Shown here: positions 1-64,000 of the stretch, piece by piece
Layout of the letters: every line of letters starts with the position of its first letter
Position numbering within the stretch: the first letter of the stretch is position 1
Source: an uncultured Phycisphaerales bacterium
GTDB lineage: Bacteria > Planctomycetota > Phycisphaerae > Tepidisphaerales > Tepidisphaeraceae
DNA: 64,000 bases
Direction of reading: 5' to 3'
Assembly: GCA_963844715.1 (NCBI GenBank)
Contig: CAWJPJ010000006.1
Span: 864,001-928,000, forward strand
Notes under the pieces: model-generated
Database searches by the model: none
Seen by the model: the letters and a program-made list of their open reading frames with translations, nothing else
Told to the model about the DNA's origin: nothing
Program-made: the position numbers and the translations under genes

Positions 1-437
1 ACGCCGGGGAGACGGCGATTACCGGGACCTGGTCGGAGAAACTGTGGGGCAAGAACACGCGCGGGACGTTTTCGCTGGGTGTGCTGGCGCAGCCTAACGC
101 GAATTTGCCGACGACGAATAATACGACGACGGTGACGGAATACGCCGGGACGGATGTCAACCAGGGGGGTCAATCGGGGACCGTCCTGATCGAAGTCCTG
201 GACACCAACGGCGTGCGCACGGGCGAGGTGTTTGTCCATAACTATGAAAACCAGCTGGTTCCCATCCCGTTCAACATCAGCAAGACCGGGCAAATCGCGT
301 TCACGTTCTCACTGACGGATCAGACGAATATCGTGCAAGGCAAGGTGAACGCCAACGGGACGATCACGGGGAGCTGGACTTCAATCAATAGTGATGGGAC
401 CAATGGGTTTGGACATTTCTCGGGGAAGGAAATTTAG
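1..437 (+). CDS. Hypothetical beta-rich protein, 5'-truncated by window edge
   Basis: Frame is open from position 3 to TAG at 435-437. Two similar segments (ITGTWS...GTFSLG and ITGSWTS...GHFSG) suggest a repeated domain. Confidence 0.7.
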   Translation, partial: AGETAITGTWSEKLWGKNTRGTFSLGVLAQPNANLPTTNNTTTVTEYAGTDVNQGGQSGTVLIEVLDTNGVRTGEVFVHNYENQLVPIPFNISKTGQIAFTFSLTDQTNIVQGKVNANGTITGSWTSINSDGTNGFGHFSGKEI

Positions 438-442
438 AGGAC

Positions 443-1077
443 CTAAGATTCACGCGATCCCTTAGATTGCTGTGGGATAGGGATACTCCCCTTCGGACGA
501 ATGTGAATGTCCGATAGCGCGACCAGATCGATATCGGCGAGGTACTTTTTGATCGCAAAGTATTGGTCGATATCCCGGAAATTGAACGTAGTTGTCAGCC
601 GGTGCGGGCGCCCCAAATTGATGCCAAACATGTTTCCGCTCCAATCCAGACCGTCTTTAAACACAGGGTTATAAACGGGGGCTTCGTCGTTCCACCGAAA
701 CGGCCAAAGCATGTAGATATCGGGCACAGCGTGCTTCTTTTTTATTGGCTCGATCATTGAGTCAATCCAAAGCGCTATCAATGGCAGTCGCTTCTCAGAA
801 ATAGGCAAACGCAGAATTCGGGAGGGAGGACCCGATCGGTTGGGAACATCATTTGCCGTGCCGTTGGCGCCAAGTTGCGTCTCAAGCGCTTCGATGGACG
901 CCGAGACAGATGAGTGTTTCGCGGGGGTCCAGCCGACTGAAAACTCAGCCTCTCGTTCGCGGAGAGCCGAGCATTTTCTCGCAGGAACAATAGCGATCTC
1001 TCAACCAGGTGAACGGACTTGCGGCGGCCGACTTGATGTCCCCAAAGCTGCGATTTTGGAGGGTGGTACTTGATCAC
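443..1077 (-). CDS. Hypothetical protein (one frameshift; ORFs 778-1077 and 443-808 joined)
   Basis: The 443-808 frame stays open upstream (AKHSSVSASIEALETQLGANG...RILRLPISEK) and meets the 778-1077 frame near a C-run at ~925. GC is lower than in flanking genes. Confidence 0.5.
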
Positions 1078-1089
1078 TTGATCCCCTCG

Positions 1090-1269
1090 TCATTTGCGGC
1101 TCGTCTTCAATCGCTTGGCGACTTCAGCTTTGCTGATATTGCGGGTGCTCATGGCTTTCCCAAGTTCGTGGGCGAATTTGAATTTGATGGCCGCGGCGCG
1201 GCAGTCCTCGAGGATGCCTTCCTCGGCTAGATAATCTTCGAATTTGGAGCCCAAGCGTTTTCGTTTCAT
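1090..1269 (-). pseudogene. Truncated XRE/HTH antitoxin-like protein
   Basis: MKRKRLGSKFEDYLAEEGILEDCRAAAIK...ISKAEVAKRLKTSR matches the 'GSxFDDFLxEEGI' XRE antitoxin type but stops inside the HTH. No toxin gene upstream. Confidence 0.65.
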
Positions 1270-1440
1270 GGCGTCACGTCGGCCGATTGATCTTACCATT
1301 CGATCTTAAAAACTGCGCCCGGCCTGCGGAAACTGACTGGCGTCGGGGTGCCGCGACATATTCCATCTCTCGCGTGAGCCCATTGATCTCAACGGCAAAT
1401 TGAACCGCCCGCTTCGCTAGAGAACGCCCGCCGCGGCGGC

Positions 1441-1595
1441 TTGACTCCGAGCGCGGAGAAATTCAAATTCATTTTTGCCGCGGATGAAATGCCGATTTAC
1501 ACGGATAGAAGACAAATCATTTTCGGGTTTTGTCATCCGTGTTCATCTGGGTTTTATCCGTGGCTAAAAGGGTTTTTCTCCGCGCTCGGAGTCAA
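1441..1595. repeat. Palindromic MITE/REPIN-like element (family B, copy 1)
   Basis: Perfect 21-bp terminal IR TTGACTCCGAGCGCGGAGAAA (1441-1461 / 1575-1595) with an inner imperfect IR (...CACGGAT / ATCCGTG...). Confidence 0.8.
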
Positions 1596-1652
1596 ACGGC
1601 CGTGACGGTGTGCTCCGCAGTTCAAACCCGATTCGTGGGGGGCAGGGCGGAT

Positions 1653-1712
1653 GAGTAAGAGTAGGAGTAAGAGTAAGATTAGGAAGACGATTAAGATTAC
1701 GATTAAGATTAA
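1653..1712 (+). repeat. Degenerate hexamer tandem array (GAGTAA/GATTAA)n, continuing after the IS at 2607-2621
   Basis: gagtaa gagtag gagtaa gagtaa gattag gaagac gattaa gattac gattaa gattaa [IS] taa gattat gattat. Confidence 0.85.
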
Positions 1713-2606
1713 GAGCCTCTAACAAAAATGCGAATGGAGCCTGTTCCAACAGATCATTGCCTCACCCACGGTCATGAACGCGGCGTGGATGTCGGGCCGT
1801 TTTTCGTAACGGACTCGCAGTCGGCGATTCTGATGCAACCAACTCAGCGTACGCTCCACCGGCCAGCGGGTTTTGCCAAGACCACTTCCGTGCGGGCGGT
1901 TGCGTCGGGCCAGCAACGGGCGGCTGCCACGCTGACGCAACGCCTTTCGGTGCGGTTCGGAGTGATACGCCCGGTCTCCCTGCACCACCTCGAACCGCCA
2001 GCGCGGCCGGCCCGGTTTGCCCGAGACCTTTGGAATCGCATCGATCAGCGGCAGCAGTTGCGTGATGTCGTGGCGGTTGGCCGCCGTCAGGAGGGCAACC
2101 ATCGGCGTGCCGTTGCCATCGGTCAATACATGGTGCTTGGAACCGTTTTTCCTGCGATCTACCGGGCTCGGACCCGTTTTTTTCCCCCGTGCACGGCCCG
2201 CACGGAAGCAGAATCCACCAAGGCCCGCGACCAGTCGATGGCATTCGACCGCCGCAATCGATTCAGCAATAGTCCGTGCAGCTTCGTCCAAACCCCACGA
2301 TGGTTCCAATCGCGCAGTCGACGCCAGCAACTCATGCCGCTGCCGCATCCCATCTCCTGGGGAAGGTATTCCCACGGAATGCCGGTTTTGAGCACGAACA
2401 GAATACCCGACAACGCCTCGCGATCGTCCAGCGGCGGCCGGCCGCGCTTTCCTGGACCACTGCGGTGCTTGGGAAGCAGGGGTCGGATCAACTCCCAAAG
2501 CTCGTCGGTCACCAACGGCTTGGTCATAAAGCCCTCCATGGCTAAGACCAAGCCGTATTGTCCGATCAACCATAAACATGGGGAAGTGCATTTTTGTTAG
2601 AGGCTC
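1713..2606 (-). mobile_element. IS5-family insertion sequence (IS402/IS427-like), 894 bp, complete
   Basis: Perfect 19-bp terminal IRs GAGCCTCTAACAAAAATGC (1713-1731 / 2588-2606), 3-bp TAA target duplication (1710-1712 / 2607-2609), two-frame DDE transposase. Confidence 0.95.
1719..2527 (-). CDS. IS5-family transposase (OrfA/OrfB joined by -1 frameshift)
   Basis: OrfA: VTDELWELIRPLLP...GRPPLDDREALSGILFVLKTGIPW...DSASVRA. OrfB: GSKHHVLTDGNG...GDRAY...RWPVERTLSWL. Slippery G5A7 run at ~2177-2188; stop codon lies within the IR. Confidence 0.93.
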
Positions 2607-2659
2607 TAAGATTATGATTATGAGCGGAGCGGGATTGGGTTGAGTTTTAATGGAGGTCC

Positions 2660-4036
2660 GTGATGAGTCGATGGACTTGGGTTTTGGCGGGAGCGCTGGT
2701 TTGCTCGGGTTGTGCGGCGGGGTCGGGGGGGAATTCTGCTACGCAGGCGAGTGGTTCGCCGGGGGTTAGCGCGGGGCTTCAGCCTCGGTTGCTGCGGCTC
2801 CGGTTGTTCCGGGGGATGATATTGTGGCGGCGCTGCCTGTGATTCCTGCGGCGACGTTTAACTTTTCCGATTATGGGGGGGTGGGAGATGGGGAGACATT
2901 CAATACCGATGCGTTCAAGAAGGCTGTGGATGCCGTAGAGAAGGCGGGTGGCGGGCATTTGATTGTGCCGGCGGGGGTTTATCTGACCAAGGCATTTACG
3001 CTGGGCAGCCATATGGATTTGCATTTGGAGCGCGGGGCGGTGATTAAGGCGCCGACGCGGTATTCGGATTATGGGTTGCCTGAGCCGGGGAAGAGGCCAA
3101 CGTCGCGGGAGTCGGGGCGGGGTGGGTTTCGGTTTCGGATTCCGGCTTTGATTTCGGCGACGGGGGTCACGGACGTTTCGATCACGGGGAGCGGGACGAT
3201 TGACGGGTCGGGGGGAATGTTCTGGGTTTTTGCGAGTCATGCGGCTCGGGATTATTTGCCTTTTGCGATGGAGCTGCCGCGGCCGGTGCTGGTGGCGGTG
3301 CATGGGGATCGGCTTTTGTTTGACGGGGTGACGCTGACGGATTCGCCGATGTTTCATCTGACGCCAACGGGGCATGACATCACGATTCAGAATCTGCATA
3401 TCGTGGCGCCGAGCGATTCGCCGAATACGGACGCGATGGATTTGCGCGGGCAGAGGATCGTCGTGCGCGGGTGCGAGATTGACGTGGGGGACGACAATTG
3501 CGAGATCGGCGGGCCTTGCAAGGATGTGCTGGTTGAAAATTGCGAGTGTCTGCACGGGCATGGGATTTCGATCGGGAGCCCGACGCGCGGCGGGGTCAGC
3601 CATGTGGTGGTGCGGAATTGCTCGTTCGACAGCGGGGACAACGGGATTCGCATCAAGTCGGCGCGCGGGCGCGGCGGGCTCATTGAGAATGTGACGTTCA
3701 TGGATTTGACGATGAAGAACATCGCCAAGCGGCCGATCGATATCACGATGCTTTATTCCGGCGACCGCCAGGCGGAAGGGGACGAGACGGATATTCCGCA
3801 GGTGGCGCGACGTGCTGATCAAGAATGTGACGATTAATGGCGGGCCCGAGATTGGGCGCATCGTGGGATTGCCGGAGCAATTGGCGACGGATATCACGCT
3901 GGAGAATGTGAGCACGTACACGGATCGGGGGATTGCTCTTCAGGACGCGGCGGATATCACGTTTAAGAATGTGAAGTTTGACGTGGGAGTGGGACAGGCG
4001 ATTACGACGGATAATGGGAAATATACTAGAAACTAG
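2660..4036 (+). CDS. Glycoside hydrolase family 28 (polygalacturonase-like) lipoprotein, two frameshifts
   Basis: Lipobox-like LVCSGC. GH28 motifs SPNTD, GDD, GHGISIGS and RIKS. Pieces 2660-2842, 2824-3837, 3812-4036. Confidence 0.85.
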
Positions 4037-4120
4037 AAACTAGAAACTAGAAACTAGAAACCAGAGGCTAGAGGCTAGAAGCTAGAAATCAGAAGCAAGT
4101 CCGAAGCCGGAAACCAGAAT
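4026..4120 (+). repeat. Heptamer tandem array (CTAGAAA)n, decaying rightwards
   Basis: ctagaaa x5 then ccagagg ctagagg ctagaag ctagaaa tcagaag...; supplies the GH28 stop codon. Confidence 0.9.
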
Positions 4121-4169
4121 GAGGGGATCGAACTACTCTGCTGAAATCCCTGCGAGTTACGGGGAGGAT

Positions 4170-4208
4170 CCCCCCCACCCTGGCCCTCCCCCCGAGTACG
4201 GGGAGAGT
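4170..4208. repeat. REP-like element, family A (CCCTCxCC..CCCTCTCCC..GAGTAC..GGGAGAG), single arm
   Basis: Same motif as 23317-23420, 26865-26903 and 31483-31592. Confidence 0.7.
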
Positions 4209-4323
4209 GAAAAAGAGTGCGCGGCGGTTGGGTTTCTGCGGGGTGGAATCAAATCCGAAATCTGAAACCGGAATGAAGGATTGGGAAGCATCACTGGCGG
4301 TTCGAGCGTGTGCACCGCGAGCG

Positions 4324-4385
4324 ACTGGCAACTCGCTACTGGTAACTGGCAATTGGCAATTGGCGACTCGCAGCTGGCAACTTGC
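4324..4385 (+). repeat. Degenerate heptamer array (CTGGCAA)n
   Basis: ctggcaa ctcgcta ctggtaa ctggcaa ttggcaa ttggcga ctcgcag ctggcaa. Confidence 0.8.
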
Positions 4386-4524
4386 TCTTTTTCCGGCATC
4401 TTCTTTGCATTATTTCCTGGGTGGTTCGCCGGAGTAACTTGATCTGGCGGACGCAGGCGGGTATGACCACCGCGGCTTTTAAGCTGGCGGCGAGGCCTTT
4501 CACTCATTCATAGAGGAGCGAGAC

Positions 4525-4750
4525 ATGATCTCGAGTTTACGTCGGATGGCCCTTAGTTCTTTGTTCCTGGGCGCGTTGTGCCTGGGGACGGGGTGTGTGG
4601 TTCGTGGCGCATGGGGGCTTCGCCCAGGTGGATATCGTCGGCGGCGACGGGTTCCACCATCAGGGATATTACGACGACCACCACAATTGGCATGGCGGGT
4701 ATTACGACGACCATCATGGGTGGCACGACGATCCGCATGATTGGCATTGA
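4525..4750 (+). CDS. Small His/Asp/Trp-rich lipoprotein (frameshift at ~4609)
   Basis: RBS GAGGAG, signal peptide ending LGTGC, then in the shifted frame AQVDIVGGDGFHHQGYYDDHHNWHGGYYDDHHGWHDDPHDWH*. Paralog of the next gene. Confidence 0.7.
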
Positions 4751-4806
4751 TGATCAATTGGCGTGATCTGAAATCAGGCAATTGGGTTTAGCTAGAGGAG
4801 AGGCGA

Positions 4807-5025
4807 ATGGTCTGGGAATTTCGTCGCCGCGCGGCGGGAACGATGCTGGCGGCCGGGCTGGCGCTGAGTGCGGGATGTTTGTTCCGCAGCCATACGCAGG
4901 TGGATATCGTCGATGCCAATGGGGTTCACCACCAGGGGTATTACGACGATACGAATTTGTGGCGCGGGGGATACTACGACCAGCAACATGAATGGCACGA
5001 CGATCCGCGCGATTGGCATCGGTAG
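4807..5025 (+). CDS. Small His/Asp/Trp-rich lipoprotein
   Basis: RBS GAGGAG, lipobox LSAGC, QVDIVDANGVHHQGYYDDTNLWRGGYYDQQHEWHDDPRDWHR. Confidence 0.8.
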   Translation: MVWEFRRRAAGTMLAAGLALSAGCLFRSHTQVDIVDANGVHHQGYYDDTNLWRGGYYDQQHEWHDDPRDWHR

Positions 5026-5064
5026 ATCTTGGCGGGATCGGCGCGGGGGTTCTTGGGGGAGCGG

Positions 5065-5757
5065 CTAGGGGTGATGTTCTTTTTCGGGGTGCGGGGGGTA
5101 GTAGATGGTCAGGGCTTGACCGTTGGTTTCGGCGGTGACTTGACCGTCTTTTTTGCGGCCGGTGATGCTGAATTTTAAGGGGGCCTTGGCGACCTGGATC
5201 ATTCCGCCAAGGACGGAAGCGCCGCCGTAGGAAATATTGGCTTCGATTTCCCCGGTCGCGGGATGATACCAACCGTCAAACGGACCTTCGCTGCTGTGAC
5301 CCTCGAACTTGACTCTGTCTGGCATTCCCAGGACCCAGATGGGGCGGTAGAAGAGGACGTCATCGCCGACGGACGGCATGTGGGTGTCCACCGCCGGGTC
5401 GTACATTCCCTGTTGGGACATTTCGGCCGCGAGGGCATAGGAGATGACATCCTTCACGTTTTCGTCAGCGGTGGGACCGATGGTTTCCCATTGATTCCAG
5501 ACGCGAATGGGACCGATGGCGACGAGTATGCCGCAGACGACGGCGACGCCCAGGCAGATCACGGCGATGATCTTGCCGAGCGAAATATAAACGACGGGGC
5601 TGGCGGCTTTCTTCCTGGCGGCGCGGCCCACGGGGGCGGGGGCGGCTTCGCCGACGGAGATGGGATCTCCGCAGGCGGGGCATCGGATGGTTCTTCCGGC
5701 TAACGCGTCGGCGACGGCGACGCGCTTTCCACAACCACATTGAGCGACGATGGGCAT
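5065..5757 (-). CDS. Zn-ribbon-containing membrane-anchored hypothetical protein
   Basis: N-terminal CGCGK...RCPACG planctomycete-type zinc ribbon followed by one TM helix. Confidence 0.75.
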   Translation of the reverse strand: MPIVAQCGCGKRVAVADALAGRTIRCPACGDPISVGEAAPAPVGRAARKKAASPVVYISLGKIIAVICLGVAVVCGILVAIGPIRVWNQWETIGPTADENVKDVISYALAAEMSQQGMYDPAVDTHMPSVGDDVLFYRPIWVLGMPDRVKFEGHSSEGPFDGWYHPATGEIEANISYGGASVLGGMIQVAKAPLKFSITGRKKDGQVTAETNGQALTIYYPPHPEKEHHP

Positions 5758-5872
5758 ATTCGGTTTCCCCGGTCAGGTGACGGGGTTGATGATAACATCG
5801 TTGGGGGATGGGGCAATGTTTCGGGGGAGCCCGGCGGATGGCCATCCGTCGGCTTTGTCTGCATGCGGGGCG

Positions 5873-7023
5873 TTAGTCAACTGTTGGGCGCGGGGGTGTT
5901 TTAATTGCCAGCATTCTGTCGAGGGCGACCAGGGCCCATTTGCGGGTTTGGTCGTCGACTTTGATCTGGTTGACGACTTTGCCGGCGACGAGATTTTCCA
6001 GGGTCCAGCACAGGTGGGAGAGGTCGATGCGGAACATCGTTGTGCAGAGGCATTGGCAGTCGCTGAGGACGATGATCTTTTGCTCGGGGTGCTGCCTGGC
6101 GAGGCGATTGACCAGGTGAACCTCGGTGCCGACGGCCCATTCGGAGCCGGCCGGGGCATGGGTGATTTGATTGACGATGTAAGCGGTGGAGCCGACCTGA
6201 TCGGCTTGCTCGACGACCTCGCGGCGGCATTCGGGGTGAACGATCACCTTCATCTTGGGATATTTTTCGCGCACTTGGGCGACGTGCTCGGGACGGAAAA
6301 GTTGATGGACGGAACAGTGGCCTTTCCAGAGGACAAAGTCGGCGCGGGTGACGGCGTCGGGCGGATTGCCGCCGAGGTCCTGGTGCGGGTCCCAGAGAAT
6401 CATGGAATCGAGGGGGTAACCCATGGCGGCGGCGGTGTTGCGGCCGAGGTGCTGGTCGGGGAAGAAAAGGATTTTTACTTTTTGGCCGGGCGACAGTCCG
6501 TTGGCGCCGCCTTGAAGAGCCCATTTGAGGACGGCGGCGGCAGTTGCTGCTGGTGCAGACTGCTCCACCGTGCTCGCCGACGAAGGCTTTGATGGCGGCG
6601 GAGCTGTTCATGTAAGTGACGGGGACGATGAGCTGGCCGGGGCAGAGGTCCTGGAGTTGCTCCCAGCATTCGAGGGTTTGGTCGAGATTTGCCATGTCGG
6701 CCATGGAGCAGCCGGCGCCGAGGTCGGGGAGGATGACTTTGACGTCGGGGGCGGTGAGGATGTCAGCGGATTCGGCCATGAAATGGACGCCGCAGAAAAT
6801 GACGTATTCGATCGCCTTTTGCTGGCGGCGGCTTTTCGGGAGAGTTCGAAGCTGTCGCCGATGAAATCGGCGAATTCGATGACGGGTCCTGCTGGTAATG
6901 GTGGCCGAGGATGACGAGGCGGCTGCCGAGGGCCTTTTTTGCGGCCAGGGCGCGGGCGCGAAGATCGGGGTCTGATGCGCCTCGATACTGGGTGGGGAGA
7001 GATTGTTGCCACACCATGGCCAT
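5873..7023 (-). CDS. nadA: Quinolinate synthase A (frameshifted)
   Basis: [50 protein letters not shown] and C..M motifs across three frames. Confidence 0.92.
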
Positions 7024-7279
7024 GGGTCGCTCCGAGTGATTGTAGCGAGATGAAACCGGGTAAACACCCTCATAAAAACGGAGCACTCCATTCTAATGGG
7101 CCAAAAAGATGGAGATTGATTTGTGTGCATCATGGCGTGGGGGGATGAAATTATCGGAAGTGGCGCGATCATGACGATATTGCCGATTGTTCAGGTGAAA
7201 TCTAACTGATTTCATCGAGGATTCGGGGTTTGGGCAACGAAAAGCCCCAGCCAAAGAGAAAATTTGGAAGGAGATTGTC

Positions 7280-8560
7280 ATGCGAATTCGGAAACGGATG
7301 GTGGGCGCGGCGGCGGCGGTTTTGGCGCTGACTTCAGCGGCATGGGCGGATGATTTTATGTCCGCCTATTCTCAGGATGGATTGAGTGTGAATCCTTCGG
7401 CACCGCTGCTGGCGGATGCGAGCACGCCGGACAAGCCGCTGATGAGCGGTTTGGACGCGATCGGCATCGGCGGCCCGATGAAGGACCTGGGGCTGAATCT
7501 CTACGGATATGTCGAAGTGGGATATCTGTATGACGCGACGGTTCCGAGCAATCTGACGGGGCCGAAGAGCTTTCCAGGCGATTTGATTTTCTTCCCCGGT
7601 CCGGACAAGAACAAAGTGATCCTGGATCAGGTCGATTTGACCCTTGAGCGGACGGTTGATGCGTCGAAAGGGAAATTCGACATCGGCTTCCGCGTGGAAG
7701 GGATTTTCGGACGCGACGCGGTCTTCACGCACTCGAATGGCATTCTCGACAACTCCAATAAAGACGGCGGCGGCGAGGACGATCAGCTCGACCTCGAGCA
7801 GGCGTATTTGACGTTTGCCATTCCGCTCGGCACGGGGCTCACCGTGAAGGCGGGCAAGTTCGATACCCTGCTTGGATTTGAGTCGATCAATCCGACTCAG
7901 AACTATTTCTTCACGCACTCGTATATTTTCAGCTTCGGCGTTCCGTTCACCCAGACGGGGATTTTGGGCAGCTATAACGTGACGGACGATATCAACGTCA
8001 CGGCGGGAATCACCCGCGGGTGGAACCAGTCGACGTCGGATAACAACGGCGCAATCGACTTCCTGGGCCAGGCGGTTTACACCCTATCGAGTTCCTTGAG
8101 CTTGACGGGCAATCTGTCGGTCGGTCCGGAAGCGTTCCAGGACAACAAGGATTACTTCGCCGTTCCGGAATTGATCGCGCAATACAAGGCGTCCGATTCG
8201 TTGAACTTGGACGCGGATGTCCTGTACGGATTCGCGAACCACATTTCGCAGTGGTATGGGATCGCGGCTTACGCGAATTACACGCTGACGAAGAATTTCG
8301 CGCTGAACGGGCGCGCGGAGTTTTACCACGACGGGCGCGGCGCGACAACGGGCGCCGGAACCGGCGGGGACGTGAACTTCTGGGAATTCACGGCGGGCGT
8401 GGATATTACGCCGCTGCCGGACAACGAATACCTTTCCAGCTTACAGCTCCGGCCGGAAGCGCGGCTGGATCTGGCGGATCAGGGCGCGTTTGATTTCAAC
8501 GGAACCAGCGGGCAGGACAGCCAGTTGGTTCTTGCGGTGGACGCGATCTGGTCGTTCTGA
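7280..8560 (+). CDS. Outer-membrane beta-barrel porin (BBP2/DUF1597-like)
   Basis: Signal peptide; GKFDTLLGFESINP..NYFFTHSYIF.FG.PFTQTG motif; C-terminal aromatic WSF. Confidence 0.85.
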   Translation: MRIRKRMVGAAAAVLALTSAAWADDFMSAYSQDGLSVNPSAPLLADASTPDKPLMSGLDAIGIGGPMKDLGLNLYGYVEVGYLYDATVPSNLTGPKSFPGDLIFFPGPDKNKVILDQVDLTLERTVDASKGKFDIGFRVEGIFGRDAVFTHSNGILDNSNKDGGGEDDQLDLEQAYLTFAIPLGTGLTVKAGKFDTLLGFESINPTQNYFFTHSYIFSFGVPFTQTGILGSYNVTDDINVTAGITRGWNQSTSDNNGAIDFLGQAVYTLSSSLSLTGNLSVGPEAFQDNKDYFAVPELIAQYKASDSLNLDADVLYGFANHISQWYGIAAYANYTLTKNFALNGRAEFYHDGRGATTGAGTGGDVNFWEFTAGVDITPLPDNEYLSSLQLRPEARLDLADQGAFDFNGTSGQDSQLVLAVDAIWSF

Positions 8561-8588
8561 TTTGACGGCCCTGCAAAAAGCGAACTAT

Positions 8589-8621
8589 CGGGCGTCGCAG
8601 GAGGCTGCGACGCCCGTTTTT
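8589..8621 (+). terminator. Intrinsic terminator
   Basis: CGGGCGTCGCAG-gagg-CTGCGACGCCCG followed by TTTTT. Confidence 0.85.
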
Positions 8622-8676
8622 GTTTGATCGTCCGGGCAGAGGAGTCGATCTATCATTAAGCCGATCTATTATTAAC

Positions 8677-9561
8677 ATGCCAGATATGCGGATCGACAAG
8701 CTCTTCGGCTGGGGGAAGCCGACCATTTCGTTTGAGTTTTTTCCGCCCAAGACGGAGGCGGGATTCGCGCAGCTCTTCGCGGCGATCAACGATCTGCATT
8801 CTCTGAAGCCGAGCTATGTGTCGGTCACGTACGGCGCGGGCGGGAGCACGCGGCAAAAGACGGTGGCGCTGGTGGAGCGCATTCAGCGGGAATTGCAGAT
8901 CCGCTCGATGGCGCATCTGACTTGCGTGGGGCACACGGCTGAGGAAATCGGCGGCATCCTGGACGATCTTTGGAAAGCGGGGATCGTCAATGTGCTGACA
9001 TTGCGGGGCGACCCGCCGGTCGGGCAGAGCCAGTTCGTCGCGACTGAAGGCGGGTTTGCCAACGCGAGCGATCTGGCGAAGTACGCGCGGGGGAGGCGGG
9101 ATTTTTGCATCGGAGTCGCCGGGTATCCGGAGGGACATCCGCAATGCCTGAACCGCACGCGCGATCTGGAGATGCTGAAACTGAAGGTGGACAACGGCGG
9201 GAATTTCGTCGTCACGCAGCTGTTTTTCGATAACGGGGATTTTTACCGGTTTCGAGATGAAGCGCGGGCGATGGGGATTTCGGCGCCGATCATCGCGGGA
9301 ATCATGCCGATCGTGAATCTGGCTCAGATCAAGCGGTTCGTGAGCATGTGCGGGGCGAAGATTCCGCATGGGTTGCTGACGAAGCTGGAAACATTGGAAA
9401 CCGATCCGGAGGCGGTGTACCGGGCGGGGATTGAACATGCCATCGGGCAGTGCCGGGATTTGGCTCAGCATGGGGTGGATGGACTGCACTTTTATACGTT
9501 GAATAAGAGCAAGGCCACGGTCGAAATCGTGCGGGGGTTGGGTTTGGCGCATACGTTTTAG
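8677..9561 (+). CDS. metF: 5,10-methylenetetrahydrofolate reductase
   Basis: SFEFFPPK, SVTYGAGGS, AHLTCV, LRGDPP, AGYPEGH, TQLFFD and HFYTLNK motifs. Confidence 0.95.
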   Translation: MPDMRIDKLFGWGKPTISFEFFPPKTEAGFAQLFAAINDLHSLKPSYVSVTYGAGGSTRQKTVALVERIQRELQIRSMAHLTCVGHTAEEIGGILDDLWKAGIVNVLTLRGDPPVGQSQFVATEGGFANASDLAKYARGRRDFCIGVAGYPEGHPQCLNRTRDLEMLKLKVDNGGNFVVTQLFFDNGDFYRFRDEARAMGISAPIIAGIMPIVNLAQIKRFVSMCGAKIPHGLLTKLETLETDPEAVYRAGIEHAIGQCRDLAQHGVDGLHFYTLNKSKATVEIVRGLGLAHTF

Positions 9562-9675
9562 CGGGTATCGGGTTTTGACGATAAAGAAGTGTCGGAACGC
9601 GCCGCGAAATTCGCGGGGGCCGGCGTGGCATTTGTATTGGGGTAAGACGTCGGCCATTAACGACAAGGTGGAATT

Positions 9676-10863
9676 ATGAAGCGAGCTGGAATCATTGCCT
9701 TTTTGATTGTTGTCGTCGGGCTGGCGCGGGTGGGGCTGGCGGACGATTCCTCGTTGCAGGTTCAGCAGGCGACGGCTCTGGCCAATGCGCTGGAACAGGG
9801 GCTGAATACGGGAAATGCGGCGCTGGTTAATTCGGCCGCCGACTGGAAGGATCTTCTTCAGAACGCCACCGATGGGATCGCGGTGCCGCCGGGGTTTCGC
9901 GAGCAATTCATCAAGGCGGGGTCGGCAGGCATCGCGGAGAAGTTGATCAAGATGAACTCCAACATGGGCGGGCAATATCATTTGCTGCGCGTCCGGCAGA
10001 ACAATGGGCAGACCAGCGCGGTATTTCGCATGCTGAGCAAGGCGAGCGCGCTGAGTTATTCGGAGTGGTATCTGGGGACGGACGCGGCGGGACAGCCGGC
10101 GTTTGTGGACGCGTATTTTGCGGTATCGGGCGAGCGGCTGAGCCAGACGGAACGGCGGATGTATATGTTGGTGGCGACACGGGCAAATCCGGCAAGTCCG
10201 GACGCCGGCGGACTGGACGACGCGACCCTGGCTGGGTTGCAGGATTTGATCCATTTTCAAAAGGACCTTCTGGCAAGGGAATTTTCGGACGCGGTATATC
10301 GGTATGACCAGCTTCCGCCGGAGTTGCGGAACGAAAAGGCGATCATGGTCCAGTACATTGGGGCGACGATGGAGATGCGAGCGGAGAACCCGCAGGAATA
10401 CATCGACGCGATGAAGGCATTTGAGCAGCGATTTCCGGGCGACCCCGCGGCGGATTTGCTGTGCCTGGACGAACGCGTGATGTCGGGCGAGTACGAGGAA
10501 GCGTTGGCGTCGGCGGACCGCCTGGGGGCCTATTTTGGGGGCGATGCCTATCTGTTGTCGCTGAAAGCGGGCGTTGACGTCACATGGGGTCAGCAGCACT
10601 ATACCGCGGCACGGGAACTTTATGAGGAGTCGATCAAGGAGGAGCCGACGCTGGCGGCGCCTTATTGGGGATTGGTTTCGCTCTCGCTGAAGGAACAGGA
10701 TTACGACCAGACGGTGGTGCAGCTGAATCGGATTACGAAGGCGCTGAATTTGAAACTGCGCAATCTGGAAACGCTGCCGGCGTATTCGGATTTTGTGCAA
10801 TCGGATGCGTATCGGAAATGGAAGGATTCGCTGGGGGCCCCCGCCGCTTCGGCGGCGAATTAG
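9676..10863 (+). CDS. Secreted hypothetical protein with TPR-like helical C-terminus
   Basis: Signal peptide; helical repeats (YEEALASADRL, ARELYEESIKEEPTLAAPYWGL). Confidence 0.7.
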   Translation: MKRAGIIAFLIVVVGLARVGLADDSSLQVQQATALANALEQGLNTGNAALVNSAADWKDLLQNATDGIAVPPGFREQFIKAGSAGIAEKLIKMNSNMGGQYHLLRVRQNNGQTSAVFRMLSKASALSYSEWYLGTDAAGQPAFVDAYFAVSGERLSQTERRMYMLVATRANPASPDAGGLDDATLAGLQDLIHFQKDLLAREFSDAVYRYDQLPPELRNEKAIMVQYIGATMEMRAENPQEYIDAMKAFEQRFPGDPAADLLCLDERVMSGEYEEALASADRLGAYFGGDAYLLSLKAGVDVTWGQQHYTAARELYEESIKEEPTLAAPYWGLVSLSLKEQDYDQTVVQLNRITKALNLKLRNLETLPAYSDFVQSDAYRKWKDSLGAPAASAAN

Positions 10864-10883
10864 CGGCAGGTTTGATATTGCGA

Positions 10884-10994
10884 TGCGGGGAAGTGGCGGT
10901 GCATGGGGTAGATGGGCTGCATTTTTGCGCGTTGGATAAGAGCGAGGTAGCGGCGGAGATTGTGCGGGGGTTTAGCCTTATTCATACCCACTGA
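10884..10994 (+). pseudogene. Degenerate duplicate of the last 111 bp of metF
   Basis: [36 protein letters not shown] aligns without gaps to metF 9451-9561, [36 protein letters not shown]. Confidence 0.85.
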
Positions 10995-11130
10995 TTCGGA
11001 CGTCTATGTGCGCGACGGGTCACCAAATGCGCCCGATTGACAAAGCAATGCAACCGCGAGGATGATATTGTTTTAACGATTACTGGATCTTGATTTCTAG
11101 TCGGTGGCTCTAGCTGGAAAGGGGTTGGAC

Positions 11131-11983
11131 GTGGCAATCTCCAAGCGGTCGGCAGAACGAGCGCGAGTCGGTCTTAAGCGGCTGTTGCCGGTCATACAGC
11201 AGCAAAAATCAAGCGACGTTTCGGAAGCTGACACCGTCACGTTGGTTAAGGACCTCATGGCGGACGTATTCGGATATGACAAGTTCAAAGACATAAGGAG
11301 CGAGCATGCGATTCGCGGGACGTATTGCGACCTCGCGGTGTCGATCGGAGATGAGAACATCATAGAGCTCGTGGAAGTCAAATCCGCGGGAACCACGTTG
11401 GAGGACCGGCATGTTAAGCAGGTGGTCGACTACGCGGTAAACGTACCCGAGGGGGTCGATTGGGTTGTATTGACCAACGGCTCAGTTTGGAGGCTGTATA
11501 AAGTGCTGTTCGGCCGGCCAATCGATAAGCAATTGCTGATAGAGGTCGACCTGACCCTCCTGGATCTGAGAGGCGACGATTGCATTAGCTGCTTGGCGCC
11601 ATTCATGAAAGAAGGGTTTGCAAAGCGGCGCCCAAGAGTTGTGCGATCGGCAAGACGCCACGAGCAAATTCTTACTTTCGGCTCTGATATTGAACAATTC
11701 CAACGTCATCGCGACGATTCGGCGTGAACTCAGGCGCATAGTCGATGTTCTCGTCGAGGACGATGAGATTCTTAAAGTGCTACGTAACGAAGTGGTAAAA
11801 CGCGAGACAGTAGACGATCCTGAAGCGGACAATGCCATCAGGCGCGTCAATAAGGCTCAAAAGCCGCATATATCACGAGACAAGACCTCCGCTGTCGCGG
11901 AGGCACCGCCCGCAAGCGCGCAGACAACCGCCCCACTTAAGGATCCAAAAGGCGTGTCTAACCCGCCGCCGATTATCAATTGA
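11131..11983 (+). CDS. Stand-alone type I restriction enzyme HsdR N-terminal-like (PD-(D/E)xK) domain protein, frameshifted
   Basis: SEADT, VFGYD, CDLAV, VEVK, KQVVDYA and VLTNGSVWRLY motifs. Lower GC than flanks; no hsdM/hsdS nearby. Confidence 0.75.
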
Positions 11984-11998
11984 GACTTACGGATGCAA

Positions 11999-12033
11999 CA
12001 AAAACCCCCGCCCAAGAGGACGGGGGTTTTGTT
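11999..12033. terminator. Bidirectional intrinsic terminator
   Basis: AAAAACCCCCG...CGGGGGTTTT between convergent genes. Confidence 0.8.
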
Positions 12034-12055
12034 TTAGATTTTAGGTGGTTGTCGA

Positions 12056-12460
12056 TTAGTAGCGATCGCGTCCTCCGCGGTCGCCGCGGCCTCCGCCGCC
12101 GCCGAATCCGCCGCCGCCGCCGCCTCGTCCGCCGCCGAATCCGCCGCGGCCGCCTCCGCCGCCGCCACCGAATCCGCGGCCACCGCCGCCCCCGCCGCCG
12201 CCGCTACGCTCTTCGCGTGGGCGTGCTTCATTGACGGTGAGCGCTCTGCCCTGATGTTCCTGACCGTTGAGCGCGGCGATGGCGGCCTGCACTTCCTGGT
12301 CGGAGGACATCTCCACGAAACCGAAACCCTTGCTCCGGCCGGTGTCGCGGTCATTGATGATTTGCGCGGACACAACCTGGCCATGAGCACCAAACAACGT
12401 CTCGAGTTCCGAGCTATCCACTTGGTAGCTGAGGTTCCCGACATACAGCTTCTTACCCAT
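12056..12460 (-). CDS. RRM RNA-binding protein with Gly/Arg-rich tail
   Basis: RNP2 LYVGNL, RNP1 KGFGFVEM, LTVNEARPRE, then GGR/GGF repeats. Confidence 0.95.
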   Translation of the reverse strand: MGKKLYVGNLSYQVDSSELETLFGAHGQVVSAQIINDRDTGRSKGFGFVEMSSDQEVQAAIAALNGQEHQGRALTVNEARPREERSGGGGGGGGRGFGGGGGGGRGGFGGGRGGGGGGFGGGGGRGDRGGRDRY

Positions 12461-12786
12461 TTGGCATCTCCTTGAGATGGGTAGACTACAGGCCCATATT
12501 GAAACGGTTCTTTCCGGACCTGATCGAAAGAGGTCGCTCAAGCGACCGACGCGGGAGGGGTAAAACGGACGCGGAGGAATGACAGTACACGAAACGCTTT
12601 CCTGAGGCCGATCGACTAACCCGCCACCTTAAACAGGCCAACCTTATACCGGGGGATTGCCGCGGAATCAAGGCAAAAGCGAAGGGCGAGAGTGGGCCAA
12701 TGACGAAATTCGATGATAAATGACGAATGTTCCCGATCCGGCCGGTGGGCGATTGGGGCATCATTGTCGATATAATCGCGGCACAG

Positions 12787-13668
12787 ATGAGTCAGATGAA
12801 CCCTGAGCAGTCTTCAGCCGCGTTGGTTTTGGCGTTTGATTCCGCGATGTTTGAGCAGGGGCAAAGGTGTATTGAGACGATTCGGGCTTATTGCCGGCGA
12901 CCATATCGAATTTCTGCGGTGGGGATTGATCTTCGTGACCCCGAGCGGGAGTGGCTGCGGGGGGAGGGGATTACCACTTTGGAGGGGTTTAGTTTGGTGC
13001 CCAACTATTCCGACGGGCCTCGATATGCGCTGGCGATGACTTGCCGGCCATACATTCCGCGGCTGTTCCCGGGGCACTCGGTTTACATGTCGATCGATCC
13101 GGACATTCGGTTTCAAGATGCGGATGCGTTTGAGTTTTACATCGGGAACGCCGAGGCTCGGCCAAACGCGATTGTCATTTGCCAGGAAATCGATCCGGTC
13201 TATCCGATCATGCGGCAGGCGGCGAAGGCGAATTTTTATTTTGGGACGAGATACCATCGGATCGCCAAGGCGTTTGGGCCGGAGGTGGCGACGCGAATGC
13301 AATTTTTTTTGGGGTTCAACGCGGGGATTTTTGCGATGCACGCCGGGGCGGCGGGATGGGAGTGCTATCGCAAAAGAATCGAACAATCGGTCAAGGGCCC
13401 CTACTCGCACCTGGCGGAACAGGATGCGATCAATGTGGCGATCAGCGAGGATCAATTGGAATTGGTCGTGGCGCCGACGACCATGAATTGGCTGTGCATG
13501 AACTCGCTGCCGGCAGTTGATAATCAGAGCGGGCGGTTTGTGCGGCCGGAGTATCCGTATCTTCCGATCTCGGCGCTGCATTTGAACAACTCGCTGGCGA
13601 AGGTGCCAGGGGAGGCGGAGGGGATCACGCAATACGATATTTACAAGCGGTTGAAGATGACGAAGTGA
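12787..13668 (+). CDS. GT-A fold glycosyltransferase (GT8-like)
   Basis: CRPYIPRLFPG, DxD motif (IDPD), FNAGIF, EQDAIN. Confidence 0.7.
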   Translation: MSQMNPEQSSAALVLAFDSAMFEQGQRCIETIRAYCRRPYRISAVGIDLRDPEREWLRGEGITTLEGFSLVPNYSDGPRYALAMTCRPYIPRLFPGHSVYMSIDPDIRFQDADAFEFYIGNAEARPNAIVICQEIDPVYPIMRQAAKANFYFGTRYHRIAKAFGPEVATRMQFFLGFNAGIFAMHAGAAGWECYRKRIEQSVKGPYSHLAEQDAINVAISEDQLELVVAPTTMNWLCMNSLPAVDNQSGRFVRPEYPYLPISALHLNNSLAKVPGEAEGITQYDIYKRLKMTK

Positions 13669-13800
13669 AGGCCGAACTGAAGGCGGGATCAATGACCCCT
13701 CCCGCCCTGCGGAAACTATCGGAAGACCGAAGAAGGGCGAGCTCCGTGGCGTCACGGGTTGTCGAGCATCGCGGACGCGCCGGTTTGGCGTCGGCTAATA

Positions 13801-13844
13801 AAAACGACTCCCGACCCCTTTTTAAAGGGGTCGGGAGTCGTTTT
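13801..13844. repeat. Perfect palindrome (REP) left of RAYT
   Basis: AAAACGACTCCCGACCCCTTT-tt-AAAGGGGTCGGGAGTCGTTTT (21-bp arms). Confidence 0.92.
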
Positions 13845-13873
13845 CTTGGCTTGTTTGGTGTACACTTCCTCTC

Positions 13874-14570
13874 GTGCCCAGACGCCTGCGCGTTGCCACC
13901 GCTGGATTGGCTTACCACGTCCTCAACCGGGCCGTCCGTCGGGAACGGCTTTTCGACGGCGACGGCGACTACGCCGCCATGCTGCGCGTCATCGAGCAGA
14001 CGCACAAACGCCTGCCGATTCGAATCGTCAGCTTCTGTTTGATGCCCAATCACTGGCACTTCGTCCTCTGGCCGCAAAAAGACGGCGACCTCAGCGAATT
14101 CATGCGCCTCCTCACCGTCACTCACACGCAGCGCTGGCACGCCCACCACGAAACCGCCGGAACCGGCCCGCTCTATCAAGGGCGCTTCAAAAGTTTCCCG
14201 ATCCAGAAGGACGAACATTTCCTCAACGTCTGCCGATACGTCGAACGAAATCCGGTCCGCGCGAATCTCGTCCGCGTGGCCCAGCGCTGGCCATGGAGCA
14301 GCGCCGCCGTGCGCGACGGAGATCGACCCATGGCTGCTCAACCAAACCGACTGGCCGGTGCCGCCTCCCCACGATTGGCTACAGTGGACCAACCGACCCG
14401 AGACCGCCAAGGAACTTGAAGCCCTCCGAACCAGCGTCGCCCGCGGCCGCCCCTTCGGAACCCCCGCGTGGCAAACCCAAACCGCCAAGCGATTGCATCT
14501 CGAGACCACCTTCCGCCCCCCAGGCCGCCCACGCATAAGTTCCATAATCGACTCCCGACCCCATTATTAA
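13874..14570 (+). mobile_element. REP-associated tyrosine transposase (RAYT, HUH Y1 family), frameshifted near 3' end
   Basis: YHVLNR, CLMPNHWH (HUH), YQGRFKS, RYVERNPVRA and WPWSS; C-terminal ...GRPFG...RPPGRPR in a second frame. Flanked by palindromes. Confidence 0.9.
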
Positions 14571-14592
14571 TGGGGTCGGGAGTCGATTATGG
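14542..14592. repeat. Perfect palindrome (REP) right of RAYT
   Basis: CCATAATCGACTCCCGACCCCATTA-t-TAATGGGGTCGGGAGTCGATTATGG (25-bp arms); shares core CGACTCCCGACCCC with the left copy. Confidence 0.92.
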
Positions 14593-14722
14593 CATCTGGG
14601 CGCGTGAATGGTGAATGGCATACGTTCCCGAAACGACCGCAAGCGAACTGAATCGGTAACGCCGAACCCATTCATCGGTTCGGAAAGCATTGGCAGACTG
14701 CGGGAGGGGGAACGCGGCGGCG

Positions 14723-16811
14723 CTACGGGGTGTCGCGGACCGTGGTTTTTGTGGGGTCGGCGGGTTTGGCGAGGCGGGGGGCGCTTCTGGGGATTTTTGC
14801 GAAGGTTTCGGCTACGTCGGCAGCGGAGTCTGGGCGATCGTCGGGGTCTTTTTCCAAGAGACGCATTATGAGTTGGGTCAGTTCCACGGGGAGGTCGGGG
14901 CGGCGGTCTTTTAGGGGTACGGGGCGCTTGGCGGTGACTTCCAGGAGCATTTGCTTGGCGTCGCCTTTGGGGTGAATGGGGAGATCGCCGGTCAGCCACT
15001 CGTAGGCGATGACGCCCAGGGCGTATAGATCGGCTCGGGCATCGACGGCGGCGCCGCGGGCTTGTTCGGGGGCCATGTAGCCGGGGGTGCCGGGGGAAGC
15101 GACTGGGGCGCCCGTCCAGCGGGAGACGTGGGCGATTCCGAAATCTACCAGCACCGGGAACGAATCGCGCGTGATGATGATGTTTCCGGGTTTCAGGTCG
15201 CGATGGACTACGCCGGCTTCGTGAAGGGCGGCCAGAGGCGCTGGCGATCAATTGCATGTACTGAAGAAAGACGGCCAGGCCGGGGCTTTTTACCTCGGAC
15301 ATGCGCTTTTGGAGGGATTCGCCTTCGACGAAATCGGAGACGAGATAGAGCTCGCCGTTTTCGTCGAAGCCTACGGCGCTGATGCGCACGACGCCGGGAT
15401 GGCGGACGCGCGAGGCGGCTTCGAGTTCGAGCTTGGCCGAGGCGATCATTCCCTTGCGGCGGCGGACGTCGTAGAGGTTGGCGAGTCGGAATCGTTTTAG
15501 GGCGACGTCCTTGGCGCGGACGGGGTCGAAGGCGCGCCAGACTTCGCCGAAGGTTCCGGAGCCGAGGCGTTCGCGCATCACGTATCCCTCACTGGATTGG
15601 CCGCCGGTTTGGGCGGGGGATTGATCGTTGGGCTGGATGATCGGGCGGGAGCGTTCCTCGATGACTCCTTCGCTGAGTTCGAGACGGGCCATTTCCTGTT
15701 TGAGGACGGGGAGATATCTCTCGTACCCGTCGGATTTGGCGCGCTGCATGCCTTTGAGGAGGCATTCCTCAGCCGTGGCTTTGAGCTTTTGATCGAGAAG
15801 AGCCCTGGCCAGTGCGATGCGCGCGGGGATTTCCAGATCGGGGAGTTCGGCTTCCATGAAGGCGTCAACGGCTTCCTTCAGGAGGGTCGCGGCTTCGGGC
15901 TGGCGGCGGGCGAGCGCGAGTTCGCCCCGGGTGGCGACGAGGACTTGTTTGAGATACGGCTCGGCACCGTTGGATAGTTTCTTTTCGGCATCGTGGAGGA
16001 GTTTGTCGGCGTCGTCGAGTCGATTTTGTGCGATGCGAAGCAGGGCCAAATCCTTAAATGCGAAAAAGGCGAAGTCGTCGTAATGATTGGCGTCGGAGAG
16101 GCGGATGCATTCGAGGAAATCGCGTTCGGCGGCGGGGAGATCGCCGGCGGCGAGATGGACGCGACCCAGATCCTCGTGCATGCGGGCCTGGCCGCGCGGG
16201 TCGCCGATTTCCTTGGCGAGTAAGAGATCGCGTCCGAAGCATTCGAGGGCGTCTTCGAATCTGCCGATGCGGAGGTGGGTGCGGCCGATGTTTCCGAGGG
16301 TGATCGCCATGCCGACCTTGTCGCCGAGGAGGCTTTTGTCGACGAGGGAGAGGGCGTAGAAATGGACGGCGGTGTCGAGCCGCCCGCGGGCCGCCTCGAC
16401 GGAGCCGAGGGTATCGTAAACCTGGGAGCGGGAGGCGAAATCTCGGAGTTCGAGATAGGCGCGCGCGGCTTGCATGAGCTGATCGATGGCCGCCCCGCTG
16501 CGGCGGAGCTTTCCTTCGGCGAGGCCGGCGACGTGATGGGCGCGGGCCGAGAGCGCGGAGCCGGGCCCGGCCTGGCGGATCACGTCCATGGCGATGACGA
16601 GGGCTTCGCGAACGTCGCGGCGCTGGCGGAGATCGAGGTAGGCGAGTTCGATGCGGCATCGGTCGCCGAGGTCGGGGGAGGCGGCTTCCAAATCCTGGTG
16701 GGCTTCGTCGTCGCGGCCGAGGTCGATGCGGGCCATGGCGCGGGCGAAGAGCCGAGCCGCGGTATCCGCGGGCGCGTCCGCGATTTCCGAAGAGCCGCCG
16801 GAGGTCGTCAT
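14723..16811 (-). CDS. TPR-repeat Ser/Thr protein kinase (frameshifted)
   Basis: N-terminal TPRs; LGSGTFGEVW, VALK, HRDLKPGN, DFG, GTPGYMAPEQ, DLYALG. Confidence 0.88.
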
Positions 16812-18467
16812 GTCGCTGGATTCTCTCTTCGCGCCAGGAGGAAGGTGCGGTCGTCCGTCGAGGGGCAGGAGCCGCGGATTTCATCGAGGGAGTGGTTTAA
16901 CTTTTCGCACAGGTCGCGCAGGGGCATGGCCGGATCGGCGGCATAAAGCTTGGAGATTCTGGAGGAGATTCCGTCGAGGCCGAGCATCTTGCCACAATTG
17001 TCGCGCAGTTCGCTTAAGCCGTCTGTGAAGAGGATTACGAGCTGGCCGGGTTCGATTGCAGCGGCGTCAAGCTGTACGGACATGGGCATGACGCCCAGGG
17101 GCGGATTGTGGCCAAAGGGCATCTCGGCGACTTTTCCGTCGGGATCGACAACGAGCATGGGGGGATGGCCGGCGTTGATGCATTGGGCTTCGCCAGTGTG
17201 GGGGTCGAGCATGACGCCGATGAAGGTGACGAAACTTTGGCGGTCCATGGAATCGAGAAGATATTGATTGAGGCGCTGGATCATGTCCGGGAGATTTGAA
17301 CCGGCGCGGATCGCGGAGTGGACGATGCTGTGGACGCCGCTGGCGACCATGGCGGCGGCGAGGCCTTTTCCGCTGGCGTCGGCGACGGCGAGGAGGATTT
17401 TGCCATCGGGGCCGCTGATCACGTTGGCGTAATCACCGCCGATCCAGCGGCAGGGTTCGAAGCCGATGGAGACCTCGAGGCCGGGGACGTTGGGATTCTT
17501 CGGGACCAGAGACATCTGCATCTGCTGGGCCTTCTTCATGTCGTGATGCAATTCGGCGCTGGCCTGGACGGTGCGGCGGGCCTCGATTTGCAACTGGGCT
17601 TTTTTGAATTGCTCGGCGGCCAGAGCGACGAGGGCGAGCCAATCGACGGTGCCGTGCTCGCGGGGAACCAGGACATAGAGAATGTCGGCGAGTTGAGTAT
17701 CGACGCGCAGCGGACAGACGATGCAGGCGCGGCCCTCGGCTTCGTGCTCGCCGCCGGCGAGGATGGGCTGCTGATTGCCGATCGCGGCTTCGACGATGGC
17801 GCGGGAAATTTCGGTCGGGGCGCTGGTGCCTCCGATCTGGCCGGTGCGAGCGCGCAATTGCAGGGGGCAGAGCATTTCCGGGGGGGCCTGCGGGTCGTTG
17901 CGATCGACGCGAAGAACGGTGGCTTCGTCGCAGCGAACGTCGGATTCGACTAGCGTGCGGCAAAGCTGGGTCATGCGATCCTGGTCGTCGGGGATCTCCA
18001 CGAGTTTTGTACTGAGACCGCCGACAAGGGCCAGGTGGGATTGTTTTAGGCGGGTGGCGGGAGATTCGGTCAGCGTCGTGAAGACGGTGGTGGAGCCGGA
18101 GTGGGTGGACCACATGGTATTGCCCATCTCGGGGCTGACGGTGACGGGGGCGGTGCGGCTTCGGAAGCGGATTTCGAATTCGCCGATGTGGATGCGATCG
18201 CCGTGGACGAGGGTTTGATGGGCGACGGGCCGGCCGTTGACGCGCGTTCCGTTGCGGCTGTTCAGATCGAGGACCGACCAGCCGCCTTCGGGGGCTTTCT
18301 GAATCTCGGCGTGATGACGGGAGACGCGCGGTGCTGTCCAGGGGAATATCGGATTCAGGGGCGCGGCCGATGGTGAGACGCTCGCCGCGCAATTCCTGGC
18401 GGACGGGGGGGCCGCCGCGGGTGCTGATTTCGAGATAAAATTCGTCGGCCTCGGGCATGGGGTGCAT
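16808..18467 (-). CDS. FHA + GAF-like + PP2C/SpoIIE phosphatase (frameshifted)
   Basis: FHA: IGR..., VSRHHA, DLNSRNGT. PP2C: GGDY, ADASGKG, NAGHPP, FTDGLSE, DDRT. Overlaps kinase start (ATGA). Confidence 0.88.
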
Positions 18468-18590
18468 ATTACCCTGAGTGTCAATCCCCTGGCTAATGCC
18501 GGGGAAGTGCTGGTAAGCAGCGCCAATCGTTTTTACTTGCAAACCGGGCGGGGCGAACCATCATATCGTCACACCTTGCCGGGAGGCAGA

Positions 18591-20186
18591 ATGAAAATCG
18601 GGCTAAGTATTCTGACAATTCTTGGGTCGATATTGGGGGCTTCGGTCGCTTTGGCGCAAAGCGATTCGGATATGCTGGAAAAGGCTATCAACGGAGTCGT
18701 GACGGTCGCGGTTTACAAGTCCTCGGATTACAACCGGCCGTTTGGATTTGGCGCGGCGGACGCGTACGAGCAACTGCTCGATCTCAGCGATGCGCAGGAA
18801 TCGGGGTCGGGGTTTTGCATCGAGCGGAATAACAAGAAATACATTGTGACCAACTGCCATGTGATCGAGGGGTCGGCGGATGAGTCCGGGGCGGTCGCGG
18901 TGTACGGAACGACGCGGCATAAATATTCGATGAAGCTGGTGGGGGCGGATTCCTTTATCGATATCGCAGCTGCTGGAATTTGACGGGGAGCAGCCGGGGC
19001 CGGAGATCGGGGTGATGGATTTTGAGACCGCCAAGCCGCGGCTCGGGGAGAAAGTTTTTGCGATTGGAAATCCGTATGGAGATTATCCGTATTCGGTTTC
19101 GGACGGGATTATCGGGGGATTGAACCGGGTGCGGAACGAAGACGATCTGACCGGGAAATTCGGTTATCTGGAGAGCACGGCAACGATCATCTGGGGGAAC
19201 AGCGGCGGGCCGCTGGTCAACGAGGCGGGGAATGTCGTTGGGGTGAATACGGGGATTGAGATTCGCGAGCGGTTCAATCAGTTGTTCATCGAGCCGCAGA
19301 TTAACTTCGCGCTGGAGGCGTCGGTGGCGTCGCGGGCGCTGGATGACATGGTGCAATTTGGGCGTGTGCGGCGTGCGTATTTGGGGATTCGGTTTGCCCA
19401 GGATTTTGGGACGCCGAAGAGCGACAGCGATCCGGCGTTTGTGGACATTGGGGCGAAGCCGGAGATTGCGGAAGTGCTGGACGGGTCCCCCGCCGCTGCC
19501 GCAGGATTGGGGCAATATGCGGGGGCGACGGTCACAAAGGTCAATAACCAGGACGTGACTTCGATTGAGGAGGTTTTGGAGGCGCTGGAGTCGATGCGGC
19601 CGGGGGATAACTGCACGCTATTCCTTGATCAGGATGGGCATGCGAGCAAGGTGACGTTTAAGACGGATGAATTGACGCAGGATCGGGCCGCGACGTGGGC
19701 GGAGCACGTTCTTGCCGAGGCGGGATGGACGGTGAAGCAGACGGACAGCGGCGTGACGCTCCAGAATGCGACGCCGAGTTCGAATAACGTTGCCGCGGGA
19801 AGCCTGGGCAGGACCAGAACTCGGCGGGGATGAGCGCACAGGCCCCGGCGACGCCGCCGAATAATCAGTGGAGCAGCCGGATTGAGAAGTTTGAGTATGG
19901 GCTATTGCATCCGGGTTTTCAGCCGGCACCAGCCGCCGGCGGCAGCGGCAGCGCCGCTCCCCCGCCGGAGCAGGAACTGGTGGCGCTGGGGTTATTCGAC
20001 GACAAGGGCAAGGCGGTCACTGTTTGGAAGATGTCGAACCTGAGCGACCTTGGCATATCCGCGCGACTGGCGGCGCTGGAGGGGCGGATCGATCTGGGGG
20101 TGAAGGGGCAGGACGACAAGCTGAGCGTGATTCGCGTTTGGCTTTCGGGGGATCAGAGCAAGCTTAGCCGGTCGCTTTTGTACTAA
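18591..20186 (+). CDS. Trypsin-like (HtrA-type) serine protease with PDZ domain, frameshifted
   Basis: Signal peptide; GSGF, VTNCHV, DIA, AIGNP, GNSGGPL; PDZ. Pieces 18591-18983, 19012-19833, 19830-20186. Confidence 0.8.
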
Positions 20187-20295
20187 ATGGGGGATTATGA
20201 TTCCGGCACATGGGAGGGCACGCCCCGCAAGCGGGGCCGCTAAACGGGGGAGTAGGATGTCGCTGGATCGTGGTCTGCTATTTAGAATGATTTGA

Positions 20296-21461
20296 ATGGC
20301 CGCGCCTTATCAAATCTGGGGGGAGGGATTGGATGAGAATGCGCTGGAGCAGACTGCGCCTTGCGGCGAGCTTGCCCATTGCGGTTTCGGGGGCGTTGAT
20401 GCCGGATGCGCATCTGGGGTATGGGCTGCCGATCGGCGGGGTTTTGGCGACGGATAATGCGGTAATTCCTTATGCGGTGGGAGTGGATATTGCGTGCCGG
20501 ATGAAGTTGTCGGTATTGGATGTGCCGGTGGATGCGCTTGAGCATCAGGCGGATCGACTCGCGAAAATTCTTGGGGCGGAGACGGTTTTTGGCGCGGGCG
20601 GAGTGCGGAAAAAGCCGGCGGATCATCCGGTTCTGACGGCTGATTGGAAGGCGAGCGATATCACCCGAAATTTGTTTGACAAGGCGGCGAGCCAATTGGG
20701 GACCAGCGGGAGTGGAAATCATTTTGTCGAATTCGGGACGCTGAGTCTCGATCGAGATGAACTTGGGCTGAAGGCGGGGAAATATTTCGCGCTGCTAAGC
20801 CATAGCGGAAGCCGAGGCGCGGGGGCGGCTGTGGCGGATCATTTCAGCAAGCTGGCGATGGCTCTGCATGCTGAGCTGCCGCAGGAATTGAAGCGGCTCG
20901 CGTGGCTGGATCTGGATTCCGACGCTGGCCGGGAATATTGGCGGACGATGGAACTCATGGGCGAGTATGCGTCGGCGAATCATGCGATCATTCATGAAAA
21001 GATCGCGGCGGCGCTCGGGGGCGCCGGTTTTGGCCGGAGTGGAGAACCATCACAATTTCGCGTGGAAGGAGACGCACGGGGGACGCGAGGTCGTCGTGCA
21101 TCGCAAGGGGGCAACGCCGGCTTCGAAGGGGACGCTTGGGGTGATTCCGGGGTCGATGGCTTCGCCGGGGTTTGTGGTGCGCGGGCGCGGCGAGGAGAAG
21201 TCGCTGAATTCGGCCTGCGCACGGGGCGGGACGGGTGATGAGCCGAACGGCGGCGAAGAAGCAGATTCGCTGGCCGAGTGTGCAGGCGATGCTGAGGGCG
21301 GCGGGAGTGAGATTGCTTTCGGCGGGGCTGGATGAGGCTCCGCAGGCGTATAAGGATATTTTTCAGGTGATGCGGCGCAGGCGGATTTGGTGGATGTGAT
21401 TGCACGGTTTGATCCGAAGATCGTGAAGATGGCGGATGCGGGGGAGAGGCCGGAGGATTAA
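20296..21461 (+). CDS. rtcB: RtcB family RNA ligase (frameshifted)
   Basis: MPDAHLGYGLPIG, VGVDIAC, QLGTSGSGNHF, HSGSRG, HHNFAW, HRKGAT, IPGSM, DEAPQAYK. Confidence 0.9.
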
Positions 21462-21522
21462 GAGAATCGATTCAGGTTCGGGCTTTTATGCGCGATACAA
21501 TCGAGGAGTTAGGAGTAAAGCT

Positions 21523-21792
21523 ATGCCGCTGGTTATTTCCGATGAGGTTCTTCGCGCGGCCGGTCTAACCGAGCGTGAAGCCCTGATTGTGTTCGCGTGT
21601 GGGATATTCCAAGCGCGTTGCATGTCCCTTGGCCGCGCGGGGGAAATCGTCGGACTGAGCAAGGTCGAGATGGAAAAGGAATTGGCCGCTCGTAATATTC
21701 CTCGCTACCAATACACAGCCAAGATGCTTGAGGATGACATTCGGGCCTTAAAGCTGATGGAGAGTTGGGACGCTGAAGGCCGTAAAAAGTGA
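21523..21792 (+). CDS. UPF0175-family protein (putative antitoxin)
   Basis: MPLVISDEVL...MSLGRAGEIVGLS...LAARNIP..Y...LEDD; RBS AGGAG. Confidence 0.75.
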   Translation: MPLVISDEVLRAAGLTEREALIVFACGIFQARCMSLGRAGEIVGLSKVEMEKELAARNIPRYQYTAKMLEDDIRALKLMESWDAEGRKK

Positions 21793-21846
21793 TGGCGTCC
21801 CATCATCGGAGAATGCTCGCTCACCTCACATAGTAACGAAATAAAG

Positions 21847-24107
21847 ATGAATCGTCTTTCTCGCGAATCCTCGCCCTATCTTTTGCAGCATGCGCACAAT
21901 CCCGTGGATTGGTATCCGTGGGGTCCCGAGGCGTTCGAACTCGCGCGGCGCGAGGATCGGCCGATTTTTCTTTCTGTGGGGTATAGCAGTTGTTACTGGT
22001 GCCACGTGATGGAGAGGCAGTCTTTTGAGAACGAGGAAATCGCGCGGGCGATGAACGCCGGGTTTGTGAATATCAAGGTGGATCGGGAGCAGCGGCCGGA
22101 CGTGGATCAGTTGTATATGCTGGCGGTGCAGATTTTGACGCGGCAAGGGGGATGGCCGATGAGCGTTTTTTTGACGCCGGATTTGCGGCCGTTTTATGGC
22201 GGGACTTATTTTCCGCCGGGGGATGCGTATGGGAGGCCGGGGTTTGGGCGGATATTGGCGGCGATTGACGGGGCTTGGAAACATCGGCGCGAGGAAGTGA
22301 CCGAATCAGCCGAGAATCTGACGCAGATGCTGCGGCGGTTGGCCGGGCCGAGACGGGCGGAAAATGCGATGCGGGTCGATCTGCCTTGGATCGAGGGGAT
22401 GATCGAGCGCAGCACGAGTGATTTTGATGCCGAGCACGGGGGATTTGGCGGGTCTCCGAAATTTCCGCGGGAGACTTTGCTGGAATTGCTGCTGGTTTTC
22501 CTCGCGCAAAAAGAAGATGCGGGGCTGCGGAAAAAACTGAAGAGGACATTGGACGGGATGGCGCGCGGGGGGATTCGGGATCAGGTTGGCGGAGGATTTC
22601 ATCGGTATAGCACGGATGAAAAGTGGCTGGTGCCGCATTTTGAGATCATGTTGTACGATAACGCGATGTTGCTTTGGATTTATGCCGAGGCACATCGGCA
22701 GACGCCGAACCCCGAATGGGCGGCGGTGGCGGCGGGGATCGCGGATTTCATTCTGGCGGAGATGACTTCGCCGGAGGGGCTTTTTTATACGGCATTGGAC
22801 GCGGAAGTGGATGCGGAGGAAGGAGGGAGCTATCTGTGGACGCAGGCGGAGGTGCGCGAGGTTTTGGCGAAGGAGGGGTTCGAGGCGGTTTTGATCGATC
22901 GATTCTGCCATATTTACGGACTGGATTTGGGGCCGAATTTTTCTGATCCTCACAAGCATGGGGATGCGCCGGAAAAAAATGTTTTGTACGAGGCGGAGAT
23001 GGGGCTGCTGGATGAAAAGATGGCAGAGATGCGGGCGGAGTTGTATGCGGTGCGGAAGAAGCGCAAGCAGCCGATGCTGGATACCAAGATTCTGACGAGT
23101 TGGAACGCGCTGATGATCCGCGGATTGGCGCACGCGGGGACGCTGCTGAAGCGGGGGGACTATGTGGCGGCCGCACAACGGGCGGCGGAGCAGTTGTTGG
23201 CGCGATATCGAACCGGCGATGGTGGAATATTGCGCGATGGGAAGACCGGTGGGTTTTTGGAGGATTATGCTTTTCTAGTTCAGGCGTTGCTGGAACTGGA
23301 GCGACTGGAAACTCCTCTCCCTCCTCCGGTACTCCGGGGGAGGGTTGGGGAGGGGGTCGATGATCCATCGGGCGACCAAGCCCCCTCCCTAACCCTCCCC
23401 CGGAATACCGGGGGAGGGGAAAATGCGGAGGAGCGGGTGGGGACGCATGGAAAAGCCGCGGGCGAATTGCGCAAGAGATGAATCAGCGGTTCTACGATGA
23501 CGCAGATGGCGGATTTTATTTTACGGATAGGGGTGCGGACGATTTGATTGTTCGGCAGAAGATTGGGAGTGACAGCCCGCTGCCGAGCGGGAATGCGGTT
23601 GCGGCGATGGTGATGCTGGAAATGAATGGAGCGGAGATCGCGGCGGATACTTTGCGGGCGTTCGCGGGGCAGATGGAAGATTACGGGGAAGGGGCTAGCG
23701 CGATGATCGAGGCGGCGATGAAATATGTGCGCGGGCACGGGCCCCTGGAGGTTTCCGCGGGAGAAGGGCCTGCGGAGCGGCCGGATTCGCCGGAGGAATT
23801 GGCGGCGAAGGTTTTGGCGGTTGAGCCGGTTTGGATTGATGGGAAGACATTGGATTTGCGATGCGAATTGAGGGAGGGGTATCACATTGACGCGCCAATT
23901 CATGTAGCGCTGAATCGGCCGGGATCGGCGCGAGTGCCGGAGGGCGCGGGGATATTCGGGAAATTTTTGATTGGCGCGGATTTTGAAGAATCGGTTGAGG
24001 GGAGCGCGCTGGTGACGTTAAGTTATCAGGCGTGCGATGAATCGGCTTGCTTGCCGATGATTTCGCGGTCGATTGAGGTTTTTGCCAGGAGCGGGGATTT
24101 AGGCTAA
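21847..24107 (+). CDS. YyaL/SPATA20-like thioredoxin-domain protein with C-terminal DsbD-N-like domain (frameshift; palindrome insertion)
   Basis: [62 protein letters not shown]-terminal YQAC...C. Confidence 0.9.
23317..23420. repeat. REPIN-like inverted repeat (family A) inside a coding sequence
   Basis: ~39-bp arms CTCCCTCCTCCGGTACTCCGGGGGAGGGTTGGGGAGGGGG / CCCCCTCCCTAACCCTCCCCCGGAATACCGGGGGAGGGGA. Confidence 0.85.
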
Positions 24108-24120
24108 CTTCCCCGGCCTC

Positions 24121-25674
24121 ATGATCCCAACCAGCACGAACGTAAAGATCACGGCGGGCGCGATAACCGGGAAATTTGATGCGGCGGCGGTTTTTGTCGC
24201 GTCGGGAAAGAAATTCGATGCGAAATCCGCGGAGGGGTTGGGGACGGAAATTGCGGAAGCGGCCGGGGCGCTTTTGTCGGAAGGGGTTTCGCGCGGGAAG
24301 GCTTCGGAAGTTTCGTTTGGATTGCTGAAATCGGGAAAACCGGCGCGGCGGGTTTATGTGGTGGGGTTGGGGAGGACGGAAAAGATCACGACGGAAACGG
24401 TGCGCAGGCGGCTGGAGCGCTCGCCCGGCGCTGGCCCGGCACGAGCAGAAGAGCGTGGCGATTGCGCTACCGGCGCTGGGGGAGATTTCCGCTGAGGAAT
24501 CGGCGGCGGCGATCGTCGAGGGGATTCTGCTGGCGGCGTTTGATTACCGGGAATACAAGGGGGCCGCTTCCAAAAGCGACGATGAGGAGGATGAGAGCGC
24601 GAAGCACCTGGCGGTTCGAATCGTTTCGACGAAGGCTTCGGTGCGGGAGGCGGTTCGGCGCGCTGAGATTGTTTGCGAGGCGCAGAATCTGGCGCGGACG
24701 ATCGCGTCGCGGCCGGGGAATGATGTGAACCCGCCAGTGCTGGCCCGCGAGGCGAAGGAATTGGCGCGGCAGACTGGCCTAGCGTGCACGATTTATGACG
24801 AGAAGCAGTTGAAGAAGTTGGGAATGGGGGGGATTCTGGCGGTGGGAGCGGGGAGCATTTATTCGCCGCCGCGGATGATTGTGCTTGAGCATAAGCCGCG
24901 GGGATTGGGGCGGACTTCGCGGCCGATTTTGCTGGTGGGAAAGGCGATCACATTTGACACCGGCGGAATCTCGATCAAGCCGGCGGACAAAATGGGGAAA
25001 ATGATCTTCGATAAGTGCGGCGCGATGGCGGTGTTGGGTTGCATGGTGGCGCTGGCGAAGCTCAAGGCGCCGGTTCATGTGGTGGGGATTCTGTCGAGTG
25101 CGGAAAATGCGATCAGCTCCAAGGCGTACCGCCCGGGCGATATTATTCGAATGCATAACGGGGTGACGGTGGAAGTGACGAACACGGATGCCGAGGGGCG
25201 GCTGGTCTTGGCGGACGCGCTAGCGTGGGGAATCGCGAAATATAATCCGACGGCGGCGGTGGATTTGGCGACATTGACCGGGGGCGTGATCGTGGCGCTG
25301 GGAAAGACGATGGCGGGTGTCATGAGCAACAGCGACGCGCTGGTCGAGGAGCTGGAATCGGTTTCGGGCCGGACGGGGGAGAAATTCTGCGCTTGCCGCT
25401 GGGGGACGAGCAGAGGAAGCAGATGAAATCGGAGTTTGCGGATATTGTGAACAGCGCGGGTCGCGAGGGCCATCCGCTCCAGGGCGGGGCGTTTTTGAGC
25501 TATTTCGTTCCGAAAGACGAATCGGTCCCATGGGCGCATCTGGATATCGCGGGCGTGGCGGACACGGAAAAAGAACTGCCCTATTATGGAAAAGGGGCGA
25601 CCGGTTGGGGCGTGCGGATACTGGTGGAGTGGGCGACGTCACGCCCGGCGGGTGGACGATCAAAAAGGAAATGA
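24121..25674 (+). CDS. pepA: Leucyl aminopeptidase (M17), frameshifted
   Basis: VGKAITFDTGGISIK, DKCGA, AENAI, NTDAEGRL, ATLTG, WAHLDIAG. Confidence 0.92.
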
Positions 25675-25690
25675 GCAAAGGAGCTAATCA

Positions 25691-26656
25691 ATGAATGCCG
25701 CAATCACGGCGATGGCGCTTTTCTTTTCGGTGCTGACGCCGCAGAAAATGTGGTTTGCGCCGTCGCAGCCGATCTCGGTGACGGTGAAGGGTGATCAGGA
25801 TGTCACGCTGATCTTGACGGATTTTCGGGCAAGGCGCTGAAACCGCAGGGATCGGCCGATGAGAAGGCGGGCGCGACGTTCGACGTGAAGAAAGTATTTC
25901 CGGACACGGGTTCGGTGGGGACGTGGATCTTGTACGCGGTGCCGAAGGGATCGCCATCTGTGGCGGCGGCGAGCGCTGGTGAGGCGGTCGTGCCGAAGGA
26001 TTTCCTGGGCGTTCCGCTGGTGATTGAGGAGATGCCCGCGCAGGAGGGAGATACGCCGGACGTGGCGCGAATCGTGCCGCTGAGTTATGCGGTCATGAAG
26101 ACGGACGCGGGGACGATGAAATGCGTGTTCTACTACGAATCCGCGCCGCACACGGTGGACACATTTTTGACGCTGTCGGAGCAGGGTTTTTACGACGGGC
26201 TGACGTTCCATCGGGTGGTGCCGGATTTTGTGATTCAGGGCGGCGATCCGACGGGGACGGGGTCGGGCGGGCCGGGATTTCATATTGGGGCGGAATTCAA
26301 CAATCGGCCGCATATTGCGGGCGTGCTGTCGATGGCACGTAACGGCGATCCGAATGAGGATCCGCAGAATGGCGTCATGCCGCGGGCGGAGTACTGCCAA
26401 CAGCGCGGGGAGCCAGTTCTTCGTCTGCCTGGATTATCGCAATACGCAGCAACTCGATCGGCGTTACACGGCCTTTGGGCAGGTGGTGGATGGGATGGAT
26501 GCCGCCCAAAAGATCGGGCAATCGCCTATCGCAAACAGCGATACGGGAGCGCCGAAGGTTCTGACGTTGATTCAGAGCATTCGCGTATTTCCGGTCACGG
26601 CGGCGGATAATCCGTATAATGCGATCTTGGCGCCGACGACGCAGCCGGCGCAGTAG
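25691..26656 (+). CDS. Cyclophilin-type peptidyl-prolyl isomerase, frameshifted
   Basis: [46 protein letters not shown]. Confidence 0.9.
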
Positions 26657-26681
26657 AAAAATCAGAAGATCGGAGCCGCCT

Positions 26682-26793
26682 CGGGAGGCGGCCGGGTCCG
26701 ATGCAAGGGTCGGCCGCGAACCGGGTCAGGTCCGAGAGGAAGCAGCCCTAAGTGGTCCCGGCTTTGTGCCGTCGTCCCCCCGGCCGCTTTCCG
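26682..26793 (+). ncRNA. ffs: Signal recognition particle RNA (small bacterial 4.5S type)
   Basis: Helix-8 motif CCGGGTCAGGTCC-GAGA-GGAAGCAGCCC in a long hairpin closed by GGAGGCGGCCGGG / CCCGGCCGCTTTCC, followed by a T-run. Confidence 0.92.
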
Positions 26794-26864
26794 CGGCGGC
26801 TTTTTTTGTCGTTTTATTTCCTCTCTCATTCGGGCTTTGATTCGACATTCGTCATTCCAAAAGG

Positions 26865-26903
26865 CCCCTCACCCAACCTCTCCCCGTGAGTACACAGGGA
26901 GAG
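26865..26903. repeat. REP-like element, family A, single arm
   Basis: CCCCTCACCCAACCTCTCCCCGTGAGTACACAGGGAGAG; preceded by a heptamer-like tract (26826-26856). Confidence 0.7.
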
Positions 26904-26954
26904 GCGTAGGAGAGACGCGACAGGAAGCGGCGCGGCGGGTAGGATTTGCTCACT

Positions 26955-27827
26955 ATGCGGCTGGCGATTATTGCAAACAAACGGAAGCCGAACGTCGTGG
27001 CGGCGATGGAGAAGATGCTGCCGCGGATTTCGGCTAAGACTGAAGTTGTCGCCGTAAGTGATTGCGAGCAAGAGTACGATCTCATAAAGATCGAGGCGGA
27101 TGCGATTCTGGTTCTGGGCGGGGACGGGACGCTTCTCTCGGCGGCGCGGCGGTTGGACGGCAGGCAGATTCCGCTGCTGGGGGTCAATTTTGGACGACTG
27201 GGTTTTTTGGCCAGCTTCACGCCGCAGCAGTTTGAGCGGCACTTTGATGATTTTGTTGCCGGGAAGCTGGCTATCAGCCATCGGCTGGTGATTGAGACAT
27301 CCGTTTCCAAGACGATGGACGGGAAGCCGCGATTCCGCGCCACCGCACTGAACGACACGGTGATCACGGCGGGTCCGCCTTTTCATATGATTGAACTGAA
27401 GATTTCCGCCGAGAGCGGCGATGGGGAGGAAATCCTGGCAGAAGGGGTGAGATATTTCGGGGACGGGGTGATCGTTTCCACGGCGAGCGGATCGACGGCA
27501 TACAACGTCTCAGCGGGCGGACCGATCTTGAGCCCGACGGTTTCGGCGTTTTGCGTGACGCCGATTTGTCCGCATTCGCTTTCGTTCCGGCCGGTGGTCA
27601 TTTCTTCCCAGTGCACGGTGTACATCTCGGCCACGCGCGTGAACGAGGGCACAACCCTCTTTTGCGACGGGCAGGAAAGCACGCAGCTGTGCGCCGGCGA
27701 GTCGGTGATGATCAAAAAAAGCCCAAATACAGTTTTATTAATTGAGAATCCGGACGCAGGGGAATGGCGGAATTTGGCGGAGAAACTGAACTGGGCGACG
27801 GGGCCTGCCTATAACTCCGAAAGTTGA
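26955..27827 (+). CDS. nadK: NAD kinase
   Basis: GGDGT, GVNFGRLGFL, ALND, GDGVIVSTASGSTAYNVSAGGP, PICPHSL. Confidence 0.95.
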   Translation: MRLAIIANKRKPNVVAAMEKMLPRISAKTEVVAVSDCEQEYDLIKIEADAILVLGGDGTLLSAARRLDGRQIPLLGVNFGRLGFLASFTPQQFERHFDDFVAGKLAISHRLVIETSVSKTMDGKPRFRATALNDTVITAGPPFHMIELKISAESGDGEEILAEGVRYFGDGVIVSTASGSTAYNVSAGGPILSPTVSAFCVTPICPHSLSFRPVVISSQCTVYISATRVNEGTTLFCDGQESTQLCAGESVMIKKSPNTVLLIENPDAGEWRNLAEKLNWATGPAYNSES

Positions 27828-27873
27828 CGCGGCGAAAAATCCACGCCTACAGTGAACGAACAAAGGAGCGAAC

Positions 27874-28893
27874 ATGGCAGAGATGATCCGGGCGTACGCC
27901 GCGAAGTCCGCCGGCGGCAAGCTTGAACGGTTTGATTTCAACCCCGGCCCGCTTGGCGACGAGCAGGTGGAGATCGCGGTGGATTACTGCGGCTTGTGCC
28001 ACTCCGATCTTTCGATGGTGAAAAATGATTTTGGGATGACGGCGTATCCGTTTGTGCCGGGGCACGAGGTGGCGGGGAGAATCGTCGCGGTGGGAAAAAA
28101 TGCCAAGGATCGCAGGGTCGGGGATTCGGTGGGACTGGGATGGTATAGCCAGAGCTGTCTGCATTGCATGGAGTGTTTGACGGGGAATCAGAATCTGTGC
28201 CCGACCGTGGAGGGGACGATCATTCATCGGCAAGGCGGATTTGCCGATCGGGTGCGGTGCCAGTGGACTTGGGCGACCCCGCTGCCCAGCGCGCTCGATC
28301 CGGCCAAGGCTGGGCCCCTCTTTTGCGGGGGCGTGACCGTCTTTAATCCCATGGTGCAGTTTGACGTGAAGCCGACGGATCGGGTCGGCGTGATCGGCAT
28401 TGGAGGACTTGGCCATCTGGCTCTGCAATACCTCAACAAATGGGGATGCCATGTGACGGCCTTCAGTTCCAATCCGTCCAAAAGCGATGAGGCAAAGCGA
28501 CTTGGGGCTAGTGACGTGATCGATTCGCGCAGTACGGACGCAATGAAAAAAATCGCCGGCTCTCTGAACTTCATTATCAGCACGGTGAATGTTCCGCTGG
28601 ATTGGGGCGCGATCATCAATACGCTGGCCCCCAGGGGCAGGCTCCACATCGTTGGCGCCGTCACCGAACCGATATCGTTGAGCATATTTCCGCTGATGTT
28701 GGGCCAACGATCGGTCAGCAGTTCGCCACTGGGAAGTCCCGCGACCACGGCTCGGATGCTGGACTTTTCGGCTCGGCATGAGATTGCGCCGATCGTGGAG
28801 ATGTATCCAATGTCGCAGATCAACGAGGCGTTCGCGCGGCTGGAATCGGGGAAGGCGCGGTATCGGATCGTGCTGAAAAATGATCTGGCGTGA
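27874..28893 (+). CDS. Zn-dependent NAD(P)H alcohol dehydrogenase / aldehyde reductase (Ahr-like)
   Basis: CGLCHSD, GHE, CxxCxxC...C, GIGGLG, GKARYRIVL. Confidence 0.92.
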   Translation: MAEMIRAYAAKSAGGKLERFDFNPGPLGDEQVEIAVDYCGLCHSDLSMVKNDFGMTAYPFVPGHEVAGRIVAVGKNAKDRRVGDSVGLGWYSQSCLHCMECLTGNQNLCPTVEGTIIHRQGGFADRVRCQWTWATPLPSALDPAKAGPLFCGGVTVFNPMVQFDVKPTDRVGVIGIGGLGHLALQYLNKWGCHVTAFSSNPSKSDEAKRLGASDVIDSRSTDAMKKIAGSLNFIISTVNVPLDWGAIINTLAPRGRLHIVGAVTEPISLSIFPLMLGQRSVSSSPLGSPATTARMLDFSARHEIAPIVEMYPMSQINEAFARLESGKARYRIVLKNDLA

Positions 28894-28938
28894 GCCGCCT
28901 TTGACATTTCGAGGATCGGTTCTAACCTTTGGCAAATC

Positions 28939-30444
28939 GTGCCAAGGTATTTTCCGAATTTAGAGGAATTCACGCTGATCGCGCGGTCGGCGAAGATTGT
29001 GCCGGTTTATCGGCAGCTTTTGGCGGATCGGCTGACGCCGGTGACGGCGTTTGAGATTCTGGGGCGGGATGAGCACGCGTTTCTGCTGGAAAGCGTGGTC
29101 GGGGGGGAAAAAATCGGGCGGTATAGCTTTATCGCGTCGGGGCCGAAACTGGCGTATCAGGCTTATGAGGGGAAGGCCACGATTCAGCAGGTGGGCGAGG
29201 CGGAAAAGCAGTTCGAGACCCGCGATCCGCTGGGGGATTTGCAGAAGCTTTTGCCCAAGACCTCGTATCATCGCGACAAGAGACTGCCGGCGTTTACGGG
29301 CGGGCTGGTGGGGTACGCGGGGTACGACACGATTCGATATTACGAGGGGGAGAAGCTGCCCAAACCGCCGGCGGATGATCGGCGATTGCCGGAGGTTCTT
29401 TTTGCGCTCTATGGAGAGATGGTCATCTTCGATCATCTCGACAAGACGATCAAAATCGTCGGAAACGCGGATTTATCGCGCGGGGCGAACGCCGAGGCGG
29501 CGTATCGGGATGCTTGCCGGCGGATTGATGAGATTGTGACGCGACTGAGGCAGCCGCCGCTGCTCAAGCTTGGGGAGATCGACACCAGCGGGGACGTGAC
29601 GTTGGCCTTCACCAGCAATTTTACGCGCGAGCAGTTCGAGCAAGTGGTCGAGAGCGGGAAGGAATTCATCAAGGCGGGGGATATTTTTCAGTTCGTGCCG
29701 AGCCAGAGGTTGCGGGTGAGTTCGCCGGCCGATCCGTTGGATGTGTATCGGGCGCTGCGGATCATCAATCCTTCACCCTACATGTTTTTCTTGAAGAGCC
29801 CGGCTTGCACTTTGATCGGGTCTAGTCCGGAGATTTTGTGCAAAGTTGAGAAAGGGACGATCACCAGCCGCCCGCTGGCGGGAACGCGGCGCCGCGGGAC
29901 CAGCGAGGAGGAGGATGCCCGGCTTGAAAAGGAGCTGCTGGCCGACCCGAAGGAGCGGGCGGAGCACATCATGCTCGTCGATTTGCATCGGAACGACGTC
30001 GGGCGGGTATCGAAGATCGGGACGGTGCGGGTGAGCGATATGATGACGGTGGAGCGCTATAGCCACGTCATGCACATCACCAGCAATGTGACGGGGCAGC
30101 TTGATGAGCAATACAGCGCGATGGACGCGCTGCGGGTGAGTTTGCCTGTGGGGACAGTCAGCGGTGCGCCGAAGATTCGGGCCATGCAGATCATCGACGA
30201 ACTGGAGAAGAGCCGGCGCGGTCCGTATGGGGGGGCGGTGGGTTATTTGGATTTTTCCGGGGATTTGGACACGTGCATCGCCCTGCGGACGATTGTTTTC
30301 AAGAACGGAACCTATGACGTGCAGGCGGGGGCGGGAGTCGTTGCCGATTCGGTGCCGGCCAGTGAGTACAAGGAGACCATGGACAAGGCCAAGGCGATGC
30401 TGAAGGCAGTGGAGATCGCGGAGAAGCAATTTGGAGCGGCATAA
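28939..30444 (+). CDS. trpE: Anthranilate synthase component I
   Basis: FLLES, GRYSF, NPSPYMF, GSSPE, PLAGT, AEHIMLVDL, GTVSGAPK. Confidence 0.92.
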   Translation: MPRYFPNLEEFTLIARSAKIVPVYRQLLADRLTPVTAFEILGRDEHAFLLESVVGGEKIGRYSFIASGPKLAYQAYEGKATIQQVGEAEKQFETRDPLGDLQKLLPKTSYHRDKRLPAFTGGLVGYAGYDTIRYYEGEKLPKPPADDRRLPEVLFALYGEMVIFDHLDKTIKIVGNADLSRGANAEAAYRDACRRIDEIVTRLRQPPLLKLGEIDTSGDVTLAFTSNFTREQFEQVVESGKEFIKAGDIFQFVPSQRLRVSSPADPLDVYRALRIINPSPYMFFLKSPACTLIGSSPEILCKVEKGTITSRPLAGTRRRGTSEEEDARLEKELLADPKERAEHIMLVDLHRNDVGRVSKIGTVRVSDMMTVERYSHVMHITSNVTGQLDEQYSAMDALRVSLPVGTVSGAPKIRAMQIIDELEKSRRGPYGGAVGYLDFSGDLDTCIALRTIVFKNGTYDVQAGAGVVADSVPASEYKETMDKAKAMLKAVEIAEKQFGAA

Positions 30445-30550
30445 CGACTTAACGCAAAGCTTAACAATCAAAAATTGCGGGTTAAGAGGCTTGAGGTTCG
30501 ATAATTAGTTCAAGCCGGGATTGGGGTTACGGCTGGAGGCGGCGGCAGGG

Positions 30551-31441
30551 ATGCCCTATATCGTCGTAAATTCAGAACGTCAGGATACGGATTGTCGCCA
30601 GCTCGACAACGCGCTGGTGATCGGTCGCGCGCCGGATTGCCAGGTTGCGGTTCGGGATATTTTGCTTTCGCGAAGGCATTGCCGCATCGAGAAGAGCCCG
30701 CAGGGGTGGCTGCTGATCGACCTCAACAGCAAAAATGGAACGGTAGTAAATGGGGAGAAGCTCACCGCGCCGCGGGTTTTGCGCGATAACGATATCGTGC
30801 GCATGGGCCGGTCGCGACTGGTGTTTCGGGCCGGGGAGCCGGGTTTGGAGGAATTGCGATCGCCGGGTCCGCGGCCGATTGATCCGCACGAGGCGCTGGC
30901 GGGGACGTTGTCGGGATTCGTGCTTACCGAACCCGGCGAGTTTCAGCCTCCGGCGAATATGCCCGCCCCGCGGCCGAAGCCGCGCGAGCCGGCGGCGTTT
31001 GAGCGCGAGGAGTTGCACGAGATGCTCACGGCGATCGCTTCGAGCAGTTGGGATTCGATCTATGCCGAGGCGAGGCAGCCGCTGAAGGGTGAATCGCGGT
31101 CGGGGACGGCGCTGCTGGAGCGTGGGCGAACGCGTCCGATGCGGCCGAGATCGCCGATCGATCTTTCGCTTCAGGCGAGCCCGGCGCCGGTGATGGCACC
31201 CAAGCTCGTGGAGAATCCGAAGCCCTGGATAAGAAGAATCGCGCTGGTGGCAGCGGTTGTTTTTCTTGTGGCGGGAATTGTTTCGATGGGGCAATGGCAG
31301 AGCGATTCCAATCCAACCCCCCCACCGCCGGCGGGCGTCACACACATCGCGGAGCGGGCGAAAATTATCCCGATGGATCAGCTTGCGTGGACGGAAGTCG
31401 CCAAAGCGGCGGCGGCGCGTTTGCCGGTTATTGGGTGGTAA
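30551..31441 (+). CDS. FHA-domain membrane protein
   Basis: IGRAPDC, LSRRHC, DLNSKNGT; one C-terminal TM helix. Confidence 0.85.
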   Translation: MPYIVVNSERQDTDCRQLDNALVIGRAPDCQVAVRDILLSRRHCRIEKSPQGWLLIDLNSKNGTVVNGEKLTAPRVLRDNDIVRMGRSRLVFRAGEPGLEELRSPGPRPIDPHEALAGTLSGFVLTEPGEFQPPANMPAPRPKPREPAAFEREELHEMLTAIASSSWDSIYAEARQPLKGESRSGTALLERGRTRPMRPRSPIDLSLQASPAPVMAPKLVENPKPWIRRIALVAAVVFLVAGIVSMGQWQSDSNPTPPPPAGVTHIAERAKIIPMDQLAWTEVAKAAAARLPVIGW

Positions 31442-31482
31442 AAGCGGGTTCAAAAGCTAACAAAGCGATGGGCGCGCTTTGA

Positions 31483-31592
31483 TCCCCTCGCCCCGGTACT
31501 CCGGGGAGAGGGACAGGGTGAGGGGCGGCGCCCGACGATCGAAAAACGCTCCTCAACCTAGCCCTCTCCCCACGGGTACGTGGGGAGAGGGG
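31483..31592. repeat. REPIN-like inverted repeat (family A), intergenic
   Basis: CCCCTCGCCCCGGTACTCCGGGGAGAGGGACAGGGTGAGGGG ... CTCCTCAACCTAGCCCTCTCCCCACGGGTACGTGGGGAGAGGGG between convergent genes. Confidence 0.8.
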
Positions 31593-31638
31593 ATAATCAC
31601 TTCGTCACGGCCTCATCAGATTCTGAAGCCGCTTCTTG

Positions 31639-31995
31639 TCACTCGGCGGGTTCGATCGTTGCGGACATGGAGCCTTTGCATGTGGCGACGCGCGGGTCGG
31701 TGCCGTAGGCGTGGATTTGGTCGCGCTTGAGTTCGGCCATTTCCTTGTGGGTGGTGAGGACGATGACGCGGCCTTCGTGATCGACTTCCTCCGCCATGCT
31801 CATTCCTTTTTCGGGTGGATAGGCGAAGAGGACGCCGAGCATTTCAATCACATAGTCGTAGCTGTGATCGTCATCGTTAAAAAGGATGACGTGAAACATC
31901 GGGAGCTGGGCGGGCTTGCGCTTTTTTGACGGCTTGGCCTTTTGTGGCGTGGCTACCGCCACCCCTTCTTCCTTGGATTGTTTCTGCGAATCCAT
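31639..31995 (-). CDS. clpS: ATP-dependent Clp protease adaptor
   Basis: FHVILFNDDDHSYDYVIEML...VDHEGRVIV...AELKRDQI. Confidence 0.92.
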   Translation of the reverse strand: MDSQKQSKEEGVAVATPQKAKPSKKRKPAQLPMFHVILFNDDDHSYDYVIEMLGVLFAYPPEKGMSMAEEVDHEGRVIVLTTHKEMAELKRDQIHAYGTDPRVATCKGSMSATIEPAE

Positions 31996-32119
31996 CGACG
32001 TGGCTCATTACAAGTAGGGACGAACCATGAACAGTACTCCAATCGGATTGGCAAAATCAATAAGTTTTTGTTACGCCTGGCGGGAGGGTACGTTAGTGTA
32101 GTGCCTGCCGGAGGTTGGC

Positions 32120-32881
32120 ATGATCGACAGGATTGGACGTCGGGTGCGCCTGGGGGCGGTTCTATGGGTCCTGGGGGTGTTGAGCACCACCAGTTGGGGT
32201 TGTCTCCGTGAGCTATTGGATGCCAGGGCGATCGAGTGGTCGTCATCGATCATTCAGGCGAAGTTGATCGCGATCGGGTCGCCGCAGGGCACGGGGACGG
32301 CCACGAGCCAGCCGGCTTGGACCTATCAGGTTTTTACATTTCAGGTTAGCGATGTCTTCGACGGGCCGGATGAAACCGGGCAGGTTCAGGTGGTTCGATT
32401 TATCGGACCTGAAGAGACGCGCAGCGATCCTTGCGGGCAGGAATTGACGCACCAAAGTCTCGGAAAGGCATTCGTGCTGATGCTCCGACTGGAGTCGCAG
32501 ACGGGGTGGAGCAAGTCGCACAATGATCGCGACCCGCGAACGAGCCAGGTGCATGCGTTAAAAGCGTTTGTGTTTGTGCATATGGAGTCATCGGATGATC
32601 TCGGGTCCGATGGGATCGCGGATTTGAGGCGGCAGATTGCCGATACGCGGGCCGCGGAATCGCAATTCAGCGCCGATGACGCAAAGACACAGGCCGGGGC
32701 ACTGGCAAACGCGATGGACGATACCGAGGCGGACGAGGCGGAACAGGCACTGGAAGGAATGGGGTATCGTGCGCAAGGGGCCGTGGAAGACGTAATGAGC
32801 GGGGTTGGCGAGACCGGGAAAGAGCGATTGCAGCGGGTTCTAAATGCGATTTCGGTGCCGGCGATCGTTAGGGAGCAGTAG
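32120..32881 (+). CDS. Exported hypothetical protein
   Basis: 253-aa ORF with N-terminal hydrophobic signal and RBS GGAGG. Confidence 0.65.
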   Translation: MIDRIGRRVRLGAVLWVLGVLSTTSWGCLRELLDARAIEWSSSIIQAKLIAIGSPQGTGTATSQPAWTYQVFTFQVSDVFDGPDETGQVQVVRFIGPEETRSDPCGQELTHQSLGKAFVLMLRLESQTGWSKSHNDRDPRTSQVHALKAFVFVHMESSDDLGSDGIADLRRQIADTRAAESQFSADDAKTQAGALANAMDDTEADEAEQALEGMGYRAQGAVEDVMSGVGETGKERLQRVLNAISVPAIVREQ

Positions 32882-32887
32882 CTCTTT

Positions 32888-32962
32888 TATTTGGCGGGCG
32901 TGCGCGGCACGGCGCGGGGGCGATCCACGTTCGAACGGCGTGCTGCGCACGCCCGCTAAATA
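32888..32962. repeat. REP-like palindrome (family C); right arm repeated exactly at 34706-34736
   Basis: TATTTGGCGGGCGTGCGCGGCACG...CGTGCTGCGCACGCCCGCTAAATA; 31-bp CGAACGGCGTGCTGCGCACGCCCGCTAAATA is identical at 32932 and 34706. Confidence 0.85.
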
Positions 32963-33110
32963 TGGGGGGCTCGGGGGTTTATTCGAAGTTGTATATCTTG
33001 ATCGTCTCATAACTTTCATTCTTTTGGGGCGTTTTTGCCGAAGTAGAGGTGTAAGTGTCTAAGGGCGCAGGGTCTGCGCCGGTGTGTGCGGTGCCGGAGT
33101 AAAGAACGCC

Positions 33111-33889
33111 ATGGATTTGGCAACGCTGTTTGGATTCCTGATCGCCTGGGGCGTCGTTCTTTTTTCGATGTTCCACGCCTCCGAGGGGGCGATGGGGGCG
33201 TATTTCAAGCCGCCGGAATTGATGTTGGTATTCGGCGGCTCGATGGGCGCGGCATTGCTATCGATGCCGATGCACTCGATTACGGGGATCGTGTCCTACA
33301 TCAAGAAGTGGGCGCTCAATAAAGATCAGCACATCGAGCATTTGATTCATGAGATGGTGCAGTACGCCGAGACGGCCCGGCGCGACGGCGTGCTGGCGCT
33401 GGAGAGCGCGGCGGCGAGGCGCCTGATCCGTTCCTGCGCCGGGGATTGCAGTTGACGATTGACGGGACGGACGCCGAGATCATTGAACGGATTTTGCGCA
33501 TCGAAATCGAATCCATGACCGAGCGCCACAAACACGGGAAACATCTCTTTCACACGCTGGCGAAATTCGGGCCCGGGTTTGGATTGATGGCGACGCTGAT
33601 CGCACAGGTGGCGATGTTCCGAAACCTGGGCGGCGACGCATCGGTCATCGGCAACGCGCTGGCGATCGCCCTGACCGGGACGCTGTACGGCTGTATTCTG
33701 CAAAACCTCGTCGCCGGACCCGTCGCTGAAAAATTGACGTTCCGCAGCCAGGAAGAGGCGTTTTCCAAGGAGATCATGCTCCAGGGGATTTTGAGCATTC
33801 AGGCGGGAAACAATCCGCGCGTGGTGGAGATGCAGCTCATGAGCTTCTTGAGCAGCCGACAGCAAGAAGCGATTCCGAAGGCCGCTTAA
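33111..33889 (+). CDS. motA: Flagellar stator protein MotA/PomA (frameshifted)
   Basis: MDLATLFG, ARRDGVLALE, DGTD, GPGFGLMATL, GTLYG, IQAGNNPR. Confidence 0.9.
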
Positions 33890-34681
33890 ATGGCTTCCTG
33901 CAAGTGCAAAAAACCGGCCGAATGTGAAGAATGCCCGGAGTGGATCTTCACGTTTGCGGACCTCGTCATGCTCATGATGGGGTTCTTCGTGATTTTGTGG
34001 GTGCTGAAGCCGGCGCCGGGGAAGAAAGGGGACGGCAATAACAACGAGGACTGGATCAAAGTGGCGGCGGCGATTCGCGAGGCGTTTGGGTATATCCCGA
34101 ATCCGAACAGCCGCGATCCGGTTGATATGCAGATGATCATCAACGGCCTGTCCAAGATCAAAATGGACGGACCGGGAAGCGGGAAGGTTCTCGAGGAGCC
34201 GAAGGGGCCGGAAGGAACCGATCCCGAGGTGACGAGCATTCGGCCGTCGAATCAGGCCACTGAGGGCGGGAAGATGCTCTTCGAGCGCGGAAGCGCGGAA
34301 TTGACGGATAAGACGAAACAGGAATTGGACGAGGTGGCGGACGTGATTCGGGGGCATCGGAATATCGTGATGGTCAAGGGGCATACGTCCCTGGACGATC
34401 TGCCGGACGGCGCTACGGCGGAACAGAAGATGGATCTCTCGCTGCGGCGGGCCCAGGCGGCGGCGGATTATCTGACCGAAAAAGGCGTCGATCCGAGAAT
34501 TTTGCGCGTGCAGGGTTGCTCGATTTTTGAGCCGCTCACGCAGCGGCAATACACGACCGATGCGCAGCGATTGAATCGCCGCGTCGAAGTGGAAGCGACG
34601 GCGACGCTGCTGGATGAAATGCAGAAGAGCGACACGCAGGGGGATTCGGGGTCGTTCGAGTCGAATTCTGCGGATCAGTAG
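33890..34681 (+). CDS. motB: Flagellar stator protein MotB/PomB
   Basis: WIFTFADLVMLMMGFF; OmpA-like domain GHT...LSLRRA...NRRVE. Confidence 0.92.
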   Translation: MASCKCKKPAECEECPEWIFTFADLVMLMMGFFVILWVLKPAPGKKGDGNNNEDWIKVAAAIREAFGYIPNPNSRDPVDMQMIINGLSKIKMDGPGSGKVLEEPKGPEGTDPEVTSIRPSNQATEGGKMLFERGSAELTDKTKQELDEVADVIRGHRNIVMVKGHTSLDDLPDGATAEQKMDLSLRRAQAAADYLTEKGVDPRILRVQGCSIFEPLTQRQYTTDAQRLNRRVEVEATATLLDEMQKSDTQGDSGSFESNSADQ

Positions 34682-34776
34682 GGGGAGCCAACGCGCCGGG
34701 GTAAACGAACGGCGTGCTGCGCACGCCCGCTAAATAAAGAGCACAATCGTTGCAAGGAAAAAGAGTCCGCGGAGGG

Positions 34777-35598
34777 TTATGGTTTCTGCTTTTTCGGCGG
34801 TTTGGACATCAGGAGGAAAAGCCAGATTACTCCGGCCATGGCTATGGCGACGCTGAGTATTTGGCCCATGGTGAGCCAGCCCCAGGCGATGTATCCGAGT
34901 TGGGGATCGGGCTCGCGGGTGAATTCGACGCAGAAGCGGATCACGCCATAGGCGATGACGAAGGACGCGGCGATTTCGCCGTCGCGGCGGTTTTTACGTT
35001 TTTTGACCAGCCAGACGATCGACAAAAGAAGCGGGCCCTCGAGAAGCGCTTCGTAAAGCTGCGAGGGATGGCGGGGTTGATTGTCGGCGGTGGGGAAGAT
35101 CATGGCCCAGGGGACGTTCGTGGGCCGGCCGAAGAGTTCGCCATTGATGAAATTGGCGATGCGCCCCAGGAATAGGCCGATGGGCGTGACCAGGGCCATG
35201 CAATCGGCGAGATTCAGGAACGAAAGTTTTTCGACTTTGGACCAGATGAAGAGAACGATGATGACACCGGCGAGTCCGCCATGGAAACTCATTCCGCCTT
35301 TTTGGATTTCGAAGGGTTCATACCAGTGTAGGACGGGCCCCATGTTGTGGCGGTAGAAGAACCACCAGCCCGATCGTCCGCCGGCAATGACGCCGAGGGC
35401 GAGCCAGCCGATCAGGTCGCCGAGCTTTTCGGGATTCATGCGCAAGACGCGACGTTTCGCCAATTTGTGCAGGATGAAATAGGCGATGATGAAGCCGGTG
35501 AGATAGGCGACGCCGTACCAGCGGATCTGGATCGGACCCAGATGGACGATCACCGGATCGATCTGCGGATAAGGAATCAGGGCAAGAGGCAGATGCAT
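34777..35598 (-). CDS. lgt: Prolipoprotein diacylglyceryl transferase
   Basis: IRWYG, GGMSFHGG, LGRIANFINGELFGR, RHPSQLYE, RFCVEFTREPD. Confidence 0.95.
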   Translation of the reverse strand: MHLPLALIPYPQIDPVIVHLGPIQIRWYGVAYLTGFIIAYFILHKLAKRRVLRMNPEKLGDLIGWLALGVIAGGRSGWWFFYRHNMGPVLHWYEPFEIQKGGMSFHGGLAGVIIVLFIWSKVEKLSFLNLADCMALVTPIGLFLGRIANFINGELFGRPTNVPWAMIFPTADNQPRHPSQLYEALLEGPLLLSIVWLVKKRKNRRDGEIAASFVIAYGVIRFCVEFTREPDPQLGYIAWGWLTMGQILSVAIAMAGVIWLFLLMSKPPKKQKP

Positions 35599-35611
35599 TA
35601 ACTGCGCCGCT

Positions 35612-37024
<1,413 letters not shown>

Positions 37025-37269
37025 CGTGGGGAACCTCCATGGTTTGGGCCGGGTATGCTAACCGGCTGGTGGTGAGGGGTCAAAAAGCCGGCGATAGCCG
37101 CATTTTGCAACGGTTTTCTCACTAGGCATGGGGAGACCTTGCCGGACTGAAATGCCCAAATAGCGCGCAGGTGTTGACGGACTGTGGCGGCAGCAGGAAT
37201 GAATTGACTCGCCATGGGAGTCCCGCTAAACCACGGCGAATCCTTTAGCAGCTTTGAAGCGGCGCACAT

Positions 37270-37285
37270 TGGCACTGTCTTTGCG
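37270..37285 (+). promoter_or_regulatory. Sigma-54 (-24/-12) promoter upstream of glnA copy 2
   Basis: TGGCAC-tgtct-TTGC, an exact GG-N10-GC match to consensus. Confidence 0.75.
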
Positions 37286-37472
37286 GCGGAAAGATTCGAA
37301 GCTGCTTGAGGGTGGTGTAGTTTTGTTTGGCGGCAGAAGGGCAAGATTGTTTCAGCCTTTCAGTTGAAGTTGGGTTGCCGAGTGTCATCGGCCGTTTAGA
37401 TCGCCTTGTGGCTGGGCGATCTGGTCGGCGGCGCTTGCGGCTCGGTCTCATATCCAGAAAGGATGATTCCCC

Positions 37473-38906
<1,434 letters not shown>

Positions 38907-38927
38907 TAAGGCGATGGTCTTGCGAAT

Positions 38928-38961
38928 AAAGCCCGCGGATTGCCATCCGTGGGCTTTTTTT
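38928..38961 (+). terminator. Intrinsic terminator
   Basis: AAAGCCCGCGGAT-tgcc-ATCCGTGGGCTTT followed by T-run. Confidence 0.85.
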
Positions 38962-38963
38962 AT

Positions 38964-41270
38964 TCACACGCGTCCGCGCCGGAACCTGGCGCGGATGAAT
39001 TTTCTGACGATTTCGGTGTGTTGTTTGAAATCGCGCAAGAGCATTTCGCCCATGTCCCCCTCCTCGGCTTCGGGGTGATAGTTCATGCGGCGTGCCAGGG
39101 GCAGAAGTTCGGGCGAGCCGCGCGGGAAGGAATAGATCGCGCGCCGAGCCGCGAAGCATGCGCTGCGCGTTGATGAGGCGGCGCATGAATTGGTATGCGC
39201 CACTGAGTTCCTCGAATTCCAAGGCCGTCAGGATTTCCGCGCGGCGAAGGCCTTGTATGGCTTCGTGAAGGCGCGGCGTGCGGAGTTGTGGGGCCTCCTT
39301 GGCGTGCATGACCTGAAGCATCTGAACCACCTGCTCCAAATCCGCCAGGGCGCCCGGGCTTTGTTTGGAATTCAGGGCTGAACTGGAGATTTGGGCATGT
39401 CTGGGTCTTTCGTGTGCTGGGCCCGCATCTTCTCGGAGATTTCCCAGACAGCGTCGAAATCCATCAGCGGGCTGTCGTAGAGGATCTGATCGCGCAATTG
39501 CTCGATGGCGAAACCGAGCTGCGCGCTCCCGGCAATCCAGCGCAATCTGGCCAGGGCCAATCGTTCGAAGGAATGGGCTTTGCCTTTGAGGCCGTAGTAT
39601 TCGGCGAATTCCTGGCGGCTGCAGGCGAGCGGGCCGCTGCTGCCGAAGGGGCGGAGGCGCAGATCGACCTGGAAGATTCCCTCGCGTTTGGCTTGGATGT
39701 AGGCGCTGGATTCGCGCGTGAAGATGGCGAAGAACTCGCCGTTGTCCAGGGAGCCGCGGGCGCCGCCGGACGTGGAGCCGTCGTTGTCGTAGAGATAGAG
39801 CAACTCGATGTCGGAGGCGTATCCCAGCGCCACGCCGCCGAGCTTTCCAAGGCCAAAGACGGCGTAGCTGACGGGGTGCTTTTTGGCGTCCAGCGGCGTT
39901 CCGTAGAGGCGCGTCAGTTCGGTGAAAACCAATCGGCAGGCGGTCGCGACCAGGTTCTCGGCCAGGAAGACCAGGCGCTCGGATAACGTCTGGAATGCCG
40001 AATCGGGATTGGCTTCGGTGAGGATGTGATCCAGATCGATGAGGAAGAGTTCGTGGTCCTTGAATTCATTGAGACGCTGCCGCTGGTCTTCGAAATGCCG
40101 GGCTTTGCCGAGGGATTCATCGAGCCGTCGCGGAAGGCTGCGTTCCGGGAGGGCCATTTGCCGGCCGCGCACGTGGCGCTGGAAGGCCCCGAGGAGTTTG
40201 TCGGATTGCCAGCGGATGAAATCTTCCCAAAGAAAATCGCTGGCGCCTAGGACTTTCGCCAGGTCGGTCATGCAGATCGGGTCATCCAGCAATTCGAGCC
40301 ATTGCTGGCGCTGGGGGCCTTGGACGATTTTTTCGGCCAGTTCCTCGAAGCGCTGCAACGCGGAGAAGGGATCGGGGGCGCGGTCGAGGAAATAGACGAA
40401 TTGCTGAGTGAGCAGGACCGAACCGCGCAGTTGTTCGATGCGTTCGGGATCGAGCAGCGGCTTGCCATGGGAATCGACGAGATCGATTTCGTTGATGTTC
40501 AGATTGCCCACGGTGCGGGCGCGAGTGCGTTCGATTTGAAGCGCATGGAGAGAGAGCGCGGTGCTGAGGGCGTAGAGAAAGGCCGGCGCATCGGGGGCCC
40601 AGAGTCTTAGGCGAGTCGCTTCGGGTAATTGTTCGATGTCGATGTCGAGAGAAACCAGGTCCGGCGGCGTAGCGCCGCGGCGGCGGGATTTGAGCCATTG
40701 GGTGACCCGCTCATTGACGATGCGTTTGGCGCGATCGGTCGATTTCTCCTCTTCATCGTCGAGGAGGCGCATGACTTCCTCGATCAAAGGGACGAAAGTT
40801 TTCTGCCAGGCGCGGAAATTCGGGCCCGGGCCGGCGAGTTTGCCCCGGAAGTGATCGAGAATGACGGGGTGCTTGGTGGGATCGCCGGCGCTGATGGCCT
40901 GGCGGCGGTTGCGCACCGGGCGGCGAGGCCGCTCGCCCCCGCGCGGCGGGCGGAGGGTGAAGGCGTCGCTGCTTTCTATATTGAATCCGGTGGCGGCCAT
41001 AAGACCGGTGATGCTGGAAAACTCGAACGGGTGATCGAATGCGACGATCGTGCAGTCGATCTGGCCTTGTTTGTCTTGATCCAGCAGCACGGCGACGGGA
41101 TTTTCGCCGGAGAGCGACGCCAGCGCCTGCACGTGGCGGGTGATCGTCTTGCCGTTAAATTCTTGGTAGTAATCGTCTTCGAGCCGTTCGAGGAAGGATT
41201 GGACGATTTCGGGCTGCACGCCGCGGACTTGCGAGCGGACGGTTTTCAATATTTCCGGGTCTGGAACCAT
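38964..41270 (-). CDS. glnE: GlnE-like GS adenylyltransferase with N-terminal ACT-like domains (frameshifted at 3' end)
   Basis: GLGKLGGVALGYASDIELL, DLRLRPFG, FERLAL, AYQFMRRLINAQR; N-terminal GlnD-like ACT segments. Confidence 0.82.
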
Positions 41271-41535
41271 GAAGGTCGGTCGGGCGCTGTGCATTTCAAC
41301 GCCCCGGCGCGGGCCTGTCCAGATATAGTCAAATCGGAAATTCCAGTTCGGCGGGAAGAGCGGTTTTTCATTCGATCTATGTGACCGCGGGAGCGAAAAT
41401 TCTTTCGATTGCCCCGAGTAGCATCGTTTTTGCTGTTGCCTTCCGGTACCGAAAACGTGGAACAAAATGCTCCAAAACCCCCACAAGGAGGCCGATCCCG
41501 CTAGGCCTGCTTAGAAAATGGACACCTGACCCCCT

Positions 41536-42573
41536 ATGCCAAAGTTCAAATTGGAGTACATCTGGCTGGACGGCTATACGCCGACCGCCAATCTTCGCGG
41601 CAAAACTCTCGTCAAGGAATTTGCCAGCGAACCGACGCTCGAGCAGCTCCCCAAGTGGGGATTCGACGGCAGTTCGACCCAACAGGCGGAGGGCCATAGT
41701 TCGGATTGCGTTCTCAAACCCGTGGCGCGGTATCACGACTCGTCGCGAAAGAACGGCGTGATCGTTTTGTGCGAGGTCATGCATCCCGACGGGACGCCGC
41801 ACTCGACTAATGCGCGGGCGACCATTCTGGATGATCCGGAGACCTGGTTCGGTTTCGAGCAGGAATACTTTCTATACAAGGACGGCTTGCCGCTCGGATT
41901 CCCGAAGGAAGGCTTCCCCAAGGAGGGCCAGGGGCGATACTACTGCGGCGTCGGTTATTTCCACATGGGAGACATCGCCCGGGAAATTGTGGAAAAGCAT
42001 TTGGACCTTTGCCTCGATGCAGGCATCAATCACGAAGGAATCAATTCCGAAGTCGCCAAGGGGCAATGGGAATTCCAAATCTTCGGCAAGGGCTCGAAGA
42101 AGGCGGCAGACGAAATGTGGGTTGCCCGCTATCTGCTGAACCGGCTGTGTGAAAGCTACGGCGTTGAAGTGAATTACCATTGCAAGCCGCTGGGCACCAA
42201 GGCCGACTGGAACGGTTCAGGCATGCACTCCAACTTCTCGACGAAATATCTGCGCGAAGTCGGCGGCAAGGAATACTTCGAGGCGCTCATGGCGGCATTC
42301 GATAAGTACAAAGCCGAGCACATCGCGGTCTATGGGCCGGACAACCATCTGCGCCTGACCGGATTGCACGAGACGCAATCGATCGACAAATTCAACTACG
42401 GCGTTTCCAATCGCGGCGCGTCGATCCGGCTTCCCAACAGCATGCCTAAGAACGGATACAAAGGATATCTGGAAGATCGGCGTCCGAACTCGGAAGGCGA
42501 TCCGTACAAGATCGCCAGCCGCATCCTTGAAACGATCGCTACGGTACCGATTCCGGAGGCGGTTTTGGTCTGA
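41536..42573 (+). CDS. glnII: Glutamine synthetase type II
   Basis: LEYIWLDG, WGFDGSST.QA.G..SD, WFGFEQEY, GQWEFQ, DWNGSGMH, RLTGLHET, LEDRRP; 345 aa. Confidence 0.95.
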   Translation: MPKFKLEYIWLDGYTPTANLRGKTLVKEFASEPTLEQLPKWGFDGSSTQQAEGHSSDCVLKPVARYHDSSRKNGVIVLCEVMHPDGTPHSTNARATILDDPETWFGFEQEYFLYKDGLPLGFPKEGFPKEGQGRYYCGVGYFHMGDIAREIVEKHLDLCLDAGINHEGINSEVAKGQWEFQIFGKGSKKAADEMWVARYLLNRLCESYGVEVNYHCKPLGTKADWNGSGMHSNFSTKYLREVGGKEYFEALMAAFDKYKAEHIAVYGPDNHLRLTGLHETQSIDKFNYGVSNRGASIRLPNSMPKNGYKGYLEDRRPNSEGDPYKIASRILETIATVPIPEAVLV

Positions 42574-42851
42574 GTGGATATGTCTGCGGCCCACCCTTCA
42601 TCCCGGCCCTATGTGCTGGAAATTGAGGGGGGAGCTAAAGATATAGTGATGCAAAATGCAGCGCCGCAACGACCGCGAGATTCGCGGTCGCGTGCGGCGT
42701 TTTTGCGTCCGGGATTTTGAAATTTCCGCTGGACAACCGGTAAATGTTTTGCGATGATCCCGCTCCCGATCGGTCGGACAAAGTCGAAGTCGGGCCGGTT
42801 ACTTCCATCGCTGACGAACCAACCACAGCAGGAAAACGGAGCCTCAATCAC

Positions 42852-45033
42852 ATGTCAAATGCTCGTTATGAGGCGATCCATTCGATCGCCACTGCCAAGC
42901 ACAAACTGAATTATGTCGATTTCAAAAAGGTCCATTTCAAGGACCTGTTTGGGATCAATGTTTTCAACGAGGCAGCCGCGCAGGCGCGGCTTCCCAAGCC
43001 GGTATTCAAGGCTTTGCAGAAAACAATTCGCAAGGGCGCCCCGCTCGATCCGGGCATTGCCGACGCCGTCGCGGCGGCGATGAAGGATTGGGCGCTGGAA
43101 CATGGCGCGACGCACTACACGCACCTCTTCCAGCCGATGACCGGGATCACCGCCGAGAAGCATGACAGCTTCATCAATCCGACCAGCGCGGGAACGGCAA
43201 TCGCCGAATTCAGCGGGAAGGAATTGATCAAGGGCGAGCCGGACGCCAGCAGCTTTCCCTCCGGTGGACTGCGCGCGACTTTTGAAGCGCGCGGCTACAC
43301 CGCCTGGGACCCGACGAGCCCGGCTTACATCATCGAGCATCCGAACGGCTCGACGCTGGTAATACCCACCGCGTTTCTGAGTTGGACGGGCGAGGCGCTC
43401 GACAAGAAGACCCCCCTGCTCCGCTCGATGGAAGCATTGAGCGAGCAGGCGCTGCGCATCCTGAAGATTGTTCGGGAACAAGGAAGCATCGCACGTCTTC
43501 ACGACCGTCGGATCGGAGCAGGAATACTTCCTGATCGACAAGAGCTTTTATCTGCTTCGTCCGGACCTGATCAACTGTGGACGGACGCTTTTCGGCGCCA
43601 AGCCGCCGAAGGGGCAGGAACTGGAAGACCAGTATTTCGCCAATATCCCCGAGCGCGTTTTGGCGTTCATGGCGGATTCGGAGGCGGAACTGTTCAAGCT
43701 GGGCGTGCCCGTCAAGACGCGCCACAACGAGGTGGCCCCGAGCCAGTATGAACTGGCCCCCCTCTTCGAGAACAGCAATCTGGCGACGGATCACCAGAAT
43801 TTGATCATGCAGCAGATGCGGCAGATCGCCGACAAGTACGGCCTGGTCTGCCTGCTGCACGAGAAGCCTTTTGCCGGGATCAACGGCAGCGGCAAGCACA
43901 ATAACTGGTCGATGGCGACCGACGTGGGCGAAAACCTGCTCGATCCGGGCAACACGCCGCATGAGAACGCGCAGTTCCTGGTGTTCGTGGCGGCGGTTAT
44001 TCGCGCGGTCAATAAGTATTCCGATGTGCTTCGCATGTCGATCGGGTCGGCGCACAACGATCACCGCCTGGGCGCCAACGAGGCCCCGCCGGCGATCATC
44101 TCGATCTTCCTGGGCGACCAGCTCAACGACATCATCGAGCAGATCGAAAAAGGCTCCGCCAAGACTAGCAAACAGGGCGGTATGTTTGAGACCGGCGTGT
44201 CGGTTCTTCCCAAGCTTCCCAAGGAAGCGGGAGACCGGAACCGGACGAGTCCGTTCGCGTTCACCGGGAACAAGTTCGAGTTCCGCGCTGTCGGCGCCAG
44301 CGCCAACATCGCGGGCCCGAATACGATCCTCAATGCGATCGTGGCCGAGAGCCTCGATTACATCGCCACGAATCTCGAAGCAGCCGTGAAGAGCGGGAAA
44401 TCGCTCACGGCGGCGATTCAGGAACTTTTGCCGTCGATCATCAAGGAGAACAAGCGCGTCGTTTACAACGGCGACAACTACTCCGAGGCTTGGCACAAGG
44501 AGGCCGAAAAACGCGGGCTTCCGAACATGAAGAACACAGTCGATACCCTCCCGGTTGTCGTCAAGAAGGAGACGATCGACTTGCTCACGAAGTACAAGGT
44601 GTATACCGAGAAGGAACTGCAAAGCCGCTTCACGATTCTGGCGGAGAACTACGTCAAGGCGGTGATGATCGAAGGCAGCACGGCTGCTCTGATCGCCAAG
44701 ACGCAGATTCTGCCGGCGGCGATCAAGTTCCAGAAGGAAGTCGGCGAGTCGGTTGCGGCGGCCAAGGCCGCCGGGGCGTCGAGTCCGGGCGGGGTCGAGT
44801 TGCTCTCGACGATTGTCTCGGGCATCAACGACCTGACCCGGGCGATTGCGACGCTGGACAAGGCGCTGAACCATCACGCCGAGGGCGACGCACTGGCGCA
44901 CGCCAGGCATGCCCGCGACGGCGTTCTGGCCTCGGCCGCGGAGTTGCGTAAAGTCGCGGACAAGCTGGAGAACATCATTCCCGATGAACTCTGGCCGCTG
45001 CCGACGTATCGCGAGATGCTGTTTATCAAGTAA
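42852..45033 (+). CDS. glnN: Glutamine synthetase type III (frameshifted at ~43470)
   Basis: [81 protein letters not shown]. Confidence 0.95.
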
Positions 45034-45060
45034 GCTTGCGATTTCCGTAGAAGATTCTTT

Positions 45061-45090
45061 AGCCCCGGAACAGTTCCGGGGCTTTTTTTT
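45061..45090 (+). terminator. Intrinsic terminator
   Basis: AGCCCCGGAA-cag-TTCCGGGGCT followed by T-run. Confidence 0.88.
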
Positions 45091-45095
45091 CGCGC

Positions 45096-46304
45096 GTGAC
45101 TTACAATCCGATCGTGCGAATTCATTTATCGACAACCCCCCAGCGCGCCGAAGCGGGAGATCCGTGGGCGACGGGATTCCTTACCCCCGTTTGCACGATC
45201 CGTTGCGACGCCGGGACACGGCGAACGGCGGCGCGCGTGGGAGGAAGCCTGCTTCGGCAGTGGGATGATCCACGGGAGGCGCTGGGCTGGATGGCCCGCA
45301 CGTTCTGGCCGGGGGGCGGGCGATGGATCGGGTTTTTGAATTATGACTTGGGGAGGGTGTTCGAGGATTTGCCGCCGCGGCGGCCGGACGATTTGGACGT
45401 GCCGCTGTTTGTATTTACGTATTGCCGCCCGGCGAGCAGGCGCGCCGCGGTTTTTGAGCCTGATTATGGGAGATCGGACGCTCCCCTGACGTCGAATTTC
45501 ACGCGCGAGGCGTATGTCGCGGTCGTGCGACGGGTGATGGACTACATCGCGGCGGGGGATGTTTTTCAGGTGAATCTTTCGCAGCGCTTCAGTTGCGGAT
45601 TGCGGCTGCATCCGGCGGAGATTTACAGGAGGCTGGTGCGGCAAACGCCGGCGCGTACGGGGCGTATCTCGCTTACGACGACTTTGCGATTATTTCGAAT
45701 TCGCCGGAACTGTTCCTGAGCGTGAGCGCCGATCGGCGGGTCATTACGAGGCCGATCAAGGGAACACGCGGCGAATTTGCCGGGGATGAAGGAGGAACTG
45801 ACCGCCAGCGCCAAGGACCAGGCGGAGTTAAACATGATCGTCGATCTGGAGAGGAACGATCTGGGGAGAGTTTGCAAAATCGGGAGCGTGAAGGTCACCG
45901 AGACGCGATCGATCGAGGAACACCCGACTGTCTTGCACGGCGTGGCGACCATCGAGGGCGTTTTACGCGACGACGCGACCTTCGCCGATCTGCTTCGAGC
46001 CACATTTCCCGGCGGCAGCATCACGGGAGCGCCGAAAATCCGCGCCATGCAGATTATCGACGAACTGGAAACCGTCCGGCGCGGGGCATATTGCGGCGCG
46101 GTGGGTTATCTCGACGCCGATGGAACCATGCAATTCAACGTGGCGATTCGGACTATGCTCATCAAGGGCGGCATGGCGCACATCCCTGTCGGTGGCGGGA
46201 TTGTCGCCGATTCCGATCCGGAGGCAGAGTACGAAGAGACGCTCGTCAAAGCCAAGGCGATGTTCGAGGCGGTGGGAATTGGGTCCGGCGAACTGGTAAA
46301 GTAA
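45096..46304 (+). CDS. pabB: Aminodeoxychorismate synthase component I (frameshifted)
   Basis: GDVFQVNLSQ, NSPELF, RPIKGT, AELNMIVDLERNDL, FPGGSITGAPK. Confidence 0.85.
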
Positions 46305-46308
46305 GCGA

Positions 46309-47220
46309 ATGGCCCAGATCTGGATCAACGGCGAGTTCGTCGAGGAAGAAGCGGCACATATCTCAGTGCGCGATACGGGGCTGCTTCATGCCGCCGGGGT
46401 TTTTACGACGATGCGCGCGGGGGGCGCGAAGGTTTTTCGACTGCCTCACCATTTGAATCGACTTCGCCAATCCTGCGAGGCTCTGTTTATACCTCTGCAA
46501 TATGATGATGGGGCGTTGAGTCTGGCCGTGGGGGAATTGCTGGAGCGGAATCAGTTGAGCAATGCGCGATTGAGACTGACGGTGACGCGCGGGGCGGCCA
46601 GTCGCGATCCGCTGCATGGGATGCGATTGGAGCCGATGGTTTTCCTTACGGCCGCGCCGCTGGAGCCGTATCCTGAGGAATTTTATCAGCGCGGGATGAC
46701 GGTCATCGCCTTGGATGAGCAAAAGCTCAATCCGTATGACTTGCAGGCCGGTCACAAGACGCTGAATTACCTATCGCGTCTGGCGGCATTGCGTGCGGCC
46801 AATTCGCGCGGGGCTGGAGAAGCGGTTTGGTTCAATGTGCACAATTACCTGGAGTCCGGGAGCATCAGCAATATTTTTTTGGTTAAATCCGGGAAGCTGC
46901 TGACGCCGCCGACGGCGAGCGATCTGCGCGATCCGGCTGTTGCGGCGGCTACGCCTTATCCGAAGTCTTGCGTTTTGCCTGGGATTACCCGCGAGGCGAT
47001 TTTGGAATTGGCTGGAGGCGCGGGAATTGAAGTGCAGATTCGTGGGCTGACGATCAACGATCTTCTGGATGCGGATGAGGCGTTTTTGACCAATAGCATT
47101 ATGCGGGTGATGCCGGTGTGCCGGGTGGAGAGGCGGCCGCTGGGGGAGGATAAGCCGGGCGCGGTGACCGTTAGACTCTCTTCCGCATTCGGCGAACTTG
47201 TGGCGGCGGAATCCGAGTGA
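46309..47220 (+). CDS. Class IV aminotransferase / aminodeoxychorismate lyase-like
   Basis: IWINGEF, HLNRL, HKTLNYL, ESGSISNIF, LPGITR, DEAFLTNS. Confidence 0.88.
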   Translation: MAQIWINGEFVEEEAAHISVRDTGLLHAAGVFTTMRAGGAKVFRLPHHLNRLRQSCEALFIPLQYDDGALSLAVGELLERNQLSNARLRLTVTRGAASRDPLHGMRLEPMVFLTAAPLEPYPEEFYQRGMTVIALDEQKLNPYDLQAGHKTLNYLSRLAALRAANSRGAGEAVWFNVHNYLESGSISNIFLVKSGKLLTPPTASDLRDPAVAAATPYPKSCVLPGITREAILELAGGAGIEVQIRGLTINDLLDADEAFLTNSIMRVMPVCRVERRPLGEDKPGAVTVRLSSAFGELVAAESE

Positions 47221-47232
47221 GAGAATCCAACT

Positions 47233-48321
47233 ATGCGCCTCAAACAGATCGGCGAATTTTTGGAAAAGATCGCCCCCCTCTCGGGCGCGGAAAGTTGGGA
47301 CAATGTCGGCCTCCTGGTCGGGGATCGCGAGCAGGAAATTCATCGGATTCTGCTGGCGATCGATTACACGGCGGAAGTAGCCGAGGAGGCGAAGAACGCC
47401 GAGTGTGATTTAATCGTCGCGTATCACCCGCCGATTTTTCAGGCGATTAAGCGACTGCAATCGGGGAGTTTGATTTTCGACGCGATCCGGCGCGGAGTGG
47501 CGATTTATTCTCCGCATACGGCGCTGGATGCCGCCGCAGGGGGGACGAATGACATGCTGGCGGATGTGCTGGGGCTGACGGATCGGCGGGCGCTTCGGGT
47601 CGAGTCCGCCCCGGCGGGAAATTATAAGCTGGTGACGTTTGTGCCGGCGGAGAAAGTGGATGAGGTCAGCGCGGCGCTTTTCCAGGCCGGGGCGGGGCGG
47701 ATTGGGAATTATACTTCGTGCGGTTTTCGTACTGGGGGGACGGGGACTTTTTTCGGGGAAGCCGGCACGAACCCGGCCGTGGGAAAGCGCGGGCAGCTTG
47801 AGCGGGTTCAGGAAATCCGGCTTGAGACGGTCGTGCCGCTGAAGAATGTCGGAGCGGTGATTGCGGCGCTGCGGAAAAGTCATCCTTATGAGGAGCCGGC
47901 GTTCGATTTGAATTTGCTGGCCGGGGACCCGACGGGGCATGGGCAGGGGCGGATTGGGAATATGCCGCCGACGGAACGCCGGGCGTTGATTGAGCGGATC
48001 AAGCGCGAATTGGAATTGCCGCATCTGTTGGTATCGGGGCCGACTGCCGGGGAGATCTCGCGTGCCGCGGCTTGTCCGGGTTCTTGTGGGGACTTGATGG
48101 ACGCCGCGATCGCCGGCGGGGCCGAGCTTTATCTAACCGGGGAAATCCGGCATCATGACGCGATCAAAGCCGCGGCCGCTGGAATGACCGTCGTTTGTAC
48201 ACTTCACTCCAACAGCGAACGCGCGGCTTTGAAGCGGCTGAAAAATCGACTTGAAGAAAGCGAAGAAATCCCACCGATCCTGGTCAGCTCGACGGATCGA
48301 GACCCCTTCAATATCCTCTGA
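47233..48321 (+). CDS. Nif3-like dinuclear metal protein with PII-like insert
   Basis: ESWDNVGLLVG, YHPPIF, HTALD, KLVTFVP...HPYEEPAFD, TGEIRHH. Confidence 0.92.
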   Translation: MRLKQIGEFLEKIAPLSGAESWDNVGLLVGDREQEIHRILLAIDYTAEVAEEAKNAECDLIVAYHPPIFQAIKRLQSGSLIFDAIRRGVAIYSPHTALDAAAGGTNDMLADVLGLTDRRALRVESAPAGNYKLVTFVPAEKVDEVSAALFQAGAGRIGNYTSCGFRTGGTGTFFGEAGTNPAVGKRGQLERVQEIRLETVVPLKNVGAVIAALRKSHPYEEPAFDLNLLAGDPTGHGQGRIGNMPPTERRALIERIKRELELPHLLVSGPTAGEISRAAACPGSCGDLMDAAIAGGAELYLTGEIRHHDAIKAAAAGMTVVCTLHSNSERAALKRLKNRLEESEEIPPILVSSTDRDPFNIL

Positions 48322-48495
48322 ACCGCGAAGGCGCCCGCGACGGCGGGTAGACTCCGAACGCAAAGAAGCAAAAGAGATTTGACCGCGGATATCGCGGATG
48401 GGCACGGATAAAATCAAAAACTCATCGTTGATCTTTTTCTCTTCATCCGTGCCATCCGCGAAATCCGCGGTTAATCGGCTTTTCTTAGCGTCCTG
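48321..48495. repeat. Palindromic element family B, copy 2
   Basis: GACTCCGAACGC...TTGACCGCGGATATCGCGGATGGGCACGGAT / ATCCGTGCCATCCGCGAAATCCGCGGTTAA. Confidence 0.8.
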
Positions 48496-48500
48496 GCGGA

Positions 48501-49278
48501 TTACTGTTCGTTGTAACTCTGACTTGTCTGATCCCATCCGGATGGAAGGGGTGGTTCTGCGAAATCCTGGTCGGATAGACCTGCGTTTAATTTCAGATCG
48601 GTCAGATCGGTTGTTTTAAGCGTCGTTTGCGTGGAATCCAGAGTCTGGATTCGAACGGGCATCGCGGTGGTGGGGTCGATCCAGACGTCGATGGTGCTGA
48701 AATCGTGCGCGAGATGCGAATCAGGCTTCGGCAGCCAGTTTGAGATGAATCGTGCCCGGCGGGTCGTCTTTATCCGGCGGCATTTTCGATACATCAAAAG
48801 CGGCTTTGACGTCTTCCTTGCTTTGCCCGATCGGGAGGGGGAACGGGCCCTGGCCGAGCTTGAAGAGATCCAGTTTTTCGCCGGGCTTGAGGATTTGCTG
48901 GCGGGTTTCGATTTTTTTGTCGTAGTCGCGTTCGACGAGCCAGCCGGAATCGACCGTGTAGGTGTGGTGCATGTCGAAGACTTTGTCGCCGAGCTGTTTT
49001 CTGTCGAAGTTGATGCGGATGCGGGCGTCGCCGGCGCCTTTGCTTTGGAAGAGGATTTTTCCGCTGCTGATGGTTTCGTCGCCGGTGGTGTTGTTTTCGT
49101 CGGAGAGCTTTACGGCGGCGGTGAAATCCTGAAGGGACTGGCCGCGCGCGTCGAGAGCGTCGAGGATTTGATCGACGGAGGAGGATGGGGAGAGCTGATC
49201 CGGCTCGGTCGTTGCTGGAGAGGCGGCACCGGCGATCAAGAGGAGACATAGGGGAAGCCAATAACGCATGGAGTTCAT
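48501..49278 (-). CDS. LolA-like periplasmic protein (frameshifted)
   Basis: Signal peptide; LQDFTAAV...SGKILF, LGQGPFPLPIGQ, IDVWID, LKLNAGLSDQDF. Confidence 0.65.
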
Positions 49279-49322
49279 TTAAACGTAAAGACACGGCCGA
49301 GGGAAGAACGTAACATTCAGCG

Positions 49323-51282
49323 ATGCGCTGGGCGGGCATTTGCGGAGTGGTCATCGTGGCGCTTTGCCGCGTTGCGGCCGGAGCCGCGCCGTGGGCGGAG
49401 CCAAGCTGCGCGTTTCGGCGCACGGTGACGGTCGCGTGGAATTCCGACGACGCAAGCGGGCGCGCGATGGCGATGGTGGATTGCCTCACCGGCGGACACG
49501 CCAATCCCGACGGGGGAGATGCCCGAGTCACGACGGTCGATGGGCGCGAGATTCCCAGCCGCGTGCTGATGGCGGGGCCGGGCGATTCCGTCCGCGTGTT
49601 GTTTGGGCTCGCGGCCGGAGTGGGGCAATACGAAATTTATTTTGGCGATCCGCAAGCCGGGCCGCCGCAGGATTTGGAGACCATGCCGATCACCTGCGGC
49701 TTGCTTTGCGAGATGCGCGATTACCACGGGACGCCCTGGCCCGGAAGCGACGAAAAGTTCGAGCCCGCATGGAACACGGCCGGCCCGTTGCTCGGCCGGA
49801 CGATGGCGGAATTGCCGTTCATCGCCGGCTGCCCGCTGGGAGATCGAAAAGGCGTCATCATCCGCTACCGCGGAACTCTGATGATTCCCGCCGATTCCGA
49901 ATATGAATTCGGAAGTTCCACGGGAAATAGCGGCGCAATGTACATCGACGGCCAGCCGATACTCTATGCCCCCAGCCTTTCGCGCTCCCCCGATCAGGAC
50001 CGAACCATTACCCTTTCCGCGGTCCGCACAATTTCGTCTATTACCAGATTTACGCGAACGATTTTGAATTGCTTTCCGTCGACTGGCGGGTTCCCGGCGA
50101 GCCGCAATATAAGGCGATCACGCGCGAGTTTTTTGGGATTTTAAGTCACGGGCGGACCGGCGATTTGGAATCGCGCGACGGGAAGCCGACGGCCGATTTT
50201 TCGGCGGATTACCAGGCGAGCAGCGAATTCGACAATTGCCAGACGCATCGGTTTACGTTCACCGCCGCGGGGGACGATCCGGACGCAAAGTGGGATTTTG
50301 GCGATGGGCAAACGGCCGAGGGGGCGACCGTTGATCATGTATTTCTCGGGGATGGCGTCTATGCCATTCAGATTCAAGAGCACGGGGATGCCCAGACGTC
50401 CCGGCTTTTCGTCCACGCGGACTGGTCGCATCAAATGGATCCATCGGCCGATCTTCCCTGGGTGCAGGCAAAGATCGTCGCGGGTTATGACATTCAGAAG
50501 ATTCCCGCCCCGATGTTGCCGGTGGCGGCGCTAATGCAGGTCGATGCGGGCAATTTGCTTTCCGCCGACGAAATGGGAGCGATTCTGGCCAGAGAAAATC
50601 GCACGGGCCGGGAGGCACGGCGGCGGCGCTGGCGGCGTTGCACAAAATTGCCGATGCCCAGACCGATTGGCATCGGGCTCAGCGATTGTGGGGCTTGGTT
50701 CCGGAGGATTCGGACTTGCAGCCGCAGGCGGCGGCGGAAGAGGCGGAACTGGGAATATGGCTGGGAGGGGATTTCACGGGGGTCGCTCAGAAATTAGCCC
50801 CGTACGCTATGCGATATCCGAAAAATTCGCTGTTGCAACGAGAGTTTGCCCACGCCCTGATTCTCAGTCAGCAGGCGGACCAGGGCCGCAAGATTCTGGA
50901 GGGGTTGCCGACGTCCGTCGAGCCGGCGCGCGTGCCGGCGGTCTGCGGAGCCCTGGCGCGAACGGTGGAATATTACGTCGAGAACGGAACTTCCGATTTG
51001 GCGCAAGCGGCATGGTATCAATGGGATGAAACGGACCCGGCCAGCTTTCTTGAGGGCTATAGTGTGCTGCTCCGAATTCAGATGATGGAGCAGCGGCACA
51101 TGCCGGAGATGGCGGCGAGCATTGCCGTCGCGTTCGCCGAGGCGATTCCCGATTCCGCTTATGCCCCGGAAATGCTCGCCGAGGCGAGCAAAGCGCTGGC
51201 CGACAGCGATCCGGCCAAGAGCCGGCAAATCCTACAGATGCTCAAAGAAAAATTTCCCGAAGACCCATTGAGTCAGAAATAA
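49323..51282 (+). CDS. Secreted PA14 + PKD domain protein (two frameshifts)
   Basis: RYRGTLMIP..YEF (PA14-like); WDFGDG...DHVF..GVY (PKD); helical C-terminus ending KFPEDPL. Confidence 0.7.
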
Positions 51283-51306
51283 TTTACCGGGTAGCATAAC
51301 ATCGCC

Positions 51307-52768
51307 ATGTCCACATCAGACCCCCCTTCCACTCCACCGGTCGCACCTGTCCCCCCTGCCGAACCGATTTCGCATCATCCGCCCAAACGCATATGGGTTT
51401 GGGTTCTGGTGGCGATCGCCGCGGTGCTTCTCTTGATCTGGCTCGGACCGTGGATCGTTCTGGCATTCACCACCACTTCCACGGATGACGCCTACGTCAA
51501 TGGGCACGTGACGTTTGTCGCCCCGCGCGTGCCGGGGCAGGTCGTGCGGGTACTGGTTGATGACAATAATCGCGTCCGCAAGGGCGATCTGCTGGTCCAA
51601 TTGGACAAGGAACCGTATCTCGTACAGGTGAACATCGCGCAAGCGGCGGTCGATTCGGCGCAATCTGATTTGACGGTGGCCGAGGCACAGGTGTCGATCC
51701 ACCGAGGGTCAGGCGCAGCCTGCGATTCAGTCTCGCCCACGCGATCGAGGATGTGGACAATCAGGAGGCCCTACTGCGATCGAAAGTGGCGGACCTGAAT
51801 TCCGCGCAAGCGACCCTCAACAAGGCGCAGGCGGAATTTGAGCGGGTGCAGCCCCTGGAGAAAACCGGGGCGCTTTCGCAACAGGACTTTGACAACTACA
51901 AGGAAGCGTTTCTTGTCGCCCAAGCGCAGGTACAAGCTTCTTTGCAGGAGGTTTACCAGGTTCGCGTTTCGCTCGGCTTGCCGCCGATACCGGAGAGCGG
52001 CGACGATCTGACGCAAGTTCCGCCTGATCTGGATCAGACGTTTTCCACTGTAAAACAGGCTCAATTCGCCCTGATGCAGGTGGCGTCCACGATCGGCGTA
52101 ACCGATTCGTTTGATACCACGCCCAAGCAGTTGATCGCCGATTTTTACAAGCGCGATCCCGAAGGAAATATCGAACGGATTTACGCAAAAATTCTGGAGA
52201 CCGCCCCCGCCGTCAAGCAGGCGCAGGCGAAGTTGGGCGAGCGCAGCGGGACCTGGATCAGGCGCTGCTCAATCTTCGATATTGCGATGTGGTCTCCGAA
52301 ATCGACGGCGTGGTGACGCGCCGGCAGGTCAACCCCGGTAACAACGTGATTGCGGGGCAGAGCCTGATGGCGGTGAGATCGCTGACCGAAATCTGGGTGG
52401 ATGCCAATTTCAAGGAGACGCAGCTTTCCGATCTGCGGATCGGGCAGCCGGTCGATCTGGACGTGGACATGTATGGCGGAAAGCACCGGTTCAAGGGGCG
52501 AATCTCCGGCTTCACGATGGGGACGGGCTCGACTCTGGCGCTCCTTCCGGCGGAGAATGCCACGGGGAATTTCGTGAAAGTCGTTCAGCGTTTGCCGGTG
52601 CGAATCGATCTGCTGGATTACGATCCGGACAAGCTGCCGCTGTTTGTTGGGTTATCGGTGACGCCGTATGTGCACGTCAATGAGGCGCCGAGCGGTCCGG
52701 ACGCGGGGAAATTCTTGCAGCCCTACATGACGGATGAGATTCCGGCCGTTCCGGAGACGCAGCCATGA
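51307..52768 (+). CDS. HlyD/EmrA-family membrane fusion protein (frameshifted)
   Basis: STDDAYV, V.KGDLL, ANFKETQL, LLPAENATGNFVKVVQRLPVRI. Confidence 0.9.
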
Positions 52769-54371
52769 CGTCCACGGCGATCTCTTTGCCGTTGGCGACG
52801 CGGCGGATCAATCCCTGGCTGGTCGCAATCGCGGTGGTGATCCCCACCTTCATGGAGGTTCTGGACACCACGATCGCCAACGTCGCGCTACGCTACATCG
52901 CCGGCGGCCTGTCGGCGCCGGTGATCGACAGCGAATGGGTGATTACCAGCTATCTTGCGGCCAACGCGATTATCCTTCCGATGTCCGGGTATCTCGCCGC
53001 GCGGTTGGGACGGCGAAACTATTTCCTTCTGTCCATTGCCGTCTTCACGATCGCTTCGGCGTTATGCGGCATGTCCACCAGCCTCAATCAGTTGATCTTC
53101 TGCCGCATCTTGCAGGGATTAGCGGGAGGCGGGCTTCAGCCTTCCAGCCAGGGGGTGCTGCTCGATGCGTTTCCGCCGGAAAAACAGGGCGTGGCGCAGA
53201 CATTTTCGGCGTCGCGGCGCTGCTGGCGCCGGTGGTCGGTCCGACTTTGGGCGGATGGATTACCGACAATTACGGCTGGCGATGGATTTTTTATCTGAAT
53301 ATTCCCGTTGGCGGATTGGCACTTTTGATGTGCCACGCATTGGTAACCGATCCGGATTATCTTAAAGCCGCGACCGCCAAGATGCGGCGATCGCGCCCGC
53401 GTTTTGATTTTCTCGGCCTGTGCCTGCTGGCGATGACGATGGTTTGCTGGGAAATCGCGCTCAGCAAAGGGCAGGAATGGGACTGGTTTGGCGATCCGTT
53501 CTATCGCGTGCAGACCCTGGCAACGCTCTTCGTTCTGGGGCTCAGCGGGTTGATTTGGCGCGAACTGAAATTTTCGAACCCCATTGTGAATTTCCGAACG
53601 CTGAAGGACCGCAATTTCCGGGCCTGTTGCATCATCATTTTTGTCGCGTTTGGAATTCTCTACGCCAATACGACAAGCCTTCCCGGCATGCTTCAATCGC
53701 TATTCGGCTATAACGCGTATTTGTCTGGCCTGGTCCTTTCGCCCGCCGGGCTCTTCGCGATCATTACGCTTCTGATCGTCGGCAAGCTCCTGGGAATGGG
53801 AACGGACGCCAGATACCTGATCGCCGCCGGTCTCTTGACGCTGGCGATCGGAAATTATTGGATGTCACAGCTGAATCTGCAAATCGGGCCATGGAGCGTG
53901 GTCTGGCCGCGCGTGGTTTTGATCTGCGGATTATCCATGCTTTTTGCGCCCCTGAACGTGGCGGCGTTTTTCCGCATCCCCAGGGAATTGCGCCCGGCGG
54001 CGGTGGGATTGCTGGCTCTTTTGCGAAATGAAGGGGGAAGTGTCGGGACCACCGTCGCACAAACAATCCTGGAACGCCGACAGCAGTTCCATACCCTGCG
54101 ACTGAATGAAAATCTCGACGTGCTGAATCCGGCGGTTCAGCAGTTGTTCCGCGCCGGGCATGCCTTTTTCCTCCAGCAGACCGGCGACGCCGCCATGACC
54201 CAGCAGCTCACCCTTCAGGCCCTCCAACAGGCGCGCGATAATCAGGCGCTCTCCCTGGCGTATTTCGACGTCTTTTGGGTATCGGCGGTGGCGGCCGCAG
54301 TCTTGGTTTTTCTGGTTCTGCTAATGCGGCGCTCCGTGGCGGAGAAGGGCGCGCACATGGCGGCGGAGTAA
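52765..54371 (+). CDS. DHA2/EmrB-family MFS efflux permease (frameshifted)
   Basis: FMEVLDTTIANVAL, WVITSYL, RILQG, APVVGPTLGG, WRWIFYLNIPVG, RNEGGSVG. Confidence 0.9.
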
Positions 54372-54417
54372 ATCGTTCAGGATTTGACTGGATTCCCGAT
54401 GGCTTCGGACGTCGCGC

Positions 54418-55128
54418 CTAAACGTAGTGCGCCCCCTCGCGCATGAAAATTGCCGCCGGACGGTGCTGGAACACCTCGTTGACCAGCGGCTTCTTCATTC
54501 CTTCGGCCAGCGCATGGGGGAAGCCCTGATTACCCATGAAGAGTTGTGCGCCGGCGATCACGCGGGCGAGAGTCAGAAGTTCGGGCGTGGGGTAATAGGG
54601 AATGTCGTGTCCGAAGGTGTAGTTGAAGATTTCGTGATCCTTGGGATAGCCGACGAAGATGCACCTGGGGCCGAGATGAGGGAGATTGGCTTCCCAGAAC
54701 GTGTAGTTGCCGTGATAGCGGATCGAACGGTTGATGACGATGGGGCGATCGGGAATGGTGATCGGGTCGGCGATTTGTAACCAGGCTTTGTCGCGCTCCG
54801 TCGTGGGAAGATCGAACGCGGCCAGATGCGAGTCGCTAAGATTGTTGTAAGAAAGATGTTCGCGGAAGGCATCGAGATCGTGATCGACCGGCTCGCCGTG
54901 CCAGTGGCGGACTTCCTGGATATACGGCTGCTGCATGAGAATCGGTATGAGCATGTCGATGCTTTTGGCATCGAGCTTGGTGCGGATTTTCCCGACAAAT
55001 TTGACAAACTTGCTGGTGCTGCCGCCGTCGGGGTCGAGATAGAGGACGCCGCCGCCGAGGGCGCGCAGGGTGGGGAGCGCAAAGATCATGTCGCCCATGT
55101 CGCCGGAATGTTTGAAGGTCTTGGGCAT
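54418..55128 (-). CDS. GT9/heptosyltransferase-like glycosyltransferase
   Basis: HSGDMGDMIFALP, ARVIAGAQLFMGNQGFPHALAEG. Confidence 0.65.
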   Translation of the reverse strand: MPKTFKHSGDMGDMIFALPTLRALGGGVLYLDPDGGSTSKFVKFVGKIRTKLDAKSIDMLIPILMQQPYIQEVRHWHGEPVDHDLDAFREHLSYNNLSDSHLAAFDLPTTERDKAWLQIADPITIPDRPIVINRSIRYHGNYTFWEANLPHLGPRCIFVGYPKDHEIFNYTFGHDIPYYPTPELLTLARVIAGAQLFMGNQGFPHALAEGMKKPLVNEVFQHRPAAIFMREGAHYV

Positions 55129-55132
55129 GGGT

Positions 55133-55891
55133 TCAGGGGCCGAAGCGCGGAGTCATGGCTTGGAGAACGTCGGGCAACGTCTGGACGACGACTTCGGCCG
55201 GCACAAACGCGCGCCGGCGGTAGGGATAAAGGTGGTAGCCGTGTTTCGCCTGGAAGATTTCGGAATCGCGGTTCCACTCTTCGCTGAGATTCCCGCGCGA
55301 GCGGTGGATGAGGGCCAGTTCGCAGCAGGCGGCAACGCGCAAGCCGGCCCGATGCGCGCACAGCGTGAAATCCGCATCGTAGAGATGGAACCCCTTGAAT
55401 CGCTCGGCGTCGAAGCGGACGGTTTTGGTCGCACGGCGATGGGCGGCGATGAAACACCCGTCCAACGCCTGCATCCCCCCCACCAGCGGCGCGGGGGTCG
55501 CGAAAATCTGGATGGCAAAGGTGCCGTCGTCGTTGGCGTGAGCGACCTGGCCGAAAATGTAGGGAGGCCCGGCGTAGCTCCACATGGGGTGCTCAAGGCG
55601 CGTGGTGCCGGCGATTCCCAGGACGTCGCACTTTTCCATGGCGCCGGCGATTTGCGGGCCGATCTGCGGGTTGACGAATTCGACATCGTCGTGGCTAAAG
55701 ATCAGAATCTCGCCCTTGGCTCGATCGATGCCGCGGTTGTATGCCTCGCAGATGCCGGCGGCGTCGTGAATGCCAATGAATTCGATAGTCTGCCCGGCCA
55801 GGACGCGTCGATATCCGGCGGTGACGCGATCGAATTTCGCCGGGTCGATGCTGCAAATGATGATGGAAAAGAGCGGGGAGGGCTGGGTCAT
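55133..55891 (-). CDS. GT2-like glycosyltransferase
   Basis: SIIICS, AYNRG, FSHDDV, LDGCFI, FHLYDAD. Confidence 0.8.
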   Translation of the reverse strand: MTQPSPLFSIIICSIDPAKFDRVTAGYRRVLAGQTIEFIGIHDAAGICEAYNRGIDRAKGEILIFSHDDVEFVNPQIGPQIAGAMEKCDVLGIAGTTRLEHPMWSYAGPPYIFGQVAHANDDGTFAIQIFATPAPLVGGMQALDGCFIAAHRRATKTVRFDAERFKGFHLYDADFTLCAHRAGLRVAACCELALIHRSRGNLSEEWNRDSEIFQAKHGYHLYPYRRRAFVPAEVVVQTLPDVLQAMTPRFGP

Positions 55892-55943
55892 AAATGGCCG
55901 TCAGCTAAAGGTAATGTCCCGCCGACGGACTGCAAGCGCTCGT

Positions 55944-56306
55944 TCAACCGGCCGACCCGCGGTTATCGGCGACCAGATTCGCGTGATTAACCAGAAGCGT
56001 TTCGCCGGCCACGCCATTGATGTAATCCTCGATTTGCTTGATGCGGCGCCGCGCCTTGCGGATATCTCGAATGATTAACAGCCCGGCGCACGCAAATACG
56101 ACGGCGAACAGCACGACCGAGGCCAAGACCAAAATGATCCGCTGATTTGGGGCGTCGTAGAGCAACCCAACGGCGATAGGCAGGGCCACGGCGAAGATTT
56201 GCAGGCCGTTGTTTTTTCGATGGATAATTTCGGTCTGTAAGATGGTGTATTCCGCCAGAATAATGCGGATTTTCTCCTCTTGCGACATGGGGTTCTGTTC
56301 GGGCAT
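55944..56306 (-). CDS. Small membrane hypothetical protein
   Basis: EY..L..EI..R motif, two TM helices, IKQIEDYIN; lower GC. Confidence 0.6.
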   Translation of the reverse strand: MPEQNPMSQEEKIRIILAEYTILQTEIIHRKNNGLQIFAVALPIAVGLLYDAPNQRIILVLASVVLFAVVFACAGLLIIRDIRKARRRIKQIEDYINGVAGETLLVNHANLVADNRGSAG

Positions 56307-56433
56307 GATGACATCAACTTTGGGCCGGCCGTCAAAAGACTAATGGAATCGCCCCAATCCCGCAAAAACGCGGCGGTTGAACGAAATGGGCGATGCCAAT
56401 ATAATGCTTGGCTCGCAAAAAGAGAGGAATCCG

Positions 56434-56784
56434 ATGTCGCTTGATCGAAGCTTACGAGGGGCCAACTCACTGATTCGCCATCGCAACGTACTCACGCGCG
56501 CCGAGCGCCTGCTGAAGCTCACGGAAGACGAGCGCTGGGACGAGAGCAAGAGCGTATTCGGCCTTCCCAAGGTAGCGCATCGGAAACAGGAATTAGCCAA
56601 GTCGGAGAAGGAAACCCCGGACGCGGCCGCCGCGGCCGGAGCAACCCCCGCCGCCGGAGCGCCTGCCGCCGGGGCTCCTGCCGCCGCCGGAGGCAAGGAC
56701 GCGAAGGGCGCCGCGCCCGCAGCCAAAGGGGCTGCCCCCGCCGCGGGAGCCAAGGCCGCCGCGCCGGCCGCGAAGAAGAAGTAA
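56434..56784 (+). CDS. PVC-superphylum small basic protein with Ala/Lys/Pro-rich tail
   Basis: MSLDRSL...RHRNVLTRAERL..L...W....SVFGLPKV; RBS GAGAGGA. Confidence 0.88.
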   Translation: MSLDRSLRGANSLIRHRNVLTRAERLLKLTEDERWDESKSVFGLPKVAHRKQELAKSEKETPDAAAAAGATPAAGAPAAGAPAAAGGKDAKGAAPAAKGAAPAAGAKAAAPAAKKK

Positions 56785-56823
56785 TATTCCTCGGCCCCAA
56801 AACGAACCGCCGGCATGTCGAGC

Positions 56824-57934
56824 ATGGATCATCTCGTTTCGCGCCGCCGCCGCCGTGGATGCCTCGGGCATCCGCAAGGTGTTCGATCTGGCCGCGAAAA
56901 TGTCCGACCCGATCAACCTTTCGATCGGGCAACCCGATTTCGACGTTCCTGAATTCGCCAAGGACGCCGCGATCGAGGCCATCCGCAAGGGGAACAATCG
57001 ATATACTCAAACTCAGGGAATCGCGCCGCTTCGCGAGCGCCTGCGCAAAGATCTCTCGGCGGAATTTTCCCACGACGTCGGAGAAGTGCTCATCACCAGC
57101 GGCGTCAGCGGCGGCTTGATGCTGGCTCTCCTGGCCACCATCGACCCGGGTGATGAGGCGATTTTCCTCGATCCTTACTTCGTCATGTACAAGCATCTGC
57201 TCACTCTGGCCGGGGGGAAGCCGGTGATCGTGGACAGCTATCCCGATTTTCGCTTTCCCGCGGAGCGCGTCGAAAAGGCGATCACCTCCAAAAGCAAGCT
57301 GTTGATCCTGAACAGCCCCAGCAATCCTACCGGCGTGGCAATGAATCAGCGCGAAATCGACGACGCTGTGCGCATCGCCAAAAAACATAATCTGCTGATC
57401 GTCTCCGATGAGATTTACGAGCCGTTTCTATACGACGCGCCGCGCGGCCTGCCGAGCGCCGGGCATTCGCATGAAAACACTTTGATTCTTCGCGGATTTT
57501 CCAAGAGCCACGGCATGACCGGATGGCGACTCGGCTATGCCGCCGGCCCGTCGGAGATCATTTCGCAGATGACCAAGCTTCAGCAGTACACATTCGTCTG
57601 TGCCCCGGCGCCGTTTCAATACGGAGCACTGAAGGCGTTGGACGTCCCGATGGAGGACGCCGTGGCCGCGTATCGCCAGAAGCGCGATTTGGTCTGCCAT
57701 CGGCTGCATCGGAAATTCGAACTGGTCGTCCCCGAGGGGGCGTTCTACGTCTTTCCGAAGGCCCCGGCCGGGATGACCGGGAGCCAGTTCGTAGCCAAGG
57801 CGATCGATAACAACGTCCTGATCATTCCGGGGAACGTCTTTTCGGAGCGTGATACCCATTTCCGAATCAGCTACGCGACGACGATGGAGAAGTTGGAGGC
57901 GGGCTGCGAAATTCTTTGCAAGCTGGCCGGGTGA
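56824..57934 (+). CDS. Class I/II PLP-dependent aminotransferase
   Basis: LSIGQPDF, NSPSNPTG, SDEIY, GFSKSHGMTGWRLGY, FRISYA; small frameshift near the start. Confidence 0.92.
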
Positions 57935-57982
57935 TCTCGCGGGTGCTCAGAACTGTCAGATTCCGCGATCAATCGGATGGAT

Positions 57983-58012
57983 TTGAAAATCCGTCCGCCA
58001 GCGCGTTAGTAT
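57983..58012 (+). promoter_or_regulatory. Putative sigma-70 promoter for the tRNA-like gene
   Basis: TTGAAA (57983-57988), 18 bp spacer, TAGTAT (58007-58012); the -35 lies inside an inverted repeat at 57974-57997. Confidence 0.5.
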
Positions 58013-58093
58013 GGCGTCGTGCGGGTCGAATCTACTTGTGAATAGTCCTGCTGACGCCAACCGGCAACGATCGCTCTTCGGGGCGAGGCGGCT

Positions 58094-58178
58094 CCGGCAG
58101 TGGCGGAACTGGCAGACGCTCTGGATTGTCAATCCAGTGATCCACAAGATCGTACGGGTTCGAATCCCGTCTCCCGGA
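58094..58178 (+). tRNA. Non-canonical tRNA: Leu-type class II body with GUC (Asp) anticodon
   Basis: Acceptor CCGGCAG/CTCCCGG (one C:C mismatch), A73; D arm GCGGAACTGGCAGACGC; anticodon arm CTGGA-TTGTCAA-TCCAG; long variable arm TGATCCACAAGATCGT; T arm ACGGG-TTCGAAT-CCCGT; no encoded CCA; followed by T6. Confidence 0.82.
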
Positions 58179-58224
58179 GCTTTTTTCGTTTGACTTATGC
58201 CAAATCCGCGTCGATAACATTGTT

Positions 58225-58278
58225 ATCTTGTGGATCACTGGATTGCAGCCCCAGATTGACACCTGGGGCTAATTTATT
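58225..58278 (+). ncRNA. Putative small antisense RNA to the upstream tRNA
   Basis: 58225-58245 is the exact reverse complement of 58130-58150. Hairpin AGCCCCAG-ATTGACAC-CTGGGGCT has a loop complementary to the anticodon loop. Candidate -35 TTGACT at 58190-58195. Confidence 0.55.
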
Positions 58279-58311
58279 GGTCACGCCTGCCCTCCGCCGT
58301 CCCCATCAAGC

Positions 58312-61300
58312 TTACTTGTCATCCCCATCGCTCAGCACTCGATCCACGGTCGTCGTAATCGTATTGAAGCTCGTCGCCGAAACTTTCGGCTGCTGAATCG
58401 TTCCGCTGACGTGGATTCTGAGCAGTTCCTGCTTGGCCCCGTAGATCAGCGGCCCGAGGACGGGAAGGCTGACCAGCGTGGGGTTATCCGTCACAAACCA
58501 GAGGCTCACTCGCTTGGCCGCGAAATCGAGCTGGCCGTTGCCGTTCATCGTCATGTCCTTGCTCTTGAGGATGATTTGATCGAAGACGACCTGTTGGCCG
58601 TCGATGGCGTAGCGCGTGGTGGCCTCGGCGAAGGGGCTGCTGAGGGGAAGGGAGAGATTGGTGATCTGGAGCAGGCCTAGGAGGATGGGGAGGTTGTACA
58701 TATTTTCGCCGGTGACGCGGACGTCGCCGTGGCCGCGGCGGCTGGTGGGATCGCCGAGGGTGCCGTCGAGATTGAGCGAGGCGGTCAGCTTGCCGCTGAC
58801 GCCCTGGTTCTCCGGGGCGGCAAGTTGCGCGACATCGGCGTCGCGAAGAACCAGGCCGAAGTCGTACCGGCCGGGCGAGGTGTCCTGATCGTTGTCGGAG
58901 TAGCTGAATTGCCCGCTCCCACTGAGATCGCCGCCGGCGAAATCGCCGCCGAAGCGCGAGATCTCGATGACCGGATCATCCGCCGGTTTGGCGATCATCG
59001 CCGAGAAATTTTGCGCAGGGCGTCCGGCCAGAAGGAGATTGTCGGCGGATAGCTGCATGCCAAGCCGGTGCAGCTTTCCGTCGCGCACCAATCCCGCGAC
59101 ATCCATCGCGCCCGTGGCGCCCGCGATGGGGAGGCCGATGTCCAGATTCGCGCCTAGAAGGCTGACCTTGGCGGCAAAGTCGATGTCCGGGCCGTGCCGC
59201 GTCCGCCGAGCCCGGACGGTAAGCCAACCGTGAGAAGTCCAAGCCGACCGAGCCGGTGAGTTTCAACGTCTTAATAATGTCGGATACCGTTTCAGGTACG
59301 GCGGCGATGGCGTCCGCGTCGAGCGGAACAGGGTCCGCGGTCAATTTCAATACCCATTCCGGATGCTCGCCGAGATCTCCTTCGCCCGTGACGGCAAGCG
59401 CCGATTTGCCGTGATGCGCGGTGATTTGCTTGAGCAACACTTTGGTCGGGGAGACGCTTAAAAGCCCATGCACGTCGTCCATCCGATATGGAAAAATCTG
59501 CGGCTTCACCGAAAGCTGAACGGGGTGAATCTGCAAATCGAGCTTTTCATCCGGGTCGGGTGCGCCGCTGAGCGCGGAGGCATATTCAACAGTCGCGTTT
59601 ATGCTTCCCTGCGGCTGGATCTCGTCCCACGCCTGTTTGGCCGGATCGGGCAACGCGGCGTACAGTGCCGGTTCCAGGGGAACATTTTCCGCGATGGCGG
59701 AAAGCATGATCCGCGGAGGCCGGGCCGACGGTTCGCCTGGCGCGGGAGCGCTCCATGCGATGGAGAGATGTCCCGCGATGTCCCCGGTGCCGCGTTTGGC
59801 GGTCATGTCCGTCAGCACGAAACTCGTCGGGGTGATTCGCATCTGGGCGCTGATCCCGGAAAGCGCGTAGGCATTTCCCAACGGCCAGAGAGCGCCATTG
59901 TGCAAATGGGCGTTGAACAGAAAATCGACGTTGGGATTGGGCGAGTTGTCCTGCACTTTGGAGGGCGTCACATTGCCTTCCACCTCGATCAACCCGGTCG
60001 CTCCCACGGCGACGAGCCAATCGCGCTCGGCGGCGGGCAGAGCGCCTTTTAATTCGTCATCGAGCGGAAGATTTCTGGCAACGACGTGCAAATTCGGCCC
60101 CACCGGCTGGGTCGTCGCCGGTCCGTGATTGGATTTCCAGGTGATCCGGCCATTGATATCGACCGACGCGGTGCCGCGGCGCATGGCGATATTCTTCAGA
60201 TCGACAAAGCGATCGTGAACTTCCAAACGGCCCGTCACGTGACTCATGGGATAAGGGAAGAAGACAAGCGTACCGGCGGCATCCTTGAGATCGACGTCAG
60301 TCGTGAAGTCGAAACGCCGGTGCTGGCCAGGCTGACGCTCGATATGGCAAACGACGTCCGCGCGGAATTGCGGGAGCGCCGCCGGTGCCGTCGGGATCGA
60401 AAAGGCGCAGCGCCCGGTCAACCTGAGGGGGCATTGCCGTGCGCAGAGCCGGCTCGCTGGCGATGTCCTTGGCGCTGACGTCCAGCCATATTCCGGCCAC
60501 TTGATCGAGGGGGCCAATGAATCCGTTGATGGTAACAGTCGAATTCGCGTTGGGGCCGTCTTTCAACCCGTAACCGGTGACGCCGAGCACGCGGATTCCG
60601 TCCATTTTCGTAAGTGGATCGTGCCCGATGAGGATTTCGCCCGTCGCGTCGCAGAGCGGATAGGGAAAGTCGGCGAATTTGAATTGCCCGTCGTGGATAT
60701 CGATCGCGCCGACCACCGCCGGGCGCGCGCCGGCTTCGCCGCGATTGAGCGTGACCGACACGCTGCACGTCCCCTGCGGATGCAGGCGCTCGTAAATCTC
60801 CTGAACCTCCGGCGGCAAAGACCCGGCGTAGGTGGGCGACCAGGCGGGGATTTCCAAATCGTGCCCCGGCATGGACGAGACCGTCAGCTTCGCCGCGGCG
60901 TCGGGGGAATAGCCGTGGATGATGCCGTCGAGATCGAACCAGTTGTTTTCAAGGCGGCCGTTGATGCCGTTGAGGGTCAGATCATCCTGAGTGAACACGA
61001 GCGTCCCGGAAACCTGCCGGAGATGCACCGGTTGCGGTGTGCTCAGGCGGCGCAGGGAATCGATGACATCCTGCGTGATCCATTGTCCGGGCTGGAGAGA
61101 GTCCAACAACGCGTGGAATTTCCGCACGTTTTCATTTTGCCGGCGGCTCATCCATTCCTCGGGGCTGACGGCCAGTTCGACGCTGCTGAGAGAAATTTCC
61201 ATGCGGAAGGAGGGTTGCTCGCCGGGCTTGCCGGGCGTGAAATACATTTCCGGCACGTCGATGCGTCCCTGGAGCTGGTGGCGTTCGCACCATTCTCGCG

Positions 61301-62051
61301 GCTCGGTGAAGAGCATCGTTTTGATGTCAGGACCGAAAGTGAAGTTGCGCAGGCGGGCAAACGAGACGCCGCCGTCGGTGCGGATGGTTCCTTCGACGCT
61401 GGGTCCGATGGATTCGCGGCCGCGGCTTTGAAACTGGAAGTCGTACTGGTCCGACTCCTCGCCGGGGGAGAGGGAGCCTTCGAGGCTGTACCAGCCGATG
61501 GTCTGGGTGTGATTGTTGCGCATCTCCAGGTAAGCGACCTGGGCGTCGCGGAGGATGATCTGGGGAAGAACGGGCGGCCCGTTGGCAGCGCTCTTGTCGT
61601 GGCGGGGAGGAACGCCTTTGCCGTGCCAAAGGCGCTGATAATTCCAGCGGTGGGTCTGGGCGTCTTCGACGAGAATGACCGTGGGTTCGATGGCGACGAT
61701 CTGCGTGCCGGAGATTTTGCCGGCCAGCAATTCGAAGGGATTGTATTTGATCAGCAGCGTCTGCGCGTGAAAGACCGTGGCGTCGGGAGTGGGCGGGCCT
61801 TCTACGCGGACGGTCACGTCGTCGAGGCGCAGCCCTTCAAAGATGGAGAGGCTAGCGCGGCGGATTTGGACGTCGCCCCCGAGGAGATCGGAAAGGTAGC
61901 TTTCCGCCATGGCGCGGACGCGTTTTGCGTCGGTGATCCAACCGTAGCCGAGGATGACGACGCACAAGCCGACCAGGACGGAGAACATGCACTTGCGGCG
62001 GATGGGGGAGCAGCGCGGCGCAGGGGTGCTTGGGCCGCCAGGTGCGGTCAA
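58312..62051 (-). CDS. Large AsmA-like / YhdP-TamB-like envelope protein (two frameshifts)
   Basis: N-terminal TM anchor, long beta-rich repeats (FPYP...TG.I), AsmA-like C-terminus (GNGQLDF...LLRIHVSGTIQQP). Pieces 60297-62051, 58976-60517, 58312-59106. Confidence 0.78.
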
Positions 62052-62085
62052 ACAGGCGGTCGGGATTCGCCAGGCTCCAGGCCAT

Positions 62086-63390
62086 TTAGACTAGGACCGG
62101 GAATTTGGTGCGGATGGGACTGCGGCTCAGCGCGCTGGCCGCCAGAATCGCCATCGGCGGTTGGGCGGGGAGCAGATAACGCAGCGACCCGACCGATAAC
62201 CCGGCAGCCACCGTAAAATATATGGCCGGAATCAACAAGTACATTTTTGACGCCCGCGACAGGGTTATTCGCTTCAAACCGACGATCAGGAGCAAATCCA
62301 CCGGCAGGCTGAAGCAGAGTCCGACAAGAACGTATGCTCGACGACTGCCATATTGATCGCTCAATGGGATGGGGCTCCAGGTTCGCCCGATCTTCTTGAC
62401 GGCAAGCGACGCCGCCTGCCACGGATTTTGCCGCATCCATTCATCGGCTTTTTCGAGGAAGTAGCGGGATCGGGCCGGTTCGGTCGTGTCTTGCAGAAAC
62501 GGCATCGACTTCACGAAGCTCTGATCGCTGGCGCCCGTGGCGTCGGGATTGAACCCGTCGTAGCGGGTGATCCCGGCGTTAGTCGTGGTCCAGATCCATT
62601 CCTTGAGCTGGAGCCGATTGCGAGCCGCCCAGGGGAAGAGGACGATTCCGATCAGCACAAGCATTGTAGCCGCGACGGGAAGCGGGAGGCGCGGACGTTC
62701 GCTGGGAATGACGACGGCGGCTGCGCCGGCGAGGAAGACCGGAAGCAAAAGTGCCCCCGGGCGGACAAGGAGGGACAGGGCCAGAAGCAACCCGCCGCCA
62801 AGCCAGGCGAGCAATCTTCCCCTTCCAACCGGCCAGGGACCGCCGCTGATAATGAGCAGGCACATGCCCCAGGCAAGCATCGCGGTGAAAAGCGTTTCAC
62901 TGAGGATCAGGCCGGTAAAGAAAATCAGGAAGGGATTCACCGCGACGATGAGCGCCGCAATGACGGGAACCCATTGCATTCTTGGTGACGATTCCGCCGG
63001 CGGGAAAATTCGCGGGGGAAGTTTCTTGGCCAAAAGATAAATCGCCAGGACGGTTGTGGCATCGAGAGAGCGCTGCACCATGCGCACAATCTTCGGCCGG
63101 GCCTGGCAGAGGGCGATCAGGGCGGGATAGCCGGGCGTGCGATATGCGAAAACCGGCGCGAGAAAACGCTCGTCGATAAACCAAAGGCCCTGGTGATCGT
63201 GAAGATGCTGGCCGAGTTCCAGATATTCACTCTGATCCGGCAAATTCGAAAGAGCCGCCGGATCGCTTGGCTGGCGCAAACCCCACCCGACGCGAACCGC
63301 CAGACCGGCCAGGAGAATAAGTATAACGAGCGTCTTTTCGATGCCGCGACTCACGCATAAACGGTACCACGTACCTAAGTTCAAGACCAA
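62086..63390 (-). CDS. ArnT/PMT-like (GT-C) membrane glycosyltransferase
   Basis: DQSEY, AYRTPGYP, ILSETLF, LVRP, PWAARN, SLRYLLP; many TM helices. Start uncertain. Confidence 0.8.
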   Translation of the reverse strand: MVLNLGTWYRLCVSRGIEKTLVILILLAGLAVRVGWGLRQPSDPAALSNLPDQSEYLELGQHLHDHQGLWFIDERFLAPVFAYRTPGYPALIALCQARPKIVRMVQRSLDATTVLAIYLLAKKLPPRIFPPAESSPRMQWVPVIAALIVAVNPFLIFFTGLILSETLFTAMLAWGMCLLIISGGPWPVGRGRLLAWLGGGLLLALSLLVRPGALLLPVFLAGAAAVVIPSERPRLPLPVAATMLVLIGIVLFPWAARNRLQLKEWIWTTTNAGITRYDGFNPDATGASDQSFVKSMPFLQDTTEPARSRYFLEKADEWMRQNPWQAASLAVKKIGRTWSPIPLSDQYGSRRAYVLVGLCFSLPVDLLLIVGLKRITLSRASKMYLLIPAIYFTVAAGLSVGSLRYLLPAQPPMAILAASALSRSPIRTKFPVLV

Positions 63391-63566
63391 TTGACCGCGA
63401 AGACGGCCTGGTGGACTCCGAACGCGAAGATAAAAAGAGATTTAACCACGGATTTCGCGGATGACACGGATGAAATGCGGAGCTCATTTTTTTGATCTTC
63501 ATCCGTGCAATCCGCGAAATCCGCGGTTAATCGCTTTCTTCGGGCTCTCGGCGGGTTCGCGGTAAA
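63391..63566. repeat. Palindromic element family B, copy 3
   Basis: GACTCCGAACGC...TTAACCACGGATTTCGCGGATGACACGGATGAA / TTCATCCGTGCAATCCGCGAAATCCGCGGTTAA; closely similar to 48321-48495. Confidence 0.8.
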
Positions 63567-63597
63567 AAATTCCTATTCCGGTTAGAATTCCGATTGG

Positions 63598-64000
63598 ATG
63601 CAAGCCCTTCAGGTTTGGGAAAATAGATTGAGCGCTCTGGCCGCCGCGGTCGAGGCGCTGCGTGCGCGGGCGAGCGGGCAGGCGTCTGCGGTTGCGCGAT
63701 GGCAGGCCGATGCCCAAGCGGGGATTTTTCATCTTCAGCGCGATTCTCAAGCGTCTTTGATTGTCTGCCTGCTGGGGGGGACCGGGACGGGGAAGAGCAC
63801 GGTTTTGAATCGGCTTCTTGAGGCGGATCTTTCCGCGGCGGATTTTCGGCGGACGTTTACGGCTGGGGCTGTCGCGGCGGCGGGGAAGGCGGACGAGGTG
63901 CCTTCGCAGTGGCTCGGGTTGCCGCGAGTGATCGCCGAGCAGACGCCGGCGCGGGGGCAGGCGGAGTTGCTGACGGTCGTCATCTCAGCCAACGAGCTTT
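63598..64000 (+). CDS. P-loop GTPase (dynamin/Era-like), 3'-truncated by window edge
   Basis: Hand-translated open frame MQALQVWEN...LIVCLLGGTGTGKSTVLNRLL...FRRTFT (Walker A). Absent from the ORF track because it runs off the end. Confidence 0.75.
   Translation, partial: MQALQVWENRLSALAAAVEALRARASGQASAVARWQADAQAGIFHLQRDSQASLIVCLLGGTGTGKSTVLNRLLEADLSAADFRRTFTAGAVAAAGKADEVPSQWLGLPRVIAEQTPARGQAELLTVVISANEL

What the first reader, a model, noticed from the sequence alone, without database searches (positions are those of the whole stretch)
57974..58278. Protein-free module: identity-mismatched tRNA plus a dedicated anti-tRNA RNA (candidate RNA-only toxin-antitoxin or mistranslation switch)
Seen: in a ~375-bp intergenic gap the order is promoter-like TTGAAA-N18-TAGTAT, a leader with a C-UUCG-G hairpin (58071-58086), a full cloverleaf (58094-58178), T6, a second promoter-like TTGACT (58190), a 21-nt exact reverse complement of the tRNA (58225-58245 vs 58130-58150; last anticodon base, 3' anticodon stem, variable arm), then an 8-bp hairpin whose loop ATTGACA is complementary to the anticodon loop TGTCAAT. 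Two separate antisense elements aimed at the same tRNA arm are unlikely by chance. Established: antisense antitoxin and plasmid RNAs often start pairing by loop-loop kissing and then form an extended duplex. Inference: the tRNA miscodes (Leu at Asp codons) and is toxic or stress-adaptive, and the ~50-nt RNA neutralises it. I know of no described system with this layout.
Basis: partly seen in the sequence, partly recalled or inferred. Interest (0 to 1): 0.93.

Follow-up and report, generated by a model that had tools for sequence, protein, structure and literature searches.

The report
Miscoding tRNA with dedicated antisense RNA
A leucine-type transfer RNA carrying an aspartate anticodon lies beside a small RNA gene built to pair with it; about twenty co-varying relatives show this is a real, apparently undescribed two-RNA module that probably keeps a protein-corrupting tRNA switched off.

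Summary
The region holds a class II, Leu-type tRNA with anticodon GUC (58094-58178) and a T6 run. A TTGACT-N17-GATAAC promoter follows, then a 21-nt exact antisense of the tRNA's anticodon-stem and variable arm (58225-58245). Last comes a hairpin whose loop complements the anticodon loop.

It is not an artefact or a chance repeat. Pattern scans of public genomes and metagenomes found 30 related Leu-type tRNAs with non-Leu anticodons. In about 20 of them, a neighbouring small-RNA gene is complementary to that tRNA's own variable arm and anticodon loop, although the sequences differ between loci.

The small-RNA gene is tandem in some loci and on the opposite strand in others, so the constraint acts on the RNA, not the DNA. 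Its loop follows the anticodon: GAC for GUC, GAA for UUC, GGC for GCC. There is no conserved protein or ORF. The ~300-bp unit is missing from the same site in close relatives.

Best reading (about 0.55): a Leu-accepting tRNA that misreads Asp, Glu or Gly codons is silenced by a dedicated antisense RNA, in the manner of an RNA-only toxin-antitoxin pair. Charging, toxicity and expression are untested. I found no description of such a pair in print.

The parts
57983..58012 (+). Promoter-like site for the tRNA (TTGAAA-N18-TAGTAT)
   Evidence: Consensus scan, 9 of 12 matches. Its -10 aligns with TATAAT of the closest relative L073, where module homology begins. Function not shown.
58013..58093 (+). 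5' leader of the tRNA, with hairpin 58071-58086 (TTCG loop) and CTTGTG (58035-58040), which is complementary to the variable loop CACAAG
   Evidence: Leader blocks are shared with L073. Leader-to-variable-arm complementary runs of 9 or more occur in 8 of 18 cognate against 25 of 306 non-cognate pairs. The window's own run is only 6 nt. Role unexplained.
58094..58178 (+). Class II tRNA: Leu-type D arm, A73, 17-nt variable region, anticodon GUC at 58128-58130; one C-C mismatch in the acceptor stem (58098/58173)
   Evidence: Rfam RF00005, 51 bits. ARAGORN. Best DNA matches in 60 relatives are ordinary Leu tRNAs. Family cloverleaf: 21 of 25 pairs show compensatory changes and A73 is invariant.
58181..58186 (+). 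T6 run directly after the acceptor helix, which extends to GCT/AGC (58091-58093 / 58178-58180); the likely end of the tRNA transcript
   Evidence: Sequence and repeat I2. By my reading of the module sequences, a T-run follows the tRNA in 8 of the 9 tandem modules aligned in A1, L064 being the exception, and in L159, L242 and L243.
58190..58218 (+). Small-RNA promoter: -35 TTGACT (58190-58195), 17-nt spacer, -10 GATAAC (58213-58218)
   Evidence: In alignment A1 of 9 tandem modules, T-GAC of the -35 and CGATA of the -10 are invariant at the same spacing.
58225..58245 (+). 5' end of the small RNA: 21-nt exact antisense of tRNA 58130-58150 (C36, A37, A38, the 3' anticodon stem and most of the variable arm)
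   Evidence: The equivalent cognate segments in relatives differ in sequence. Cofold of tRNA plus small RNA gives -68.8 against -46.2 kcal/mol for the two monomers.
58247..58270 (+). Terminator-like 8-bp hairpin; the loop at 58255-58262 (ATTGACAC) carries the Asp codon GAC and complements the anticodon loop (8 nt with 58127-58134)
   Evidence: The same feature occurs in 14 of 30 family loci, with loop positions that follow tRNA positions 32 and 38.
58271..58280 (+). Weak U-tail (AATTTATTGG); probable 3' end of the ~55-nt small RNA
   Evidence: Relatives have stronger T-runs here.

Best explanation
The ~300-bp unit (about 57983-58280) is a self-contained two-RNA module.

Gene 1 makes a class II tRNA with the body and discriminator base (A73) of tRNA-Leu but the Asp anticodon GUC. 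LeuRS is known not to read the anticodon, so the tRNA should be charged with Leu and insert Leu at GAC/GAU codons. This step is inferred.

Gene 2 starts about 45 nt downstream, from its own near-consensus promoter. It makes a ~55-nt small RNA with two parts. Its terminator-hairpin loop presents the codon-like complement of the anticodon loop. Its 5' single-stranded end is a perfect 21-nt antisense of the 3' anticodon stem plus the variable arm.

The likely course of events is as follows. The loop first kisses the anticodon loop. The 5' tail then zips up a long duplex that unfolds the tRNA's decoding half. This blocks its use and probably exposes it to a double-strand RNase. The two target sites overlap by 5 nt (58130-58134), so they must act in sequence. 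Targeting the variable arm together with the anticodon loop would spare both the host's real Leu tRNAs and its real Asp tRNA.

The overall logic is that of a toxin-antitoxin pair made only of RNA: a stable, harmful tRNA held in check by a strongly transcribed and presumably short-lived antisense RNA. Such a pair could serve addiction, abortive infection or stress response.

Shown here: the anatomy; the co-variation of pairing; the independence from gene orientation; the fact that the loop follows the anticodon; and the absence of any protein partner. Inferred: transcription, Leu charging, miscoding, toxicity, RNA half-lives and biological role.
For: (1) The tRNA is real. It scores 51 bits with Rfam. 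Across 21 family tRNAs, the cloverleaf has 21 of 25 pairs with compensatory changes and A73 is invariant. By my parser, 20 of 27 have a 7/7 acceptor stem plus A73, and most have U at -1.

(2) The body is Leu-type. The D arm matches Leu tRNAs of the genome and of relatives. The genome already holds a normal tRNA-Asp(GUC) and all five Leu isoacceptors.

(3) Pairing co-varies. An exact complementary match of 11 nt or more, between a tRNA's anticodon-plus-variable region and its own 250-nt flanks, occurs in 15 of 27 cognate pairs against 7 of 702 non-cognate pairs. In the duplex-energy test, 7 loci including the window beat all 26 foreign tRNAs on their own flank. L042 and L078 differ by two double compensatory changes and one change giving a U-G pair (my reading).

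(4) The hairpin loop follows the tRNA. 14 of 30 loci have a hairpin of 6 bp or more, with the exact complement of positions 33-37 in its loop. The flanking loop bases pair with N38 in 11 of 14 and with N32 in 11 of 14.

(5) Orientation does not matter. In L049, L054 and L070 the small RNA is encoded on the opposite strand with the same RNA-level order. L079 also has an opposite-strand antisense match, 12-13 nt against its anticodon stem-loop, but no such hairpin.

(6) The loop follows the anticodon. In L242 and L243 (UUC) the loops GTGAAAA and GTGAAAG are exact reverse complements of the anticodon loops. In L159 (GCC) the loop TAGGCAA pairs with positions 32-36. In L083 (CUC) there is a 16-nt antisense of the anticodon stem-loop.

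(7) The small-RNA promoter is conserved, and the antisense begins 6-9 nt after the -10.

(8) No protein partner was found: no shared flanking genes, no recurrent Pfam family, no ORF in a conserved frame.

(9) The distribution resembles that of selfish or defence elements. The unit is absent at the syntenic site in same-genus G001 (a gap of about 30 nt) and in G002. Homology to L073 stops at the module's edges. One genome (G456) holds three modules, one of them with a broken tRNA acceptor stem but an intact small RNA.
Against: There are no RNA data, so transcription, ends, CCA addition and charging are all unknown.

The window's own copy may be weakened: it has a C-C mismatch in the acceptor stem and a poor U-tail on the small RNA.

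The acceptor helix continues for 2-3 further pairs into leader and trailer (GCT/AGC). ARAGORN draws 8/5 rather than 7/5, so maturation to a chargeable 3' end is not assured.

G34, U35 and A73 also belong to the bacterial tRNA-Tyr identity set (recalled, not tested), so the charged amino acid could differ in the GUC members.

8 to 10 of the 30 mis-anticodon tRNAs show no partner within 220-250 nt.

The first search pattern fixed UGUCA, so the predominance of GUC is built in. Related sequences are kin, so the statistics overstate the support. Nothing shows harm to the cell.
Confidence: 0.55

Rival explanations
1. The two RNAs pair in the same way, but the purpose is regulated, beneficial mistranslation rather than a toxin-antitoxin or addiction function. 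The cell lowers the small RNA under some stress to release a controlled dose of Leu-for-Asp (or Glu, Gly) substitution.
For: The anatomy and co-variation are the same as for the best explanation. The window's module sits among housekeeping genes, not in an obvious mobile or defence island. Natural bacterial tRNAs that mistranslate on purpose have been reported (PMC10404621, abstract seen).
Against: The distribution is patchy: 4 of 401 genomes of the phylum carry a mis-anticodon tRNA and 1 of 120 genomes in another order. The unit is absent at the syntenic site in congeners. One genome holds three copies, one of them decayed. All this fits selfish or defence elements better than a conserved physiological circuit. 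Replacing acidic residues or Gly with Leu is among the most damaging substitutions.
Confidence: 0.2
2. The polarity is reversed. The small RNA is the active agent: for example, its anticodon-complement loop ties up the host's real tRNA-Asp, or it regulates another target. The tRNA-like RNA is then its sponge or antidote.
For: By my hand pairing of the sequences, the loop could form 6 pairs (one of them G-U) with the host tRNA-Asp anticodon loop CUGUCGA. RNA sponges that soak up small RNAs are known (the 3' external transcribed spacer of a tRNA precursor; recalled).
Against: A mere sponge would not need a perfect 7-bp acceptor stem, an invariant A73, a canonical T loop and U(-1), yet all are kept with compensatory changes. 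In L243 it is the tRNA that is broken while the small RNA stays intact, which is the usual decay order for a toxin and its antitoxin. tRNAs are normally the stable partner.
Confidence: 0.1
3. The tRNA does not act on the ribosome. It may donate an aminoacyl group to some other pathway, or it may be a structural or regulatory RNA, with the small RNA setting its level.
For: tRNA-like RNAs with uses outside translation exist (a tRNA-like small RNA of Bacillus cereus is cited in PMC5389517, passage seen). The extended acceptor helix followed by T6 is unusual for a working tRNA gene.
Against: The small RNA is aimed at the anticodon loop, and its loop changes with the anticodon, so the anticodon matters. 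The anticodon loop keeps U33, A37 and seven nucleotides. No partner enzyme gene is conserved nearby.
Confidence: 0.08
4. The feature belongs to the DNA or is a relic: an assembly fold-back, an invertible segment flanked by 21-bp inverted repeats, a leftover integration site, or a decaying tRNA pseudogene with a chance repeat.
For: The two 21-bp arms are inverted and 74 bp apart. The anticodon arm is a perfect palindrome, 8+1+8, which resembles a recombinase core site.
Against: In the opposite-strand loci the repeats are direct at the DNA level, yet the RNA complementarity is the same. Sequences differ between loci while pairing is kept. Promoter and terminator are conserved. Contigs of run X3 bridge each arm with no differences and no joints, although that run may be the source sample. 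No recombinase lies nearby.
Confidence: 0.02

Closest known systems
Type I toxin-antitoxin systems (hok/sok and similar; recalled, reviews listed)
   Same: A small antisense RNA encoded next to its target, with its own strong promoter. It combines a recognition loop with a single-stranded end, and it neutralises the RNA of a harmful gene. Distribution is patchy and multi-copy.
   Different: In type I systems the target is an mRNA for a small toxic peptide. Here there is no conserved ORF and the target is a tRNA. The two genes do not overlap.
Type VIII toxin-antitoxin systems, in which both partners are RNA (SdsR/RyeA, CreT/CreA; recalled, no paper read)
   Same: Toxin and antitoxin are both RNA. 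CreT acts through tRNA supply.
   Different: No tRNA toxin is known in that class. CreA needs Cascade proteins, whereas no protein is associated here. Toxicity is untested here.
Natural identity-mismatched tRNAs: tRNAProX/ProA (PMC10404621, abstract only), allo-tRNAs (PMC5389517, passages read), nematode nev-tRNAs (recalled)
   Same: The body carries the identity of one amino acid and the anticodon that of another. Nev-tRNAs are class II and Leu-charged, with Gly or Ile anticodons.
   Different: None is reported with an antisense partner: the word 'antisense' occurs 0 times in PMC5389517 and in the 2024 review PMC11415595. Allo-tRNAs are Ser-type with 8/4 or 9/3 stems; this tRNA is Leu-type and 7/5.
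Kissing-loop antisense control of plasmids (CopA/CopT, RNAI/RNAII; recalled)
   Same: Pairing starts at a loop-loop contact and goes on to an extended duplex. A tRNA anticodon loop is the archetype of the U-turn loop that such systems use.
   Different: Those systems control replication or translation of an mRNA or primer, not a tRNA.
T-box riboswitch
   Same: An RNA loop presents a codon-like triplet to a tRNA anticodon.
   Different: There is no T-box match at E up to 10, no pairing with the NCCA end, and no regulated gene downstream. The RNA is free-standing and also invades the variable arm.
Earlier notes of this scan: e1-5264216 and e1-2096409 (AI notes, unchecked)
   Same: Both describe an odd tRNA with a neighbouring small RNA antisense to its own arm.
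   Different: They concern other tRNA types (an allo-like tRNA in Thermoleophilia; a Ser-type tRNA with a Trp anticodon). They are not independent evidence and are not published.

Membership tests
tRNA (Rfam RF00005) | Cloverleaf scoring above the curated threshold | tested here: met
   51 bits against a gathering score of 29. 13 of 18 family loci also pass, at 51-61 bits.
tRNA (Rfam RF00005) | Stems maintained by compensatory change among relatives | tested here: met
   21 of 25 pairs have double changes across 21 sequences.
tRNA-Leu (bacterial, class II) | Long variable arm, Leu-type D arm and D loop | tested here: met
   The D arm matches the genome's and relatives' Leu tRNAs. The best BLAST matches in 60 relatives are Leu tRNAs.
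tRNA-Leu (bacterial, class II) | Discriminator A73 (LeuRS identity element; recalled) | tested here: met
   A at 58178; invariant in 21 of 21 aligned family tRNAs.
tRNA-Leu (bacterial, class II) | Leu anticodon (NAG or YAA) | tested here: not met
   The anticodon is GUC.
tRNA-Leu (bacterial, class II) | Charged by LeuRS | not testable with these tools
   Needs an aminoacylation assay.
tRNA-Asp | Class I body with short variable loop and G73 (recalled identity set) | tested here: not met
   17-nt variable region and A73. The genome's ordinary tRNA-Asp genes are 75-76 nt.
allo-tRNA (Mukai et al. 2017) | 8/4 or 9/3 acceptor/T-stem geometry and Ser identity | tested here: not met
   Rfam and the family alignment give 7/5. 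ARAGORN's alternative is 8/5. The D arm and A73 are Leu-type.
Type I toxin-antitoxin | Small toxic-peptide ORF as the target of the antisense RNA | tested here: not met
   Open frames across 7 modules share neither frame nor start.
Type I toxin-antitoxin | Adjacent antisense RNA with its own promoter and terminator | tested here: met
   Conserved -35 and -10, and a terminator hairpin.
RNA-only (type VIII-like) toxin-antitoxin | One RNA is toxic and the other RNA neutralises it | not testable with these tools
   Pairing is inferred from co-variation. Toxicity and rescue need expression tests.
T-box riboswitch | Match to the T-box model, and pairing with the tRNA 3' end | tested here: not met
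   No T-box hit at E up to 10.
Invertible DNA segment | Inverted repeats required at the DNA level; both orientations present in reads | tested here: not met
   Opposite-strand loci have direct repeats. No joints in the laid contigs (contigs only, low depth).

The most novel reading that the evidence does not exclude
A class of protein-free toxin-antitoxin (or abortive-infection) modules in which the toxin is a tRNA. A Leu-accepting tRNA reads Asp, Glu or Gly codons and would corrupt the whole proteome. It is held off by a dedicated antisense small RNA that kisses its anticodon loop and unzips its variable arm. This would be the first tRNA toxin and the first bacterial small RNA whose target is a tRNA. 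All partnered anticodons seen so far end in C36 (GUC, CUC, UUC, GCC). These are the anticodons that, from memory, need no special modification at position 37 to decode, which would let such a tRNA work in any host.
Probability: 0.35. Interest if true: 0.95.

Novelty: categorically new. Interest (0 to 1): 0.9.

Why it matters
If the reading holds, it adds a new kind of player to two fields. For toxin-antitoxin and defence biology, it would be a module with no protein at all whose weapon is deliberate miscoding. For tRNA biology, it would be a natural tRNA kept under direct antisense control.

It would show that cells or mobile elements can carry a 'loaded' mistranslating tRNA safely.

It would explain why isotype-mismatched class II tRNAs turn up in soil genomes.

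It would provide a compact (~300 bp), programmable pair of tRNA and anti-tRNA whose specificity can be read directly from the sequence.

Even if toxicity fails, the co-varying tRNA/small-RNA pairing is a new regulatory relationship that can be tested directly with compensatory mutants.

Tried and rejected
Fold-back artefact, invertible segment or integration-site relic. I considered these seriously because of the 21-bp inverted arms and the palindromic anticodon arm. I rejected them because of the opposite-strand loci, the co-variation and the bridging contigs.

Expression. The look-up of sequencing runs listed 5 DNA soil-metagenome runs from 2 studies and no RNA holder. The laid contigs are fragmentary: X1 stops at 58109 in adapter-like letters, and there is no cover over 58110-58234 in X1. 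This says nothing about transcription.

Same locus in relatives. BLAST of 57940-58310 against 60 relatives found only generic Leu-tRNA matches. The downstream part is unique in the genome.

Phage origin. The GUC pattern has 0 hits in viral contigs. A pattern based on the small RNA gave 30 viral hits, of which only one (the L159/L227 contig) has a tRNA beside it.

Protein partner. tblastx among flanks and Pfam on 28 flanking ORFs found nothing recurrent.

Rfam. No family covers the small-RNA part. A weak Streptomyces-metK match (16.5 bits, E = 2.1) is chance.

Duplex energies. The background is high in GC-rich flanks (non-cognate mean -28.8), so only part of the signal shows.

tRNA promoters. 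No conserved upstream promoter was found across subfamilies.

Order-level scan around G456. The other four matching genomes are not modules: a Leu(UAG)-like gene with altered bases and no partner, two intron-interrupted Leu genes, and one chance hit.

MAFFT alignment A1 is out of register in the antisense segment, so I counted pairs by script instead of with the count of structure pairs.

Literature. Five keyword searches and term look-ups in two papers found no tRNA/antisense-RNA pair. Subscription journals are not covered.

Full report
**What is in the window.** The 377-bp gap lies between an aminotransferase gene (56855-57934, +; Pfam Aminotran_1_2) and the 3' end of a minus-strand AsmA/DUF748-like gene, whose stop codon begins at 58312. 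In order it holds:
- a promoter-like site, TTGAAA-N18-TAGTAT, at 57983-58012;
- an ~80-nt leader with a TTCG hairpin at 58071-58086;
- a tRNA at 58094-58178 (Rfam 51 bits; ARAGORN tRNA-Asp(gtc));
- T6 at 58181-58186;
- TTGACT (58190-58195), 17 nt, then GATAAC (58213-58218);
- a 21-nt exact reverse complement of tRNA 58130-58150, at 58225-58245;
- an 8-bp hairpin (58247-58270) whose 8-nt loop ATTGACAC complements the anticodon loop, with 8 nt of complementarity, 58127-58134 against 58254-58261.

**The tRNA.** It has a long variable arm and a D arm identical in type to the Leu tRNAs of this genome and its relatives. Its discriminator is A73 and its anticodon loop is UUGUCAA. The genome (4.55 Mb, 8 contigs, 85% complete) already has an ordinary 75-nt tRNA-Asp(GUC), all five Leu isoacceptors, and a further Asp gene in a tRNA array outside the window. 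This gene is therefore an extra, identity-mismatched tRNA. Its acceptor stem has one C-C mismatch. The helix can continue for three more pairs into leader and trailer (GCT/AGC) directly before T6.

**Not an assembly artefact, and specific to this genome.** Logan contigs of run X3 cover 58013-58185 and 58157-58307 with no differences, so each repeat arm is bridged into unique sequence. No joints were reported. These are contigs at low depth and may come from the source sample, so the support is weak. At the syntenic site, same-genus G001 has the two flanking genes about 30 nt apart, and G002 has a different 1.3-kb insert. The unpublished genome G004 has about 110 nt; only that figure rests on it. 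None of 60 relatives has the module.

**A family.**
- A scan of one genome per species for a Leu D arm followed by UGUCA at positions 33-37 gave 16 loci. 9 of them carry a class II tRNA(GUC).
- The same scan of metagenome contigs gave 26 loci, 17 with such a tRNA (two identical, L061 = L067).
- A looser pattern (U33, position 35 not A) found one tRNA with anticodon CUC among 401 genomes of the phylum.
- The looser pattern also found one module with GCC on a viral-collection contig and two with UUC in genome G456, which also holds a GUC module.
- Together with the window this makes 30 loci.
- The tRNAs are under selection for the cloverleaf: 21 of 25 pairs have compensatory changes and A73 is invariant.

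**The small RNA is dedicated to its tRNA.**
- In the tandem loci, a T-run follows the tRNA, then a conserved promoter. In alignment A1 of 9 modules, T-GAC and CGATA are invariant, 17 nt apart.
- A segment complementary to that locus's own variable arm begins 6-9 nt after the -10.
- A GC-rich hairpin with a T-run follows, and its loop carries the complement of the anticodon loop.
- The complementary segments differ in sequence between loci. An exact match of 11 nt or more to the locus's own flanks is seen in 15 of 27 cognate pairs against 7 of 702 non-cognate pairs. Kin are not independent, so this is not a formal probability.
- L042 and L078, which are close relatives, differ by two G:C to U:A double changes and one A to G change giving U-G inside the duplex.
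- 14 of 30 loci have a hairpin with the exact complement of positions 33-37 in the loop. The neighbouring loop bases pair with the variable positions N38 (11 of 14) and N32 (11 of 14).

**Two decisive controls.**
- Orientation. In L049, L054 and L070 the small-RNA gene lies on the opposite strand. At the DNA level the repeats are direct. Yet the transcript reads in the same order: variable-arm antisense, then a hairpin with the anticodon complement (7/7 in L049 and L054), then a U-run. L079 also has an opposite-strand antisense match to its anticodon stem-loop, but no such hairpin. This rules out any DNA-level explanation.
- Anticodon. When the anticodon changes, the small RNA changes with it. 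For UUC the loops are GTGAAAA and GTGAAAG, exact complements. For GCC the loop TAGGCAA pairs with positions 32-36. For CUC there is a 16-nt antisense of the anticodon stem-loop.
- A subgroup (L050, L058, L059, L061, L083) aims the antisense at the anticodon stem-loop itself. Some small RNAs (L061, L064, L083) also carry a segment against the acceptor/D-arm junction.

**No protein.** Flanks share no genes. Pfam finds no recurrent family in 28 flanking ORFs. Open frames across the modules have no common frame. Homology between the window and its closest relative, L073, is confined to about 58005-58285. The unit is thus about 300 bp and sits in unrelated contexts.

**Mechanism proposed.**
- LeuRS does not use the anticodon (established; also stated in the abstract of PMC11028032). 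The tRNA should therefore carry Leu to Asp codons.
- The small RNA's loop would first kiss the anticodon loop. Its 5' end would then form the 21-bp duplex. The cofold energy is -68.8 against -46.2 kcal/mol for the separate RNAs.
- The two sites overlap by 5 nt, which implies successive steps.
- A stable tRNA, a strongly promoted small RNA, patchy multi-copy distribution and a decayed tRNA beside an intact small RNA (L243) all fit toxin-antitoxin logic.
- All functional steps are inferred.

**Caveats.**
- There are no RNA data.
- The window's copy may be attenuated.
- 8 to 10 of the 30 tRNAs show no partner nearby.
- The search patterns fix the D arm, so frequencies are lower bounds: modules in 4 of 401 genomes of the phylum and in 1 of 120 genomes of another order.
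- The first pattern forced GUC.
- The leader carries a shorter complement to the variable arm more often than expected (8 of 18 against 25 of 306). I cannot explain this.

**Literature.** Five searches, term look-ups in the 2024 mistranslation review PMC11415595 and in the allo-tRNA paper PMC5389517 found no tRNA with an antisense partner. I saw only search listings, abstracts and the matched passages. Two earlier AI notes of this scan describe analogous pairs in other tRNA types. They are leads, not evidence.

Noticed in passing
G000 contig C6:952626-956065 (outside the window, about 24 kb beyond its end): An array of about 24 tRNA genes in 3.4 kb. It includes a second tRNA-Asp(GUC), a 74-nt 'Leu(CAG)' and one call with a two-base anticodon. 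It looks like a mobile or phage-type tRNA array.
   Followed up: no
window 58312-62051, minus strand: The AsmA/DUF748-like gene is a single frame of about 1170-1650 aa in relatives. Here it is split into at least three overlapping ORFs, from frameshifts or assembly errors.
   Followed up: partly
window 58013-58093 and the leaders of L073, L078, L044, L050, L064: The tRNA 5' leader often carries a 9-10-nt complement to the same variable arm that the small RNA targets (8 of 18 cognate against 25 of 306 non-cognate). The window has only CTTGTG (58035-58040). This may be a cis-acting second brake, or a remnant of a duplicated small-RNA unit.
   Followed up: partly
window 58213-58227: The palindrome GATAACAtTGTTATC spans the small-RNA -10 and the first bases of the antisense. 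It is not conserved in the other modules.
   Followed up: partly
L246 and L247 (genomes G495, G491): tRNA-Leu genes are interrupted inside the anticodon loop; L247 resumes the tRNA about 250 nt later. These are probably group I introns, in genomes of the same order as G456.
   Followed up: no
L089-L168 (viral contigs): 16 of 80 fetched loci hold tRNAs with a Leu-type D arm and other anticodons: Asn GUU x6, Gly GCC x2, Gly ACC, Tyr GUA x2, Ile UAU, CUA, UUA, Gln UUG, Pro UGG. Several have an encoded CCA, and only L159 has an antisense partner.
   Followed up: partly
L061 / L067: Two tandem copies of the antisense unit lie downstream of one tRNA(GUC). Each is also complementary to the acceptor/D-arm segment.
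   Followed up: no
G456 (L242, L243, L244): One 8.6-Mb genome carries three modules: Asp GUC and Glu UUC twice. One tRNA has a disrupted 5' acceptor strand, while its small RNA is intact.
   Followed up: yes

Follow-up and report, generated by a model that had tools for sequence, protein, structure and literature searches.

A leucine-type tRNA with an aspartate anticodon and a predicted antisense RNA partner in an uncultured Phycisphaerales bacterium

The cassette and its features

The window, a 64,000-nucleotide stretch of one contig of an uncultured Phycisphaerales bacterium, holds a single tRNA according to ARAGORN (58093-58180, + strand, anticodon gtc). The tRNA gene is part of a cassette of ~300 bp that lies between an aminotransferase gene (56855-57934, + strand, assigned by Pfam) and a convergent ORF (58312-59106, - strand), and the cassette includes what is predicted to be a second gene, for a small antisense partner RNA downstream of the tRNA. 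The features are as follows.

57935-58311, no strand assigned: intergenic insertion with the whole cassette, from comparison with a genome of the same genus
57983-58012, + strand: putative promoter-like site for the tRNA (TTGAAA, 18 nt, TAGTAT), from a consensus scan
58013-58093, + strand: tRNA 5' leader, including a CTTGTGA motif and, directly before the tRNA, a UUCG hairpin (58072-58085), from the sequence
58094-58178, + strand: class II Leu-type tRNA with anticodon GUC, from ARAGORN and Rfam
58181-58186, + strand: run of six T right after the extended acceptor helix, the likely end of the tRNA transcript, from the sequence
58190-58218, + strand: inferred promoter-like site of the partner, TTGACT (58190-58195), 17 nt, GATAAC (58213-58218)
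58225-58245, + strand: the partner's antisense stretch of 21 nt, a 100% complement of tRNA 58130-58150 (inverted repeat I1)
58247-58279, + strand: terminator-like hairpin AGCCCCAG-ATTGACAC-CTGGGGCT with a AATTTATT tail, from a hairpin scan

The cassette is an accessory insertion relative to one genome of the same genus (G001), in which both flanking genes are ~33 nt apart with no tRNA between them; a second genome (G002) carries a different insert of 1.28 kb at the same site. No other copy of the cassette was found in the same genome, and a repeat element was rejected on the ground that the cassette is single-copy. An invertible switch or att site was also rejected, since inverting the segment between the repeat arms yields no second tRNA and no recombinase lies nearby; a small ORF of 14 codons running through the hairpin, with an in-frame GAC, was dropped because by eye it is not conserved in another family locus (L050).

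The tRNA at 58094-58178 belongs to Rfam family RF00005, at 51 bits vs a gathering score of 29. Read from the sequence, its acceptor strands are CCGGCAG and CTCCCGG with C5:C68 mismatched, and its D arm is TGGCGGAACTGGCAGACGC, with A14, the A15/U48 Levitt pair, G18G19 and A20a all present. The anticodon stem CTGGA/TCCAG closes a TTGTCAA loop (58126-58132) with the anticodon GTC at 58128-58130; the variable region of 16 nt has GATCGT at its 3' end, the T arm is ACGGG-TTCGAAT-CCCGT, the discriminator A73 is 58178, and CCA is not encoded. As had been claimed from the sequence alone in the original prediction, the fold is a normal 7/5 one, with seven acceptor pairs (one mismatched) and five T-stem pairs, rather than the 8/4 or 9/3 of an allo-tRNA, and a consensus of 29 homologues is likewise 7/5. 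The mismatch and the three extra pairs (GCT/AGC) that had been noted beyond the acceptor stem also exist, the latter forming with the acceptor strands an inverted repeat of 58091-58100 and 58171-58180 that is paired at 9/10 positions. The nearest homologue (L204) has C5-G68 instead and does not keep the extension; the mismatch is apparently a derived change, and together with a weak -10 element (GATAAC) and a weak terminator tail it may mark the window copy as a decaying one.

Contigs from three public runs of one study span the tRNA with 0 differences, at low depth and possibly from the source sample itself, and weakly support the earlier claim that the GUC anticodon does not originate in a sequencing error; the occurrence of the tRNA family at other loci argues against such an error much more strongly. 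These contigs are of DNA, and no RNA run was among those listed as containing the stretch. A downstream GAC-bearing loop had been taken as further evidence of the same kind. The hairpin in question is real (58247-58270), but its loop is the terminator loop of the putative antisense partner and goes beyond a consistency check on the anticodon. The tRNA(GUC) is genuine and structurally intact, with a Leu-type body.

Its promoter-like site is the only match of a consensus scan in 57700-58600, and is collinear with a TTGTCA...TATAAT site in the L204 cassette. The leader can be aligned with that of L204, including GTGCGGG...CTTGTGA and a GGCGAGG block, and the T run after the tRNA is conserved in L204, L050, L060 and L072; the sequence directly after the tRNA is T-rich at 18 of 90 family loci. 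The promoter-like site of the partner, which was not listed by the consensus scan because the last base of its -10 element is C, has the same layout in L204 (TTGACT/GATATT) and in L048, L050 and L060 (TTGACA-17-GATAAT). Two adjacent RNA genes with specific complementarity are found, with transcription predicted from promoter-like and terminator-like sites.

The 21-nt antisense stretch starts 44 nt past the tRNA's 3' end as called by ARAGORN (58180) and 46 nt past A73, is unique in the genome, and complements C36, A37 and A38 together with the 3' anticodon stem and the greater part of the variable arm. A minimum free energy fold of 58060-58290 contains the 21-bp duplex of tRNA and partner (z = -3.87). 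The loop of the hairpin that follows, ATTGACAC at 58255-58262, contains GAC, and its TTGACA (58256-58261) is complementary to tRNA positions 33-38. The partner matches no known RNA family in Rfam, the sole extra match having 16.5 bits and E = 0.64.

Identity elements and host tRNAs

The genome has five ordinary tRNA-Leu genes and, as the original prediction had asked to be checked, a separate canonical class I tRNA-Asp(gtc) at C6:611182-611256. Among the 73 other genes called by ARAGORN, those nearest to the window tRNA are Leu genes: identity is 66-75% to the five ordinary ones, 60% to a class I Leu(cag) of the array, 61% to tRNA-Asp and 65-66% to the two copies of tRNA-Tyr. The D arm is near-identical to the host Leu D arms. 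The window tRNA is nevertheless nearer to GUC tRNAs of other sources (87%, 81%) than to any host Leu tRNA.

Leucine identity in E. coli depends on A73 and on elements of the D loop and hinge, and not on the anticodon (PMC9976931). The window tRNA has the whole E. coli-type set, i.e. A73, A15-U48, G18G19 and A20a, and departs from Leu in its anticodon, GTC in place of NAG or YAA; a Leu-type body joined to an Asp anticodon, as first proposed, is what the comparison bears out. The bacterial Asp set consists of G73, C38, G1-C72 and G2-C71 with G34, U35 and C36, and bacterial AspRS leans heavily on the three anticodon bases (PMC9976931). Of this set the anticodon alone fits: not only are the Asp hallmarks G73 and C38 replaced by A73 and A38, as had been pointed out, but C1-G72 and C2-G71 stand in place of the first two Asp pairs and the variable arm is long. 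Tyr identity comprises A73, U35 and G1-C72, with a GUA anticodon (PMC9976931); here A73 and U35 are present, C1-G72 and C36 misfit, and the D arm is unlike that of host tRNA-Tyr. TyrRS is also a candidate charging enzyme, given the class II body, A73 and U35, with C1-G72 speaking against a bacterial TyrRS.

A wider family with co-varying partners

BLAST against 60 genomes drawn from the host's genus, family and class returned ordinary tRNA-Leu genes only. The singleton tRNA that this suggested was rejected by pattern scans, which point to a family of at least ~100 such tRNAs in several phyla; the search pattern fixes the D arm and the anticodon, so that the invariance of both is by construction. 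Of 79 matches in genome contigs, 32 are class II tRNA(gtc) genes according to ARAGORN, as are 2/2 viral matches, and at least 66 well-formed copies are present among the 120 loci listed from metagenomes. A loose 21-base pattern applied to 400 genomes of the phylum gave mostly chance matches, in numbers similar to those of a reversed-pattern control, and 2 tRNAs only; a wider pattern matched 7 of 401 phylum genomes, the present one included, with a real tRNA in 6 of the 7. An alignment of 29 members shows compensatory changes in 20 of 24 pairs, A73 in all 29, A37 in 28, G1-C72 in 20, and U33 kept in the anticodon loop; acceptor stems are broken in the family members L068, L095 and L118. Across 17 loci, with 55 ORFs in their flanks, no common protein gene was found. 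A QueE/QueD pair adjoins L048 and was treated as a coincidence.

About half of the family has a partner 40-100 nt downstream of the tRNA that co-varies with the variable arm and anticodon loop of its own tRNA: 45 of 90 unique loci show 10 nt or more of antisense sequence or an anti-anticodon hairpin, and the other 45 are without a partner by these criteria. Some of the complements are just 9-10 nt long or imperfect, and the variable-arm match of L204 is interrupted by one mismatch and one gap. At 14 of 41 family loci, vs 0 of 18 ordinary tRNA-Leu loci, an exact complement of 10 nt or more lies 40-65 nt downstream. When the variable arm is taken alone, 12 of 39 cognate vs 5 of 1560 non-cognate pairs have a complement of 10 nt or more. 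Among 26 hairpins, 18 have a flanking base that complements tRNA position 38, 16 have one that complements position 32, and 13 do so for both; for these hairpin and co-variation numbers the best of several candidates per locus was counted, which makes them somewhat inflated. Pairs of anticodon loop and partner loop include TTGTCAT/ATGACAA (L204), CTGTCAC/GTGACAG (L167) and CTGTCAT/ATGACAG (L050); the hairpin loops of L204 and L167 are exact reverse complements of their own anticodon loops.

Inverted repeats are seen at 35 loci and direct ones at 10, and in every case a complementary transcript with its own terminator is predicted. The partner of L035 and L036 lies on the opposite strand together with its T run, i.e. 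the layout of the partner is preserved at the RNA level despite the change of DNA strand. Sister cassettes have the anticodon CUC (L256) or CGC (L257 and L262), with the partner motifs altered to match.

Relation to known systems

Allo-tRNAs are class II tRNAs whose anticodon misfits their identity, with GUC among the three predominant anticodons; they have a patchy distribution among soil bacteria, with toxin-antitoxin genes or transposons close by, and some of them are toxic to E. coli (Mukai et al. 2017, PMC5389517). The window tRNA resembles them in being class II with a GUC anticodon that disagrees with its identity, whereas allo-tRNAs are 8/4 or 9/3 and mostly of Ser identity (PMC5389517) and it is 7/5 and Leu-type. 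In PMC5389517 and in the review PMC7609411 the word "antisense" is absent and no partner RNA is described; full-text literature searches, like word look-up in these two sources and PMC11415595, turned up no tRNA that has an antisense partner. With bacterial class II tRNA-Leu the window tRNA shares the D arm, A14/A15, G18G19, A20a, U48, the long variable arm, A73 and the 7/5 fold. It differs in its GUC anticodon, which lacks the A35 common to all Leu anticodons, and in C1-G72; it is orthologous to none of the host Leu genes, and it has a dedicated antisense RNA beside it, which none of the 18 ordinary Leu loci has.

Type VIII RNA-RNA and type I antisense toxin-antitoxin systems, and the kissing-loop control of plasmids, employ a short antidote RNA with a terminator hairpin and a single-stranded complementary tail. 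The cassette resembles the toxin-antitoxin systems in its two adjacent small genes, in a possible loop-loop contact of 6-7 nt and in being an accessory inserted module; it differs in that the putative target is a tRNA instead of an mRNA or a small toxic RNA. The mistranslating tRNAPro family of Streptomyces and relatives reportedly has a class I Pro-type body and a dedicated synthetase, and we know of no antisense partner for it. The likeness here is that both are natural bacterial tRNAs with a mismatch of anticodon and identity (PMC10404621).

Proposed function and alternatives

The reading that we favour, at a probability of roughly 45%, is that the locus encodes a Leu-charged missense tRNA restrained by an antisense RNA, akin to an RNA-RNA toxin-antitoxin pair; for it we infer transcription of both RNAs, leucylation, decoding, toxicity and the direction of restraint. 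The first gene would specify a Leu-type tRNA that reads the Asp codons GAC and GAU. For an E. coli-type LeuRS the anticodon is irrelevant, so that leucine would be the most likely cargo of this tRNA, which would insert it at Asp codons; the tRNA could carry Asp or Tyr instead, as AspRS uses G34/U35/C36 and TyrRS uses A73 and U35. The second gene would start ~45 nt after the tRNA and yield a small RNA of ~55 nt, whose terminator-hairpin loop would first "kiss" the anticodon loop and whose 5' tail would then zip into the 3' anticodon stem and variable arm, a step that is speculative because a folded tRNA resists strand invasion. Binding might hide the anticodon, disrupt the tRNA fold or make the tRNA a substrate for a double-strand RNase. 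In such an addiction or abortive-infection module the stable tRNA would be the harmful half and the short antisense RNA the antidote. A broader proposal, possible but doubtful, is that the cassettes are RNA-only selfish or defensive modules, in which a fully functional Leu tRNA with a switched anticodon would act as a proteome-wide poison and a co-evolving anti-anticodon small RNA as its antidote; the poison tRNAs would target abundant GC-rich sense codons (GAC, GAG or GCG, by cassette), and mistranslation would be unleashed once the short-lived antidote disappears, be it that the cassette is lost or that a phage shuts off transcription.

Placing Leu at Asp codons might instead serve the host as a regulated and useful stress response with the antisense RNA as its on/off control. 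The structural evidence is the same for this as for the toxin-antitoxin reading, many cassettes are located amid housekeeping genes, and programmed mistranslation by dedicated bacterial tRNAs has been described for the tRNAPro family (PMC10404621). We consider a host regulon unlikely, however, as the distribution of the cassette is patchy and insertion-like (absent in G001, and the few phylum genomes above), the window tRNA is nearer to foreign GUC tRNAs than to host Leu tRNAs, and the anticodon differs among sister cassettes, features that a mobile or selfish element fits better. The tRNA-like CI immunity RNA of satellite phage P4 and the binding of tRNA to T-box leaders are models for a further alternative, a riboregulator that does not decode, in which a stable tRNA-shaped RNA would bind a neighbouring transcript and control its termination or stability. 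Consistent with it, the complementarity always targets a site within or beside the terminator hairpin, and in L035 an ORF that has no Pfam match, and that from its first residues we take to be phage- or plasmid-like, lies downstream of the tRNA beyond the opposite-strand partner. Irregular tRNAs that are charged yet unused in translation are known as well (Mukai et al., PMC5389517). Yet no + strand gene lies downstream in the window, where the next gene is convergent, and the partner has a strong hairpin of its own; moreover the tertiary set of the tRNA, A73 and the co-variation of the acceptor stem are kept, for which a mere antisense RNA has no need, and so are U33 and, with one exception in the alignment, A37, all of which makes such a regulator improbable.

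Correct charging of an odd tRNA, by AspRS to give a spare Asp decoder or by TyrRS to give a Tyr-at-Asp misreader, would accord with the anticodon being the strongest of the bacterial Asp determinants and with Tyr identity resting on A73 and U35 (PMC9976931), as well as with the G1-C72 of most aligned family members. It is made quite improbable by A73, A38 and C1-G72/C2-G71, which fail the Asp set, by C1-G72, which fails the bacterial Tyr set, and by the Leu-type D arm and the 65-66% identity to host tRNA-Tyr; furthermore the sister CGC tRNAs lack G3:U70 and are therefore not Ala tRNAs, so that identity and anticodon do not correspond in the family taken as a whole. The acceptor mismatch and weak signals of the window copy, and the broken acceptor stems elsewhere in the family, could also be those of a decaying pseudogene within a DNA-level relic, an inverted repeat left by recombination or duplication (att site, operator or palindrome). 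tRNA genes commonly serve as integration sites, but no integrase or other common protein is found nearby, repeats of either orientation always give a complementary transcript with its own terminator, co-variation over unrelated variable arms and different anticodons calls for selection on pairing, and a 21/21 complement is unlike neutral decay; a relic is accordingly very improbable. Least probable in our view is a reversal of roles, in which the small RNA would be a toxic sponge of the essential tRNA-Asp, acting through its UUGACA loop, and the Leu-type tRNA(GUC) a decoy that absorbs it by means of the additional variable-arm pairing. There is precedent for RNA toxins that sequester a tRNA (CreT), the partner loop can form five Watson-Crick pairs and one G-U with the canonical tRNA-Asp loop CTGTCGA, and the 21-nt match would favour the decoy. 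Against this, loop-loop contact over 6 nt would hardly suffice to titrate a tRNA that is abundant, the toxin of a toxin-antitoxin pair is expected to be the stable RNA, here the tRNA, and the partners in the CUC and CGC cassettes each have two sites against the anticodon, with stem sequence of the Leu-type tRNA included, and are thus tuned to that tRNA and not to host tRNA-Glu or tRNA-Ala.

Significance

It is rare for a natural tRNA to combine a body and an anticodon that disagree. The present locus adds to such tRNAs a second conserved component, an apparent antisense RNA directed against the anticodon loop and the variable arm, which varies in step with both and keeps up even with a change of anticodon. 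This turns a curiosity into a testable two-part system. The partner also offers a direct way to ask whether such tRNAs decode, since masking would hardly be needed for an anticodon that goes unused. If the favoured reading of a restrained missense tRNA is true, this would be the first tRNA to form the toxic half of an RNA-only toxin-antitoxin pair, and such natural orthogonal pairs of tRNA and anti-tRNA might be used as switches for engineered sense-codon reassignment.

The tRNA and its identity

The sole tRNA of the 64-kb window is called by ARAGORN at 58093-58180 (+) with the anticodon gtc, and the Rfam tRNA model matches 58094-58178 with 51 bits, its gathering score being 29. The original prediction, a Leu-type tRNA with a GUC anticodon at 58094..58178, is borne out in all its described features by ARAGORN, Rfam and the sequence.

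Features of the window tRNA (58094-58178, +), read from the sequence
Acceptor stem: CCGGCAG/CTCCCGG, 7 bp with one C5:C68 mismatch
D arm: TGGCGGAACTGGCAGACGC
Anticodon arm: stem CTGGA/TCCAG, loop TTGTCAA
Variable region: 16 nt, with GATCGT at its end
T arm: ACGGG-TTCGAAT-CCCGT
3' end: A73, CCA not encoded

The predicted C5:C68 mismatch is present, as is the lengthening of the acceptor helix by three pairs (GCT/AGC), which are followed by a T6 run; the normal 7/5 acceptor/T stem was also correctly described, and the aspartate elements G73 and C38 are indeed absent, being replaced by A73 and A38. As set out in the identity elements treated in PMC9976931, leucine identity in E. coli lies in A73, A15-U48, G18G19 and A20a, the anticodon and variable arm not being used; aspartate identity lies in G73, G34, U35, C36 and C38 with G1-C72 and G2-C71, and tyrosine identity in A73 and U35, with G1-C72 in bacteria. 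Because the window tRNA carries the whole leucine set, shares only the anticodon part of the aspartate set and lacks the bacterial tyrosine first pair, charging with leucine is judged the most likely outcome.

The genome of the window (assembly of 4.55 Mb in 8 contigs, 85% complete) also holds five ordinary tRNA-Leu genes, whose D arm is almost the same as that of the window tRNA, and a normal class I tRNA-Asp(gtc), the separate canonical gene that the original prediction had proposed to look for. Among the 73 other genes called by ARAGORN in this genome the closest to the window tRNA are leucine tRNAs (73-75% identity for the top three), as compared with 61% for tRNA-Asp. The window tRNA is covered without difference by contigs from three public runs of a single study, which are of low depth and possibly from the source sample and give its sequence weak support.

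A predicted partner RNA

Features downstream of the window tRNA
58190-58218: promoter-like site (TTGACT, 17 nt, GATAAC), between the tRNA T-run and the antisense stretch
58225-58245: 21-nt antisense stretch, perfect reverse complement of tRNA 58130-58150
Directly 3' of the antisense stretch: terminator-like hairpin AGCCCCAG-ATTGACAC-CTGGGGCT, tail AATTTATT

The 21-nt complement takes in C36, A37 and A38 together with the 3' side of the anticodon stem and the greater part of the variable arm, and has no second copy in the genome. The hairpin loop includes TTGACA, the complement of tRNA positions 33-38, and the promoter-like site would start an RNA at ~58225. When 58060-58290 is folded as a single transcript the 21-bp duplex forms (z = -3.87 versus shuffles). 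The downstream GAC-bearing loop, previously taken as an argument against a sequencing error in the anticodon, is present, but is more than a check on the anticodon: it is part of a second gene, that of the predicted partner RNA. The first reading is partly supported, and the conserved cassette of two RNAs is a larger finding than the one first noted. It is best read as a leucine-charged missense tRNA that would be restrained by an antisense RNA. The acceptor stem mismatch of the window copy and its weaker -10 box and terminator, relative to its relatives, count against this reading.

The 5' leader of the tRNA (58040-58050) contains CTTGTGA, a motif that complements the variable-arm loop CACAAG and is conserved in the metagenome locus L204; this could be a copy of the antisense element that acts in cis, or a chance match.

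GUC tRNAs elsewhere

A pattern consisting of the Leu-type D arm and YTGTCR at the anticodon loop matched 79 loci in bacterial and archaeal contigs (one genome per species), 2 viral loci and at least 120 metagenome loci. ARAGORN called a class II tRNA(gtc) in 32 of the 79 genome loci and in both viral loci; a few more of the remaining genome loci are tRNA-like by eye and the rest are chance matches in coding sequence. Among the metagenome matches listed, 66 of 120 are well-formed copies by a stem-pairing test, 60 of these with A73. By record titles the loci are spread over Planctomycetota, Alphaproteobacteria, Solirubrobacterales, Gemmatimonadota, Acidobacteriota, Myxococcota, Saccharimonas and others; two loci from genomes of the window's phylum occur twice as the same sequences (L035 = L106, L036 = L074). 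The cloverleaf derived from an alignment of 29 members is 7/5, and 20 of its 24 pairs show compensatory changes. Every member has A73; the invariance of D arm and anticodon is uninformative, as both are fixed by the search pattern. Nearest to the window tRNA among the matches listed is L204 (87% identity), versus at most 75% for the leucine tRNAs of its own genome. Since L204 and a second locus, L167, have the acceptor stem CCGGCAG/CTGCCGG, the C5:C68 mismatch of the window copy is a derived single change.

Three Solirubrobacterales loci (L080, L096, L121) have a Leu-type tRNA(GUC) with C1-G72 as in the window copy and no clear partner; the apparent start of another tRNA follows, and they may represent a different context, a tRNA cluster.

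Recurrence and co-variation of the partner

At a distance of 40-65 nt downstream, 14 of 41 non-redundant loci carry an exact complement to 10 nt or more of the segment that starts at tRNA position 32 and runs through the variable arm; this holds for none of 18 ordinary tRNA-Leu loci, where the longest complement is 9 nt. With the variable arm only, complements of at least 10 nt occur in 12/39 cognate downstream regions versus 5/1560 non-cognate pairings. Read locus by locus, the best matches of at least 9 nt in metagenome loci fall downstream in 26 and upstream in 3 among the matches listed. Overall, among the matches listed, 90 unique loci have sequence reaching at least 150 nt past the tRNA. 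An antisense stretch of 10 nt or more is present in 27 of them, a hairpin with a loop complementary to positions 33-37 in 36 (followed by a T-run in 16), and one or the other in 45; the 45 with neither by these criteria count against the best reading, as does the fact that some complements are short or imperfect.

The partner loop tracks the anticodon loop of the individual tRNA: ATGACAA faces TTGTCAT in L204, GTGACAG faces CTGTCAC in L167 and ATGACAG faces CTGTCAT in L050. In 26 hairpins among the matches listed the base flanking TGACA complements position 38 in 18, position 32 in 16 and both in 13, a count that used the best hairpin per locus and favours co-variation somewhat. The window cassette and L204 align over ~330 nt, beyond which similarity is lost; -10 box, leader, tRNA, T-run, TTGACT, GATAAC/GATATT, antisense stretch and hairpin are collinear, the hairpin with compensatory stem changes.

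Such complementarity might reflect a DNA site or an interaction between RNAs. Among the matches listed the partner is on the same strand in 35 loci and on the opposite strand in 10. In L035 and L036 both the partner and its T-run are on the opposite strand. On the + strand this appears as a directly repeated copy of the variable arm and a hairpin whose loop is that of the anticodon, and the opposite-strand transcript would read anti-variable-arm, spacer, anti-anticodon hairpin, U-run. Because the RNA layout is kept in both DNA orientations, this argues for an RNA-RNA interaction over a DNA site.

Sister cassettes with other anticodons

A broader pattern, which asked for a Leu-type D arm and any base but A at position 35, was matched in 7 of 401 genomes, these being 400 genomes of the phylum and that of the window. 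The tRNAs are three GUC, one CUC (L256, genome G375), two CGC (L257 and L262, both in G390) and one CUA (L261, G241); two further matches lack a T arm and are due to chance. The tRNAs L256, L257 and L262, all from one genus, are near-identical but have different anticodon loops; downstream of each lie two motifs that complement its own loop plus a stem strand.

Downstream motifs of the sister cassettes
L256 (CUC, Glu codon GAG): TTGAGAA, two copies
L257 (CGC, Ala codon GCG): CCGACTTGCGAA and GTGCGAAGACGG
L262 (CGC, Ala codon GCG): TTGCGAG, two copies

The first motif may double as the -35 box of a partner promoter (TTGNGA, 18 nt, TAnGCT). Because the sister partners follow the changed anticodons of their tRNAs, the family is better defined as Leu-type tRNAs with a non-Leu anticodon and a predicted anti-anticodon partner; that this evidence comes from three cassettes in two genomes of one genus counts against the best reading. 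The codons GAC, GAG and GCG are G+C-rich and expected to be common in these genomes. The Leu-type class II CUA tRNA of L261, downstream of which no antisense partner was detectable, is a possible amber suppressor.

Insertion site and surroundings

On one side of the cassette is an aminotransferase gene (56855-57934, identified by Pfam), on the other a convergent ORF (58312-59106). In one genome of the same genus (G001) both flanking genes are ~33 nt apart with no tRNA between, in another (G002) a different 1.28-kb segment occupies the gap, and BLAST of the locus against 60 relatives found ordinary Leu tRNAs only; the window cassette is an insertion. The gap between the convergent genes is an insertion hot spot, since in G001 it contains a short tandem repeat of the CTAGCAA type (L127 2570-2605) and in G002 the unrelated insert, with a small ORF (L128 222-1500).

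No family common to the 55 ORFs flanking 17 cassettes was found (examples are QueE/QueD, MotA, ThyA, FTCD, a class I synthetase fragment, DUF3800, HSDR_N, WYL and PD-(D/E)XK), and therefore no protein partner is implied. GUC tRNAs are targets of queuosine modification. In one Phycisphaerae genome, radical-SAM and PTPS-family proteins (L048:202-1346) directly upstream of a tRNA(GUC) cassette are possibly QueE and QueD of queuosine synthesis, a single case.

About 25 kb past the window end, ~24 tRNA genes are packed into a dense array (C6:952626-956065 of the same genome) that resembles those of phages or genomic islands. Its members include a second tRNA-Asp(gtc), a tRNA of 74 nt that has the Leu anticodon cag and lacks a long variable arm, and a tRNA with an unusual anticodon loop, labelled '???' by ARAGORN. 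An ordinary bacterial small SRP RNA lies within the window at 26690-26788 (+) (63.7 bits).

Proposed mechanism and relation to known systems

If charged with leucine, the tRNA would insert leucine at GAC/GAU codons; an anticodon in use would best account for a partner directed at its loop. The partner hairpin loop would meet the 7-nt U-turn anticodon loop, and its single-stranded tail, complementary to the neighbouring helix, would extend the pairing. Classical antisense RNAs begin with loop-loop kissing followed by duplex extension, and the partner resembles them in having a hairpin loop for first contact and a single-stranded complementary tail; that a folded tRNA is not easy to invade counts against the best reading. 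A stable tRNA and a short antisense RNA, joined in an accessory, insertion-like and protein-free cassette, are in working terms most like an RNA-RNA toxin-antitoxin pair, all functional steps being inferred.

The allo-tRNAs, as described in PMC5389517, are class II tRNAs with mismatched anticodons, GUC being among the three commonest; they have an 8/4 or 9/3 configuration and in most cases Ser identity, occur close to toxin-antitoxin genes, and can be toxic to E. coli in some cases. The window tRNA shares with them the class II form and the mismatched GUC anticodon, but differs in being 7/5 and Leu-type. The word 'antisense' is absent from that paper and from the review PMC7609411, a word search of a 2024 review of mistranslating tRNAs (PMC11415595) found no such case, and no tRNA with a cognate antisense RNA was found in full-text literature searches, which covered articles without their supplements. 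The cassette combines known kinds, mismatched-identity tRNAs and antisense or toxin-antitoxin control, and as a two-RNA cassette it is directly testable with simple experiments.

What the first reader, a model, noticed from the sequence alone, without database searches (positions are those of the whole stretch)
58247..58270. Terminator-like hairpin whose loop displays the cognate codon (kissing-loop partner for the anticodon)
Seen: AGCCCCAG-ATTGACAC-CTGGGGCT followed by AATTTATT. GATTGACA (58254-58261) is the reverse complement of 58127-58134 and puts codon GAC in the loop. Inference: the hairpin acts as both terminator and anticodon-recognition loop, reminiscent of a T-box specifier but in a trans-acting RNA. 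Canonical tRNA-Asp (loop CUGUCAC) would match less well, which could give specificity.
Basis: partly seen in the sequence, partly recalled or inferred. Interest (0 to 1): 0.7.

Follow-up and report, generated by a model that had tools for sequence, protein, structure and literature searches.

The report
Small RNA that pairs with odd tRNA
The hairpin is the end of a small RNA built to base-pair with the neighbouring, wrongly-labelled tRNA (a leucine-type tRNA that reads aspartate codons), a two-RNA cassette seen in several unrelated bacteria and apparently not described before.

Summary
The hairpin is real. It is 58247-58270, an 8-bp stem with the 8-nt loop AUUGACAC and the tail AATTTATT. It lies 69 nt downstream of an 85-nt tRNA (58094-58178). 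That tRNA has a leucine-type body (Leu D-arm, long variable arm, A73) but the aspartate anticodon GUC.

Between the two lie a T-run and a promoter-like site, TTGACT-17-GATAAC. A 21-nt stretch (58225-58245), perfectly complementary to the tRNA's 3' anticodon stem and variable arm, follows just before the hairpin.

The same layout recurs in five other loci from genome and metagenome collections, and a sixth (L169) has the small-RNA gene on the opposite strand. In four of those five, and in L169, the terminator loop is the exact reverse complement of the 7-nt anticodon loop. tRNA positions 32 and 38 co-vary with the loop ends. The seed sequences differ between loci but stay complementary.

The cassette is missing from the same site in three related genomes and has no conserved protein neighbour.

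Best reading: a dedicated anti-tRNA small RNA that neutralises a probably Leu-charged, Asp-decoding tRNA, like an RNA-only toxin-antitoxin pair. The pairing is well supported. Expression, charging and toxicity are inferred. Nine literature searches and Rfam gave no precedent.

The parts
57983..58012 (+). Promoter-like site TTGAAA-18-TAGTAT, candidate promoter of the tRNA. It would give a leader of about 75 nt.
   Evidence: 9 of 12 matches, the only promoter-like site in 57500-58900. The leader is visibly homologous to that of L163 (by eye).
58094..58178 (+). 85-nt class II tRNA with a Leu-type body and the anticodon GUC (58128-58130). The anticodon loop is UUGUCAA (58126-58132). The variable arm is GAUC/CACAA/GAUC. 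The discriminator is A73 (58178). There is a C5-C68 mismatch in the acceptor stem.
   Evidence: All 19 DNA look-alikes in relatives are tRNA-Leu. The cloverleaf is kept by compensatory changes across 6 loci.
58091..58093 (+). Leader bases -3 to -1 (GCU), complementary to 58178-58180 (AGC). They extend the acceptor helix.
   Evidence: I3. Complementarity of -1:73 and -2:74 is seen in all 6 same-layout loci, against 1 of 70 tRNAs of this genome.
58181..58186 (+). TTTTTT run directly after the extended acceptor helix. Probable end of the tRNA transcript.
   Evidence: T-rich runs stand at the same place in L163, L081, L105 and L166.
58190..58218 (+). Promoter-like site TTGACT (58190-58195), 17-nt spacer, GATAAC (58213-58218). 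Candidate promoter of the small RNA.
   Evidence: Read. The scan does not list it because its -10 lacks the final T. The aligned site in relatives is TTGACA/TTGACT-17-GATAAT/GATACT with 11, 10 and 10 of 12 matches, and is the only promoter-like site in 450 nt in each. CGATA is invariant in alignment A1.
58225..58245 (+). 5' seed of the small RNA, AUCUUGUGGAUCACUGGAUUG. It is perfectly complementary to tRNA 58130-58150 (C36 through the 3' anticodon stem and variable arm).
   Evidence: I1 (21 nt, 100%). Duplex energy is -45.8 kcal/mol against a shuffle mean of -25.5 and minimum of -30.9. Cofold is -68.8 against -27.3 plus -18.9 for the two RNAs apart.
58247..58270 (+). The hairpin of the finding: stem AGCCCCAG/CUGGGGCU and loop AUUGACAC. 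UUGACA (58256-58261) is complementary to tRNA positions 33-38.
   Evidence: (I5, I9).
58271..58278 (+). U-rich tail AAUUUAUU, a weak terminator tail.
   Evidence: Relatives have 5-6 consecutive T here.

Best explanation
The hairpin is the 3' terminator stem-loop of a small RNA of about 55 nt (about 58225-58278). This RNA is transcribed from its own promoter just downstream of a non-canonical tRNA and acts as a dedicated antisense partner of that tRNA.

The tRNA has the body and the A73 discriminator of tRNA-Leu but the anticodon GUC. LeuRS does not read the anticodon, so the tRNA would most likely be charged with leucine and insert it at GAC/GAU aspartate codons. That is a harmful activity.

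The small RNA contacts the tRNA at two places. Its terminator loop presents UUGACA, an anticodon-loop-like loop carrying the codon GAC. This can form a 6-7 bp loop-loop (kissing) helix with the pre-stacked anticodon loop. Its single-stranded 5' end then zips into a 21-bp helix with the 3' strand of the anticodon stem and the variable arm. That opens the cloverleaf and masks the anticodon. The result is sequestration, or cleavage of the long duplex by a double-strand RNase.

The pair therefore behaves like an RNA-only toxin-antitoxin cassette, or a tightly gated mistranslation cassette.

Shown: the complementarity, its recurrence, its covariation, the promoter and terminator motifs, the sporadic distribution and the absence of a protein partner.

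Inferred: that both RNAs are made, that they bind, that the tRNA is Leu-charged and harmful, and what happens to the duplex.
For: (1) Anatomy in the window: a perfect 21-nt complement plus a loop complement, and the hairpin is listed as terminator-like.

(2) Recurrence. They gave 14 metagenome loci and 1 further genome among the 400 other genomes of the phylum searched. After dropping the duplicate L160 and the truncated L157, 16 loci can be judged.

(3) Of those 16, 6 share the full layout (window, L163, L081, L105, L166, L159). L169 has the same small RNA encoded on the opposite strand. L155, L156 and L158 have a downstream RNA whose 5' part is directly antisense to the anticodon loop and 5' stem.

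(4) The exact reverse complement of the 7-nt anticodon loop lies within -300..+400 nt in 6 of 16 loci on the same strand, plus L169 on the other strand. I estimate about 0.04 expected per strand per locus.

(5) Covariation. Loop-loop helix: 40 of 42 cells paired. The position-32 pair is CG 3, UA 1, UG 1, unpaired 1. The position-38 pair is UA 3, AU 1, CG 1, unpaired 1. For cloverleaf plus kissing helix together, 98.1% of cells pair against 86.0% in shuffles (0 of 500 reach it), and 36-48% when the partners are slid.

(6) Seeds differ in sequence but stay complementary. L105 and L166 differ by 2 compensatory double changes and one A-U to G-U change in 17 bp, with none disruptive. Duplex energies exceed all 20 shuffles in the window, L081, L105, L166 and L163.

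(7) A promoter-like site and a terminator-like site bracket the small RNA, and each is the only such site in 450 nt, in 3 of 3 relatives scanned.

(8) L169 has the small-RNA gene inverted, yet keeps a 12-nt seed, an exact loop complement and a T-run on that strand. Only RNA-RNA pairing in trans explains that.

(9) The tRNA fold is under selection: 9 cloverleaf pairs show changes on both sides (helices 1, 3 and 5).

(10) The cassette is absent from the syntenic gap of G001, G002 and G004. It lies between unrelated housekeeping genes in L081 and L105. The genome keeps a canonical tRNA-Asp and all five tRNA-Leu isoacceptors.
Against: No RNA data exist for this organism, so neither transcript is shown.

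Six of the 16 Leu-type tRNA(GUC) loci show no antisense partner in the DNA held (L154, L161, L162, L164, L165, L167). ARAGORN does not call a tRNA at the site in L162 and L165.

For L159, L169, L155, L156 and L158 the single-duplex energy does not clearly exceed the shuffles. Their case rests on exact loop complements and on layout.

In the window the -10 box (GATAAC) and the U-tract are weaker than in relatives. Loop position 32 does not pair. The tRNA has a C-C mismatch in the acceptor stem. This copy may therefore be attenuated or decaying.

In the window the loop complement and the seed compete for the same five tRNA bases (58130-58134), so both helices cannot be complete at once.

Leu charging is inferred from the D-arm and A73 only. 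The conserved pairing of leader bases -1/-2 with 73/74 could change processing or identity.

The search pattern required GUC, so nothing here says whether the arrangement is specific to that anticodon.

The six aligned loci include two close pairs (window/L163 and L105/L166), so the counts overstate independence.
Confidence: 0.6

Rival explanations
1. The pairing is the same but the purpose differs. The tRNA is a sponge or decoy, or a regulated adaptive mistranslator, and the small RNA has other primary targets such as mRNAs with matching sequences. The cassette would then be a regulator rather than a poison-antidote pair.
For: Natural bacterial mistranslating tRNA families have been proposed as regulated, useful devices (abstract of PMC10404621 as shown in the listing). 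The window copy carries an acceptor-stem mismatch yet keeps a perfect seed. The cassette sits among housekeeping genes in 3 loci.
Against: The small RNAs of different loci share no sequence except what mirrors their own tRNA. That argues that the tRNA is the target. In this genome the best predicted tRNA partner is the adjacent tRNA (-53.9 against -44.3 kcal/mol for the next of 74). Distribution is sporadic (2 of 401 genomes in the phylum) and strain-specific. That fits a selfish or defence cassette better than a core regulator.
Confidence: 0.17
2. The downstream element is not a separate RNA but a 3' trailer of the tRNA precursor. It folds back on the anticodon and variable arm and controls maturation in cis.
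For: The minimum-energy fold of the continuous 201-nt strand forms the 21-bp long-range helix (-76.6 kcal/mol, z -3.87). The T-run after the tRNA is short in some loci, so read-through is possible.
Against: A promoter-like site lies between the tRNA and the seed in all 6 same-layout loci. The scan confirms it in 3 of 3 relatives scanned. A T-run follows the tRNA in 5 of the 6. In L169 the element lies on the opposite strand, with its own promoter-like site and T-run, and cannot be a trailer.
Confidence: 0.1
3. The complementarity acts at the DNA level or is a relic. Either the inverted repeats serve a site-specific invertase that flips the promoter-bearing segment, or they are debris of an inverted partial duplication of the tRNA gene with no present function.
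For: An inverted partial duplication is the most likely origin of the small-RNA gene: L105 has a collinear 29-nt inverted repeat. The window repeat is 100% identical, as a recent event would be.
Against: Differences between the arms are of the G-U type (L166, L159, L156, L158) or are bulges (L163), which matter for RNA and not for recombination. Compensatory double changes separate L105 and L166. In L169 the repeats are direct at the DNA level. The loop complement sits in a separate hairpin loop in every locus. No recombinase family was found next to the cassette in the window, L081 or L105.
Confidence: 0.06
4. It is an ordinary intrinsic terminator of the tRNA gene or of the convergent gene, and the loop match is coincidence.
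For: The hairpin lies between two convergent transcription units and meets the terminator scan. By my estimate an 8-mer match alone is within chance.
Against: It is not terminator-like on the minus strand. The loop complement recurs in 6 further loci (L163, L105, L166, L159, L081, L169) and co-varies with the anticodon loop. The 21-nt seed is far beyond chance.
Confidence: 0.03

Closest known systems
Kissing-loop antisense RNA control systems (plasmid CopA/CopT, ColE1 RNA I/RNA II, hok/sok-type type I toxin-antitoxin loci); recalled from general knowledge, not from a call
   Same: A small, separately transcribed RNA with a terminator hairpin. Recognition through complementary hairpin loops, followed by extension into a long helix from a single-stranded end. 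A small, sporadically distributed, protein-free cassette in intergenic DNA.
   Different: The target here is a folded tRNA, not an mRNA or primer. The small RNA is encoded beside the target, not opposite it. The target loop is a true anticodon loop. No toxin peptide is involved.
Type VIII toxin-antitoxin systems (RNA toxin with RNA antitoxin, such as SdsR/RyeA and CreT/CreA); recalled. The two searches aimed at toxin-antitoxin systems found no tRNA-type toxin
   Same: Both partners would be RNAs, and the antidote would act by base pairing.
   Different: The presumed toxin is a mischarging tRNA that would act through translation errors. No Cas proteins are involved. Toxicity is untested.
Natural tRNAs whose body and anticodon disagree: nematode nev-tRNAs (class II, charged with Leu, non-Leu anticodons; abstract of PMC3333845 in the listing), bacterial tRNAProX (abstract of PMC10404621), allo-tRNAs with GUC among the commonest anticodons (passage of PMC7609411)
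   Same: A class II body joined to a non-cognate anticodon. LeuRS does not read the anticodon (abstract of PMC11028032).
   Different: None of these is reported with a dedicated antisense RNA in what I read. The passages found in PMC11415595 and PMC7609411 hold 0 occurrences of 'antisense'. Allo-tRNAs have 8/4 or 9/3 stems and Ser identity, whereas this tRNA has a 5-bp T stem and a Leu D-arm.
T-box riboswitch specifier loop
   Same: An RNA loop displays a codon that pairs with a tRNA anticodon.
   Different: A T-box is a cis-acting mRNA leader of amino-acid genes. It also reads the tRNA 3' end and elbow. Here there is no Rfam T-box match, no downstream regulated gene, a free-standing small RNA, and an additional 12-21-nt helix that would unfold the tRNA rather than dock it.

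Membership tests
Intrinsic (Rho-independent) terminator | G+C-rich hairpin directly followed by a U-rich tract on the transcribed strand | tested here: met
   One search lists it on the + strand (8 pairs, 6 G-C, tail AATTTATT with 5 T of 8), which is a weak tract. The homologous hairpins in L105, L081 and L166 have TCTTTTT, TTTTT and GTTTTT tails. Termination itself is not testable here.
T-box riboswitch | Match to the T-box leader model (stem I with specifier loop, plus an antiterminator bulge that pairs with the tRNA NCCA end), placed upstream of an amino-acid-related gene | tested here: not met
   No T-box hit at gathering threshold in the window, nor at E up to 1 in L001, L081 or L105. The element is followed by the 3' end of a convergent gene.
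tRNA-Leu (bacterial class II) | Leu-type D-arm, long variable arm, discriminator A73 | tested here: met
   The D-arm GUGGCGGAACUGGCAGACGC matches the genome's tRNA-Leu genes. The variable arm has a 4-bp stem. A is at position 73. All 19 of 19 DNA look-alike loci in relatives are tRNA-Leu.
tRNA-Leu (bacterial class II) | A leucine anticodon (NAG or YAA) | tested here: not met
   The anticodon is GUC. It is therefore not filed as an ordinary tRNA-Leu. Charging by LeuRS cannot be tested with these tools.
tRNA-Asp | Class I body (short variable loop) with a GUC anticodon | tested here: not met
   The anticodon is met, the body is not. The tRNA is 85 nt with a long variable arm and shares 60% of positions with the genome's canonical 75-nt tRNA-Asp. 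ARAGORN's label 'Asp' comes from the anticodon alone.
allo-tRNA | 8/4 or 9/3 acceptor/T-stem geometry (as described in PMC7609411) | tested here: not met
   The T stem has 5 pairs, 100% paired in 6 loci (helix 5). An acceptor helix of 9 or more bp is possible only if leader bases are retained.
Kissing-loop antisense RNA / target pair | Complementary hairpin loops in both partners plus an adjoining stretch that can extend the helix, conserved by covariation | tested here: met
   Loop-loop: 40 of 42 cells paired, with 2 co-varying pairs. Seeds of 12-21 nt are present in all 6 same-layout loci and in L169. Physical binding is not testable here.
Toxin-antitoxin system with RNA antitoxin (type I / type VIII) | The toxin component is harmful when the antitoxin is absent | not testable with these tools
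   This is only an inference from the Leu body with an Asp anticodon. No small hydrophobic peptide gene is involved, and the target is a tRNA, so type I in the strict sense is not met.

The most novel reading that the evidence does not exclude
This is an RNA-only poison-antidote cassette of about 300 nt. The poison is a leucine-accepting tRNA that reads aspartate codons. The antidote is a short-lived small RNA that captures it through an anticodon-loop kiss and unfolds it. When transcription of the antidote stops (loss of the cassette, or shut-off by phage), the stable tRNA corrupts the proteome and halts the cell. That would be the first toxin-antitoxin or abortive-infection system whose toxin is a tRNA, and the first bacterial small RNA whose dedicated target is a tRNA.
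Probability: 0.35. Interest if true: 0.95.

Novelty: new variant of a known kind. Interest (0 to 1): 0.85.

Why it matters
If the pairing is functional, bacteria have small RNAs whose dedicated target is a tRNA, recognised through its anticodon loop. I found no description of this in nine full-text searches or in Rfam 15.

It would also show how a cell can carry a tRNA that breaks the genetic code (Leu at Asp codons) and keep it in check. This bears on how code deviations and deliberate mistranslation evolve.

It would add an RNA-only design to toxin-antitoxin and possibly anti-phage biology.

It would also offer a compact, programmable switch: the seeds and loops differ between loci but follow one plan. 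This could be used to turn a chosen tRNA on and off.

The cassette is small enough to synthesise and test directly in a laboratory host.

Tried and rejected
RNA evidence: no RNA holder was listed for this stretch. The four DNA runs laid were used only to confirm the sequence.

Syntenic covariation: the cassette is absent at the same site in G001, G002 and G004, so orthologous loci could not be used.

DNA similarity to phage records gave only a 72-nt tRNA-like match. The strict pattern found nothing in viral contigs.

Earlier notes of this scan: nothing by place, words or sequence.

Global identity of the tRNA to the genome's class II tRNAs does not separate Leu (67-74%) from Ser (65-71%). The Leu assignment rests on the D-arm, A73 and the BLAST hits.

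Duplex energy of the small RNA against all 74 tRNAs of the genome ranks the adjacent tRNA first, but by a modest margin.

MAFFT did not put the seeds of the six loci in register. Seed covariation was therefore read locus by locus and not counted with the count of structure pairs.

Flanking ORFs: 8 of 8 from L159, L169, L161 and L166 had no Pfam family. Only 2 of those 8, both from L159, matched phage families.

A look for Leu-type tRNAs with other anticodons returned 119 viral loci. Six carry non-Leu calls at the Leu-type site (L184, L261, L189, L200, L227, L231). By eye none has an antisense partner in the 350-nt flanks.

C/D-box guide RNA was considered and dropped. A GUGAUGA string occurs only in L163.

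Full report
**Observation.** The hairpin exists exactly as described. The stem is AGCCCCAG (58247-58254) paired with CTGGGGCT (58263-58270). The loop is ATTGACAC and the tail is AATTTATT. GATTGACA (58254-58261) is the reverse complement of 58127-58134 (I5). That partner lies in the anticodon loop of the only tRNA in the window (Rfam tRNA, 51 bits, 58094-58178). By my estimate the 8-mer match alone is within chance. Directly 5' of the hairpin, however, lies a perfect 21-nt complement (58225-58245) to tRNA 58130-58150 (I1). Metagenome contigs from run X3 cover 58013-58185 and 58157-58307 without a difference.

**The tRNA.** ARAGORN labels it Asp because of its GUC anticodon, but the body is leucine-type.
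- Its D-arm, GUGGCGGAACUGGCAGACGC, is that of the genome's tRNA-Leu genes.
- It has a long variable arm and A at position 73.
- A BLAST of the region against 40 relatives hit tRNA genes only, and all 19 loci examined are tRNA-Leu.
- The genome also has a canonical 75-nt tRNA-Asp(GUC) with the loop CUGUCGA, all five tRNA-Leu isoacceptors, and a 24-tRNA array outside the window. This tRNA is therefore an extra.
- It has one C-C mismatch (5:68) in the acceptor stem.
- Leader bases -3 to -1 pair with 73-75, and TTTTTT follows.

**Synteny.** The aminotransferase gene (56855-57934) and the convergent large gene are also neighbours in G001, G002 and G004.
- In G001 the gap is about 33 nt.
- In G004 it is about 113 nt. 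G004 is an unpublished genome, and this one statement rests on it.
- In G002 it is about 1.28 kb and holds a different ORF.
- None of the three has a tRNA there.

The window's 377-nt intergenic region (57935-58311), which holds the cassette, is therefore lineage-specific.

**Relatives elsewhere.**
ARAGORN finds a tRNA in 4 of the 120, and 2 of those are class II tRNA(gtc): L081 and L105, both planctomycete MAGs by record title.
- A stricter pattern gave 14 metagenome loci, none in viral contigs, and 2 of 401 genomes of the phylum, namely the window's own genome and G191.
- I dropped L160 (identical to L158) and L157 (cut off). That leaves 16 loci to judge.

**Shared architecture.** Six loci (window, L163, L081, L105, L166, L159) have the same order of parts:
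1. the tRNA;
2. a T-rich run;
3. TTGACx, 17-18 nt, GATAAT-like;
4. about 6 nt;
5. a stretch complementary to the tRNA's 3' anticodon stem and/or variable arm (12-21 nt);
6. a G+C-rich hairpin whose loop holds TGACA;
7. a T-run.

In L105, L081 and L166 the scan finds exactly one promoter-like site in 450 nt. It is this one, with 11, 10 and 10 of 12 matches. It also finds exactly one terminator-like site, which is this hairpin.

The loop is the exact reverse complement of the 7-nt anticodon loop in L163, L105, L166 and L159. It matches 6 of 7 positions in the window, and 5 plus a G-U in L081.

On alignment A1, 40 of 42 loop-loop cells pair, and the two variable positions co-vary. The position-32 pair is CG 3, UA 1, UG 1, unpaired 1. 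The position-38 pair is UA 3, AU 1, CG 1, unpaired 1. The cloverleaf itself shows 9 pairs with changes on both sides. The controls (500 shuffles, and slid partners) fall far below the observed values. The six loci do include two close pairs.

**Seeds.** The seed sequences are unrelated between lineages, yet each mirrors its own tRNA. L105 and L166 differ by two compensatory double changes and one A-U to G-U change in 17 bp. Duplex energies beat all 20 shuffles in the window (-45.8 against a minimum of -30.9), L105, L166, L081 and L163. They do not clearly do so in L159, L169, L155, L156 and L158. In L159 and L169 the small RNA also matches the 5' acceptor/D-arm region.

**The inverted case.** In L169 (G191) the unit is on the opposite strand. 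It has TTGCGA-17-TAGGTT, a 12-nt seed against the variable arm, a hairpin with the loop GUGACAA (exact complement of UUGUCAC), and CTTCGTTTTT. At the DNA level these are direct repeats. Only pairing between two separate RNAs explains their conservation. This argues against both a cis-acting trailer and an invertase site.

**Other variants.** L155, L156 and L158 carry a variant in which the 5' part of the downstream RNA is directly antisense to the anticodon loop and 5' stem. Six loci show no partner in the DNA held: L154, L161, L162, L164, L165 and L167.

**Context.** No protein gene travels with the cassette. It lies between an aminotransferase and an AsmA-like gene in the window. In L081 it lies between a PTPS gene and a BamB-like gene. 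In L105 it lies between an ORF without a Pfam family (a GTPase gene stands further upstream) and an NAD(P)HX dehydratase gene. In G191 it lies among ORFs without Pfam families. In L159 it lies beside ORFs that match phage families.

**Mechanism.** I read the hairpin as the terminator of a small RNA of about 55 nt. Its loop is itself shaped like an anticodon loop carrying GAC. The loop kisses the tRNA's anticodon loop, and the 5' end then forms a long helix that opens the anticodon stem and variable arm. Cofold is -68.8 kcal/mol against -46.2 for the two RNAs apart. In the window the two contacts overlap by five tRNA bases, so they would act in sequence. In L105 they abut and could coexist.

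LeuRS does not read the anticodon (abstract of PMC11028032). The tRNA should therefore place Leu at Asp codons, and the small RNA would keep it harmless.

The sporadic distribution, the small size, the strong small-RNA promoter and the weaker tRNA promoter fit a toxin-antitoxin logic. Expression, binding, charging and toxicity are all inferred.

**Known systems.** It works like kissing-loop antisense control and like RNA-RNA (type VIII) toxin-antitoxin pairs (recalled from general knowledge). Its tRNA resembles nev-tRNAs, tRNAProX and allo-tRNAs, in that body and anticodon disagree. It is not a T-box, not an allo-tRNA (5-bp T stem), and not a type I locus (no peptide).

Nine full-text searches found no tRNA with a dedicated antisense small RNA. 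The passages returned from PMC11415595 and PMC7609411 did not either. Supplements were not read, and papers outside the library may exist.

**Verdict.** Novelty is high. The biological role remains open.

Noticed in passing
window 58312-62051 (-): The convergent AsmA/DUF748-like gene is read in three overlapping frames (58312-59106, 58976-60517, 60297-62051). Its counterpart in G002 is one open frame of 1258 aa. Either there are two frameshifts (a pseudogene) or these are indel errors of the assembly.
   Followed up: partly
window 58091-58093 with 58178-58180; L163, L081, L105, L166, L159, also L155, L158, L161: Leader bases -1 and -2 are complementary to positions 73 and 74 (GU..AC or CU..AG) in these Leu-type tRNA(GUC) genes. 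This gives a potential acceptor helix of 9 or more bp (10 with one mismatch in the window). Only 1 of 70 tRNAs of this genome shows it. It could alter RNase P cleavage or identity. It remains unexplained.
   Followed up: partly
window 58013-58093; L163 upstream of the tRNA: The roughly 75-nt leaders of the window and L163 tRNAs are visibly homologous. Both hold CTTGTGA(A/G), complementary to the variable arm (I7: 58035-58043 with 58140-58148). This may be a second, cis-acting pairing.
   Followed up: no
G000:C6:952626-956065 (about 24.6 kb beyond the window's end): An array of 24 tRNA genes includes a second tRNA-Asp, a 74-nt 'Leu(cag)' without a long arm, and one tRNA with a 2-base anticodon call. 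It may be a mobile or phage-derived tRNA island.
   Followed up: no
L158 (= L160), downstream of the tRNA: Two tandem copies of the candidate anti-tRNA small RNA follow the tRNA. Each has a promoter-like TTGAC box, a CACGTGACAGGTTGC-like or CACTTGACGGGTTGC-like seed, and two hairpins.
   Followed up: no
L167, about 50 nt downstream of the tRNA: A 13-nt direct repeat of the anticodon arm (CATCAGACTGTCA) follows a terminator. It looks like an attachment-site scar of an element integrated in this tRNA gene rather than an antisense partner.
   Followed up: no
L184 and L261, L231, L227 (viral contigs): These are Leu-type tRNAs with non-Leu anticodon calls in viral contigs: gtt with A at position 33, tat, and tta (ochre-reading). 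By eye there is no antisense partner in the 350-nt flanks.
   Followed up: partly
L029 2542-3126 (G002, syntenic gap): In G002 the same intergenic site holds a different insertion: a 194-aa ORF with a lipoprotein-like N-terminus, followed by T/C-rich repeats. The site seems prone to insertions.
   Followed up: no
window 26690-26788 (+): Bacterial small SRP RNA (Rfam RF00169, 63.7 bits). Ordinary.
   Followed up: no
G000:C8:348543-348635: ARAGORN calls a 93-nt 'tRNA-Gly(gcc)' whose sequence does not look like a tRNA. It is probably a false positive.
   Followed up: no
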